Assembly: GCA_965285935.1 (NCBI GenBank) | Contig: OZ260661.1 | Coordinates: forward strand, 136,772,001 to 136,836,000 | Length of the DNA stretch: 64,000 nucleotides | Source: Ophelia neglecta | Taxonomy: Eukaryota | Direction: 5' to 3' | In this document: one piece after another, positions 1-64,000 of the stretch | How positions within the stretch are numbered: the first letter of the stretch is position 1 | Layout: the number at the start of each line of letters is the position of its first letter | Position numbers and translations under genes: made by a program | The notes under the pieces: model-generated | The model's database searches: none | The model's input: only the letters and a program-made list of their open reading frames with translations | What the model was told of the DNA's origin: nothing

Positions 1-890
1 TATACACAAAGCGCAAATATAATTGAATCTATGAGCACTACTCATATATTGAGTAGCGCTTATTATTGGTACAACGCATGTTATTATAGGAAGGCAAAGT
101 TTGCTAATGTACTATGGCAAAAATATTCACTGTTAATCTTGTTGAGTCTGTTTGGTCGAAGCACGATGTCTGTCACTAAGTTTGGCCATATAACGCTAAG
201 ATAGCCGAGTGAACAGGTATAGATGACACATTTAAAACCACACGCTTTAAATACCGCTTTTGGACCAGAGTTTTATGCCTACCATTAACGTTACTCAATA
301 TTCATTTCCGTTACATTATCGATCCTGTTCTAAACGTATATTGACAATGTATGACGAGAAGCAATAATACTTGCGAACATGATGTTCGAAGATTGCCATT
401 AAAATTGCATTCAACAATGGACGCCTTCATTTATTTAAACCGACATACTGTTACATTGACTATATCTTAAATATTTAATATAAAGTACTTTCCGGTAAAA
501 TTCGAAATTGTTCTGCTCTGCTAATATGTATGAAACTATTTCATTTGGGCAAAAGAGATTGTCTTTAATTAGGACAAGCCGACTGAAATAAAATCAGTCA
601 GCCACTGTTCAATAAAACGGTTTAAAAACAATACATTTGTTCAAATAGAACACATTTTGCTATTATTTCACGGTATATACATGTATTTACGACCTGACAA
701 AACGCCTTTGAGCAATAAAGGGAGTGATTTCGATAGTCAGTAGAGCAGCGTGGGGAAATCTCAGGCAAGGAATTATTTAATCACGAATATTTCCTGATTG
801 AAAATAACATACACTTTCAGAAATGATAGCATTAACATTTCGACAATTATACTCATTTCTATAAGTCTCGGAAAATATCGCCTCACACAT
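1..890 (+). repeat. Older, diverged partial paralog of the 2.2-20.2 kb duplicated unit (corresponds to ~3550-4420 and ~15120-15950)
   Basis: Collinear shared blocks: TTACTCAATATTCATTTCCGTTACATTATCGATC (~291) vs TCACTCAATATTTAGTTCGGTAACATTATCGATC (~3809); TGAAAATAACATACAC (~799) vs TGAAAATAACGTACAC (~4345); AAATATCGCC in all three copies. Runs off the window edge. Confidence 0.75.
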
Positions 891-3800
891 TATAAAAAAC
901 TTGAATTTCACATAGGTAATAACCCAGTTTCTTGTTTGTCGACTCAAAGTTATTTAATGATTGATAATTGTAATCTCAATATATGAATCAGACGCTAATG
1001 AGAGCATTCATTAATAATATCACTAATTGGATTAGTATTCTTCTCCTATGTAACGCAGTGGCGCTCTTGGGCAGGCCCCCTTCAGGCGAACTAATGGGAA
1101 TAATACATCTTCAAATACTGCCATGGGAGTTGTAATCATGAACCCACCCACCATCCAAATCATGGCATACTACCTGTATGCGTATTGAGATTTGCTTCGT
1201 GGGTCGATCATGATATCTTGTTAGAGTAGCTTTCTAGAGAGCTTACTATCTAAAGACAAGGTTATAGACGTGTTGCCTGGTGTTGACCTTGCATGGAAGC
1301 TGTAAAAATAGGTTATCTATAGAACGCAGGCTCTAATAATTTTGATATGTAGGCGGGGGTCCTATGAATACCATAATGATTAAACGAAGGGCATCCCTCG
1401 TTTTGTCCAGTATGTCCAAGTATCCTTTTCGGCTTATCCAGTTCAGTTAAATGGCTATTATGCAAACCTCAGATGCATTGAATTAAATAATAACTTTGGT
1501 GGAGGTAAGATACGTTAATTGTTTCTTAAATTAATTGTTTAAACGGCATCCATGGCTTGTCTATTGTCTAGCCCATCTCAGGTGGCGGCTACGGCGATGA
1601 CATATCGAAGGAGGTGTACGGACATAGCTAGTACCAATCTCGCATGCATATTCAAATGGTTCGATTTGAAATATTTTATTGGTAGGGTAGACGTTCGTCG
1701 AGGGGAATCTTGCGGACGCCCCCCATGCAAATATAAAGATTTTCCTTTCACAGAAGTACGCCTTAATGATACAGTTATTAGCAGGAGGGAGATAACAACC
1801 AGTATTTATTGGTTGTATTGTATTTACTGTAATGAACTTATTTCATTTAGAGTACAATCAACTTGCTCGTCAACTTGATTATTTAGTAAGGCAATCTTGT
1901 CAGAATGCCTAATAGACTTGGGGGCGAGGTGGTAAATAATATAACGGCAATTAACGGTCTTCATTGGGTAGCAGCAGAGGCGAAGGAAGCAACAATTTAT
2001 ACTATGTTTTTACACATCCAGACATGTTAATATTGGCTTAATTAGGCCACCAAATGCAACCGTATGTTGGCTACATAGCTAGAAACAAGTCGATAAAATC
2101 TTGTTGCGTGTGCTTCGTCCTGGATAGAATAAAAAATAATTGTGTACTTTTATGTTTCTTCGTGTTTCCCCTAGGTCAAGCTAAAAAATGAAGCCCCTTG
2201 ACTTTAAAAGAGCCCCTTGCGTCTGTGATTCCTTCCTCAATCTATAGAAGAAACACGCGATGTATAATCAAGCCAATATATTGTTAGATTCGTGGTGCCC
2301 TCGAGAAGTAAGAATTATTTAATCATTCGTAGTTATGTGACTTCCGGTGAATCAAATCAGTACCACACGACACCGGGCTACTTTATATCTCCCATGACAA
2401 CTTTATCACGTATACATTGCATTTGGAATCCCAGATTCAACAAATGAGACCAAGAAGCATGCTTTTAGAAATGGTTTGATATAAGTATCGCGAATTAATG
2501 TGTTAGTTTATTGAATAAGCAAACTAACTAGCTCTATCGATCAGATTGTTTCTACCATATAAGTATGTAACAGACCGAACATATATTCGTGAAATGCAAT
2601 TTTTTGCATCAGCGTGCATGATAATAGCGAGTGTAAGTCATCAAAACCATTGTACTTTTTGTAATTCATTGAAACAAGTCCAGTCTGGATAAGATGGGCC
2701 CAGGCATAGGGGTTTTAGCTTAGGCCAAAATTATGTATGTCAGTGCATTTCAAATAGGTACACGAAACATACCACTTTCATACAAGTGGTCTAGAACAGG
2801 TAAAGATGTGATTTAAAACATTTCTCATTTCTTTCTCTTGCTTACATGTCAACAATGTGATCTGCTGATCCCCTATAGCTACGAAGGATCAATTACAGGC
2901 AAGCACGATGATTTATGAATACAGTGAGGAGGACCTAACGTGTATAAATGATCGTTAAATTTGTTATAGCTTAAGACTGTATTAAATAAAGAGACTTGCA
3001 TAAAGAATCAAAGTGATTGTATCATGAGTGCCTAATTTAAAAAGGGATTCGATCCCTAGGATCATCACATTCCCTCAAGTGTATTAGATCTATAAAAAGC
3101 CTAAATCCAAACTATCAGCACTCTCTCCCACGTGTTTTTGTAGAAGTAGGCTTGCATCATCAATTTGTTTACGCTATTTAAACAAATTACAAGTGACTTA
3201 ATGCTGCTTATTTCTCGGTGAAATGTGTACCCACAGGAGGTTTGTGAAAGTATTCCTGGCACTGCGATGCCCAATAACATCCAGAGTGAGGGTCTTAATA
3301 AATTAATGTGTAACCATTAGCACTACGGTCAAAAGTAATGCTTTCCAGTCATTTGGGGCTTGTATTATAAATTTTTCAGTTCATCGAGCTTCTTTTCCAG
3401 GCTCGTTTGTTATATTAACACCTACTTATAAACAAATAAGTAAGTGGTGGAAAACAAACATGCTCGTGTATAGTAGCAAATCATGTTTAAATATGAATTT
3501 ATGAAACCCAAAGGCACTGACAAGTAAACCTGTGGTCATTTTGATTTATATTATAGCTGTAGATGAATTCAACAATGATACGAGCACCACACCTGTTATT
3601 TGGCAACAATACGTTATAAGAGCGCTTTTAAATTTCCTAAGAGAAAAGCTTTCATTATCAATGTTGTAAAGCTAGTTTGGTCTAAGCTAGGTAAGCCACT
3701 TAGTTGGCTATATTGCGCTAAAATTGGTGAAAGAAAACGGTTAGTGGACAAACTTGAAACCATGCACTATCATAACCGATCCTGGTTCTGAAGTCTTGCT

Positions 3801-4031
3801 ATTAAAGTCACTCAATATTTAGTTCGGTAACATTATCGATCTCGTTCTGAACGTATTTTAACATTTTATGGTGAGAAGTAATAATAGTTGTGAATATTAT
3901 GCTCGAAGATCGCCATAAAAGAAATTCCTTTGTATTTTAGACACCAATATTTATTAAAACCGGCGAACTGGAACACTAGTTCCCTTCTTTCATGTGTTTG
4001 CTAAACAATGTTTTCCGGTCCTGTTCTGTTA

Positions 4032-4051
4032 ATATATATATATATATATAT
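4032..4051. repeat. (TA)n microsatellite
   Basis: ATATATATATATATATATAT; absent from the paralogous position in copy B. Confidence 0.9.
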
Positions 4052-7000
4052 TGGTTTGCACTTCTCAAATTTTACACTACAATATTGTTTTATTCCAATA
4101 CGGTCATGTCTGACTATTTCAAACCAATCATTCAGGTCTGACCTGCGCATGCGTTAACTCTTAATATGAGGGGCGCCTCTAAATAAAATATGTTATTATC
4201 CAATCCATTTTGGCGAGTAGCATAATTTTGAAAACAATATATCATCGTATAGACGCCTCTTAGCAATATAGGACGCGATGGTAAGAAGGGCAGTATGGGC
4301 AAATTGCATGCAGGGAAATATTCTACTCCCGTTTAGACTCTGAATGAAAATAACGTACACTAATACTATTGATATTTATACTCATTTATATTAGTCTCTT
4401 GAAATATCGCCGCTCACACAAGAAACATCATTACATAGATTCCAGTGTAAAGTAGGTCGAAATCTGTCCTTTCATTTATATGAACATTCATGCCAAAATT
4501 TAGTCAATTATTCCCTGCAGGTGAGCTTCGAATTAGTTATAGCATGGGTTAGACATTACAAAAGTATTTGGTAATCAAGGGGCTAACCGAGATTACATAA
4601 TACCTTAGGAATATACAAATATGCTATGACTGACAATATTCAAATATTGGTTTCCCTTTCAATGACTTTACTACTTAATCAGTACACCATGCATACTGTA
4701 TTTCAACAATCGTCGGCCCAATATGTCACTGTGTAGTAAATCTTCATTTACCTGTGACAGCTGTGTTTGACTGACTTGTTAGCGTGTTGCACCGGTAAAA
4801 CAGTACAATATTCGAAATAACAGAAGTGGGAACTTTCGATGCTGAACTCCTGAAAGTTTATGATGATATAGAAGTTTTCAGGCCTACTGTACCTCTAATA
4901 TCTTCGCCTTATGCAGAAAAAATGTTTGCTGATGTTTTGATAATCTTAACATTTCACTTGCCAGAGAGATATACGTGTATGCATGTATGAATTCTTCAAT
5001 GATGCTGAGTTCTTTTTATGAGTACCGATGTCCGTGCCGTGGCCCAGATAAAGTACTTCCTTGCCAACTAGTTACGCCTGACTACCCGAACTACCAAATT
5101 ATGCATGACTGCCCGAATTACCAAGTGATTGCTGAGTGAGCACTGGTCATTTAACAAAGGATTCCTGTGGGGTGTGCCTACCTGAGCCAGTCCGGGCAGA
5201 TATGCTGCTAAGCGGCAACATACTTATGGGAAGGACATCTTTACCAAGTCATATGGCATAGGTGTATTGACTAAAGATTGCATAACCATCATGTTTACTC
5301 CAGACAAGGTGCAATTTGTCCAGTGATGCCATCAAATGCAAAGGAATATAAGCAAGGTATGTAGAAAAAAAAACATACAACCTTAGCGAGAGTATGTTTT
5401 CCCTGGATTAAAATTAATAATTATCCACTGTTATGTTTCGTAATACCTCCTGTAGTTCGGGCTATTAAAACCATGCCCTTTACCTTTGAAGAATCCCCAT
5501 GGATCAGAATGAATAGTGTTTTTTTCCAACTCCATCTACAGAAACGCTAAATCGAATCCCTGCAATCAAGACCCAATTGGATACGTCGTGCCAACGACAA
5601 GGGAGTTAATTCTATAATCATTCGTAGGTGTGCGGCTTCTGTTCTGTTAAATCATTACAGTAAAATAGGGCCAAAGTTGTTCCCCTTGACAGCTGTATCA
5701 CTTATACTTACAGCTCATTGTAATTATACTTTAAACAAATAAGACCAAGGTACATGCCTTTGGAGATGGATTGATTAAGTATTTAGAATCTGTGTTAGTT
5801 TATTAATGAAGTGTCCACGATAATCGAGTTGTTTTTAGCAGCTCTCCGGGAAGGAATTTAAAGGGTATAAACGAGGTAATTGTATTGACAAAAAGTAATC
5901 CGCAATATAAAATATTCATCCGCTCGGGCTAGTTTCTAGAAGGACCGTGTATTAGTTAGGCTGTAGATATCAGGCGGGGTAGGTGACTTGCTAATCAGCT
6001 GATTATTAACTTAAAAACGATGTTTCGGTCTCTTAAATATTCTAAATGAAAATTCTTCATCAAAAAATGTATCAATCAATCAGTCTTTCAAATAAGTAAG
6101 GCAAATGATTTACATCAACCAAATAACATGCTTGTTTACCGACCGAACACTGATCTCTACTAATAACGAATACTCCAAGATCATCCATTAAGTCAGACGG
6201 TCTTTCATGTTTAGCGATTGATTCTGGTCTGTTTCTCACTTCATAAATGATATAATTAATTTTCTTTCATGTTTGGACTAACAAAGACTGTATGCGCATA
6301 TACTGATGGACAAAGTAGTTATTGTTTCAATTTTAATTTATATAATTCATAGAAAAGAAATGTGAATTTAGGCAGAAACTGAGCACATTTCATTACTCGT
6401 TTGATTCATTTAATGGAAGAAATAGTAGCAGTGTGTATGCATGAGAAATCATAAAAGTTTGGGTACCAAGATGGATTGCTAGATTAAGGGTCCCTTCGTA
6501 TACATATATTTATTGATAAAGACGTGTTTTTCTAGGATCTACGAGTTTTCTTCAGGATGATGAGATCTAGCAAGCCGGTTGAACAAGCATGTTAAAATTG
6601 AGTTTTTTAAGTAATGAGCCATTTGTGCATTAAGTAAGAATACGTATGATTAATTATGGGAATTTTGATTGGTATGTCGTATACAAAACAAGTTTTCGAA
6701 TCATTATCGGCGATACATTTGATTCCCTTTCAATGGGTATTTGATCTGATAGCTTTCAACAGGACATCCTAGTAATGTCGCCTCCCTCAATTGGACAGGT
6801 CCTTCCTGGCAGAATAATGCCCATCGCCGAAGAAAGCGGCTAGGTAACACTTAGTATCCGGCAACCCTTGAGTCATCTTATCAATGCGTACGTGTTCCTT
6901 CGCCTATCTTTATCAAAAATACATTTGCAATGACCAATTTAAGCATAATATTCATCACTATACGGATCTCTACCACTTAACTAACAACCAATTTGATGTT

Positions 7001-7111
7001 TCAGGGCTGCCTAAAAATCATTATTAGGTGCGGGTTCCATTTACTTTCTCATCTGGCAAACGATATCCTAAACGAATCGCCACCTGTTCCTACTCTCATT
7101 CAGGCTACTTC

Positions 7112-7552
7112 TGTGACAACGCAGTATCCACTGTACTTGAATCTAAAATGGAGTCAATGCATCTTGAACTTAAACAAATGATGATAATACTCACCGACAG
7201 TGTCAATACATCCATTGTCAAATTTAAGAAAAACCTAGATAAGCAAGAGGAAAGAATATTCAAATTCAGGAAATCGGTATCAGAAGTCATAGGAGGTCGT
7301 CGGCAACTTCGTGATAAAACATTCAGCAATATAAAGGTAGTCATAAAGGAGGACATGACCCGCACTAATGCTAATCTATTAACGAGAGTTTCAAAACACC
7401 TGTGGGTTGAAACAGCTTACTTCTTTAATGGCAAAGTTAAGGTACGTTTGCATGGCATACAGGGTAAGACATTTGACATTAAACCATTTATGGACCGTGT
7501 AAAGCAAATCCCAGACTCAATTAAGGAGCGAGTGCGACCACCCAAAAAGTGA
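7112..7552 (+). pseudogene. LINE ORF1 C-terminal fragment
   Basis: Coiled-coil-like stretch followed by IKEDMTRTNANLL...VETAYFFNGKVKVR, resembling the 'EDLT...NGKI' C-terminus of CR1-group ORF1. The first 28 codons of track ORF 7028-7552 come from flanking DNA. Confidence 0.7.
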
Positions 7553-7917
7553 GGCTGCTGGCCATATGAGGGGCCTGTACGCTGAACTTGACTGGGGTAA
7601 AGGTGTAATTAATTTTGTTTGAACTGGTCCAGTGCCGCTCTTGCCTTTTTTCACTACTACCAACGAGCTGTATCGTTAATCACTTGTCCCTTACACCACA
7701 TTCGGTGTTTCTTTGATTTGTTGTTATGAAAACAAACTTGTATATAATTTTTGTAAATACTAAGAATGCCACTTTATGTTATTTATCATTGTTTCAAGCT
7801 TCTTTTGCCATTTGTATCTGCCACATTGCATGTTTATAATGTATACATGACAAACTCACATGTTGTATTATTGACGTATATATTAGTATATATATCACAT
7901 ACTGGAAGAAATTGACC

Positions 7918-10900
7918 ATGGCATCTTTCACCAACCATATACGGGCTATGCTCGACCCAAATCTCCATAATGCCTAGTAAGGATTATAAGATAAATGAAA
8001 TTGAGCTAGTTGAAGAGTCCCATTACTATTCAGGCGCTGAGATAGGACCCCTGTGTCAACGTGCAACATAGAACGAATCCTTGGCCAGCATGAATTTAAA
8101 CGCCCAAATTCTTGTCAGTAAACTAACTGAATTTCAACTTCTCTTACACGAGTTCAAAACCATCCACGCTGTTGCGATTGACGTGGTCACAGTAACTGAA
8201 ACTTGGTTAAATACCGACCTGGAGCAGCTTGTAAATATTCCTGGATATTCACTTGTATGTAAAAACAAACCGGTAAAGAAGGAGGGTGGAGGCACATGTG
8301 TTTACATTAGAGATGAGGTACCTTTTAAAGTGAGAAATGATCTCGATTTCACGGCTAATCATGATAATTATATCGATGGTCTGTTTATTGAAATAACTCT
8401 TAATATGAATAAGAAACCCCTGGTGATAGGGACTATATATCGATCCCCTAGCAAGAATAATATACAGGAGCTTTCAGATCGCATTGAGGACAAGATTCGT
8501 CGGATAGAATGCGAAGGGAAAAATTGTATTATATGTGGCGATATGAACATTGACCTGTTAAACTCAACCCCAAACAGAGATACAGCAAATTACCTTGGCA
8601 TGTTCATATCAAACAGCTACATTCCCCTTATAACTCTGCCAACTAGAGTCACCGCGCACTCTGCTACGTTGCTAGATAACATATTTCTTAAACACAATCC
8701 TTCAATATCCTACACTGCAGGAACGCTACTCACTCACCTTTCAGATCATTACCCAAATTTCGTATTCATTCATGACTTAATAATTACTGGGTATAAGCTC
8801 CCTAAATTTGTTAAGTATAGGCCGCTTACCGACACAAATGTTTATTCTTTTAAGCAGGGCCTTAGCAATGTAAACTGGGACCCAGTATTAAACATTGCCA
8901 AAGATAATCCAGACATTGCATACGACGTTCTTTTGAACACCTTCAATGCAAAATTGGATGAGTGCATACCTGAAAAAGAGGTGCGGTTCTTTAAGTATAA
9001 ACACAAAATTAGCCCATGGGTTACGCAAGGTATTCTGAAATCCATTCACACACGAGACCACTCAGGTAGGAAACGTGCCCTTAATCGAGACATGCCCGCT
9101 TTCAATGACGTTAATAAGAAGTTTATAGACTATCGTAACATATTAGATAGGGTTATCAAATCTGCTCAGACCGCGTACTGGGGAGTCAGGTTTAACGATG
9201 CCAAAAATGACATTAAAATAATCTGGGACAATATTCGACCGGTAATGAATAGGGGCAAGAGGGAAAAGTTGCAAACAGTATTTCTCGATGGTGACGGCAA
9301 CAAACTAACTGACCCGGAAAAGATAGCCCAAAACCTTAATACCTTTTTCGCAAATATCGGAACTAGGCTGGCAGATTCGATATCATCTACGACGAATTGC
9401 AAATCCTATCTGAACTCACCAAAAATAGATAGTATGTTTATGTCGGAAACGAATTAATTCGAAATACTCAAATTGTAGACAAAATGAAACCAAAATCTAG
9501 TAGTGGATTCGATAATATTACACCTCGCCTGCTTAAAATGACCATTGCCCCCATGGCTGCAGTGCTTGCAACTATATTTAATTCTATGATCAAACACGGA
9601 GTATTTCCTGATTCTGCAAAAATTGCAAAGGTACTTCCTATTTTCAAAGATGGAGATTCATCGATATTTACAAATTATAGACCCATATCAATACTCCCGG
9701 CGATCTCGAAGATTCTTGAAAGATTGATATACAATCGCATTTTCAATTACCTAACTAGATTTAATCGTTTATATAAATCACAATATGGCTTTCGAGCAAA
9801 ACACTCTACGGAGCATGCAGCACTTGAATTACTTGATCATATTGCTAAAGGCCTGGACGATAAATATTTAATGTCTGCCATTGACATAGACTTGTCCAAA
9901 GCGTTCGACACATTTGGACCACTCCATACTTCTTCATAAATTGGATTATTACGGGATCAGGGGTAATTATAATAAGCTACTTGAGAGCTATTTATCTTCT
10001 CGTAAACAATATGTCTTTTATTGTAAAGTATCATCGCACATGCTGCATATTAAATGCGTTGTACCACAGGGATCTATACTGGGGCCTCTGCTCTTTCTAA
10101 TATATGTGAACGACCTCTGTTACACTTCTCCTATAGCGCATACCCTATTATTTGCTAATGATACCAGTATTTTGTTCCGTAATAGAGATATAATTGATAT
10201 GTATACGGATATGAATATAGAAATTGAAAACATATATACCTGGTTAAAATCAAATAAATTGTCCTTAAATATCCGAAAAACTAAATACATGTTATTTCGC
10301 ATAAGCCATTACCAGCATTCCATAGTACGCTAAATGTCATGGTGAATGGTAACCCTATTGAGCAAGTATCAAAATTTAAATTCCTGGGTATCTGGTTCGA
10401 TTAACACCTTAACTGGAAACCAAACACTGACGCAAAATGCAAACAAATAGCCAAAATAAATGGGGTCATGAATAGCATTAAACGAAAATTACCTTGTAAA
10501 ATTCTCAAGCTTATCTATTATGCTCTTGTCCAGTCACAACTTACTTATGGTTTATTAGTGTGGAACAATGATTGTTATAAAATGAACCTGGACAGACTTT
10601 TCTTAGTACAAAAACGTTCTATGCGCATTATCACCAAATCTCACTATCTAGCTCATACGGACCCAATTTTTAAATCATTGGGTATCCTCAAGCTGCATGA
10701 TTTACATCTGCAAACTTTACACTCGAGTAATGATTAAAAAATGTCCTGTATATTTAGTAAGCTGCCTATTGTCAAACCCTGTATCCCATACTCATAATAC
10801 TCGATATCGAAATGTAATACAGTTGGATAATATGCGAACAAATGTAATTAAACAAGATATATCTTACAAATTGAATAGTATAATTATATACATTCGACAA

Positions 10901-11011
10901 ACGCTACACATTGATATAAATAAGCCTGTGAATATTAAGACCGCAATGTTGAATCTTTATAATGACGCTTGCCTGGTCAGAAATTGTTATGTCTGTAATT
11001 ATAATGTATGA
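7918..11011 (+). pseudogene. Disrupted LINE ORF2 (APE endonuclease + reverse transcriptase)
   Basis: APE motifs VTETWL, GGGTCVYI, IYRSP, GDMNID, LLDNIF, SDHYP. RT motifs NYRPISILP, QYGFR, DLSKAFD, PQGSILGPLLFLIYVND, and FAND in place of the catalytic (Y/F)ADD. C-terminal CLVRNCYVC. Split over ORFs 8081-9457, 9484-9939, 9914-10333, 10468-10737 and 10697-11011 by stops and frameshifts. Start is approximate. Confidence 0.93.
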
Positions 11012-11819
11012 AAACTATTTAGCCGTCCCTTTTTGTAGAACTGAACAATATAAGAATTCCTTTTATAGCAAAACTATTTCTGATTGGAACCAACTGCTGC
11101 TCGACACTCGTAGGTGCCACGACAAACAACCGTTAAATTTGTCTGTACGACCGACTACTGGCCGTCCTTCCAAATACTATAACATGGGGTCTCGCATTGC
11201 CCAAATATTTTTAGCTCAATGCAGGCTGTCTTGTAGCTGACATCATATCACTACTTATTTGTTTGCAACCGTTTTTCTTCGATTCGTGGCCCATCAATAG
11301 ATTTTTGTAATGCTCAAAATATTCTACTGGATGACCGCATAGAGCAAGCTATTAACTGTGGGGATCGGCACATGTCCGCTGAGTTGTCAGTTATTGTAAA
11401 CGATTTCATCATTAAGTCGAAAAGGTTCTCATCCTAGATACACCTGCCGTTTATATTACCACTAGCTTACTAGCTTATTAACTTATCTCTGATGTGCACA
11501 AGGTATTTCTAGAAATCTGCATTATGTTGTTATGTTCCTACATGTATCTTTTTCATTAATTGTACAGTTGAGGCTGGCGAGCATGACGTCCTTTTGTGTA
11601 GGTCGGTTTGTCGTGCTCCCATTTCCTCAACTGTTTTATCACTTTATATATACATGCGTGCTTGATGTACATCCATGTCGCCCTTCATCCCATCCCCTCA
11701 CCTCATCCATTGCATGCTGTTTAACCTAATGTTCTGTATGTTGATATGTTGGAAATTACCGATTTTAAGACATAGGCTTTTGTAAGATCCAACATAGGAA
11801 ATATAAATAGGTTTAAACC
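11010..11819 (+). mobile_element. Nested, heavily 5'-truncated CR1-like LINE with a 13-bp target-site duplication
   Basis: TSD AATTATAATGTAT at 10997-11009 and 11820-11832. Encodes a LINE ORF2 C-terminus (PFCRTEQYKNSFYSKTISDWNQL...YYNMGSRIAQIFLAQCRLSCS...VNDFIIKSKRF stop at ~11436). 3' end is ATATAAATAGGTTTAAACC. Confidence 0.88.
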
Positions 11820-13628
11820 AATTATAATGTATAACTCGGTTCCTCTGAAATGTAATCACTCTTAACGATGGCATTGTAAGCTTGAAGTTTTTCTTTTGTT
11901 TTGTTTTTGTTAAATCGTTTTTTGTTTTGTTCTTACTTAATCTTAGCATTGTATTTCTATTAACTTGTGCTTATTTAACTCATTAGGTCTACTATTCCGT
12001 AGCATCTACTATTAGTGGAACATACGTGTAGTTTACTGAGAATATGGTTTGCCTTGGCACAATATTGAGATTTACACTATATGTTTACCATGTACATTGT
12101 GTCCGCCCTGTTGCGGTGGGGGACGGTGTCCGTTGCGGCTACATAGCTACGGCGGATGTGGCCTTCTGCCGTGCAGGGGCGGCTAGCTTACGTATTTATT
12201 CTTTGATCGCAAGACCTTTTTGATTGACACTCTACCTTGCTCATTTAATTTAGTTTAATGCATACGTCCAGTGCCTACAGCTATGCCATTACTGGCGTCC
12301 ATGTTTTTCCCCAGATCTGTTAATCGCATTATTGTCTGTATATACTATATGTAACTTGTGACTGGTGTGAAACCAAATAAAATAACTTCAATCAATCAAA
12401 AAGCACTACCCTGGGTAATGTGTGAAGCTTACATTTTGCTCTGATGCTGGAACAAATGTACAATCAAAACCAAAAGTGCTCCTCAGGGTCCTATAAGAAT
12501 ATAATTAACGACGCTTCTGAATCGAAGGTGGCGCAGAATCGGATCATTATAGTTCGTGGCCCGGCAACAGTCGGCCTTTGATGCATTTTGTGCGATTTAA
12601 CTTATTAATGCATAACCTTTTTTTAGCTCCCTTTATATTTTTCCTGATTGCTTTATTTGCATGGCATGAATATAAATGCTTTGTTGGCAAGGCAATACAT
12701 CCTCAGACCAAATTTAGGTGTCTTTTGATAAAATAGAAGTATGAACAAAGGGTCAATTAGCTGTTTGTTATTTTGAGGAAACGACTTGATTTTCATTTAG
12801 TAGTGATGTATTGTAAGCAAGAGATGTAGAAAGGGCAATCTTGGGGAATGTTCATCATGGATAGGCCTACAGTCCTCTGTCTGACAATAGCCTAACGAAC
12901 TTAACCAAAACGGTAACGCCCCGGTCACTGTTGGCCCAGCAACATAAGTAAGAATTTTTACCCAAAAAGCCCAAACAAGTCCTCCAGTCATAAGATAGTG
13001 GGAAGCAGACGGACTCTTCTTCTTCTACGACGGAGTTATATCTGGTCCATAGACAAAAAGGGACTGGATCGCCTGCAGACAAAGCCAATTCATGCGCCCG
13101 ACAATAAACACAAGACAAGAGAATAACCTTAAAGTGTCTTGAATATTCTGATGGGAAAATGGTATTATCGCCTCGATAGTGAAGGAAATTGTAATCTAGA
13201 TTAAGTAAACCAGGCACGCTTTAATCGGGACTCACAATGCGCATTTGCTGTATATGATTTTATATCAGTACGTCGCAGATGTACAAGGCCCTATCCCGAG
13301 AGGAATAGATCACCAAAAGTCATTGTTACTGACAATGGGACGCAGAGGTTTCCGCATATCTTGGAACCACCTTTCTTCGTATTGTTTTCCGTTGTATAGT
13401 ATAAAACTGAGTATCGTATCTTGATCTATTAATCTCATGGCCTATCGACAGGGATGTCTAAATGAGTGTCGTAGGCCAGTGCAACATTTTCTGCTTTTTT
13501 GCAGAGAGCTTGCAATTGTATATCAGGGGTCATATCACACTCATTGGACGGTCAGGAACCAAGTTCGTCGCTGAGCAGTTTATAACAAGACAGAAAATAG
13601 ACTGGACAATTTATCGAAGTTTTAGAAA

Positions 13629-16600
13629 CTAAAAAGAGCCCCGTTCGTCTCATTAAAGTCTGTTATTCCTTACTCAATCTATAGAAAAAGCTCCCGATGT
13701 GAATTTTGTATAATCAAGCCAATATATTGTTAGATTCGTGATGCCCTCGAGAAGTAAGAATTCTTTTATCATTCGTAGATATGGGATTTCTGATACATCT
13801 AACCAGTACCACACGACACCGGACTACTTTATATCTCCCATGACAACTTTATCACGTATACATAGCATTTGGAATCCCAGATTCAACAAATAAGACCAAG
13901 AAGCATGCCTTTAGAAATGGTTTGATATAAGTATCGCGAATTAATGTGTTAGTTTAATAAATAAGCAAACTAACTAGCTCTATCGATCAGATTATTTCTA
14001 CCATATAAGTGTGTAACAGACCGAACATATATTCGTGAATTGCATTTCCTGCATCAACGTGCACGATAATAGCGAGTGTATGTCATCTTATCATTGTTTT
14101 ATTTGTAATTATTTATTGAAACAAGTCCAGTCTGGGTATAAGATGGGCTTAGGCAAAGGGATTTTACCTTAGGTAAAAATAGGTACACGAAAAATACCAC
14201 TCTCATACAAGTGGTCTAGAACAGGTAAAGGCGTCCGATTACATCGTTTGAATGCCATTTTCCACCCTTGAAAATCTGATTTTCCAAGGCTTAATTGGCC
14301 TTTACTTGTACCCAGCTAGGCAGTTCATGTACTCAATTAAGAATTTGATTATTTCCATATTAAAAGCAAAAGTGATTTAAACCAGTAAATTGGCCTAGCC
14401 ACTAACATCTATTCCTCAAAGTACATTATATCTCTACCTTACATTTTAACAACGTGTTTTGCTCTTCCCTATAGCTACGAAGGATCAATTTCAGGCAAGC
14501 ACGACGATTTATGAATAAAGTGAGCAGGACCTCAGTATAAATGACTGTCACATTTATGGACTGTATTCAATAAGGAGACTTGCTAAAAAGAAAAATATTG
14601 ATTGTATCATCAGTGCCTAATTTGTAAAGGAACTCAATCCCTAGAATTACCACATTCCCTCAAGTGTATTCGATATATAAAAGGCCTAAATCCAAACTAT
14701 TAGCACTCTTTCCCACGTGTTGCTACAGAAGTAGGTTTGCATCATAAATTCCGTTTATGCGTATTAAACAAATTTCAAAAGTGACCTAATGCTGGTTATT
14801 TCTCGGTGAAATATGTACCCACAGGAGGTTTGTGAAAGTATTCCGGGACTGCGATACCCGATCAAATCCAGAGTGGTGGTCTATATAAATTAATCTGGAA
14901 ATCATTGGCACTATGGTCAAAAGTATTGCTTTCCAGTCATTTGAGTCTTCGAGCCACTATTTCAGCCGCCGTTTGTTATATTAACACTTAATTATTATCA
15001 AATAAGTAAGTGGTGGAAAACAAATATGCACGTATATAGTAGCAAATCATGTTTAATGATAAATTTATTAAACTCAAAAAGCACCAACAAGTAAACCTAT
15101 GGTCATGTTAATTTATATTATAGCTGCAGATGATTTCTACAACGATACGAGCACCACACCACATCACACCCGCTTTTTAATTTCCTAAGAGAAAAATGTC
15201 CATTGTCAATATTGTAAAGCAAGTTTGGTCAAAGCTAGGTAAGCCAGTTAGTTGGCTTTGATGCGCTAAGATTGGTGAAAGAAAACGGTCAGTAGACAAA
15301 CTTAAACCCATGCACTGTCATAACCGATCCTGGTTCTGAACATAAAGTCTTGCTATTAAAGTCACGCAATATTTAGTTCGGTAACATTATCGATCTCGTT
15401 CTAAACGTATTTAACATTTTTTTGTCGAGAAATAATAGTTGTGAATATTATGCTCGAAGATTGCCATAAAATAAATTTATTTATATTTTGGACACCGTTA
15501 TTTATTAAAACCGGCTTACTGGAACACTAGTTCCCTTCTTTCATGTGTTTGCTAAAGAATGTTTTCCGGTACCATTCGACATTTTCCTTGTTCACAACAA
15601 GATTCAAATTCGGCCATGTCTGACAATTTTAAACCAATCTTTCAGCTCTGGCCTTCAAGTGCGTTAATACTTAATATGAGGTGTGCTCCTACATAAAATA
15701 GGTTATTAACCATTCCATTTTTGCGCGTTGCATAATTTCAAAAACAATATATCATTATATAGACGCCTCTGAGCAATATAGGGCGCGATAGTAAGAAGTG
15801 CAGTATGGGCAAATTGCATGCAGGGAATTATTCTACTCCCGTATAGACCCTGAATGAAAGTAACGTACACTAATACGTTTGATATCATGAACGCTTCGAT
15901 AATTATACTCATCTATATTAGTCTCGTGAAATATCGCCGCTCAAACAAGAAACATCATTATGTAGATTACAGTTTTAAGTGGGTCGGAGGCCGTCTTTGC
16001 AGTTATATGAACACCCATCCCAAGATTTACCCAATTATTCCCTGTAGGTGAGCATCGACTTATTTATAGCATGGGTTAGACATTACCAAAGTATTTGGTA
16101 ATCAATGGGTTAACCGAATTTACATTATGCCTTAGGATTATCCAAATATGCTAGAACTGATTTAGCACAATATTCATATATTGGTTTCATTTTCAATGAC
16201 TTTACTTTTTAATCGGTACACCATGCATGCCATCTTTCAACAATCGTCGGCCCAATATGTTACTGTGTACTTAATTTTTCTTTACCTGTTACAGCGGCTG
16301 ACTTGTTGGCGTGTTGCACACAGTAAAACAGTACAATATTTGAAATAACAGAAATGGGAACTTTCGATGCAGAACTCCTGAAAGTTTATGATGATATGGA
16401 AGTTTTCAAGCCTACTGTGCCTCCAATATCTTTGCCTGATGCAGACAAAATGTTTGCTGATGTTTTGATAATCTTTCACTTGCCAGACAGATATACGTGT
16501 ATGCATGGATAAATTCTTCAGTGATGCTGATTCCTTTTTATGAGTACCACTGTTCGTGCCGTGGCCTATATCAAGTACCTCCCACTTGCCAACTAGTTAT

Positions 16601-19600
16601 GCCTGACCACCCGAATACCAACTTATGCATGACTGCCCGAATCACTAAGTGATTGCTGAGTGGGCACTGGTCATTTAACATAGGATTGCTGTGGGGTGTG
16701 CCTACCTGAGCCAGGCCGGGCAGATATGCTGCTAAGCGGCAATATACTTATGGGAAGGACATCTTTACCATATGGCATAGGTGTATTGACTAAAGATTGC
16801 ATAACCATCATGTTTACTCCAGACAAGGTGCAATTTGTCGAGTGATGCCATCAAATGCAAACGAATGTAAGCAAGGTATGTAGAAAAATATCGATACAAC
16901 CTTAGTATTTTTTCCCTAGATCAAATAAATAATTATCCATTGTTATGTTTCGTAATACCTCCTCTAGTTCGGGCTATTAAAACCATGCCCTTTACCTTTG
17001 AAGAATCCCCATGGATCAGATTTAATAGTGTTTATTTCCAACTCCATCTTCAGAAACGCTAAATCGATTCTCTGCAATCAAGGCCCAATTGGATACGTCG
17101 TGCCAACGACAAGGGAGATACTTCTATAATCATTCATAGGTGTGCGGCTTCTGGTGTGTCAAATCATTACATTAAAAAAGGGCCAAAGTTGTTCCCCTTA
17201 TACTTATACACTTATTACCTATACTTTACAGCTCATTGGGAATTATACTTTAAACAAATAAGACCAAGGTACATGCCTTTAGAGATGGATTGATTAAGTA
17301 TTAAAAATCTGTGTTAGTTTATTAATGAAGTGTCAACGATAATCAAGTTGTTGTAGCAGCTCTCCGAGAAGGAATTTAAAGGGTATAAACGAGGTAATTG
17401 TATTGACAAAAAGTAATCCGCAATATGAATTATTCATCCGCTCGGGCTAGTTTCTAGAAGGACCATGTATAAGTTAGGCTGTATATATCAGACGGGATAG
17501 GTGACTTGCTGCTCAGCTGCTTATTGACTTTAAAATGATGTTTCAATTTTAATTCATATAATTCATAGAGTAGACATGTGAATTAAGCCAGGAACTGATC
17601 ACATTTCCTTACTCCTCTTATTCATTCAATGGTCGCAATAGTAGCAGTGCTTATGCATGAGAAAATCTTTAAATTTTGGATACCAAGATGGATTGCTAGA
17701 TTAAGGGTCCCTTCGTATACATATATTTATTGATAATAACGCCTTTTCTTAGGACCTACGAGTTTTCTTCAGGATGATTAGATCTAGCAAGTCTGTTGAA
17801 CAAGCATGTTTAAATTGAGGGCTTTTAAGTAATGAGCCATTTGTGCATTAAGTAAGAATGCCTATGATTAATTATAGTAATTTTGAATGGTATATCCGAT
17901 ACAAAACAAGTTTTCCAATCATTATCGGCGATACATTTGATTCCCTTTTAATGGGTTTTTGATTTGATAGCTTTTACCAGAATATCCTACCAATGTCCCT
18001 TCCCTCGACTGGACAACACCTTCCTGGCAGAATAATGTCCATCGCAGAAGAAATCGGCTAGGCAACACTTAGTATCCGGCGACCCTTGAGTCATCTTATC
18101 AATGCGTACGTGTTCCTTCGCCTATCTTTATCAAAAATACATTTGAAATGACCAATTTAAGCATAATATTCATCACTATACAGATCTCTACCACTTAACT
18201 AACAACCAATTTGATGTTCCAGGGCTGCCTAAAATATTATTAAGTGCGGAATCCATTTACTTTCAAATCTGGCAAACTGTATTAATAACGAATCGCCACC
18301 TCTTCCTACTCGCATTCAGGCTACTTCAAAGCACTACCCTGGGTAATGTGTAAAGCTTACATTTTGCTCTGATGCTGGAACAAATGTACAATCAAAACCA
18401 AAAGTGCTCCCCATGGTCCTATAAGAATATAATTAACGACGCTTCTGAATCGAAGGCGGCGCGGAATCGGATCATTTTAGTTCGTGGCCCGGCAATAGTC
18501 GGCCTTTGATGCATTTTGTGCAATTTAACGGATTAATGCATAACCTTTTTTTAGCTCCCGTTATATTTTTCCTTATCAATTTATTTTCATGGCATGAATA
18601 AAAATGCTTTGCTGGCTAGGCAATACATCGTCAGACCAAATTTATGTATCTTTTGATAAAATAGAAGGGTGAACAGAGGGTCAATTAGCTGTTTGTTATT
18701 TTGAGGAAATGACTTGATCTTTATTTACTAGTGATGTATTGTAGGCAAGAGATGTAGAAAAGGCAATCTTGGGGAATGTTCATCCTGGATAGGCCTACAC
18801 TCCTCTGTCTGACAATAGCCTAACGGTCACTGTTGGCCCAGCAACAGCCCACACAAGTCCTCCCGTCATAAGATAATGGGAAGCAGACTGACTATTCTTC
18901 TACGTTGGAGTTATATCATCTCCATAGACAAAAAGGGACTGGATCCCCGGCAGACAAAGCCAATTCATGATTCGAGAATAGTCCATTTATTCGAAATCAT
19001 CAGGAAACGGCTTCCACAACGTCGAACAAATAAAAAAAATTCAAAAATGTAATGCAACTAATAATAAATAAATAAAAACATGTGTTGGAATGTATTTTTC
19101 AGTTATGATTATGTTGCGTGTATTCTAATTGTCCACTATGCGGCGACACCGTCGCACCAGTCACATAGGTCACCCATGCCAGTTTACTTAAATATATTGA
19201 AAGCGTTTAACCTGGCAACCGAATAGGACCTTGTATTTTTGTAGGATTTAAATCCAGTTCTCTACTGGGCATGTTGTAAAATATCATCTAACCTTGGTAG
19301 TATATGTATTATATTTCAAATTAATGGTAATGTTTTCTGTTACTCTAAGGAAGTATTGATATGGAAATAATTTGAGTAATCCTTATAATAAATAACGTCA
19401 TTAAAACCTAGAGAGAAGGTACACATCACTTTCTTTAATATTATCTTAGAGTCTTCCTATATTGGTATATTACATGCTTTATCTCCGAGTAACTTATATT
19501 TGTATTTATTTTTATTTACATATTTTATATTTTACTTTACTCTGTACAGACCGCCTTATAGTCGCTGAATATATGTACTCGAACCCGGTATTTTCTTCAT

Positions 19601-20237
19601 ATTTTGACCTTTCATATACAACAACCAAAATACCACACATACTATCACTTGCAAAGAAGTAGTCACCAGTCACATAAGACAAAGACGAAGTATGCTCTTG
19701 GAGAGTGTATTTAGGTCTCAGATCTCCTAAAAGTTAGAGACCAATGAAGAAATTGACTAAATAAACCGATCCGTCTACCCGGCGATATGAGCGCTGTCCC
19801 CCCCCCCCCCCCCCGTTTACCAGGAGCGGCTAACGACCGGGCCAGTTTTGGGATATTCTCTTTTAATCTTACTTCGATGACAGCGCAGCGGTCAACAATA
19901 AACAAAAGACAAGAGAGAGACGTTAACATTTCTTGAATATTCTGGCGGGAAACGGTAATAAATCGTCTCGATGGTGAAGGAAATTGTAATCTAGATTAAG
20001 TAAACCAATCACGCTTTAATCGGGACTCACCATGTGCATTTGCTGTATACGATTTTATATCAGTGCGACGCAGATGTACAAGCCCCTAGCATGAGAGGAA
20101 TAGATCACCAAAAGCCATTGTTACTGACAATGGGATGCAGAATTTTCACTTTATCTTGGAACCGCCCATCTTGGTATTGTTTTCCGCTGTATAGGATAAA
20201 ACTGAGTATCGCATCTTGATCTAGTAATCTCATGGCC
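13629..20237 (+). repeat. Tandem segmental duplication 1, copy B (empty LINE site at 18327/18328; extra ~0.9 kb at ~18970-19890)
   Basis: Direct repeat of 2181-13442 once the LINE is removed. Confidence 0.93.
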
Positions 20238-22679
20238 GGGCGTTACCCTTTCCAAATTAGTACTTCATTCCCTTTCACATGATACACACCAATTCGTCGA
20301 TGTGAAATGAATTTATCTTCCGCAAGCCTAGGCACTCCGTGAACGAAATATGAATCATTGTATGTGTTGTCTAATGTCTCCTTGGGTTTTAGTAGTAACG
20401 CGCAGACAGAAAGTGGCGAGTTGTCTTTAATTATCATGAAATCATTGACCTGGCGTTTTGTTGTTACGGCTGGTTCCTGGTGAATTGAGACCGGTGTGAT
20501 AGACTCTCCTTTGTTATTGTCTGCCGTGAAACAACTTCAATTTTTGCGCAATGCATGTCGTTTTGTTCATGATAAGTCGGCATACACAAAAAGGAGTTCA
20601 TAGTTAATGTGGGATAACGTGGACATATTCCATGCGATAGCCTGTTTCTGGCTGTGCCACAGCTCTACACAAAGCTAGCATCGAGGCAGAAAATTCGAGA
20701 GCATGTGTGTTCTTATAGCCGCAAATGAGACGTTTGCAAACATATTTTTACTACCTTGCTATAAACAATCAATAGGTTGAATTGCATAAATGTTGCATTG
20801 CACTTTAATGCAAACAGTTTACATAATTTGTGCAAACATTGACTTCCAATATTGCAAGCTTTGAGCTAAGCTTGGGGTTTCCCAGATACAAGAAAGTAAT
20901 ATCGTTTGAGATTATTTCCTTCATGTCGGAGAAGCGACCGGAAGTGTTCACATTCACGAATAAGATCGGCATTTGTTTTTATTTGCCTTATCATACACGA
21001 CAAATTATAGGGGGTTTTCTTGCAATGCGCAAGACCAAAGATGCATTTACCATGATGGTGCAATTTGAAGAGTAACGCGATATTATATTGATAACGCAAA
21101 CACATATTAATCTGTAATACGGATCAGGTCATAGTAGTGATATCTGTGACTGTGATTTAGAACGGTTCCCTCCAATTCATTTTGGATGAATTACTAGTAG
21201 GTTTAAGATGTGACTAAAGTACTGATGCGCACTTCAAATTCGTATGCGATTCATTCGTACGGACAACTGTCATATGGCAGAAAAGTAAACAGTGGGGCGG
21301 GCATCGGCCTAGATATAGGTTTATATACCCAACATTACCTTTCAAGAGGGATGGCTAAATGGACATCGTTGGCTAGTGGATGAACCACGAAACAATTCAA
21401 TATATCGAGGTTTTAGAAATTATACATCAATCTCTAGTAACTCTTGTAAACTCTACTTGCTAGGGTCATTTTGCATGTGGCGTTGTTTTATTTTGTTCAA
21501 TTGCACTAAATAACCGAGATTAATTCTGGGCAAAGAAAACCATATAGCAATACAACAGGCATATTATTACTCAGTTTTGATTCAAGTCATTTTTTGACCC
21601 AGCTAGTTTGCGTCTAACTGTTTTTTTTCCAAAGTGACTTCATTCAGGAGCCACAAAATATATATAATATAATTTTCATAAATATAAAACTACTGGTGAT
21701 ACATTAAAATGTCCCCAACCGGTACACAGTAAAAATTCAGCTATAAAAGGAATTGTTTATTTTTCCGTTGTTTCGAAGATTTTTAGAAATACATTAATGA
21801 CAGTATTTCGCACTGTTTCATCAAAGAAATTCCGCTATAAATCTGGGTGACTATTAGTAGGCGCTAGTAATAATGTTAAGCACATACTTTATCGTTTTGC
21901 TTTATTAAGTTTTTTAAATATAATATGGCCATTTTACAACATGATTGTTGATAGCCGCCTTCCTCTCCTCAAAAGTATTATGCCCAATATATTGCCTATA
22001 TAGAAAAAGTGTGCTGAAAAAACCGGGAGTTACGACTGTGTAGCAACCCATGACGATACTGAGCGTTAACCTACTGATTTATGTCGCTTGGTTCACGACG
22101 ATAGTGTGATGTTGTTTACTTAATAACATTTGATGCCTCCATTGCAAAATGTCTGTAGATGAGGATGGTTACCACGTCGAATATAACAGAATCGAGACCC
22201 CTTCTGTTATGCTAGTATGTCATCAACCTGGTCAGACAGACCCTGAGACAACTGGCTGTATAGTCCATGTAGGTAGCTTCGAATCACGAGAACGGGAACA
22301 AAGACCCAGGATATTATCGAAAAGTAGTGAGATGTGATTTATGCACTTTCCTTTGTTTACCTTGTTTTTCCGAACTTAATGTTCACAAGCGCTATGCGAT
22401 GGCAGACTTCATCTAGATTCGCGTAATAGCATTACTTATTTATAATAAACAACCCTCTAAATGAGGTCTCAGCTGCTTCCTAGATGCTCTGACACGTGAT
22501 TTATGTTACAGATTTAGAACATGTTTCATCATAATCGCCGTATTGTGTAATTGCCTTCAGTCTCAACTGACAGCCTAGTCGATCAAAGGACTAGAAAAGA
22601 CTTTACAGGTTATAAAAAACCCGGAAGCAGCGGATGACACTGCGATATATTCACCCTTAGGCCATATGTCGTTTACATG

Positions 22680-22887
22680 CCCAGCCACTAAACTTTTGAG
22701 TAAGAGCGGAAGTAAATCCCAACATAAGAACAGTACACCTGACCTTTACACGTGTCCTTTACCCTCCCTTTACCTAATCCTTAAATAAACCCTCAGCCCT
22801 CACCCTAGCCTTGCTTACTTAGTTTTGCTTCATGCCACTCAGAATTACCAAAGACCTCCGCCTCCGCAGCTCTATGTCCCAGCCACT
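22680..22887 (+). mobile_element. Degenerate MITE related to 44597-44821
   Basis: Shares GCGGAAGTAAATCCC..ATAAGAACAG, degenerate CCCTAA-like repeats, TTTGCTTCATGC.ACTCAGAA and GACCTCCGCCTCCGCA with the 44.6-kb element. Confidence 0.7.
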
Positions 22888-23089
22888 TAAGTAAAAACAG
22901 GTATTTTATGACAAGAACACTGGGTTATTTTAAAAGGTAATAGTTGAGTCTTACTCTCAGTGATGAATGGGCATTCATGAAATATTTGTACGTGGAGCAA
23001 GGAGGGTTAAGGTAAGGTTCTTACGTTTTGTTACATGCTAGGCCAGCTCACACGACGGTACAATTATCCGCTGACACATGGATCTACTC

Positions 23090-23441
23090 ATTGATTGATT
23101 GATTGATTGAATGTTTTTCTTATTTTGCAAATAAGCTTACACGGGCCCTAGCAATAGCCTCTGGGCCGTAGGTGTTAGACGCCCAATACAATACTCATGT
23201 GTATCATTTCTGAATTGGCTCATCTCCCCTGGGAGAATACAAGGTGCAATCGCCTTAACGCCAAAGCAATTTATTTATTAATCCGCCAGACACCCATCGT
23301 CTCTTGGGAGGAGATTGTGGCGGCGAGGTTAAGATCTATGCCAACAAACCGTTGCCTCGACCGAGGGGTGGAGGGGGAGGGGGCAATCACCGGGCTGGTG
23401 CCTTGCAGCATGCCTCGCAGTTCACTCGGCCACTGCGCCCC
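23090..23441 (-). mobile_element. tRNA-derived SINE with a (TCAA)n tail
   Basis: Minus strand starts GGGGCGCAGTGGCCGAGTG (tRNA-like head with A box). B-box region is degenerate. Has a 3' stem-loop GGCCC..GGGCC and ends in (TCAA)5. Confidence 0.65.
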
Positions 23442-25269
23442 ATGTGCAAGGTTATATGTTTGGTCGGACACGTATATGTGTTTAATCGAGTACTGTGATC
23501 AGTTATAATTTCATCGCGGAAAACACCGGGTAAAGCGTCGTAACACCCTAGTTCACATTAAGGTAATGATAGATTTTCTAACCATTTTTAAGACAAATGT
23601 ACATGACTCAATTTAATAAAGAAAATTCCGGCATAAAGAACAACTGTTCTTTAAAGTCATACTGGTTAGATCCAATCCCGAGTCCAATTTCCCATAAGAA
23701 ATTGCGCATGACTAATTTCCTAGTTGTCAGTCGAATATTCACTTTTTCTTATCAATCTTTAAACTGATATGTTTACCCTATAGAGGAAAATATTACACCT
23801 AGATAGTTGATTATTTAATATGCACTTCTTATTTACGGAAGAATTGTTTTCTTGCTGCCTCCAGCAATTTAAAACAAATTGAGGTCCGATACTAGCTCGC
23901 AGTTAATAAGTTTTATGCGTGAGGGGGGGGGGGGGTATCTTCCACTTTATAGAATTTGCCAGGGAACTTAGGGCATTTCCTATATTATATCATTCTAATG
24001 AAAACAATTGGGTGCAAGGCAAACAAAAGAAATCGACCCAAAAGAGTTCAAGTATCCATAGAACAGATGGCGAGTAACCCATTCAAGTAGATGACATGCG
24101 GTGTCCTGGTTGGTTTAACATCAAACTTTGTGCATATGTTCCACATACAGAAACGAAATTGAAAATCACTTTAAGCGATCCGCATAAAGCATTTTAAAGG
24201 AAAAATATTTAAAAATGCTTGATTTAAATTAAGTGCTAATTATGTTAGATATAATGAAGTATTACATAAATATAATCAACTAAAGAGTATATTTAGAACT
24301 AATTTTAAAACATATTTGTGTATACGAAATGTAATGATTTATTTTCAAATCATGTTTGTATTTTACTCAACCCTTGGAGAGATGGAGGAGTAGCATATTG
24401 CTCAAGTTATATATTTCATAAAGCATCGACCTTTGAGGCTAATGATCCCATACAATATTTAATCACTCCCAGTCCAAGTTTGGCACGTTGGAGATCCCAT
24501 TCACAATAATGCACTAATGGATGTTCATCATATCTCTGTATACACTGGAAGTTCCCAACATACTCAGGGATTAAACTTTGAGTATTTACCAAGCTACGGT
24601 TGCCAAGAAAAAGCAGGACTTCATTCCAAAAGACATAGAAGGAAGGACTATTTGCTATTAAATAAGACTAAAACAAATTAAGTATCTTATGTTGTTAGTT
24701 AAGTTTTACGTAATCACAATTGTAACATTTTGTTAATTGATTTGATTATACCAGACATTCTTCTATAACCTCATTTACTTTTTTTTTTCATTTATACGCG
24801 TCTTATTGTAAATCGACATCGACTTGCATCGGATACTGACCTCTATGTACTTGCTATTAATATTATCCTGTTCTTATGAAGAACTGTTGTTAAACCATTA
24901 ATGCTTATCATAGCCTGCCAGCTGTTGTAAATTGGGCACACGTGGGCCAATGCGACGTGGGATTAAAGTACCCATCAGCATCAAAGGGAGCCATACTAAA
25001 GCAAAAGATAGCTATGGAAGTCAGTGCCTTAACAACGTTGCACACACTGCAGTGTGATCAGTAATCCAATCTTTCTGAAGGCTAGGCACATATGTTACAT
25101 AAATATACTTTAAAATATTTTATGTGACAGGTTCGAAGGCAAAGATACCAGGAAAGCTTGCGCAGTTGTCTTAGTCAATTTATTATCGTGTGTATCCCAT
25201 TAAAGAGGAATGATGGAACTAGTTACCTGATGACACTATAAACTAGTTTATTTTCTGCACGTGGCGTGA

Positions 25270-28200
25270 TTAGGTTAGGTTTATTAACTCGCGGCCTCAT
25301 ATGAGACATGGAGTACAAACACTTCTACAAATACACATATATACATAAAATACTTAACAGGTGGATCTAGTAGGCTATAGAAATACACTTTTAATTGAAC
25401 AGCCTCAGCACTCTGCCAAGAAATAGGGACAATTTAAATTGAGACCGTATAGAATTAAACAGATTAACAAATTTAAACATGCTAGGACGGCTGTGACAAA
25501 ATGATGGTAGATATTTTCTACGTAATTCTCTAATAGTTTCGTGCTTACATTCGAGGACGACATGGTATTCATCACCCAAAATACCATCACTACACATTGT
25601 ACAAATACGCTCTGACCTTGGTATCTGGTGATACCAGCCTATTTCCACGGGCAGGCGGTGATTACTCGTACGAAATCTACAAAGATTAAATCCTAAAAAT
25701 TCCTGGGCAATTCGGTGAGGTAGGTTTCGTAAGAGTGTACACTTTTAAATGTTTTATAGGTTACACATAATGACTACTGGATAATTGTTCGCGTCACCTC
25801 TGACTATCTTGATCAGCTAAGATTCTATGTGATTCTTTAAACATTTGGTATTTACACCTACACCTTTGGAGTCAAAGATATTCGGGCAACCACATTGTTC
25901 GAGCGTTCTCTTGATGCAGTTTAGCCACGGACTTGTATACATTCCAGGCTCGTGTATTCTATTCAGATAACAAAGAACAATGTGACTCAGTTTAGAGTCT
26001 TAACCCTGTACAGTCCGAGCGCAAAAGGCGACCATTTTCTAGCTTTAATACAAACTGACATTGGGTGCCTTTCAGTTTTTCTGTATATCATATTGTTGCA
26101 AGTAGATTTTTTCAGCATAAGAAGGTATTTACAAAACCGTAAATGCAGGCGCTCTATCAAATCACTGTTACAGAATCCCCATACCTCACAACCGTAGGTT
26201 AGGATAGGAGCAACTAGTACATCAAAAAGCTCAAACGTTAATTTAATTGGCCATCGGAGGCTATTAGACCTACTGAGTAGTGACATCATAGCTCTTGATG
26301 CCTGATCGACAAGATTTTTGATACACAATTTAAAAATACCATTAAACCTGAAGACAATACCCAAATATTTGAAGTGCTCTACAATTTCAAGGGCTTTGTT
26401 TCCCAATTTAAAAGAACAGTTGTTGGGTCTCCGTTTACCAAAAACGCAAACTTTGGTTTTGAAGCATTAATCGTTAGATTCCATTTCTTACAATACCCAT
26501 TCAAATTATCAAGTCCTTTCTGCAGCTTTTCAGCGGTATTGGCAAAGAGAACGGTGTCATCGTCATACATTATCACAATAAATTTCATCATACACTGAGC
26601 ATCAATAAAAATGCCTTCATTTGCCTCCGATTCTAAATAATCTTCGAGGTCATTTATAAATAAGGAAAATAACAGTGGTGATAAGTTCTCACCCTGCCTT
26701 ACACCGGCCATATTAACAAAATAATCAGTCATTTTACCATTACTTATGACACATGATTTAACATTGCGATACAGGGACATTATAACTTTGACTATTTTAG
26801 ATTCCTTACTGAGACCTTGGTAATCTAGTTTCCACCAGAGTGCCTGACGCCAGATTTTATCGAAAGCTTTCTATAAAAGCGGTGCATCATCCCATCAATA
26901 ATAGACTTAAACAAAAATACATGGTCAGTTGTATTATAACCCTTGCGGAAGCCAGCTTGGTTTTCGCTCAGCAGGTTGTTTTCCTCAACAAATACATGCA
27001 GTCTACTATTTAATGCAGAGGTGAATTATTTACCTAAACAAGACAACAGTGTTATGTCCCGATAGTTAGATGGGTCTGATGCGTCCCCTTTATGCTTGTA
27101 GATAGGAAGAATGAGACCTACTGTTCAACTCTCAGGGATAATTCCTTGTGACAATATTTCATTAAATAGTCTTAGATAAACTGGCATGAGTAGAACTCGG
27201 CTATTTATTATGAACTCATTAATGGTGGGATCCACCCCACTTGACTTTTCTTTCTTTAAATTACCAATTGCTTGTTGCAACTCATCTGCCGTAAATGGGC
27301 GGTCAAGCGAGGTGAAGTCAATACAAGCAGAACCCCCTTCTCTATCTAACGTATTGTTGATATTCGAGTTATCTTTACCCAGATGATTGAAATGGTGGTA
27401 TAGATCTTGTAAGGTAGCTTTAACATGGGTTTTCTTTTTGCATTGTAGGATTCTCCAATATTCTTTACAGTTAGACTTTCTTAGGTTTGAGAGACGAGCC
27501 CGTAATTTTCTGTCAGTCTCAGCCTGAGCCTTTTGTCGCTCTCGTTTTAAAGTTTGACTGTTACGAACCAAGTCAACATGAGCTCTTTTTGACTTATGGC
27601 GTGAGTGATGGCGTCTAGCTGGATTATAATCAAGCTTAGCATTTTTATAATCAATGCTTTCAAAGACAACTTTATTTGTGGCTGCTCTGCTTGCGCTGTT
27701 CTTATCGTTACAATTTGGTTTTGGAAAAGTTTTAATCGCACTATCCAAGAGTATTGACGCCGCTAATGTCGTGACCTCATTAATATCAATGATTGTTTCA
27801 AAGTCAAGTTTCCGGATAAGTGAATCAATTTGGTTAACATCCAAATTGTTAATGAATTCATTTTTCTTTTCATTTTTCCAAAAAGCAAAAGGTTTTATAT
27901 AAGTTGTTAATGAAAGATTCTCCGTCTCATTACTTAAGATATCATTAGTAGTGGCGTTGGGATCTCTCCCAGGGAGACTTAGAGTGACTTCAATCGGGCA
28001 GTGCACGTCTGAATACAGTGGGTCAAAATGTAGCACTTCCAGGTGAGACACCAGTGATGCGATTGAAGGTGACCCAATAACATAGTCGACAACTGTGCCG
28101 AGCTTGGTTGTGGCAGCACCAATGTCACGGTCCTTGCCTATACGGCCATTGAATATAACTATCGAAGAATTCATACAGATTTCCAATAGGCGGTCACCAT

Positions 28201-28940
28201 ATTGCTGATCTTTTGAAATATCAACTGATTTTCTGACAACTTGTATACCTGTAGACGTTAATAATTGTCTAGTATTGAACATGCTAATCGTGCTTTCATC
28301 AACTCCTAATTCATCGAAAAGTCTTTCACCGATAGTGAGCATGTCACTTCTACGACCAGTGTGAGCATTCAAGTCACCCAGTATCAAATAATAATTAGTA
28401 TCTACGCCGTATTCTACTATGTTCTGTTCGAAATCTTTAAACATGTCAATATTGGAGTATTTAGAAGTCCTCGGTGGTATATACACATTACAGAGAAGCA
28501 TAATTCTGTCTAAACCACTTAATTCACTCGACACTTCAAACCATTGGCTAAAATTATTGGGGCTGCTATATTTTATATATTTAACAATGTTTTGCTTAAA
28601 TGCAACGATTAGACCACCAGACGCTTTACGTGCAAGTTTTGTTCTGTTATTTACATAAATAGCAAACTCATATTTCATGAATTCTGCAGTAATCTTTTCA
28701 ATATATGTGTCATCTAATTTAGTTTCTTGCAAGCATATAATATCGTAGTCATTTACATAACTCAGGAATTCCAATTTCCCTTTTAGCCCACCAATATTTA
28801 TATTTAAAATCTTTAGGCGCCTGCAGAAACATGCATTGCATTCTTGGGTCTGTACTCCTTCGGATTCCTATCTACTGTCATCGGGGGTCGAGTCCGCCAG
28901 CACCTCGAATCTATTTCGGGTAGCGGGATCGGCATTCGTT
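25270..28940 (-). mobile_element. 5'-truncated non-LTR retrotransposon, RTE-X-like
   Basis: End of ORF1 (RNRFEVLAD) followed by APE-RT ORF2 with a C-terminal Cys/His motif. 3' end is AATAAA plus (CCTAA)2. 5' boundary is approximate and no TSD was seen. Confidence 0.88.
25391..28867 (-). pseudogene. Disrupted LINE ORF2 (APE + RT + C-terminal Cys/His knuckle)
   Basis: LKILNINIGG, ICLQETK, NVYIPP, GDLNAH, VVDYVI, SDVHCP; GVRQGENLSPLLFSLFINDL, YDDDTV (YADD altered), YGCEVWG, IERLHLRFCK; ERICTMC...GDEYHVVLEC. Spread over ORFs 27125-28774, 26379-26780, 25987-26406 and 25391-25648 with stops and frameshifts. Confidence 0.9.
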
Positions 28941-31277
28941 CATATTTCTATCCTAGACCACAAGGAATTATCATCCTAACTTTTAAACATGATGTTATTT
29001 TTCTGCGTTGATTCGCAGCTGGGAACAAGGAGACAGCTTCTCTTTGTAAACATAATGAAGTATGGACCAATCCTAAAAACCGCAGCATGCAAACAAAACA
29101 CAAATATGATTACTTATATTATATCTGGAATAGATACATTGAATCATTTTTGATACCATTATATTATGATACTTGTGAAAATGATACCGACACTAAACCT
29201 TTACCGATGCCGATACTTTTCTTTAATCGGGCAGTGCCTCAATGGAATAGATATGTACGTTCGGGCATACCATGGTCAAACTGCTTTAGAAACAATACAT
29301 ATACCCTGCCCAAGATAAGTATTATATCCGCCACTTTCCGTCAAACTAATATAAAATTGTCGAAATAGTCAATTCAAAAACCACACAGATACTAATACCA
29401 CATTATTATATTGTTTAAAACGTATGTTTTCGATGCAGGTAATAGTTTGTTTAAACGAAAATAATATGCCTTAAAAAGTTGCTATAACGATTAAGAAGTC
29501 AAGTATATTTTTTATAGTGATATGTCCTAGTAAATTATATATTTGACTTCATACTTCAAGATAATCACAAAATTCATATAAAAGTCCATATAAGTGTGCG
29601 CAGCAGTCAACTGGGTCAACACAGTGCAGCTGTATATTACCATACTCGACGTGCTCCAATTAACATCAACTAAAACTAAACTAACAATCACCCCTCCGAA
29701 GTTAGGTTCCTCGTTTTAACGCATAAATTATCTACCCTAATAAAGAGTGAATGGTCAGATGAAATATAACATGGAATAAGTAAAAACCGGGTGTGATTAC
29801 ACGGCAGACAGAGCGTAGCCAATAATCAAGAACAGTCCCTTAAGTAATCAGGAACCAGCAGCCACAGGCTGGCTGACACCAATCGATGGAGTAAGCTCGC
29901 TTGTACATGTGTGGCTGCAGATCGGCTTTGTTCCATAAAGGGACATCTAAAGTGTTTCATATTTCAGTTTAATTGGCCCTGTAACTGTTCGTTTTGGTTT
30001 CGTTCTGTACCTGCGGCGTCAATTGTGAGCCATGACTGATAGTTCAGCAGTAGAGTAGTAAAGCATATAAGGGACATTCGCATGTAATAATAGATTTGAT
30101 GTTTGTTTTAAATATTTACAGCCCGCGAAACCGCCCTGTGTGTTAACGCCAGAAAAGTCTGAAAAATTCCGGATGCGAATAGCGCAAAAGAAGAACGTCG
30201 TCGCCGCTGGACAGGATAACGATATTCAAGCTTGAGATTTCTTAATATGACGTGGGCCAATATGATTCATCTCTGTTTAAATAGTGTAGGGCGATGTCCC
30301 TGGATATTTAAGTCGCCAAAATCATGCGAAGGACCCACAAAGAAGGCTATTGGACATGAAAATATATCACAGCTGAGCTACCCCACCATTTGTTTGGGCG
30401 CTCAAATGTGAAAGCGCGAATGGGATTGCAGCATAAGCAAGAAGTTTTATTTTGAAGTATATAAATATATCAATGTAAACGTTATAGTAAAATATATTGT
30501 GCATGCAGCTTATCTTATTTTATTGATAAAAATGCAGACCATTTGTTTTCAGATTTAGAAAAAAAAATTATTTTGACCAAAAAGTGCAAGCCTTGGCCAG
30601 GCCCTGCCTAATAAAAATGTAAAATGTATAACCCAGATGTCCCGGCCGTGCCGCCTGAACAACATGTCCCTGCAATAGACAATGATACCGCAGTGAAACA
30701 GCCAAGCCCGGCACAGTATAGGCAAAACCCGCTTAGATGACCTTTCAAGAATTAATGACACCCCAGGAACACAGCCAGACCAGGCACAGCACAGGCAAAT
30801 ACACAGATTAGATGTGTTTGAAAGCATAATCCACATTGGTAAGCAGCCAGATAGCGGGACGATCACTCCATGTTTTCAGCAAATATGGATGATGCCAAAA
30901 CAACCCTCTGGCCATCGAAAATGAAAATATGATTGGGCTTATTGTTTGTGTAGGTAATACAGTCGAATGGAATGCAATATTGCTTTTCTATAAAAGATAG
31001 CAAGAACAGCATAAGCCTTTCTCTTATGGATATTTCTGGACTCCCCTTTGTCTAAGACCAGTCATTAAAATTGAGCAAGGGAAAGAACAAACGACTAAGA
31101 AAAACATAGCTTTACTGTGTCTCTTTGAGCCGACAAAATATAAAATAGGGGACAAATACTGCTATTTATCTATGGTCATGAATTGGATTTGAGTCCAACC
31201 CACCTGATTATACAGTCAGCGTTCATGTACCGATTAATATAAATGGGTCTGTGTAAAACTAAACATGATGTTATTTT

Positions 31278-32603
31278 TTGAAGTACTTTGGTGATCTAAT
31301 CTCCAGGAAGAACACAAACAACAAGAGGAAAGAAAAGGTGGCCGAAGATATTTTTAGCCTGTTCCTGTATATCGAGGGGGACTATACAATCGACCTTAGC
31401 AAACTGGTAGCCAGTAAAGATAGGGATAAATTCCAACAGTCGTTGGTTGGATCTGAAGTCCTTGTCGACAACAACACTGATTTATCTAGGCACCATAACG
31501 GAACACCCGATGGCGAAGTCCTTTCTAGTTTGGATGAAAACCACGACGCTGTAGCTGCAGCTAAGTCGGGTGACCGGGTAACTGCCAATATTGTTACTAG
31601 CACCTTGGCGGGTTTTCCTGGAGAAGCCACTGTACCGACAGGATTCTCCGACCCTCTACGTGCACTGTGTTCAGATATGATTACTTTAAACCGACAGCTT
31701 CAAGCACAGATTTCTCTACTGATGACTGAGAACAACTCACTCAGAGCAGAAAACAGACTTTTCCAAGAGAAATCAATGGAAATGAGAAATGATATTGACT
31801 CTATGAAAGTGAAGCTGAGAGAACTTGAAGTGACTGGAAAATTGGAGAGAGAATCAAACGAAAAAGTTAAGAAGACGGTTGATTTGATGGACGGCTCAGT
31901 GAATGCCATCCTATACAAATTGTTTGCCGGTGACTCAAAGATAGCTGTCGCCAATATGATGCAGAAGGCAAAAACCACACCAGATGCCAACCAATCTCAG
32001 ACCGACAGGCAGGAGGGCTTTTCTAGACCAGACGGTCCCATTATCTCGGGCCCTCCACCAGCAAAGCCCAGGTCAGACAGTGACATTGGGATAGTGTTCG
32101 GTATCCTGAGTCAGTTGGGCAAAGGTGGCGCAAGAAAAATTCCTACCGGCGCGGAGAGTGAGACGGAAGAACGCGGAGTTTCGCCCAATGACGACCGGGA
32201 CCCAGATGACTTTTCATCTCATGAAGAGAACGTCGCAGCTCGAGACATTCTGGAGGGTTTCACACCTGCAGACGGCATGGTACAGGTTGAAAACGAGACA
32301 GATGAAAACAATGACACTTTAGAGGGTTTTACTCCTGTACAGCGTAGACCCAGAGCTAAAGCTATTTATGTAGGCAGTGTAAAGATAAAAAGGTCTCTCG
32401 ATAATACACAGAGAGTATTGTTAAACTATCTGACAGACAAACAAGTTCATGTGACCCATTGTGTATTTTATAAGAAGTCTGGTCAATACCTGTCGTTCAA
32501 AGTAAACGTAGCCGCAGCGCATTATGAAACTGTGTCAGATCCATCCTTCTGGCCTGGGAATCTGAAAGTACGACAGTGGGAGTACAGACAGTCTAAAGAT
32601 TAA
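31278..32603 (+). CDS. LINE ORF1 protein (coiled coil + C-terminal RRM-like domain)
   Basis: 441-aa open frame with a heptad-rich central region and C-terminal SFKVNV...DPSFWPGNLKVRQW, typical of invertebrate LINE ORF1. It lies directly upstream of ORF2. The start codon is TTG in the track, so the true N-terminus is uncertain. Confidence 0.8.
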   Translation: MKYFGDLISRKNTNNKRKEKVAEDIFSLFLYIEGDYTIDLSKLVASKDRDKFQQSLVGSEVLVDNNTDLSRHHNGTPDGEVLSSLDENHDAVAAAKSGDRVTANIVTSTLAGFPGEATVPTGFSDPLRALCSDMITLNRQLQAQISLLMTENNSLRAENRLFQEKSMEMRNDIDSMKVKLRELEVTGKLERESNEKVKKTVDLMDGSVNAILYKLFAGDSKIAVANMMQKAKTTPDANQSQTDRQEGFSRPDGPIISGPPPAKPRSDSDIGIVFGILSQLGKGGARKIPTGAESETEERGVSPNDDRDPDDFSSHEENVAARDILEGFTPADGMVQVENETDENNDTLEGFTPVQRRPRAKAIYVGSVKIKRSLDNTQRVLLNYLTDKQVHVTHCVFYKKSGQYLSFKVNVAAAHYETVSDPSFWPGNLKVRQWEYRQSKD

Positions 32604-32605
32604 GA

Positions 32606-35600
32606 ATGGCCCATAGTCTAATTAAAATAAGTACATTTAACTGTTGGGGTTCTATGGCTTCGGCCAATTATATTTGTTCTCTTCTTAAGAAAACAGATGT
32701 GTTGTGCTTGCAGAAACACCATTTAAGACCAGAAAATTTGTCCTTTTTAAATTCACTTAATCTAGATTTTGATGCTTTCTCAAGAGTAGATGATCGAATG
32801 TATACACTGAGGCATGGGAAAGCAGGTGGGGTTGCTATTTTGTGGAGAAAGTCTCTCGGGTACGCAGTGTCTAAGCTGCATGACTGTGGTGATGACAGAA
32901 TACTGGGCATTCAAATAGCATGTCCAAATCAGACCCAATATATATACTTGTTTAGTGTATATCTACCTAGTAGTAACCATGGTGATGAAGAGTATCTCCA
33001 GAGTCTAGCTAAGCTAGAAGATGTATATGAATACTATAGTTCTCGTGGAATTGTTATCATTTGTGGGGATCTTAATGCCCAAATGGGGTTAGATGCAGGT
33101 CCTAATGGTTCACAAATATGTACCCGGAGAGGTCAAATGCTGCAGAATTATCTTGTTAGAATGAATGTGAAATCTATTAATTGTTCTGAAATTTTTACTG
33201 GTCCAAAGTGGACATACCGGGGACATGGTGACTTAAAATGTTCACAGATCGACCACATTTGTATACCGGGAGAGTATGTACATGTTGTAGAAAGTTGTTC
33301 TGTTGGGCCGGATTCTTCCTATAACACTTCTGATCACCTAGTAGTTAATTGTACGCTCAGATTCACCCTTGTCGCATTCGATGATGTAAGGCGAAAATTT
33401 CTGAATTGGCGAAATGGTGACACGGAATCCTATGCAAATATGAATAACTTTAGATTAATGGAATTATTTCGAAATTTTGAATTAAACACACTCGCGCCGA
33501 TACCACCAGCCACTATAGACAGACAATGTGAAGCTCTCATCGCGATCATGAGTAGTAGTGCACAGCAGTATTTTCCTGTGTCTAATGCTGTCCATTATCA
33601 GAATTCTTACTGGGATTAGGAACTGAACACGGCTCACGCCAAGCAAAATGCCTTGCGTAAAGCATGGAAGGACCAAGGATCGCCGAGAGGGAAGGAACAC
33701 CAGTTGTTTAGAAGTTATAAAGACGCAAAGACTAAATTTAGAATAATGCAGTACCTAAAAATTAAAAAGCGCGAAGAAGACCGCATGGCTAAAGTTGACG
33801 GCGAGATAGATCTGGTAGCTTTTTGGCGCTTCGTCAGGAGTCGCAGGGAGCCCCAAGAGAGTTTCCACATCATTAACGATAGTGAGAACACTTATACCAA
33901 CCCTGATGAGCTTCGAACGTTCTGGGCTACACACTTTGCCACACTGTTAAACGAGCAACAATGGGAATCGTCCAATTACGATAACGATTTTGCTGAAGCC
34001 GTACAGGCTGAAGTAGGAGACATTCTCAGTGACGCACACACTCAAGAAGACAATACGGGCATATTTGAAACAAAAATTACAGCCGAGGAAGTCCGTAAAA
34101 CGGCAAGGAAACTCCCAAACGGTATAGCTCCAGGCAAAGACTTTATAACATATGAACATTTGAGGTACGGAGGACATGTGTTGTATGAAGTGCTGGCCTA
34201 TTTATACAATAACATGATCCATCAAGTTCACATACCACAGTCATTCAAGAACGGTGTCCTCGTGCCCTTGTATAAGGGGAAGAAGAAACCGAAGGACAGT
34301 AAGGATTCGTACAGAGGAGTGACTTTAATGCCCGTTTTGAACAAATTGCTTGAAAAAAATTGTTGCTGAACGTATGAAACCATGGCTTTTGGAGAAGCAG
34401 TTTCCCAACAAACTGCAGCACTCTAAACCACAGTCGAGTAGCCTTCTCCTCTCCTTCTCCATACAGGAGGCTATACTACTCTTTGTGGAGCGTGGTAGCA
34501 GGGTATATGCGGCTTTTCTGGATGCAGAGAAGGCATTTGACAGAGTCTGGTGGAGTGCACTCTTGCTTAAGTTGTACCGACTTGGAGTAAAGGGATCTCC
34601 ATGGCTGCTTTTCCGCGAGTGGCTTATTGGATCGGAGATGTCTGTTATGTTGAGCGGCGTGCTTTCTCAACCCTTCTCTATCTCCAGAAGTATTAAGCAG
34701 GGAGGCATTTTATCTACGTTCATGCATGCGGTGGCGTACTGTGATTTTTACGACTGCATGTTGGAGACTGAGCGCGGGCTTCGATTGTCGGGCATTGACC
34801 TGGGTAGTCCTACTCTGGCGGATGATAGTGCGCTACTTTCCTGTACACGAAACAGCCTCCAGTTGATGCTCGATGCTGCTAGTGAGTACGCCAGGCGGTG
34901 GCGGCTGAAGTTCTCGTCCTCCAAAAGCAAAGTAATTGTGTTCGGCGAAAGTAAACACCAGACTGTGAAGAACAGTAATTGGCGTAAGTGGTGGCTAAAC
35001 GGTCAACAAATCGAGGAAGTCTACTCTGAGACCTATGTCGGTATCATTCTCACCTCTGACTTCAGGTCTGCCATGAGAACTCACTCAGCCTGTGTGAAGG
35101 GTAGATGTCAGCTGGCCGGTATGGCTTGGGTCGGTGTGACCGCAACTGGACTCAACCCAATAGTATCGGCCAGATTATGGCGGCAGGTTTGTTTGCCTTC
35201 GGCACTTCATGGCGCGGAACTGTGGTCAAATTTGACACTATCTGAAGTGACTGAGTTGGAGGCCATGCAAAGACATGCAGCTAAATCTATCCAGGGGTTC
35301 TTACGTAGAACACACACCTTGACAGCTTTGGGTACGCTTGGTTGGCTTTCAATAGAGTGTGAAATTGATGGTAAAAAGTTAATGTTTTTGCATAGGATTT
35401 CTACACTAGAACCAGATCGCCACTTAGCCAGTCAATTGTTTCTATTTAGATTAACTGACCGTTCAAATGTGCCTGAACAGAGAGGGTTTATTCCCGAGAT
35501 AATACGTTTTTTTGCTGAAATACGGTCTTAACGAGTTTGTCGATGATGTTACTTCTGTTAGTAAATTGTCTAGGCGTAAGTGGAAGTTTATTGTTTCATC

Positions 35601-36087
35601 GGCAATTTCGGAATTTGAATCCAAGCGGATTCATGACGAAACTGCTATAAACCTAGATTACGGTTTGTTTCATGATGCGTTGAGTGACTTTAAACCTTTG
35701 TTTCTGTATAAATTTGCTAAGTATCATATTGGATTGAAAACTGCTTGCTTGAATTTGGCTGGATAACTGTGCTTTTATAACTCCGATTTGATTATATCGT
35801 GTATTATGTGCGACAAACATGTCGATAGTCCATTTCACCACTTGTTGTGTGAAGATGGTTGTTCATATCTCAGAGAAGTAAGAGACCTATTTTGGGAAAC
35901 TGTCTTTGACGAACTGCCAGTTTCACAGTCGGTGTCTTTGTACAATTTAAGCACAGACCATTTTATTCGCCTTATGGTGGGTCTCGACGAGGAGGATAAC
36001 ACTCCCTTTGTGCTTCGATTATGTGCTGAAATGTTTGGTTCGCTGGCAGTCGTTTTCCAATATGACTTCAAATGTAACAAGATATGA
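32606..36087 (+). pseudogene. LINE ORF2 (APE + RT + Cys/His motif) with four reading-frame lesions
   Basis: STFNCWG, CLQKHHL (usual catalytic E is K), GGVAIL, SVYLPS, GDLNA, IDHI, SDHL; SYRGVTL, FLDAEKAFD, KQGGILS, LADD, HGAELW; CIMC..HHLLC. In-frame stops at 33617-33619 and 35764-35766. +1 frameshifts in A7 (34353-34359) and T7 (35507-35513). Confidence 0.92.
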
Positions 36088-37904
36088 TCGTGTAGTTGTT
36101 GTTTATATATAATTGTAGTGGTATATTATGCTGTCATTGTTTAATATGTTGTAAATACTGTCATTGTACTAGCTCTCATTTAGTTGAGGAAAATAAACAT
36201 ATAATAATAATATATTGAAAGTCGGAAACATCATGGAAACTAAAGAGTGTCTGTTGTGACCAATGTTATAGAAAGCTATAGTTGTGTTTAATTAATTCCA
36301 GAAGCAAATATACACTTATTAGTGCGCCCATGAGATCCACATTTGTTTGTTTTTGATTAAATAATACACAATACTCATAGTGCTGTAAACCTACTCCAAT
36401 GTACATTGACCGGTCGCTTCATTGTTTCGAATCACTCATATTTGAGGTACAGGACTCGTCAGCGGCATATGATTGATATTTAATAAAGGATATTTTACAC
36501 AGAAAAAAACACCAAAGTCCATATTTATTAAAAGCAATCAATGTGCTCTCGTCGGAAGAAAAGAGATTGGGGATTAAAGAGGTCATAGTTCAAACTGTAT
36601 TTAGGCTGATATTAAAACCACAAAAGCGTACAGATAGCCATTTGGCGGCCATTATATTGTTCCTGCGAAATGAATGTCACTTTCACATGCACATATTGGG
36701 TTCAGTCATAGCCAAAAACATGACTTATGTTATACATTTGATCTAGTTCGTGACTGCAGCTTTTGTTTGTAGGGCAGTTCATAATTATAGTCAGACAAAA
36801 AAGGCGAAAACGCATTGCTTTCATATATATATGGATTATTCAATTAAACCACTTTCATAAATCTCATCGACTTAAATGCGAATGGCGAATAATGCAGATT
36901 ACAAAACAGTTCGAAGAAATTGCAAATATCCCAGTTCAGCTTATTATTCTATATTACCTTATCACGTGTTCCGCGTTTTCATAAATCTGGTGGACCAATG
37001 AGAAGAAAGAAAACCAATCATTAAATTCGGCTTATTTGCCATTACCATTTAACTACACATTGTGGAAGGTCACAAAGGCTAATAACAACTGCTTAGGAAA
37101 ACTTATTAACCTATTTCCTCTAAAATAAACTGACGCCATTTAACATGATCAAATGTAAACTAATTCAAGCTGGATTTCTCCAAACGTCTGTTATTGGGCT
37201 ACTACAATTCCAAGTTTATAAGGATGAAATGGTCCAATACATTTTTTTTTTGCTCACGCTACCACCGGTTGTTATGGTTTTTAAGACCATAATGTGTTTA
37301 ATTGTATCGCATTATTTCTATATCGGAGGTTATGCCAGACAAAAACAACCTTACAATATATAAATACCATTGACGGTGCTTTAATCATGCATTTTAAATG
37401 CACACAACTTTCCACAGAGCTAAGAGCATCTACTTCATGGAAACTTGTTCACTACTTTGTACGATCATACATTCCGTGTGATCCGCTGTGAAAAACTGAG
37501 ACTCATACATTAATGTGTGTGCTGTCGGCTTCAGACCCTTGTCTCTGGTCTCTTATTGGCATCGTTATGGCAAGAGTCAGCACAGTTAATCAGTGGGCCT
37601 GACTTAAACAATGTACATTCTAGGTCTGCACTTAGAGATCGAGCAAGGCTTCCACTCACATTTTTCACAACAGGGATTTAAGTGGTAAGTGTTTTACTTT
37701 AAGTACTCGGGCCTGTCCGTGAGGTGTCGCCATAACGTATATCGTATTTATTTTCGCATCTTATAACAAAGCCTTATCCCGAGTGGCTCCATTGACTAAC
37801 AAGGTAGATTAATTGAGCCAGTAAACACAGGGCTCACAGTGTATGGCCAACAGGATGAATTTTGAATTGTGATCAAAAACCAAAAATGTCACTACCTGCA
37901 ATCC

Positions 37905-38142
37905 CCTAAACTTGCGCCCTCCGCCTACCTCTCACACTTACCACTTCCCATTCACCCCCCTCCAATCCCCTCCTCTCCATCCCCGTCCCCTTTCCCCTCA
38001 AATGACAACCCCCCCCCACACACACTCCAATTACTGCTTCGCCTTCCCCATCCTTTATCAACCACCACTCAGTTTCACAGACGCACTACTAACCCACCCC
38101 ATCCCTCTCTTGCCCTCTTCTTCCCTCCGTCCGTCCCTCCTT
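37905..38142. repeat. C/T-rich low-complexity tract
   Basis: Runs of CCCC, CTCC and CACCC. It produces the spurious Pro-rich ORFs 37869-38165 and 37912-38154. Confidence 0.8.
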
Positions 38143-38597
38143 CAAATACACTAAGCGCATGCTAGTACACAGCCTTTCGATCGGTTGTACAAACTGAGAA
38201 CGCTTGTGGGCGACTGTAGGCAGTTATGAAAGAAATGGTCACGTCATATGTAGGCAGTAGTGAAATAAATGGAGGTAAATCAGACATGATAAATGCCCCT
38301 CCCTCTCTGGCCCTTGACTGAAAGCAGACCTTTGTACCCTGGTTGAAAGACAGTTAGCCCCAAAGGAGATGATAAAAGTCAAGAGCGCCATGTTAAGTGA
38401 TCTCTGTTGGATGATGGTATCTGCTCTGCGACCGTATAGTTCGATTGGCATAAAATACGGAATATTTTTGCTATCTGTCTAACAATTGCCTTAGCTGAGC
38501 GGACCGATACCGAAGAAGGGAATGAGTTCGTTTCCACGTAATATATATATGATTTGGAGTTAGAAATTTCGCGCATAGAGAGCAAAATGTAAAACAA

Positions 38598-38674
38598 GGT
38601 GTTGGGGCCGGGAATCCAACCCTATTTCCATTAATTCAGATCAAAACGTCATCTCACTCACGGCCATGTCGTCC
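38598..38674 (-). pseudogene. Degenerate tRNA-like sequence (tRNA pseudogene or SINE head)
   Basis: Minus strand reads GGACGACATGGCCGTGAGTGAG (A-box-like) ... GGTTGGATTCCC (B-box-like) at tRNA-like spacing. No intact acceptor stem. Flanked by GTAAAACAAGG direct repeats. Confidence 0.45.
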
Positions 38675-38692
38675 TTGGGGTAAAACAAGGCA

Positions 38693-39447
38693 TATTATAC
38701 AACTAAGAAACTTCTCCGAGGGGACTAGTCCAAACAATTTGCCCCGAGGGAGGTGACCAGTGAACTATTTCCCGAGACCGAAGGTCGAGGGAAATAGTTC
38801 ACTGGTCACCTCCCGAGGGGCAAATTGTTTGGACTAGTCCCCGAGGGGCAAGTTTCATAGTTGTTTTATTATACATCATTGAAAAATCTTTGCACATTTA
38901 ACATCTCTATTGGTTCTATGCTCTAGATAGATCTATAGATTGTTTTACCTATTGTTCCATTACTGCAATAAAAATGTACACCATTATATGGAAAACAATA
39001 AATGCTGCAAACCTTGCCATTATCAGATTATTCAGCTGTTATTGATGTTCCGGGATCCCGCCGCGTTTGTTTTACGTTCGAAGTAGAGCTATGCGCATGG
39101 TTTCGTATTTATTGAACCCGCGTTTTCGGCAACATAGTCCAATTTTAAACGTGCAAATATATTTGAATAATGTATATTCTTATTTATTATCTTACTTTTT
39201 ATAAACCTGAAACAATTGACTGTAGTTTGTTTGGAAAATACTAATACGACAATAAAAATGGTGGTTTCGTTAGTGAAGTGCGTAAATTAGCCACACGAGG
39301 CCGCCACTGCTAGCCATGCGCTAGTTTCACGAACTAGTCCCCGGGACTAGTTCGTGAAACTAGCGTACGGCTGGGAAACTAGGCGATTCTAACCAACACC
39401 ATTCAACCAATCACAGGGCGGGATTTTTCAATGATGTATAATAAAAC
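38693..39447 (+). mobile_element. Non-autonomous foldback element with two hairpins and an internal complementary repeat
   Basis: Hairpin 1 spans 38699-38864 (~80-bp arms) and hairpin 2 spans 39319-39365 (23-bp arms). A perfect 26-bp inverted repeat links 38863-38888 and 39422-39447. Termini carry TATTATAC and GTATAATA. No ORF. Confidence 0.8.
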
Positions 39448-40747
39448 GAGATGATGAATGGCGGTAGGTCAAGGGGATGACCTTGATTTTTACATCTCTA
39501 GTTTGATCTTGTCACAAGGAAACGCTAACTATTTCTTAGGTCCCCATAAATTGACATAGTGAATCTCTATTCACGGAAGATTTAACGGAACATTCGCAGG
39601 TAACAGTCATTGAAAACCTTTTATCCCGAATCACGGACAAACAGATGCCAAACCTTCCGGAAAATTAAAAATTAAATTTCTGGATAACGGCCAATTAAAA
39701 AGTTCGAGAATAACCGCGCCTCCTTCAATTAGTGTCACTGTGTGCTTCTAACATTTCGGCCAGAATCAAAGAGAAGATCAGAATATCAGTGTTCATTGCG
39801 GATGACGTAGGTTTGTGGGTCGAAGTCTAAAACCACATATCAAATAATCAGATATAAGTAGAGGCTGCAAAGTTAAGGATAATGCCGTAAAACATTATAA
39901 TGTCACATCGGGTAAAATTGTGTCAATGCCACTCTATTGTGTATACGTGATTTGGGTTCAATGAGGTGGGCCGTATTGGCACTTGTTCCTGTGGTAAACT
40001 ACGTCATCAGTGATGCTATCGCGTCATCGCAAAATGTTCTGCAAACATTATCGACTGGTCAGCCATTCAAGAAGTAGATAATCAGGGCAACTTTATGTTT
40101 TTAGCTGTGCCGACCAATCAAGTAAGCAGAAAAGCTTCATCTGCACTTTGATTTATGAAACTGAACCACAAAAGAGCCGTTTTACAGAATTTTGTAATAT
40201 GGTTTAATACTTTAATCAGACCCAAGACCGTGCGTAAGTTTGCACTGGGACTTGCCAATGGATTGAGAATAAGAGAAGGTGTCTGTTCAACAAAACGCGC
40301 CTCCTGACCCGAAAGTAGCAATTATCTCCCCCTGCCAAATTTGTTGGATTGTTAGTCATCTTTCCTGATTGAGCATTCTTTTAAGTAACCCCCTTATTGT
40401 GTATTGCTCACCAGCAGCTACACGGCTCACCTAAAAGCCTGAAAACCATTTAAGTAACCAGGGACACGAACGATGTTTGTATGGTCACTTTCCGCTGAGC
40501 CTGGGAATTGAATTATACGTTTCGAGCTGGGATATCTCGGCCCTGTTCTCTTCCGGATGCATCTCGTGAGGTCACCACTGGCTCGTTTGTATTGCATTCT
40601 GACTCGCAAAATGGCCGACTTTTGACTACTTCTCATTGTAAATGCTGTCACATATTTTCCAATTTCACTTCATTTGGTATTTGGGCTGGAAATTGATATG
40701 TGTTGGCCTGAGGCAGGCGGTTTCTGATCACAATGGATCGATCTTAT

Positions 40748-40860
40748 GGCCTTTTAATTAAAAGCGGAGGCTGGCGGAAGTAAAATCCGAGATTATTACA
40801 CAATAATATACCTGTATAGCCCGGTCCCTAACCCTAAACTAACCTCAGGACTAGCCAAAA
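40748..40860 (+). mobile_element. Truncated left part of a MITE related to 44597-44821
   Basis: GGCCTTTTAATTAAAAGCGGAGGC..GCGGAAGTAAAATCCGAGA and GTCCCTAACCCTAAACTAACC match the left end and core of the 44.6-kb MITE. Confidence 0.65.
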
Positions 40861-42199
40861 TAAAAGGAGGTGTCTTTGTAGGAGGACATATGGGTTTAAT
40901 GTTAGAAGTCATGAGAAGCATTAGTTGTGTTCCTAGCAACAACGCTATATTGGATGCTACTGTCCAAACAAATGACACCAGTAGGTCAAGTGACTTATCG
41001 GCAAGTATCTACTTCATTGAACACCATCTGTTCCTCTCAAAGGGATATGAACACTCTACAGTTCTATATCAGATCAGTTTGGTACCTAGATGGTTGAAAT
41101 TAACATAACACTAAGACCAGTATCCAGGCTACCATTTGGTTACATTATATGGGGTCCAGCTTGATTTATACCGCTTTGAAAATTCCTCATACAGGGCGAA
41201 CCCCCATGACTAATGAGGGTTGGGTGATTCAACCCCCATTAGGGATGAGTGATTCAAGGCGGATCAAACATCAAATACAAGTTATTAGAAGGAAAGTAAA
41301 TATTCAATAGTGGGGGAAACCCCAGGGTTTAATTTGATACAGGCACACGTTGAGTAGACTCTCCATGTGAACAGGGAACATCTGTGTTATGTTGATTCAC
41401 ATTTTAAGGGTCGGTTTAGTGATAGTTACTTTAATGAAGTAAATATATATCATATATATTCTACTGACAGCCATCATTTACAATCACATGTCTTCTAAAC
41501 TTGTAAACTAACACAGCATTTGATAAGATAAATATCTTGGGATAAAAAAAGACGTCAAGAGGAAATCTCTTGGGAATAATCTGGAAATCAGGTGAAAGCA
41601 CATTGATTGTGGTAGGGGTACCCTCATTTGTAATAAGAAATTTTCCATTGATATTGGTTAGTGTGACACCTGATGCCTAGAACGGGCAAAAAAGGGTCAG
41701 ACCACAGAATGATTGTCAACAAACTCAAACCCCTCCAAAGGAAACACGCCAGTTGTTTGAATCTATTGCCAGTTTGAAAAGACAAAAATGCTATTGCTTC
41801 GAAATATATAACGACATTGCTTGCACCTGTGGACTTGGTCTGGGCATCACTTGAACACACTTATGCAAAAAACTTGGCCTTAACGGACACGAGGGCATAT
41901 AATTTATTGAGCAACAAGTCACTGAGACCAAAAATATGCAATACAAACTGTCATGCCTATGGTTGATATATTAGTTCCCCCCTGCGTTATGTATAAATTG
42001 AAAACATAGAAGGAAAGTGATGGCACACACTCACAGAACATGTCAAGGCACAGGTGTGTGGTTGAAGACTAAGAAAAGGCCGCATTGGCGATTGCATGCA
42101 TGCCGATAGGCGCAAAATTACGAGTGGCCATTGACTTCAGTCATTCTGATTAAAAAGTGTTATTGTGAATATAATATTATATCTGTATCAGATTGATTC

Positions 42200-42780
42200 A
42201 TATTTAAAGCTTATTTCTCAACTATTGATTCACATCCAAACTTATACTTCCATATACCGATCGTTTTTGCTTTAATCCGACCTCGATGGGAAAGTAAAAA
42301 ATATGCAATCGCCGGAGTAGGTTTGACTTAGTCCCTAATGCTATTATGATGTATGCCATGCTGGGTTTAATCTTCATCTTTTGCAAAAATATCATGCACG
42401 TTTCCCATTTGCATCACGAAAGACTTTATTATATCTCTTATTATAAGCTGTGCCTTCTATCATCCATACAAGAACAATGGCCTGATATATTCTCAGTTTT
42501 ATCAGTTTCACAGAAATTTACAGAGCCTTACTGGCTGAAAACTTGTGCTCGAATTATATTTTTCCCATGTATTGCGCCAATCAACGCCATTCCAGCCACA
42601 GGGATTCCAATATAAATTTGTTTTCAAGATTATATTTTCAAATAACAAATTGTACACATCTGGATGGGTTAATATGAATTTGGGAGAATTTTGCAACTCT
42701 TTTTGTGTCCGTATTACTGTGTTTTAAGGTGATACGTATGAGGATGGTGTATCCAATACTCCGAACAGAGGTTGTTGTTA
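42200..42780 (-). pseudogene. Ancient LINE (L1/Tx1-like) ORF2 C-terminal relic
   Basis: Manual minus-strand translation gives VYNLL...GVDWRNTW, a degenerate Cys/His patch (GHCSC...HSL) and AKTIGIWKYK, in the order expected for an L1/Tx1 ORF2 end. Many stops. Confidence 0.35.
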
Positions 42781-44596
42781 AGAAACCATGCTTTCGTTAA
42801 ACACTAAACCGAGAATACAGAATCTTATTGTCCTAACAGTGAAAAAACTATATATATAAACGCCATTTCACGAACATAATACGCATATCTTCAATGTCGC
42901 ATTGGCATGGATACCGCACATAAACTCTATTGGGAGGTTATAACCAGTAGACAAAGGCACTTTGCCAAATATCGATAATTGAGGCCCCTCGGCAATGTAT
43001 TGAATTTTGCTTTGCCTTGTTTAAGTTTATCAGAACCATGTTTTTGTTGACTGAGGATGGAGCGCGAACAGCAATTATATAATTGTGTTCGTGCGTCATT
43101 CTTTGCTTCGTACGCATTTAACTTTTGCTTTGTATTGAGACCATTGTTGTAATACAGGTGGATTGATATGTTTCAAAGTTGAGATGCTTGGCATTCATAT
43201 CCAATTAAGTATGGTCATACCTTTTAAAGGGTGAACCAGTTCGTTTGCGTGTTTGTATGTCTGTGGCTTGTTGCCTCTGTATTGTCCTGTTTCTGCAAAT
43301 GTTTTTATGGATGTATTTATGTTTAAAAACAATAGGACAAAATATAAGAGGAAAAAAACTCTTTTAGTGAGGTGCTTTTGATAACGAGGTATAGTTATGA
43401 TAAATAGTTAATATGTCTCAGGTAACCAGAGTTTGTAAGCAGGTACACAGCTTATTGATACAAAATTATCCAAATAGCTTTTGTATCGTGAACAGATTTG
43501 AAAAGTTGTATTTCGCAACTACCATATAAATTGTGTGAAGATCATTGTCCTGTAGCTATACTCCAGTGAATTGCTTGCTTGCTTTCCTGAGTTGGCTAAC
43601 TTCTGAACAATTATCCTGTCAATGCTAAAACATCAGCCTGGGGGTTGGGGGTGGGGGAGGCATGTGAATTAATGAATAAAAGGTAACAAGCCTGCAAGGC
43701 AAAGCCGAAGAATGGGTTTGCGCTCCCACTTACGAATAGTTGCATTTCATTGACTTGAATTCGCAGTTGTCTACAAGGACAGTACGAAAACTCAAGGACG
43801 GATGTACATTTTCTATTATTATTCGTTAGCACTCCATTTAGGGCCTAGAAAATGAAAGTGAATCCTTGTCAGGAAATAATAAACTTATATTTCTATGGGA
43901 AAGCCCAACAATAATACTTAAATGTACTAGACTTTCATCGATATATTAAAATAGCTCTTTTATGATGGTAGAGTTTATTTCCATAAAAAAAGCACACTGA
44001 AAGCACGGTCAAGATACACCTTGCTTGGATGAACAGACGAGTATCGCCTCCAAAGCTCCACTAGCTCACTCTGCATACTCTGTGGGCTGGTATTAACAGC
44101 ATTCGAACATGTGTTTGGTATGGTACAACCATTGTGTCTACACAGGCCGGCGTTTAGCCACGTTGCGAGACTTTTACCATTATTATGTACATTAAGTTAT
44201 CCTTTGCCCAAGGCTGAACGCGTGCTACCGTTAGCACGAACTCATTGCATTAAAGGTAAATGGACGACACACTGTTTAAATATGGCGAAAACGATAGCTG
44301 TGGCTAAAAGGACATTTATAGCGAAACGATATACACTATTATTAACTTTTTAAAACAATTTTCACCCTCACTTTTCGCAACATTGTACAGAATATAAACG
44401 GGTTTGGATAGGGTTAACATTGTGTTCACATTAGAGGTCTATGCAGCACCAGCCATAGCGCTCACTTTCCCCGTTTACGCATAGACGCCTTACACGTTGG
44501 TTGGTTCTTCCCATTCGCTGGTCTATGCGTTGCGTCCTCCTAGGTATAGGTATATCATTTATATATTTTGTTGTGGTTTTTTTGGTTATATTTGTA

Positions 44597-44821
44597 GGCT
44601 TTTGATAAAAAGCGGAGGCGCGGAGCCTTACGGAGGTTAATCCCGAAATAAGAACAGAGCACTAAACCTATCAAACCTGTCCCTAACCCTTCCCCTAACC
44701 CTAAAATTAACCCTCCGTCCTAACCCTTTCCTTGCTGACGATTATTTGCTTCATGCAACTCAGAAAACTCATGACCTCCGCCTCCGCATAGCCTCCGCAC
44801 CTCCGCGTTTAATCAATAGCC
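44597..44821. mobile_element. MITE with GG termini, ~30-bp TIRs and an 8-bp TSD (Merlin/hAT-type signature)
   Basis: TIRs GGCTTTTGATAAAAAGCGGAGGCGCGGAG and CTCCGCACCTCCGCGTTTAATCAATAGCC. Perfect TSD TATTTGTA at 44589-44596 and 44822-44829. Internal CCCTAA-like repeats. Confidence 0.88.
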
Positions 44822-45448
44822 TATTTGTATTAACTGTTTGGTAGGTAGAAATTTATTTATTTATGTGTGTAGTTCTGTGGCTGCTGGTTCCTGATAATTT
44901 TGGGCCGATGTAGTGTACCATTATTGAACAATGATATGGTTTTGTCTGCCGAGTATCCTCTCCAGTAGAATGAAACGTTTATTGTGAAGACCAATGTAAA
45001 TTATTCACCAGGGTACTTCTTTGCGTGCGTTCTACCTCCATGTTCATGCTAAGAAGGAAACAACGCACGTTAAGACTTGGCTGTATATATAAACAATTTG
45101 CAAAGTAAACCTCACACTTTTCGAGCTTTCCTTTTATGAATTAGAAAATTTAAACATTTTCTATCTCTACATTCCAATCAGGTCAAATTCAGCTGGTGAA
45201 ATTGTTTATCTTTATGTATCTCTGCCCTAGAATATTTACTGGTCTAAAGCTAGCTTTTTGTTTTCGATTTTATTTTCTTTAAAACTGTTCATTTCTCAAA
45301 CGGTCGACCATTGACTAAATGATTTGGCTGTAGTCTCGAGTGACACCGATTGCAACGCGTTGTAAACAGCGGGCTGTTGGAGTTTGGGTAAAGCTTGCCA
45401 CTAGCGAACACGACAGTCTAGCGTAAGAGGTGTTTAAGAACTTACTAG

Positions 45449-45880
45449 GTGGACAATAGATCAACTGGACATGTTTGGTCGGGAAAGTCGACAGGGAGTG
45501 TGGTCTGGAAGGGCTTTGACCAGTACGTGTGTGCTAAAGATTCCTTTACGGAGAATTGCAGGGAGGAATCTTCCAAGCAATAATTCCTTGAACAGTACCA
45601 TAATTGTTGTTCTGGTCCGAGAGGCGACATTTATGATGAGGTGGTATCATTTGTGTTTGGCTAAAAATGGGCAAACCATTTGGACATGCCTAATAACAGG
45701 CTTTCCTGGGCTGTTAGTACATTCCGATGTAGAATGTCTACCATCAATATGCGACTGGTTTATGGAAAAACGCGCCTCGTCTCCTGCGAATATTAAAAAT
45801 TGCGCCAGGTTGTTGATGAACAACTGCATTACATTTACAGTTTCGATATTCTTAAAGATTTAGAGTACAGTACTTGCCAG
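45449..45880 (+). pseudogene. Degenerate LINE ORF2 C-terminal relic
   Basis: One frame with 3 stops reads KQ*FLEQY...FVFG*KWANHL...AVSTFRCRMSTINMRLVYG...SCEY*...VVDEQLHYIYSFDILKDL. This resembles the 'FR...L...G...C..C...DE.H...DLR' end of RTE-X-type ORF2 (compare 25391-25700). Confidence 0.45.
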
Positions 45881-47940
45881 GTGTCTATGCGCAGCCCTCA
45901 CTTATATAGCCTGCTGATATTGCTTAACACTTATGTCAAATCTGAATTGCTCGGATTGGCTCTGTATTGCCAAAGTAGTATAAAGGCAGGAGAGAACAGA
46001 AAGGAAACTTGTTCAGTGATAAGCCACTCCGAGTGAAACACAGCACACACCAGCAGTTAAGATTTGTATTTAGTAACAGTATTCTTACTTATTTTATCTT
46101 CTTTCATAACGTCACATGTACGCAAGCTGAGCAATTACAGGTCTAAGGAGCAGCTGCCTTATTTAACCAGGGATATAACATGTCATGTTACTGGTTCCAT
46201 TTATTGTATGCACTCAGGAATGTGCATTGATGAAAATTTGGTAGACTGGCAGCAACAGTTTTGTAAATGTCTCAGTGCACCATAATCAGGGGGAATGGTT
46301 AATTAAAATAATGTTAATGACAAATAGTATTATCCACTTGACCTCAGGGATAAATGGCCGTCTTAGAATTGCGATAGACTAATTCACCTAGTATATGTCG
46401 TCCAGAAAAAAAATTTGTTTACAGAATAGGAAGTCAAGTGGTACAGTCGTTATCAGTTTTAGCTAAAACAATATGTCTCCAAACATAACACATGTTACAG
46501 GAAACGGAGATGTTTATAAACTTTTTCGACCAAACGAGCTACTCTCATGTCGTTTCCTTACGGAACATGAATGGTGCCCGTGAATTACAATAATGATCTT
46601 ATACTACAAAATGTATTAATTGAAATCAGCATTGTCATAAAATAATTGCCAAATATTTGTTTTTATGCAGAATATTTAAAGTTTGAACTGACTTTACAAA
46701 ATTGTTCGATATTAATTCTTAACAACCCACCATCTATCAGGTCAAATGGAAAATATGCATTTAAAATGAATATAATAGTATCTGAAAGTGCCCGTCTTCA
46801 CGGAGACTTCTCACTTGAATGATGGCAGAACACTATAGAAAACGGCGCCTCGCAGCCGGAATACTCCGTAAAGCGCCTATATTTAGTATCCCGGTAAGTG
46901 ACCAATAAAGTGTTCCTGTTATCAAAAGTCATTTTGCATGGTAACCACTGACACATACAAGCAAGGCGCGTGTCCATTATGACTCCCGCTTTTGTATGAA
47001 AAAACTGAGCAGTGACAGTGTGTGGGAGGGCACTATTGAAAGAAGTCTGGGTTGCTATAAAACCTTAAAATATATTGCTTTGATTTGTGAAAGTCACCAG
47101 AGCTATCATTCGTCTAGATGCATCATTGAGCTCAGTAGCGTATTTTGTTCATTTTTACCCTTAGGATTTTTCCTGCAATCGTACTCTGCTCCTAGCTAGT
47201 TATTTTTTTTATACTATTCGACTGATATTACTTGTTATATCAGAATGTCCGAGGCCCAAACACATTGTAGGTTCAGATATTATCCAAATTAAATTCGTAT
47301 AAATTATTATACATAAAGATGGGCAACAGCCGCTGATTTTCTTGGATCCGTTGTTAGGGGTCTCCTATCATTGTCAGTTATATGTATAGATCTGTCTACC
47401 AATGCAAAGGTTAACATTTATATCACTAAATTGTCAACTTCGTGGTTCTAGTTGTCAAATTTGTCCAAAGTAAATAATGTACCAACTACCAATCGATAAT
47501 TAAAAGTTATCTGATACGAATAAAATACGTAGAATATGTATTAAGATACGTAACATATTCATTAATGAAATATGATATAATGATATAACAATATAGCAAA
47601 CTATATGAATGTTCTACCAATTGCTATGATAATGAAGGTTCCCTACCGCCGGAACTATTGCGAACAAAAGATGCGAACAATTCTTTGCGTAATGTTTACC
47701 CTAGGCTATTTTTCCCTTGGCACTTTTGCACGGTTTGCCCTGTTTATTTAATAGTCTATAGTCATCCGTGTCCTGTGGTGGTGTGATCATATGACCTAAG
47801 CGAACTGGTGAATGGGCAAACATACATGTTGGTTATTGAAGACATAAGCAGGATGCCAAATAAATCATGCAAAGCGTCCACTTCACAGGCTGCTTACAGG
47901 GTTACTTTTATTCAGATGACTTCAAAATGGGCAATTTAGC

Positions 47941-48165
47941 GGCTTTGTGTTAACAGCGAACGCGAAAGGTGCGGCGAAAGCAACATTGGTAGCACAATAA
48001 TCTTTAATATCCGTCATTTTATAACCCAACCCTTACCCAAACATCTCGGTTAAGTTCTTGATACAAGGGGGTAAGGGTAGGGTTATTACTGTGATCATGC
48101 TAGCTCATTTTAAGAGGCCCAGCTGCTTTCGCCGCAGCTTTGGCTTTCGCCGTTAACACAAAGCC
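47941..48165. mobile_element. MITE with GG termini, absent from the paralogous site (~57636-57645)
   Basis: TIRs GGCTTTGTGTTAACAGCGAA and TTCGCCGTTAACACAAAGCC, with further subterminal inverted GCGGCGAAAGCA / TGCTTTCGCCGC. Degenerate 8-bp flanks AATTTAGC / CTTTTGGC. Empty site in copy 2. Confidence 0.85.
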
Positions 48166-49602
48166 CTTTTGGCGGGTCAGTCGTTCAAAGTAGATAAGTT
48201 ATGGTGTGGCTTGCGTGTTTTTCTCTCGATGGAGTGATTATTCATATCCACTGATCAGCAGGGGCGATTTCATAAATGGCATTTAAGTAAAAGAAATGCG
48301 ATATTGAAAACAATGTATCCTGCTTGAGGCTTACAAATGAAGTGTTGCACATCAGTTACAGGCCTACATGTATAACTCCCTGTTAGATAACTGTCAAAAA
48401 GAATAATGAACCGAGAAAAAATGGCGAATAAAAAGCTAATAAAACTAGCAATGACAAACAATCGACTGTTTTCAAAAATGGGAATCAGACCAAAGAACCC
48501 GCAAATCTTTGTGCTCAACGAAGCAGGATGGTGAAATGTTCCCTTGGAGCAACTTCCATGAACTTAGTGCATGAATTTTGTTGAGTATTCTCCACTGAAT
48601 CTTGTCAAAAGAGGGTCGTCAATTGGTCCTTGCAATCTGAAGAGAGTAAACGATCCTGAAAATCCTAGTGTTATGAAATTTTGTTAACTGGGTAAGATAA
48701 ACCAGTCGATTCTTTAAATTTATTTTTTGTAAGCCCAAATTGAAGGCAAACAAGGAAGATTACAATAAAGAGTCATCAGTGGTGCATTGACTGCCCTTTA
48801 CAGTGTGACTAACTTGTTTAAGGCCCCACAGTCTTCGTGGCGCGTGCTTAAATCTGTCCTCCCTTTACAACTGTTTTTTTAAGTGATATTTTTTCTCACT
48901 ACAAGATAACTTGCTGTTGTGGTATCGATGGTTAATGTGTGTAGCTGCTGATGGATGCCGCTGACTGCTTTTCTTTAGTAATAACTTTGCTTTGTCTGTT
49001 GGGCATCCAGTCCTGTTTTTAGGTTAACTGAGAGAATGGTATTTCTGTATACTAGGTCATAAGTGGAACAACCGGGAGGGTTCATAACCATGTGACACAA
49101 ATTTTGACATCAGGGCTGTATCCCATTTGTACACACAGAGAACAGCACATGCTGTACATAGGCCTGGTCATAAGCGTATTTTATTTTATTCTACTTGATG
49201 GCTTTCTTCACAACCAAGTTCTACAATTACAGAACCAGGAATAAACAGGATCCAAAAAGTTAAGCCGAAGTATAAATTATGTATACTTTTTTTTTATTTA
49301 TCCAAATGTGAGCGCGATTGACTCTATTGTTACACAGTGCAAACCTCGAAAACACCAGTCGAACAACCTAATACTGGCCTTTAGTGAAAATCCAATGAGG
49401 TAAAAAGCCGACAACTAAGAAAAGAACCAAGGTTTCAAGTTTTCTAATAGTGCTTCCGATTTTGGAATAGGATGTAGATATCCACCCCTTCGATCCTGTC
49501 TGTTTCCAAATCAGTTGCGTATATCTGTAATGCACAATAGCCCATGTTGAACAAACGAAAAAATTACAATTGCTATAGTAATTATAGCAAAAAAATAATA
49601 CT

Positions 49603-49674
49603 TGACCCCGACGTGATTTGAACACGCAAGCTTCTGATCTGGAGTCAGACGCGCTACCGTTTCGCCACAGAGTC
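49603..49674 (-). tRNA. trnW-CCA: tRNA-Trp(CCA) variant, probable pseudogene (C6T, C13A, G46C relative to the paralog)
   Basis: GACTCTGTGGCGAAACGGTAGCGCGTCTGACTCCAGATCAGAAGCTTGCGTGTTCAAATCACGTCGGGGTCA, followed by a T7 Pol III terminator. Confidence 0.85.
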
Positions 49675-50169
49675 AATCGAAATTTTCATCTGAAATTTAG
49701 ACCATAGTTATGGATTACACTATAACAAGAGAAATAAAACGGGAGCTGATACACTGCAGAAAAGAACAAATCATTTTTCGAGAATATGTTCTATACATCC
49801 AGAGATGCAATGATTCCAGCATGATGAAATATTTGTATTTATGTCTAAATGTTATATGCAATTCCATAGCAAGTTCAATTAAATATTAACCTTTATTAGC
49901 CATGATTGTGTTTTGTATTATTAACCTGGGTAACTATATGTTCGTTGTACGACTCTGGATCGAGGCTTGTTGCCTATTATTAATTGTACGTTAATCTGTG
50001 CCCAAGAATTTGATTTAAGAATATAGGAATTTAAATTAAATTCATCATATTGATATTTGAACGTTTCATATTTTCCAAAATTCATCAATTCTTGTGGCAA
50101 GTGATACCAAATCGTTTACGAATAATGTTGATTCTTTTACTTTTGGGGTTTAACGACAAGTAAGCACAT

Positions 50170-50458
50170 GGGGCCGTCTGTAAACCGTAGGTTGCAGGTG
50201 TGCACGTGGTAGGTGTTTCAGGTGAAAGTTGCAAGTGCTGCAGTTTGAAGTTGCAAGGTGCTAAAGGTGCTGCAGGTGGAAGTTGCAGGTGCTGCAGATT
50301 GAAGTTGCAGGTGCTGCAGATGGCACCACCCTAACCCAGACATCCCTATTTTGTTTTTGATAGAATTGGATAAGGGTGGGGTTATTATTGTGTTCATATA
50401 AGCCCAATTTATGATGCCATGCGGCTTTCGCCGAAGCTTTCGCCGTTAACACAAACCC
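50170..50458. mobile_element. Composite MITE-like element with an internal ~22-bp minisatellite (paralog ~59963-60228)
   Basis: Right end GCTTTCGCCGAAGCTTTCGCCGTTAACACAAACCC matches the right TIR of 47941-48165. Left half is unrelated: GGGCCGTCTGTAAACCG followed by GAAGTTGCAGGTGCTGCAG repeats. Confidence 0.65.

Positions 50459-64000: not shown

What the first reader, a model, noticed from the sequence alone, without database searches (positions are those of the whole stretch)
38699..38864. Long hairpin with repeated tandem G.A mismatches: a strand-specific ssDNA structure
Seen: ~80-bp arms around GACC-GAA-GGTC (38776-38786). Across the inner ~65 bp the arms pair perfectly except at three places, and each is CGAG opposite CGAG, i.e. 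tandem 5'-GA-3'/5'-GA-3' (38774-75/38787-88, 38746-47/38815-16, 38718-19/38843-44). Ordinary mismatches occur only in the outermost ~17 bp. Established: Py-GA-Pu tandem sheared G.A pairs and C(GAA)G mini-loops are unusually stable in single-stranded DNA, whereas the complementary strand would have TC/TC mismatches and a TTC loop. Inference: three identical mismatches are unlikely to be random decay. The element looks selected to fold on the + strand only while avoiding a perfect dsDNA palindrome, which points to a single-stranded DNA intermediate in its mobility.
Basis: partly seen in the sequence, partly recalled or inferred. Interest (0 to 1): 0.85.

Follow-up and report, generated by a model that had tools for sequence, protein, structure and literature searches.

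The report
Crypton transposon's conserved G·A-mismatch hairpin
The hairpin is real: it is the end-piece of a young, still mobile Crypton (tyrosine-recombinase) transposon, and related Cryptons of sea urchins, oysters and other animals carry the same long hairpin with the same paired G·A mismatches while the stem letters change in step, so it is a selected and apparently undescribed DNA structure.

Summary
Observation confirmed. Window 38699-38864 folds as a 166-nt hairpin with a C(GAA)G apex and three CGAG/CGAG tandem mismatches 28 nt apart.

It is the end of a 749-bp repeat (38696-39444). About 78 copies, 98-100% alike, lie in this 762-Mb genome. The window copy has no target duplication and an exact empty allele in the same sample.

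A 2,436-bp version carries an intact 480-aa tyrosine recombinase (DUF3504 plus Phage_integrase, Cre/QRICH1-like fold). The family is therefore a Crypton, not a Helitron or MITE. The hairpin lies downstream of the gene, 3 nt from the crossover point. An inverted copy of the other end precedes it.

Copies within the genome are too alike to show selection. Homologous Cryptons elsewhere (Diadema, Magallana, metagenome contigs; 15 hairpin clusters) keep the architecture:
- 26 of 27 stem pairs covary.
- 31 of 40 two-by-two loops are TC/TC on the gene strand, which reads GA/GA on the other strand.
- Apex loops read GNA or GNNA on that other strand.
- The orientation is fixed, 17 to 0.

So the mismatches are selected and strand-asymmetric. 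A single-stranded DNA step, like integron attC or CTX phage sites, is plausible but unproven. The feature appears undescribed for Cryptons.

The parts
38693..38695 (.). Target-side triplet TAT. This is flanking DNA, not part of the element.
   Evidence: The empty allele joins 38695 to 39445. Paralogous empty sites keep TAT. The triplet varies among copies: about 20 TAT, 6 TAG, 3 TAA, 1 CAT.
38696..39444 (-). Whole non-autonomous Crypton copy, 749 bp. Its gene sense is the window's minus strand. It is an internal-deletion derivative of the 2,436-bp autonomous element.
   Evidence: Contigs skip exactly 749 bases with no ambiguity. Alignment to L061:701-3136 matches 38696-39003 and 39001-39444 at 99-99.6%.
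38696..38701 (-). 3'-terminal hexamer, TGTATA on the gene strand. It is the reverse complement of positions 5-10 of the 5' end.
   Evidence: The same hexamer ends the hairpin side in L064 and L065.
38699..38864 (+). 166-nt terminal hairpin. The GA/GA version is on the + strand, which is the strand opposite the recombinase gene.
   Evidence: Homologous hairpins in 15 sequence clusters from other assemblies.
38776..38786 (+). Apex: 4-bp stem GACC/GGTC and GAA triloop (38780-38782) closed by C.G.
   Evidence: The apex module is conserved in relatives. CCGAAGG is named as a mini-hairpin sequence in PMC13037366.
38773..38776 (+). Inner tandem mismatch: CGAG opposite CGAG at 38786-38789, 4 bp from the loop.
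   Evidence: A site 3-4 bp from the apex is present in nearly all related hairpins.
38745..38748 (+). Middle tandem mismatch: CGAG opposite CGAG at 38814-38817, 32 bp from the loop.
   Evidence: Relatives have a site 22-32 bp from the apex.
38717..38720 (+). Outer tandem mismatch: CGAG opposite CGAG at 38842-38845, 60 bp from the loop.
   Evidence: Relatives have sites 45-60 bp from the apex.
38736..38736 (+). Copy-specific A that pairs with T38826. The family consensus has T, which gives a T.T mismatch.
   Evidence: High-depth contigs read T here.
38866..38888 (-). Subterminal inverted copy of the 5' end (23 nt exact, 26 nt with 38863-38865), directly before the hairpin on the gene strand.
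   Evidence: (I3). The same arrangement occurs in L064 (46 nt), L066 (38 nt) and L067 (23 nt).
39001..39003 (.). Breakpoint of the 1,685-bp internal deletion that removed the recombinase gene.
39312..39372 (.). Second, 61-nt palindrome near the 5' end. It shares the motif GGGACTAGT with the main hairpin and is kept in the 369-bp mini-elements.
   Evidence: (I2).
39422..39444 (-). 5'-terminal repeat. The gene strand starts TTATTATACATC.

Best explanation
Shown:
- The hairpin is the conserved 3'-terminal cis element of an active family of animal Cryptons, DNA transposons moved by a tyrosine recombinase of the DUF3504 / CryptonA kind.
- The window holds a 749-bp non-autonomous copy (38696-39444). 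It is inserted without target duplication and is heterozygous in the sequenced sample.
- On the gene strand the element reads: 5' end repeat, small palindrome, (recombinase gene in the 2,436-bp form), inverted copy of the 5' end, 166-nt hairpin, TGTATA-3'.
- Stem letters are free to change as long as they pair. The tandem mismatches (TC/TC on the gene strand, GA/GA on the other) and the G..A-closed apex loop are held constant across relatives whose recombinases share 35-54% of residues with this one. They are therefore selected.

Inferred, about 40% likely:
- The structure works as folded DNA. The strand opposite the gene forms an almost continuous helix, because Y-GA-R tandem pairs and C(GNA)G loops stack well in DNA.
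- Folding or extrusion removes 166 nt from the path and brings the recombinase-binding inverted repeat next to the crossover point.
- In the joined-ends form (circle or tandem junction) the end repeat, its inverted copy and the hairpin make one ~230-nt hairpin. The crossover point sits where the 23-bp stem meets a 3-nt internal loop. This layout resembles folded integron attC and CTX-phage attP(+) sites.
- One strand would be exchanged and the product completed by replication.
For: Identity:
- 480-aa ORF in L061:1270-2712(-), with PF12012 at 41.9 bits (cut-off 29.7) and PF00589 at 29.2 bits (cut-off 27.1).
- Invariant RGRENLR box, K203, H291-x-x-R294 and Y326 in 15 homologues.
- AlphaFold model confident over residues ~1-348. 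Best fold matches are QRICH1 (9hjt_H, E 2.4e-7) and Cre (1nzb_A, E 3.3e-6), and also integron integrase 2a3v_C.
- 264 homologues named KIAA1958-like, ZMYM2-like or DUF3504.

Mobility:
- About 78 copies, with 369-bp to 2.4-kb length variants that share both ends.
- An exact empty allele and paralogous empty sites.
- A head-to-tail dimer.

Selection on the structure: as summarised above. Closing pairs of the mismatch covary between the two arms (CTCG/CTCG 18, TTCG/CTCA 6, CTCA/TTCG 4). A double-stranded binding motif would not need that.

DNA rather than RNA: only 3 of 321 pair cells are G.U-type, against 101 double changes.

Folded junction: (-99.2 and -96.6 kcal/mol).

Single crossover point: in about 28 independent copies the 5' junction always keeps the element's TTAT. 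The 3' junction always carries target letters, with no mixed forms.

Arm-to-arm templated changes of a whole mismatch appear in one copy here and in L074 against L076-L078.
Against: - No experiment supports the model, and no RNA or circle data were found (one search lists no RNA run, and the runs are contigs of one sample).
- Inside this genome conservation says nothing, because all copies descend from a recent master.
- Only 18 of 33 external loci with enough downstream sequence show the hairpin.
- Site spacing is not constant (about 4, 22-32 and 45-60 bp from the apex).
- The energy model does not separate the two strands.
- Single mismatches show no strand bias (G.T 8 against A.C 13, p = 0.38).
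- No source of single-stranded DNA is known for Cryptons, whose accepted model is a double-stranded circle (PMC3212892, PMC13465315).
- A few closing pairs break the Y-GA-R rule (CTCC/GTCG, CTCT/ATCG).
Confidence: 0.6

Rival explanations
1. The hairpin acts as RNA. It could be a structured 3' UTR of the recombinase mRNA (UC/UC loops, UUC loop), or an antisense transcript with GA/GA pairs that regulates the element or yields small RNAs.
For: The hairpin lies about 380 nt downstream of the stop codon on the gene strand. Rfam gives weak hits that resemble microRNA precursors. Tandem G.A pairs are also stable in RNA (own knowledge).
Against: All Rfam hits are far below gathering scores (best 37.5 against 59). 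Stems almost never pass through G.U states (3 of 321 cells), which is unusual for a selected RNA helix. The apex fits the DNA GNA/GNNA mini-hairpin rule rather than RNA GNRA/UNCG loops. The hairpin is kept, with both ends, in gene-less mini-elements that have spread. No RNA run holds the locus.
Confidence: 0.12
2. The structure works in double-stranded DNA only. It would be a cruciform or an array of oriented CCTCGG-like protein sites, and the mismatches exist merely to keep a long palindrome from being unstable.
For: Long perfect palindromes are unstable in cells (own knowledge). The consensus around each site is C-C-T-C-G-G. The six sites are in direct orientation.
Against: Any mismatch would break a palindrome, yet 31 of 40 two-by-two loops are the same TC/TC pair, with Y..R neighbours that covary between arms. 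26 of 27 stem pairs covary, which requires intrastrand pairing at some stage. The orientation is fixed 17 to 0.
Confidence: 0.15
3. The folded strand is a priming signal, like a single-strand origin or the ssiA signal, that turns a single-stranded copy into duplex DNA. It would not be a recombination site.
For: The + strand apex CCGAAGG is the very mini-hairpin named in the plasmid ssiA signal, and such motifs sit at single-strand replication origins (PMC13037366). Single-strand origins of rolling-circle plasmids are long, orientation-specific imperfect palindromes (own knowledge).
Against: There is no evidence of a single-stranded Crypton copy and no replication gene in the element. The position 3 nt from the crossover, and the inverted end copy beside it, point to recombination.
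Confidence: 0.08
4. The element is a Helentron/Helitron-type rolling-circle transposon (HINE), and the hairpin is its 3' termination signal.
For: No target duplication, a subterminal inverted repeat followed by a 3' palindrome, and tandem copies. HINE anatomy is described in PMC4067079. The genome holds 86 Helitron_like_N matches.
Against: The full-length element encodes a tyrosine recombinase and nothing else. None of 24 Rep loci holds the ends. The termini are not TC...CTRR, and the insertion is not between A|T or T|T.
Confidence: 0.02
5. The hairpin is a neutral relic, for example a fold-back insert that hitch-hiked, and the three like mismatches are chance.
For: All copies in this genome descend from one recent master, so their agreement is uninformative.
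Against: The structure, mismatch type, apex and orientation are conserved across echinoderm, mollusc and metagenome relatives.
Confidence: 0.03

Closest known systems
Animal Cryptons (CryptonA, DUF3504 tyrosine-recombinase DNA transposons; Kojima and Jurka 2011, PMC3212892; Glomhopper 2026, PMC13465315)
   Same: A single gene for a tyrosine recombinase with a DUF3504 domain. No reverse transcriptase or DDE enzyme. No target duplication, and a crossover at a very short shared motif (TA-N). Abundant non-autonomous deletion derivatives.
   Different: Those papers report no terminal repeats for animal Cryptons and poorly conserved ends for fungal CryptonA, and neither mentions a hairpin. This lineage has a 23-46-nt end repeat with a subterminal inverted copy, and a 140-180-nt terminal hairpin with fixed tandem mismatches.
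Folded single-strand substrates of tyrosine recombinases: integron attC sites and CTX-phage attP(+) (own knowledge; IntI-attC structure 2a3v appears among the fold matches)
   Same: An imperfect palindrome whose structure is conserved rather than its sequence. Fixed unpaired features mark one strand. The crossover lies next to a mismatched region between two helices. There is a single crossover point and no duplication.
   Different: This element is eukaryotic, with a much longer stem (~80 bp) and tandem G.A pairs instead of extrahelical bases. The recombinase is a different family. Single-strand exchange has not been shown.
Helentron / HINE (DINE-1-like) termini (PMC4067079)
   Same: A subterminal inverted repeat followed by a 3' palindrome, no target duplication, and tandem copies.
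   Different: Those stems are 5-10 bp and the enzyme is Rep/helicase. Here the enzyme is a tyrosine recombinase, and neither the termini nor the target match.
DIRS retroelements with an internal complementary region (described in PMC13465315)
   Same: A tyrosine-recombinase element in which an internal segment is complementary to a terminus, which could bring the ends together in a single strand.
   Different: DIRS elements encode reverse transcriptase and make cDNA. This element has no such gene.
Mini-hairpin DNA GCGNAGC / GCGNNAGC and tandem sheared G.A pairs (PMC13037366, PMC3201870)
   Same: The apex reads C(GAA)G here and GC-GCA-GC, GC-GTCA-GC and GC-GATA-GC in relatives on the GA strand. 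Mismatch neighbours are mostly Y-GA-R.
   Different: Those are short synthetic or origin-associated motifs. Here they crown and punctuate a long transposon hairpin. Stability was not measured.

Membership tests
Crypton (tyrosine-recombinase DNA transposon), CryptonA/DUF3504 group | Encodes a tyrosine recombinase with the catalytic R..K..H-x-x-R..Y set | tested here: met
   PF00589 at 29.2 bits (cut-off 27.1) and PF12012 at 41.9 bits (cut-off 29.7). Invariant RGRENLR box, K203, H291, R294 and Y326. Cre/QRICH1-like fold. Two identical intact copies and one frameshifted copy in the genome.
Crypton (tyrosine-recombinase DNA transposon), CryptonA/DUF3504 group | No reverse transcriptase, DDE transposase or Rep in the element | tested here: met
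   The 2,436-bp element holds one long ORF. The other ORFs of 60 aa or more overlap it.
Crypton (tyrosine-recombinase DNA transposon), CryptonA/DUF3504 group | No target-site duplication; ends share only a short motif with the target | tested here: met
   The empty allele joins 38695 to 39445 with zero ambiguity. Paralogous empty sites agree. The flank is TA-N on one side and the element's own TAA on the other.
Crypton (tyrosine-recombinase DNA transposon), CryptonA/DUF3504 group | Absence of terminal inverted repeats (descriptive rather than defining) | tested here: not met
   A 23-nt end repeat has an exact subterminal inverted copy. Relatives have 23-46 nt.
Crypton (tyrosine-recombinase DNA transposon), CryptonA/DUF3504 group | Extrachromosomal circular intermediate | not testable with these tools
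   Only contigs of one sample were available. A chromosomal head-to-tail dimer has the expected junction.
Helitron / Helentron (HINE) | Autonomous partner with Rep/helicase sharing the termini | tested here: not met
   No end match in 24 Rep loci. The full-length element encodes a tyrosine recombinase.
Helitron / Helentron (HINE) | Termini 5'-TC...CTRR-3' with A|T insertion, or T|T insertion for Helentrons | tested here: not met
   The ends are TTATTATAC...TGTATA on the gene strand. Flanking bases vary.
Cut-and-paste MITE / fold-back element | Target-site duplication of fixed length | tested here: not met
attC / CTX-type folded single-strand recombination site (function, not ancestry) | Structure conserved with free stem sequence and fixed strand-marking irregularities | tested here: met
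attC / CTX-type folded single-strand recombination site (function, not ancestry) | Only one folded strand is recombined; the product is completed by replication | not testable with these tools
   Indirect only: sharp, unmixed junctions in about 28 copies and the crossover at a stem/internal-loop boundary of the folded junction.
Known RNA family (Rfam 15) | Match at the family's gathering score | tested here: not met
   Best hits were 44.7 against 83 and 37.5 against 59, all generic hits that resemble microRNA precursors.

The most novel reading that the evidence does not exclude
Animal Cryptons recombine through a folded single-stranded (or extruded) DNA site. The strand opposite the recombinase gene folds into a long G.A-punctuated hairpin that assembles the recombination site at the joined ends. 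One strand is exchanged and replication finishes the job. This would be the first eukaryotic counterpart of integron attC and CTX-phage recombination, and the first mechanistic handle on Crypton transposition.
Probability: 0.3. Interest if true: 0.9.

Novelty: new variant of a known kind. Interest (0 to 1): 0.75.

Why it matters
Cryptons are the least understood class of eukaryotic DNA transposons. Their ends are described as hard to define, animal Cryptons are reported to have no terminal repeats, and no transposition step has been reconstituted.

This locus provides three things:
- Exact ends, an empty allele, an intact autonomous copy and about 78 young derivatives, among them a 369-bp mini-element. 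Together these are a ready experimental system.
- A conserved terminal architecture shared across animal phyla.
- A strand-asymmetric structural code (tandem G.A pairs and a GNA-type apex) that can be tested directly with oligonucleotides and a single 480-aa enzyme.

Crypton recombinases also gave rise to the vertebrate ZMYM, QRICH1 and KIAA1958 genes. The DNA shape their ancestors recognised may therefore inform what those domains bind.

Tried and rejected
1. Helentron/HINE reading, my first hypothesis. Dropped after one search found no ends near Rep genes and searches found that the full-length element encodes a tyrosine recombinase.
2. TA duplication (Tc1/mariner-like) and TWA duplication (PIF/Harbinger-like) readings of the flanks. 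Rejected by the empty sites.
3. Hairpin as a separate fold-back element inserted with a 9-bp duplication of TATTATACA. Rejected because all copies carry the hairpin with both ends, and relatives in other species have the same layout.
4. Search of this genome for other families with the same six-site geometry but another apex base. No hits; the backwards control gave 8.
5. Covariation within the family. No power: only 4 substitutions fall in 31 hairpins, and those copies were chosen as the best matches to the hairpin.
6. Strand asymmetry from nearest-neighbour energies. Uninformative.
7. Wobble bias of single mismatches. None found.
8. Sequence search of solved structures with the recombinase profile. 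No match; the fold search worked.
As a result the other recombinase families of this genome (35-37% identity) and copy C12:47384248 could not be read. I did not try to get those letters another way.

Full report
**1. The observation**

Window 38699-38864 is a 166-nt hairpin. As single-stranded DNA the + strand folds at -80.8 kcal/mol, z = -20 against shuffles.

Its inner ~65 bp are interrupted only by three 2x2 loops. Each is CGAG opposite CGAG, at 38773-76/38786-89, 38745-48/38814-17 and 38717-20/38842-45, 28 nt apart on each arm. The apex is GACC-GAA-GGTC.

One nuance concerns position 38736. It is A in this copy and pairs with T38826. The family consensus has T there, so the master sequence has a fourth interruption, T.T.

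**2. What the hairpin belongs to**

The hairpin is repeated. The window lies at C1:136772001-136836000 of a 762-Mb, 223-contig genome. The 40 scored matches are 98-100% identical.

The repeat unit runs from 38696 to 39444. Length variants range from 369 bp to 2.4 kb, and all share both ends.

The 23-nt end sequence occurs 78 times forward and 77 times reverse, with 0 for the control. That means about 78 elements, each with two copies of it: one at the end (39422-39444) and one inverted just inside the hairpin (38866-38888).

Contigs from the sample that holds this stretch join 38695 directly to 39445. They skip 749 bases with no ambiguity, at a depth like that of the unique flanks. The insertion is therefore heterozygous or polymorphic, its borders are exact, and there is no target duplication.

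Two paralogous empty sites for another copy say the same. The flank next to the hairpin end is usually TA-N (about 20 TAT, 6 TAG, 3 TAA). The other end of the element is always ...ATAA. One locus has two copies joined head to tail, precisely end to end.

**3. First hypothesis, and why it fell**

No duplication, a subterminal inverted repeat followed by a terminal palindrome, and tandem copies together look like a Helentron-derived HINE. The genome also has 86 Helitron_like_N matches.

None of 24 Rep loci contains the ends. The three longest family members settle the matter. They lie at C1:138.74 Mb and C1:138.80 Mb (identical to each other) and on C7 (frameshifted).

Each is 2,436 bp and carries a single 480-aa ORF on the strand corresponding to the window's minus strand. 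The ORF hits DUF3504 (41.9 bits) and Phage_integrase (29.2 bits), both above their curated cut-offs.

Fifteen homologues share an invariant RGRENLR box, K203, H291-x-x-R294 and Y326. The AlphaFold model is confident over residues ~1-348. It matches QRICH1 and Cre recombinase, and more weakly Xer, integron and Tn1549 integrases.

The 264 homologues with E below 1e-10 are at most 55% identical. Those that carry names are from sea urchins, oysters, corals and similar animals, and are labelled KIAA1958-like, ZMYM2-like or DUF3504.

The family is therefore an animal Crypton (CryptonA type). The window copy is the autonomous element minus 1,685 bp, with the breakpoint near 39001-39003.

**4. Is the odd hairpin selected?**

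Inside this genome the copies are too similar to tell. I therefore fetched homologous recombinase genes with their flanks from other assemblies: Diadema setosum (L063), Magallana gigas (L065), GCA_013332995.1 (L064), two ENA contigs, and 79 metagenome or assembly contigs.

*The same architecture recurs.* An end repeat lies upstream of the gene. Its inverted copy lies 270-720 nt downstream of the gene match. A 115-180-nt hairpin follows directly. In L064 and L065 the terminus after the hairpin is TGTATA.

*How widespread it is.* The hairpins fall into 15 clusters below 75% identity. Of 33 loci with at least 1,100 nt after the catalytic tyrosine, 18 have the hairpin.

*Stems covary.* An alignment of the inner 65 nt of 12 hairpins (A2), scored against the common structure, gives:
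- 91% paired cells;
- 26 of 27 pairs with compensatory changes;
- 0 of 500 shuffles as good;
- 30-45% pairing when the partner is slid.

*Mismatches are fixed.* The mismatch dinucleotide itself is invariant. After de-duplication, 31 of 40 two-by-two loops are NTCN/NTCN on the gene strand. Five more are the CpG-decay forms with TT.

Their closing pairs covary between the arms: CTCG/CTCG 18, TTCG/CTCA 6, CTCA/TTCG 4. The sites lie about 4, 22-32 and 45-60 bp from the apex.

*Orientation is fixed.* A strict apex signature (TC, 3-5-bp stem, 3-4-nt loop, stem, T[CT], good flanking pairing) is found in 17 loci on the gene strand and in none on the other strand, over 274 kb.

So the mismatches are selected, and their polarity relative to the gene is fixed. 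In the window the GA version is on the + strand, opposite the gene.

**5. Which strand, and DNA or RNA?**

On the strand opposite the gene the mismatches read Y-GA-R in most cases. The apex loops there read GAA, GCA, GTCA and GATA, closed by C.G.

The literature on hand describes GCGNAGC and GCGNNAGC as extraordinarily stable DNA mini-hairpins with a sheared G-A pair. It states that only GNA triloops form them, and it names CCGAAGG in the plasmid ssiA priming signal (PMC13037366; PMC3201870). That Y-GA-R tandem pairs are stable in DNA rests on my own knowledge. On the gene strand the same places are T.C/C.T mismatches and TNC loops, which have no known stabilising role.

I could not test this asymmetry. 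The DNA parameters available give +1.3 and +1.7 kcal/mol for the two loop types and the same value for both triloops.

Against an RNA role:
- G.U-type states are almost absent from the stems (3 of 321 cells).
- Rfam gives only sub-threshold hits that resemble microRNA precursors.
- The hairpin is retained in gene-less mini-elements that have spread.

Single mismatches show no strand bias. They look like plain decay.

**6. How it may work (inference)**

Three facts place the hairpin at the recombination site:
- Its base is 3 nt from the crossover point.
- The inverted copy of the other end abuts its other side.
- At the natural head-to-tail junction, which equals the expected circle junction, both strands fold into one ~230-nt hairpin. 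The 23-bp end:inverted-copy stem stacks on the long hairpin, and the crossover point lies exactly where that stem meets a 3-nt internal loop.

Folding or extrusion would thus bring the recombinase-binding repeat to the terminus. In relaxed duplex DNA the repeat is 170 bp away.

The junctions are also sharp. In about 28 independent copies the element side is constant and the target side is target-like, with no mixed forms.

Tyrosine recombinases cut the two strands 6-8 bp apart (own knowledge). With unlike partners, a two-strand exchange should leave a heteroduplex that segregates into mixed junctions. Their absence fits exchange of a single strand followed by replication, as in integron attC x attI and CTX-phage integration.

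Two templated conversions of a whole mismatch to the complement of the other arm suggest that the arms do meet in vivo. One is in copy C12:47384248. The other is L074 against L076-L078.

I put about 40% on folded DNA acting as part of the recombination site and about 30% on true single-strand recombination. The rivals are an RNA role, a purely double-stranded role with mismatches for palindrome stability, and a priming signal. They are scored in their own sections.

**7. Comparison with what is known, and novelty**

Kojima and Jurka (PMC3212892) found no terminal repeats in animal Cryptons. The 2026 CryptonA paper (PMC13465315) calls the ends variable or poorly conserved and never mentions a hairpin. 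Full-text searches for Crypton with hairpin or palindromic found no description.

The element is a member of a known superfamily. The terminal architecture and its G.A code appear to be new, and they suggest a variant mechanism.

**8. Verdict**

- Observation: confirmed.
- Interpretation: partly supported. Selection and strand polarity are supported; a single-stranded intermediate is not shown.
- Novelty: new variant of a known kind.
- Interest: 0.75.

Noticed in passing
window 39312-39372: A second, 61-nt palindrome lies near the 5' end of the element, with one A.C and one G.T mismatch. It shares the motif GGGACTAGT with the main hairpin and is kept in the 369-bp mini-elements. L064 has a comparable small palindrome after its end repeat.
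   Followed up: partly
L061:2690-3136 (minus strand), equivalent to window ~39001-39444: The 5' region of the element holds an ATTGG (CCAAT-box-like) motif just inside the end repeat. A TATAAAAAG lies about 180 nt before the recombinase ATG. This is a likely promoter.
   Followed up: no
G000 contig C19, 1-530 kb (L034-L045): About 18 Helitron_like_N matches sit inside open frames of 2,214-2,238 aa, spaced 27-32 kb apart in two oppositely oriented blocks. This looks like a large array of intact Helitron/Helentron-type genes.
   Followed up: no
window 8081-9457, 27125-28774, 31278-35531: These are non-LTR retrotransposon ORFs (endonuclease and reverse transcriptase). The window is repeat-rich intergenic DNA.
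   Followed up: partly
G000 C1:138068231, C1:19103088, C1:148764422, C9:445408, C1:148090888 and others: Further Crypton-type recombinase genes with open frames of 460-520 aa, only 35-37% identical to this family.
   Followed up: no
L134:1111-1427: A 317-nt hairpin with a CGAG/CGAG loop, that is, the opposite orientation, lies upstream of another Crypton gene on a metagenome contig. It may be a neighbouring element in inverted orientation.
   Followed up: no
L074:3692-3854 against L076-L078: Within one foreign family, one copy has both outer TC/TC sites converted to perfect pairs while its relatives keep the mismatches. This looks like arm-to-arm templated repair.
   Followed up: partly
L063:4992-5224: The Diadema locus has a second, AT-rich 230-nt imperfect hairpin about 200 nt beyond the Crypton hairpin. 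It has many single mismatches and no TC/TC sites, and its nature is unknown.
   Followed up: no
G000, control: The six-site pattern read backwards (GAGC at the same spacings) has 8 matches in the genome. This hints at some other 28-nt-periodic repeat.
   Followed up: no

What the first reader, a model, noticed from the sequence alone, without database searches (positions are those of the whole stretch)
38693..39447. Element carries an internal inverted copy of its right-end + left-end junction (candidate self-splinting circularisation system)
Seen: the reverse complement of 38851-38888 is GATTTTTCAATGATGTATAATAAAAC-AACTATGAAACT. Its first 26 nt match the right end (39422-39447) exactly. Its last part matches the left end ACAACTAAGAAACT (38699-38712) with one mismatch. 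In a single strand, this one internal segment would pair with both termini and hold them end to end. The termini also carry the inverted octamer TATTATAC (38693-38700) / GTATAATA (39436-39443), and no conventional TSD is visible. Established: DIRS retroelements use an internal complementary region to join their ends into a circle, which a tyrosine recombinase integrates without a TSD; Cryptons are tyrosine-recombinase DNA elements. Inference: this is a non-autonomous, non-coding member of a tyrosine-recombinase or HUH-type system that moves through a self-annealed ssDNA circle. It is the best candidate here for an undescribed system. The trans-acting enzyme is not in this window.
Basis: partly seen in the sequence, partly recalled or inferred. 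Interest (0 to 1): 0.85.

Follow-up and report, generated by a model that had tools for sequence, protein, structure and literature searches.

The report
Crypton transposon with self-complementary junction hairpin
This 749-base repeat is a gene-less copy of a Crypton-type jumping gene moved by a tyrosine recombinase encoded elsewhere, and its built-in inverted copy of its own end-to-end joint is a conserved feature suggesting these elements recombine as a folded single DNA strand, as bacterial integron cassettes do.

Summary
It has about 78 copies and no target-site duplication, shown by paralogous empty sites.

Three 2.4-kb copies with the same ends carry one 480-aa ORF: a DUF3504/CryptonA tyrosine recombinase with an intact R-K-H-R-H-Y set and a Cre-like fold. 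The window copy is therefore a non-autonomous Crypton, a known superfamily.

The new part is the architecture, read in ORF orientation (window minus strand):
- 5' end, then an inverted copy of that 5' end, then a long palindrome running to the 3' end.
- It recurs with unrelated sequences in 8 CryptonA families, from this genome, bivalves, sea urchins and a starfish.
- All 8 share an apex that reads CCC-GA-GNCC-GNA-GGNC-GA-GGG on the non-ORF strand.

93 insertions of two families lie in dyad targets (xTAx-N6-xTAx), always at the same edge of the 6-bp spacer. This argues that only one strand is exchanged.

Best reading: recombinase-driven, single-strand-biased transposition that uses a folded hairpin site, like integron attC or CTX phage. 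The mechanism is inferred, not shown; no read data could be obtained.

The parts
38696..39444 (-). Whole non-autonomous CryptonA element (749 bp). The ORF orientation of the family is the window minus strand.
   Evidence: At least 30 full-length copies at 91-100% identity. Conserved ends defined from 53 copies. About 78 copies in the genome.
39422..39444 (-). 5' terminus of the element in ORF orientation (the right end on the + strand), 23 nt. On the + strand it ends ...ATAA, an xTAx half-site immediately 5' of the inferred cut.
   Evidence: Identical in 51 of 51 insertions. Retained in all deletion derivatives.
38866..38888 (.). Internal inverted copy ('mirror') of the 23-nt terminus. It abuts the palindrome.
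   Evidence: Repeat pair I3. Pairs with nt 727-749 in the fold. The equivalent segment is present in 8 families.
38699..38864 (.). Imperfect palindrome of about 166 bp. Its outer arm is the other terminus of the element.
   Evidence: Core pair I1, 60-nt arms at 93% complementarity, extended by the fold to nt 4-169. Present at the same place in 8 families.
38696..38698 (+). TAT, the first 3 nt of the + strand. They are not mirrored and stay unpaired in the fold. They lie directly 3' of the inferred cleavage site.
   Evidence: In five families the junction is 2 nt longer than its mirror at this point.
38771..38791 (+). Conserved hairpin apex, CCC-GA-GACC-GAA-GGTC-GA-GGG on the + strand. It is a GNA triloop on a GC stem flanked by a tandem G.A mismatch.
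   Evidence: The same module is found in all families compared.
38851..38888 (.).
38692..38695 (.). Target half-site ATAT, flanking the element.
   Evidence: Target logo from 51 insertions.
39445..39454 (.). Target 6-bp spacer (AACGAG) followed by the second half-site (ATGA).
   Evidence: Target logo showing dyad xTAx-N6-xTAx. Empty sites.
39001..39003 (.). Breakpoint of the roughly 1.69-kb internal deletion that removed the recombinase ORF, relative to the autonomous copy.
   Evidence: BLAST of the window copy against L031/L032/L033.
39312..39372 (.). Second, subterminal palindrome (30-nt arms) in the 5' region. It shares the ACTAGTCCC/GGGACTAGT motif with the main palindrome.
   Evidence: Pair I2. 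Retained in 52-53 of 53 copies, within the first 150 nt of the ORF-orientation 5' end.
39407..39411 (+). CCAAT box (ATTGG on the ORF strand), 33-37 nt from the 5' end. Probably the promoter element of the recombinase gene.
   Evidence: Read from the sequence. A similar GATTGG lies near the 5' end in family B, the starfish and Lytechinus elements.

Best explanation
Identity (near certain). Window 38696-39444 is a non-autonomous internal-deletion derivative of a 2.43-kb CryptonA DNA transposon. It is mobilised in trans by a 480-aa DUF3504-type tyrosine recombinase (YR). Two intact copies of that gene lie about 1.9 Mb away on the same chromosome.

Mechanism (inferred). The YR recognises xTAx half-sites and cuts directly 3' of them. 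In the target these form a dyad, xTAx-N6-xTAx. In the element, the joined ends read ...ATAA|TATACA... on the window + strand.

Only one strand is exchanged with the target. By the usual YR polarity this is the + strand, which is the non-ORF strand. The resulting junction is resolved by replication. That explains three observations:
- The element always sits at the same edge of the 6-bp spacer.
- It always keeps its own last 6 nt.
- It leaves no TSD.

The substrate is the folded + strand of a circular or end-joined form. The internal segment (mirror plus inner palindrome arm) pairs with both termini. This builds a long hairpin whose duplex arms flank the cut site, with the first 3 nt after the cut unpaired. 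The arrangement resembles integron attC sites and the CTX-phage attP(+) hairpin.
For: Identity:
- Family ends, and three long copies with the same ends.
- A single ORF matching DUF3504 at 41 bits (cut-off 29.7) and Phage_integrase at 27.9 bits (cut-off 27.1).
- R169, K203, H291, R294, H317 and Y326 are conserved in a 50-sequence alignment.
- The AF2 model (pLDDT 78) matches QRICH1, Cre, Tn1549 Int, Xer, IntI and lambda Int.
- All 53 copies keep roughly the first 150 nt and roughly the last 190 nt, which hold the mirror and the palindrome.

Mechanism:
- Dyad target logos. Family A, n=51: A at -8 in 49 and T at +2 in 48, with the left half the reverse complement of the right. Family B, n=42: RTAY-N6-RTAY, T at +2 in 42 of 42.
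- Insertion is at the same spacer edge in 93 of 93 cases.
- L030 and L034 use the same site in opposite orientations, 6 bp apart. Their joined flanks align without gaps. Further empty sites agree.
- No copy carries a foreign 6-mer at its 3' end or its own 6-mer at its 5' flank. A double-strand exchange across mismatched spacers would give that in about half of events.
- The architecture recurs in 8 families with unrelated sequences.
- The junction is 2 nt longer than its mirror in five families.
- The apex has a GNA triloop and a tandem G.A mismatch on the non-ORF strand in all families.
- The non-ORF-strand hairpin is predicted more stable in 8 of 8 families.
- The fold places the termini end to end.
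- Tandem dimers with an exact end-to-end joint exist in both families.
Against: - No circle, single-strand intermediate or excision event was observed.
- The choice of strand rests on the canonical YR cleavage polarity, which was not tested for this enzyme.
- The apex loop is also a UNCG-type loop on the ORF strand, so an RNA-level role is not excluded.
- Spacer-edge preferences differ between families. Family A prefers TA at -2/-1; family B prefers T at -1, unlike its own terminal A. Simple homology testing at the cut is therefore not general.
- In family A the junction's own dyad has a 7-nt spacer, not 6.
- Four of 12 recombinase loci examined showed no such architecture: coral, Limulus, Amphiura and family C of this genome. 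These may be dead or domesticated copies.
- Ends in the other species are inferred from single copies.
Confidence: 0.55

Rival explanations
1. Same element (a non-autonomous CryptonA), but transposition goes through an ordinary double-stranded circle. On this view the mirror and the long palindrome are protein-binding or architectural DNA: extra recombinase-binding sites that scaffold the synapse, a cruciform, or a regulatory or decoy site. They would not be a folded single-strand substrate.
For: - The published Crypton model is a double-stranded circle recombining with a short target motif (for active CryptonF).
- The YR fold resembles Cre and Tn1549 integrase, which act on duplex DNA.
- The mirror has the same half-sites as the junction with a shorter spacer, as a non-cleavable binding site might.
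Against: - A two-strand exchange across non-identical 6-bp spacers should leave about half of copies permuted or carrying a foreign 6-mer. None of 93 does.
- Arms of 50-90 bp at more than 90% complementarity are far longer than protein-binding sites.
- A conserved mismatch that is a tandem G.A only on one strand, together with a GNA loop, makes sense only in an extruded or single strand.
Confidence: 0.3
2. A DIRS-like retroelement derivative. The internal complementary region would template completion of the ends during reverse transcription, with reverse transcriptase supplied in trans by DIRS elements of the same genome.
For: - DIRS elements have an internal complementary region matching both ends.
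- A gag plus YR element is noted elsewhere in this genome (s1-736082, not checked here).
- The apex reads as a UUCG-type loop on the RNA-sense strand.
Against: - The autonomous copy is 2.4 kb with a single YR ORF and no RT, RNase H or methyltransferase.
- It has no inverted terminal repeats beyond 6 nt.
- The mirror covers only 14-36 nt of the 5' end, while the CCAAT box implies that transcription starts further inside.
- The oyster and scallop homologue gene models are longer than their coding length and do not translate colinearly, which suggests a retained intron.
- The dyad target with an edge-specific insertion fits direct DNA recombination.
Confidence: 0.04
3. A Helentron/Helitron2-type non-autonomous element (HINE) moved by a Rep/helicase. 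On the minus strand it shows a 5' (sub)terminal inverted repeat, its partner near the 3' end, and a 3' palindrome.
For: The architecture resembles HINEs: subTIRs plus a 3' palindrome and no target-site modification.
Against: - All long copies with these ends encode a tyrosine recombinase, not Rep/helicase.
- The target is xTAx-N6-xTAx, not TT or a T-rich tract.
- There are no terminal T runs.
Confidence: 0.01
4. A chance composite of an ordinary TIR MITE (38863-39447) and an unrelated neighbouring palindrome.
For: A perfect 26-nt inverted repeat brackets 38863-39447.
Against: - The unit that repeats in the genome is 38696-39444. The palindrome is part of every copy.
- There is no TSD at 38863.
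- The same two-part structure is found in other families and phyla.
Confidence: 0.01

Closest known systems
Crypton DNA transposons, CryptonA group (Goodwin et al. 2003; Kojima & Jurka 2011, PMC3212892)
   Same: - A single DUF3504-type tyrosine recombinase ORF, with no RT.
- No TSD and no long TIRs.
- Non-autonomous derivatives that outnumber the autonomous copies.
- Marine-invertebrate hosts among the homologues.
   Different: The literature searched reports no terminal repeats of any kind for animal Cryptons. It names a short direct repeat as the only distinguishing feature of Cryptons in general, and boundaries were not identifiable for fungal CryptonA. Here the ends are exact. There is a junction-complementary internal segment, a 100-190-bp terminal palindrome with a conserved apex, and a dyad target with a 6-bp spacer.
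DIRS1-type retrotransposons (internal complementary region, ICR)
   Same: A tyrosine recombinase, and an internal segment complementary to both outer ends, that is, an inverted copy of the circle junction.
   Different: There is no RT, RNase H or methyltransferase and there are no long inverted terminal repeats. The element behaves as a DNA transposon. The Crypton structure might be the ancestor of the ICR; that is speculation.
Integron attC sites with IntI, and CTX-phage attP(+) with XerCD (folded single-strand YR substrates; from my own knowledge; IntI-attC structure 2a3v appears among the fold hits)
   Same: - A YR enzyme.
- An imperfect palindrome whose folded strand forms the site.
- Conserved unpaired bases at or near the crossover.
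- A product geometry that fits exchange of one strand resolved by replication.
- A weakly specific duplex target.
   Different: This is eukaryotic and a self-contained transposon. The hairpin is much longer. No biochemical evidence exists. The enzyme is no closer to IntI or Xer than to Cre.
Tn916/Tn1549 conjugative-transposon integrases
   Same: A YR transposase that inserts a circular form into degenerate AT-rich dyad targets with a 6-7-bp spacer, without spacer homology. Tn1549 Int is among the fold hits.
   Different: The Tn916 family carries variable 'coupling sequences' from the previous site. Here the element's terminal 6-mer was the same in 50 of 51 family-A and in all family-B insertions, and the neighbouring spacer is always target DNA.
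Helentron/HINE (DINE-1-like) elements (PMC4067079)
   Same: A (sub)terminal inverted repeat whose 3' partner is followed by a palindrome, no target modification, and abundant non-autonomous copies.
   Different: Those use a Rep/helicase and a TT target. This resemblance is convergent: another single-strand-oriented system with a similar end geometry.

Membership tests
Crypton (CryptonA) | The autonomous element encodes a tyrosine recombinase and no reverse transcriptase or DDE transposase. | tested here: met
   L031 element of 2436 bp. The only Pfam-supported ORF is 480 aa: DUF3504 at 41.2 bits (cut-off 29.7) and Phage_integrase at 27.9 bits (cut-off 27.1).
Crypton (CryptonA) | Catalytic R-(K)-H-R-(H/W)-Y residues and a YR fold. 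| tested here: met
   R169 and Y326 are invariant; K203, H291, R294 and H317 are at least 90% conserved. Foldseek hits to QRICH1, Cre, Xer and Int with probability 1.00.
Crypton (CryptonA) | No target-site duplication and no long terminal inverted repeats. | tested here: met
   Gap-free paralogous empty sites for families A and B. The true terminal inverted repeat is only about 6 nt.
Crypton (CryptonA) | A short motif at one terminus that resembles the target (the Goodwin recombination model). | tested here: inconclusive
   The element's terminal xTAx (TTAT/ATAA) matches the target half-site core TA. No 4-6-bp direct repeat is present.
Crypton (CryptonA) | An extrachromosomal circular intermediate. 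| not testable with these tools
   Only indirect evidence: tandem dimers with an exact end-to-end joint (L021, L094). Read data were unavailable.
Non-autonomous derivative of that Crypton | Shares both termini with the autonomous copy and lacks the ORF. | tested here: met
   The window copy aligns to L031 over both end regions at 99% identity, with a 1.69-kb internal deletion.
DIRS1-like retrotransposon | RT/RNase H (and methyltransferase) genes and long inverted terminal repeats. | tested here: not met
   No such ORFs or repeats in the 2.4-kb copy.
DIRS1-like retrotransposon | An internal region complementary to both ends. | tested here: met
   38851-38888 and its equivalents in 8 families. 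This is a resemblance, not membership.
Helentron / HINE | A Rep/helicase(-endonuclease) autonomous partner and insertion into TT. | tested here: not met
   The partner is a YR. The target is xTAx-N6-xTAx.
Folded single-strand YR sites (attC / CTX attP type), 'works like' | An imperfect palindrome with conserved unpaired bases at the crossover, and a structure-specific strand bias. | tested here: met
   - Conserved 3x1 bulge at the cut.
- GNA loop and tandem G.A on one strand in all families.
- That strand is more stable in 8 of 8 families.
All computational.
Folded single-strand YR sites (attC / CTX attP type), 'works like' | Recombination of one strand only, resolved by replication. | tested here: inconclusive
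   93 of 93 insertions lie at one spacer edge, with the element's own 6-mer retained. This is compatible but indirect.
IS200/IS605-type (HUH) single-strand transposons | An HUH (Y1) transposase. | tested here: not met
   The enzyme is a YR of the integrase fold.

The most novel reading that the evidence does not exclude
CryptonA transposons are eukaryotic counterparts of integron cassettes and CTX phage. Their tyrosine recombinase would act on a single DNA strand that folds on a built-in complement of its own end-to-end junction, exchanges one strand with a dyad xTAx-N6-xTAx target, and lets replication finish the job. This would be the first single-strand, hairpin-templated tyrosine-recombinase transposition pathway in eukaryotes. 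The junction complement could also be the evolutionary source of the DIRS internal complementary region.
Probability: 0.4. Interest if true: 0.85.

Novelty: new variant of a known kind. Interest (0 to 1): 0.72.

Why it matters
Cryptons are among the least understood eukaryotic transposons. For animal Cryptons the papers I could search report no terminal repeats and no defined target, and the transposition mechanism is only a model.

These data add, for two families in this genome:
- exact ends;
- a minimal cis region of about 150 nt plus 190 nt;
- a dyad target with a 6-bp spacer;
- a strand-asymmetric insertion rule.

A structured DNA module is also conserved across molluscs and echinoderms.

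That turns 'how do Cryptons move?' into concrete experiments with one small enzyme and short oligonucleotide substrates. If the folded-strand model holds, three things follow:
- It extends the integron/CTX paradigm to eukaryotes.
- It links Cryptons to the DIRS internal complementary region.
- It describes a compact recombinase-plus-hairpin system that inserts without a TSD or double-strand breaks.

It would also give a structural signature for annotating non-autonomous Cryptons, which at present go unclassified.

Tried and rejected
1. Helentron/HINE reading. I considered it after seeing the minus-strand geometry and reading PMC4067079. I dropped it when the long copies proved to encode a YR and the target proved not to be TT.

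2. 'MITE plus unrelated palindrome'. Rejected by the family boundaries.

3. TSDs of 2-9 bp (TA, TWA, TATTATAC). None holds across copies.

4. Homology between the element's terminal 6-mer and the target spacer as a general rule. It holds weakly for family A (TA at -2/-1) but not for family B.

6. Sequence search of the YR against solved structures. Only spurious ribosomal hits at E 0.58. The fold search was used instead.

7. An orthologous or haplotig empty site for L029.

8. Loci that showed no palindrome-plus-mirror architecture:
   - family C of this genome (L047/L048, 29% identity);
   - Oculina, Limulus and Amphiura.
   They may be degraded or domesticated copies. They were not counted as support.

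9. My first palindrome scanner missed the Mytilus and Lytechinus hairpins, which have long loops or indels. They were found by inspection, so the negatives above are weak.

10. The organism was not identified. The closest recombinase homologues, at 55% identity or less, are from echinoderms, bivalves and unnamed marine assemblies.
Full report
**1. Observation**

38863-38888 is the exact reverse complement of 39422-39447 (26 nt). The adjoining 38851-38864 is complementary to the left end 38699-38712 with one mismatch. 38699-38866 is a long imperfect palindrome.

Folding the + strand of 38696-39444 with DNA parameters gives -170.6 kcal/mol. The last 23 nt pair with nt 171-193, and nt 4 onwards pair with nt 169 downwards. 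The termini are therefore held end to end on the internal segment, with only TAT (nt 1-3) and nt 170 unpaired.

**2. It is a repeat family with exact ends**

The genome is a 762-Mb eukaryote; the window is C1:136772001-136836000. A genome search returned at least 30 full-length copies at 91-100% identity. The 23-nt end motif occurs 78 times forward and 79 times reverse, against 0 for the control. That is about 78 elements, each with one terminal and one internal inverted copy.

Aligning copies with their flanks places the conserved ends at 38696 (TATACAAC...) and 39444 (...GTATAATAA). The rival reading of an ordinary MITE at 38863-39447 beside an unrelated palindrome is excluded, because the palindrome is part of every copy.

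**3. The enzyme**

The spacing between the two motif copies is usually 556 nt. In three places it is about 2240 nt. Those 2.43-kb copies (L031/L037, its segmental duplicate L033/L038, and L032) carry a 1.69-kb insert at window position 39001-39003. The insert holds one 480-aa ORF on the minus strand.

- The ORF matches Pfam DUF3504 (41.2 bits, cut-off 29.7) and Phage_integrase (27.9 bits, cut-off 27.1), plus the QRICH1 N-domain at 26.7 bits, below its 30.8 cut-off.
- Two copies are intact and identical. The chromosome-7 copy is split by a frameshift.
- In a 50-sequence alignment R169 and Y326 are invariant, and K203, H291, R294 and H317 are at least 90% conserved.
- An AlphaFold model (pLDDT 78, residues 1-350 confident) matches QRICH1, Cre, Tn1549 integrase, Xer, IntI and lambda Int.
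- Homologues at 55% identity or less are in sea urchins, a brittle star, a starfish, oysters, scallops, mussels, corals and unnamed marine assemblies.

This is a CryptonA-type tyrosine-recombinase transposon, and the window copy is its non-autonomous deletion derivative. All 53 copies analysed keep roughly the first 150 nt and roughly the last 190 nt in ORF orientation. The last 190 nt contain the mirror and the palindrome. A 366-bp subfamily keeps little else.

I found it independently.

**4. No TSD, a dyad target and a fixed insertion edge**

Fifty-one independent family-A insertions were oriented by the ORF strand.

| Position | Bases observed |
|---|---|
| -10 | never G |
| -9 | T34, C15 |
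| -8 | A in 49 of 51 |
| -7 | never C |
| -6 to -1 | variable 6-bp spacer |
| (element) | |
| +1 | A22, C21, T8, G0 |
| +2 | T in 48 of 51 |
| +3 | A42, G8 |
| +4 | G24, T20 |

The left motif is the reverse complement of the right one. The target is therefore a dyad, xTAx-N6-xTAx, with the element always at the 3' edge of the spacer.

A second family, B, has a recombinase 35-37% identical to A, no DNA similarity, about 115 copies, a 1.96-kb autonomous form and mostly 423-bp derivatives. Its 42 insertions give RTAY-N6-RTAY, with T at +2 in 42 of 42, and the same edge. The half-site flavour differs between the families, as expected if each recombinase reads its own target.

L030 and L034 are insertions into paralogous copies of another repeat. 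They use the same CCAG-TTCGAA-TTAG site in opposite orientations, 6 bp apart, and the joined flanks align without gaps. Four more gap-free paralogous empty sites cover both families. Insertion is therefore exact, with no duplication and no loss.

**5. Why this points to exchange of one strand**

Tyrosine recombinases cut the two strands 6-8 bp apart, at the 5' edges of the spacer. This is established knowledge for Cre, lambda Int, Xer and the Tn916 family.

If both strands were exchanged between an element junction and a target whose spacers differ, each junction would be a heteroduplex. After replication, about half of the insertions would carry the element's 6-mer on the other side, or a foreign 6-mer as in Tn916 coupling sequences.

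That is not seen. In 93 of 93 insertions the element's own terminal 6-mer (family A TGTATA, family B CTGATA in ORF orientation) sits at the 3' end, with a single-base variant (TGTATG) in one family-A copy (L012). The target spacer sits intact on the 5' side.

The simplest account is that only the strand cut at that edge is transferred and replication resolves the rest. By canonical polarity this is the non-ORF strand, which is the window + strand. On that strand the cut falls 3' of xTAx in both partners: the element reads ...ATAA|TATACA and the target reads xTAx|N6. This step is inference.

**6. The internal junction copy is a conserved, co-varying architecture**

In ORF orientation the layout is: 5' end, ORF, inverted copy of the 5' end, 1-5 nt, then a long palindrome running to the 3' end. 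It is found, with unrelated sequences, in these eight families:

| Family | Locus |
|---|---|
| A (this genome) | window, L031 |
| B (this genome) | L043: 17-nt mirror, 139-bp palindrome |
| Magallana gigas | L064 |
| Argopecten irradians | L086 |
| Mytilus edulis | L089 |
| Diadema setosum | L065 |
| Lytechinus variegatus | L131 |
| Patiria miniata | L088: 36-nt mirror |

The shared features are:
- The 5' ends begin TT[A/G]T in six of the eight families. The Mytilus end reads TTAA and the Lytechinus boundary is unclear.
- The 3' ends finish ...GTATA, ...TGATA or ...ATATA in seven of the eight families (the Mytilus end is unclear), and where the end is defined the next bases fit xT[A/G].
- In five families the true junction is 2 nt longer than its mirror (GTATA|TT against GTT.TT). 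Pairing therefore leaves a small bulge exactly at the cut.
- The palindrome apex is conserved in the seven families compared at the apex; in Lytechinus it is disrupted by a duplication. On the ORF strand it reads CCC-TC-GNCC-TTC-GGNC-TC-GGG. On the other strand this is a GC stem capped by a GNA loop (GAA in five, GCA in Diadema, GCTA in Mytilus), flanked by a 2x2 mismatch that is a tandem G.A in a pyrimidine-GA-purine context.

From my own knowledge, GNA triloops and sheared tandem G.A pairs are unusually stable DNA motifs. The T.C mismatches on the other strand are not. The non-ORF-strand hairpin is predicted more stable in 8 of 8 families, by 0.5-7.9 kcal/mol.

A mismatch conserved across phyla inside a palindrome, favourable on one strand only, argues that the hairpin forms as an extruded or single strand. 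That strand is the same one implicated by the insertion asymmetry.

Tandem dimers with an exact end-to-end joint exist in both families (L021, L094). The joint is therefore a real recombination product.

**7. Comparison with what is known**

Membership in Crypton/CryptonA is met on enzyme, coding content, absence of a TSD and the presence of non-autonomous derivatives.

The literature I could search says the following:
- Animal Cryptons have no terminal repeats, direct or inverted (PMC3212892).
- The only distinguishing feature of Cryptons is a short direct repeat (PMC8969392).
- Boundaries could not be defined for fungal CryptonA (PMC13465315).
- Active CryptonF in Chlamydomonas fits a terminal-motif/target-motif model but increases in copy number (PMC9977147). 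A replicative single-strand pathway would explain that.

I found no description of the junction-complementary segment, the apex module or the dyad target.

The nearest functional analogues are integron attC/IntI and CTX-phage attP(+)/XerCD. The nearest structural analogue in eukaryotes is the DIRS internal complementary region. Helentron/HINE ends look similar but use a different enzyme and target.

**8. Limits**

- Element ends in the other species come from single copies.
- Four of 12 recombinase loci examined lacked the architecture.
- The strand assignment depends on canonical polarity.
- An RNA-level role for the hairpin, which forms a UNCG-type loop on the sense strand, is not excluded.

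**Verdict**

The identity as a non-autonomous CryptonA is about 95% certain. The folded-strand, one-strand-exchange mechanism is about 55% likely, and a double-stranded circle with an architectural role for the palindrome is about 30% likely.

Noticed in passing
window 31278-35531 (+) and 27125-28774 (-): LINE-like retrotransposon ORFs. The + strand run has Exo_endo_phos at 32606-33619 and RVT_1 at 34350-35531. The minus-strand ORF at 27125-28774 matches Exo_endo_phos only. They explain the GC rise at 30-36 kb and are unrelated to the Crypton.
   Followed up: partly
L043:1132-3087 and about 115 genomic copies (for example L090-L129): A second Crypton family, B, in the same genome. Its recombinase is 35-37% identical to family A. 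It has a 1.96-kb autonomous form and mostly 423-bp non-autonomous copies. It shares the architecture but has a different target half-site (RTAY).
   Followed up: yes
L042:2992-3045: One family-B autonomous copy carries an extra 54-bp copy of its own 5' end, inserted at an ATAC (RTAY-like) site inside its own palindrome. It looks like an intramolecular or aborted recombination event.
   Followed up: no
L021 (C5:35689361-35690948) and L094 (C1:112683880-112684577): Head-to-tail tandem dimers of families A and B, with the 3' end joined directly to the 5' end and no intervening base.
   Followed up: partly
window 38720-38731, 38831-38842, 39333-39351: The self-complementary motif GGGACTAGTCCC, or halves of it, recurs in both arms of the main palindrome and at the centre of the second palindrome. 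It may be a binding site for the recombinase or a host factor.
   Followed up: no
L031:1793-1947: The autonomous copy has an AT-rich tandem repeat (75-bp unit, 2.1 copies) between the ORF stop and the mirror. The corresponding region varies in length among non-autonomous copies.
   Followed up: no
L037 and L038 (C1:138736987-138741426 and C1:138794238-138798677): The two intact autonomous copies lie 57 kb apart, and their flanks are also 99.9% identical. They are one insertion copied by a segmental duplication, not two transposition events.
   Followed up: partly
L039/L040 (C7:91953633-91955885): The third long copy has its recombinase reading frame split in two at about residue 320, so it is presumably inactive.
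   Followed up: no
L047/L048 (C5:111131334-111135371 and C5:115800091-115804128): A more distant DUF3504-like ORF (413 aa, 29% identity) is present in two 96%-identical 2.66-kb copies. No mirror or palindrome architecture was seen. It could be another Crypton lineage or a duplicated domesticated gene.
   Followed up: partly
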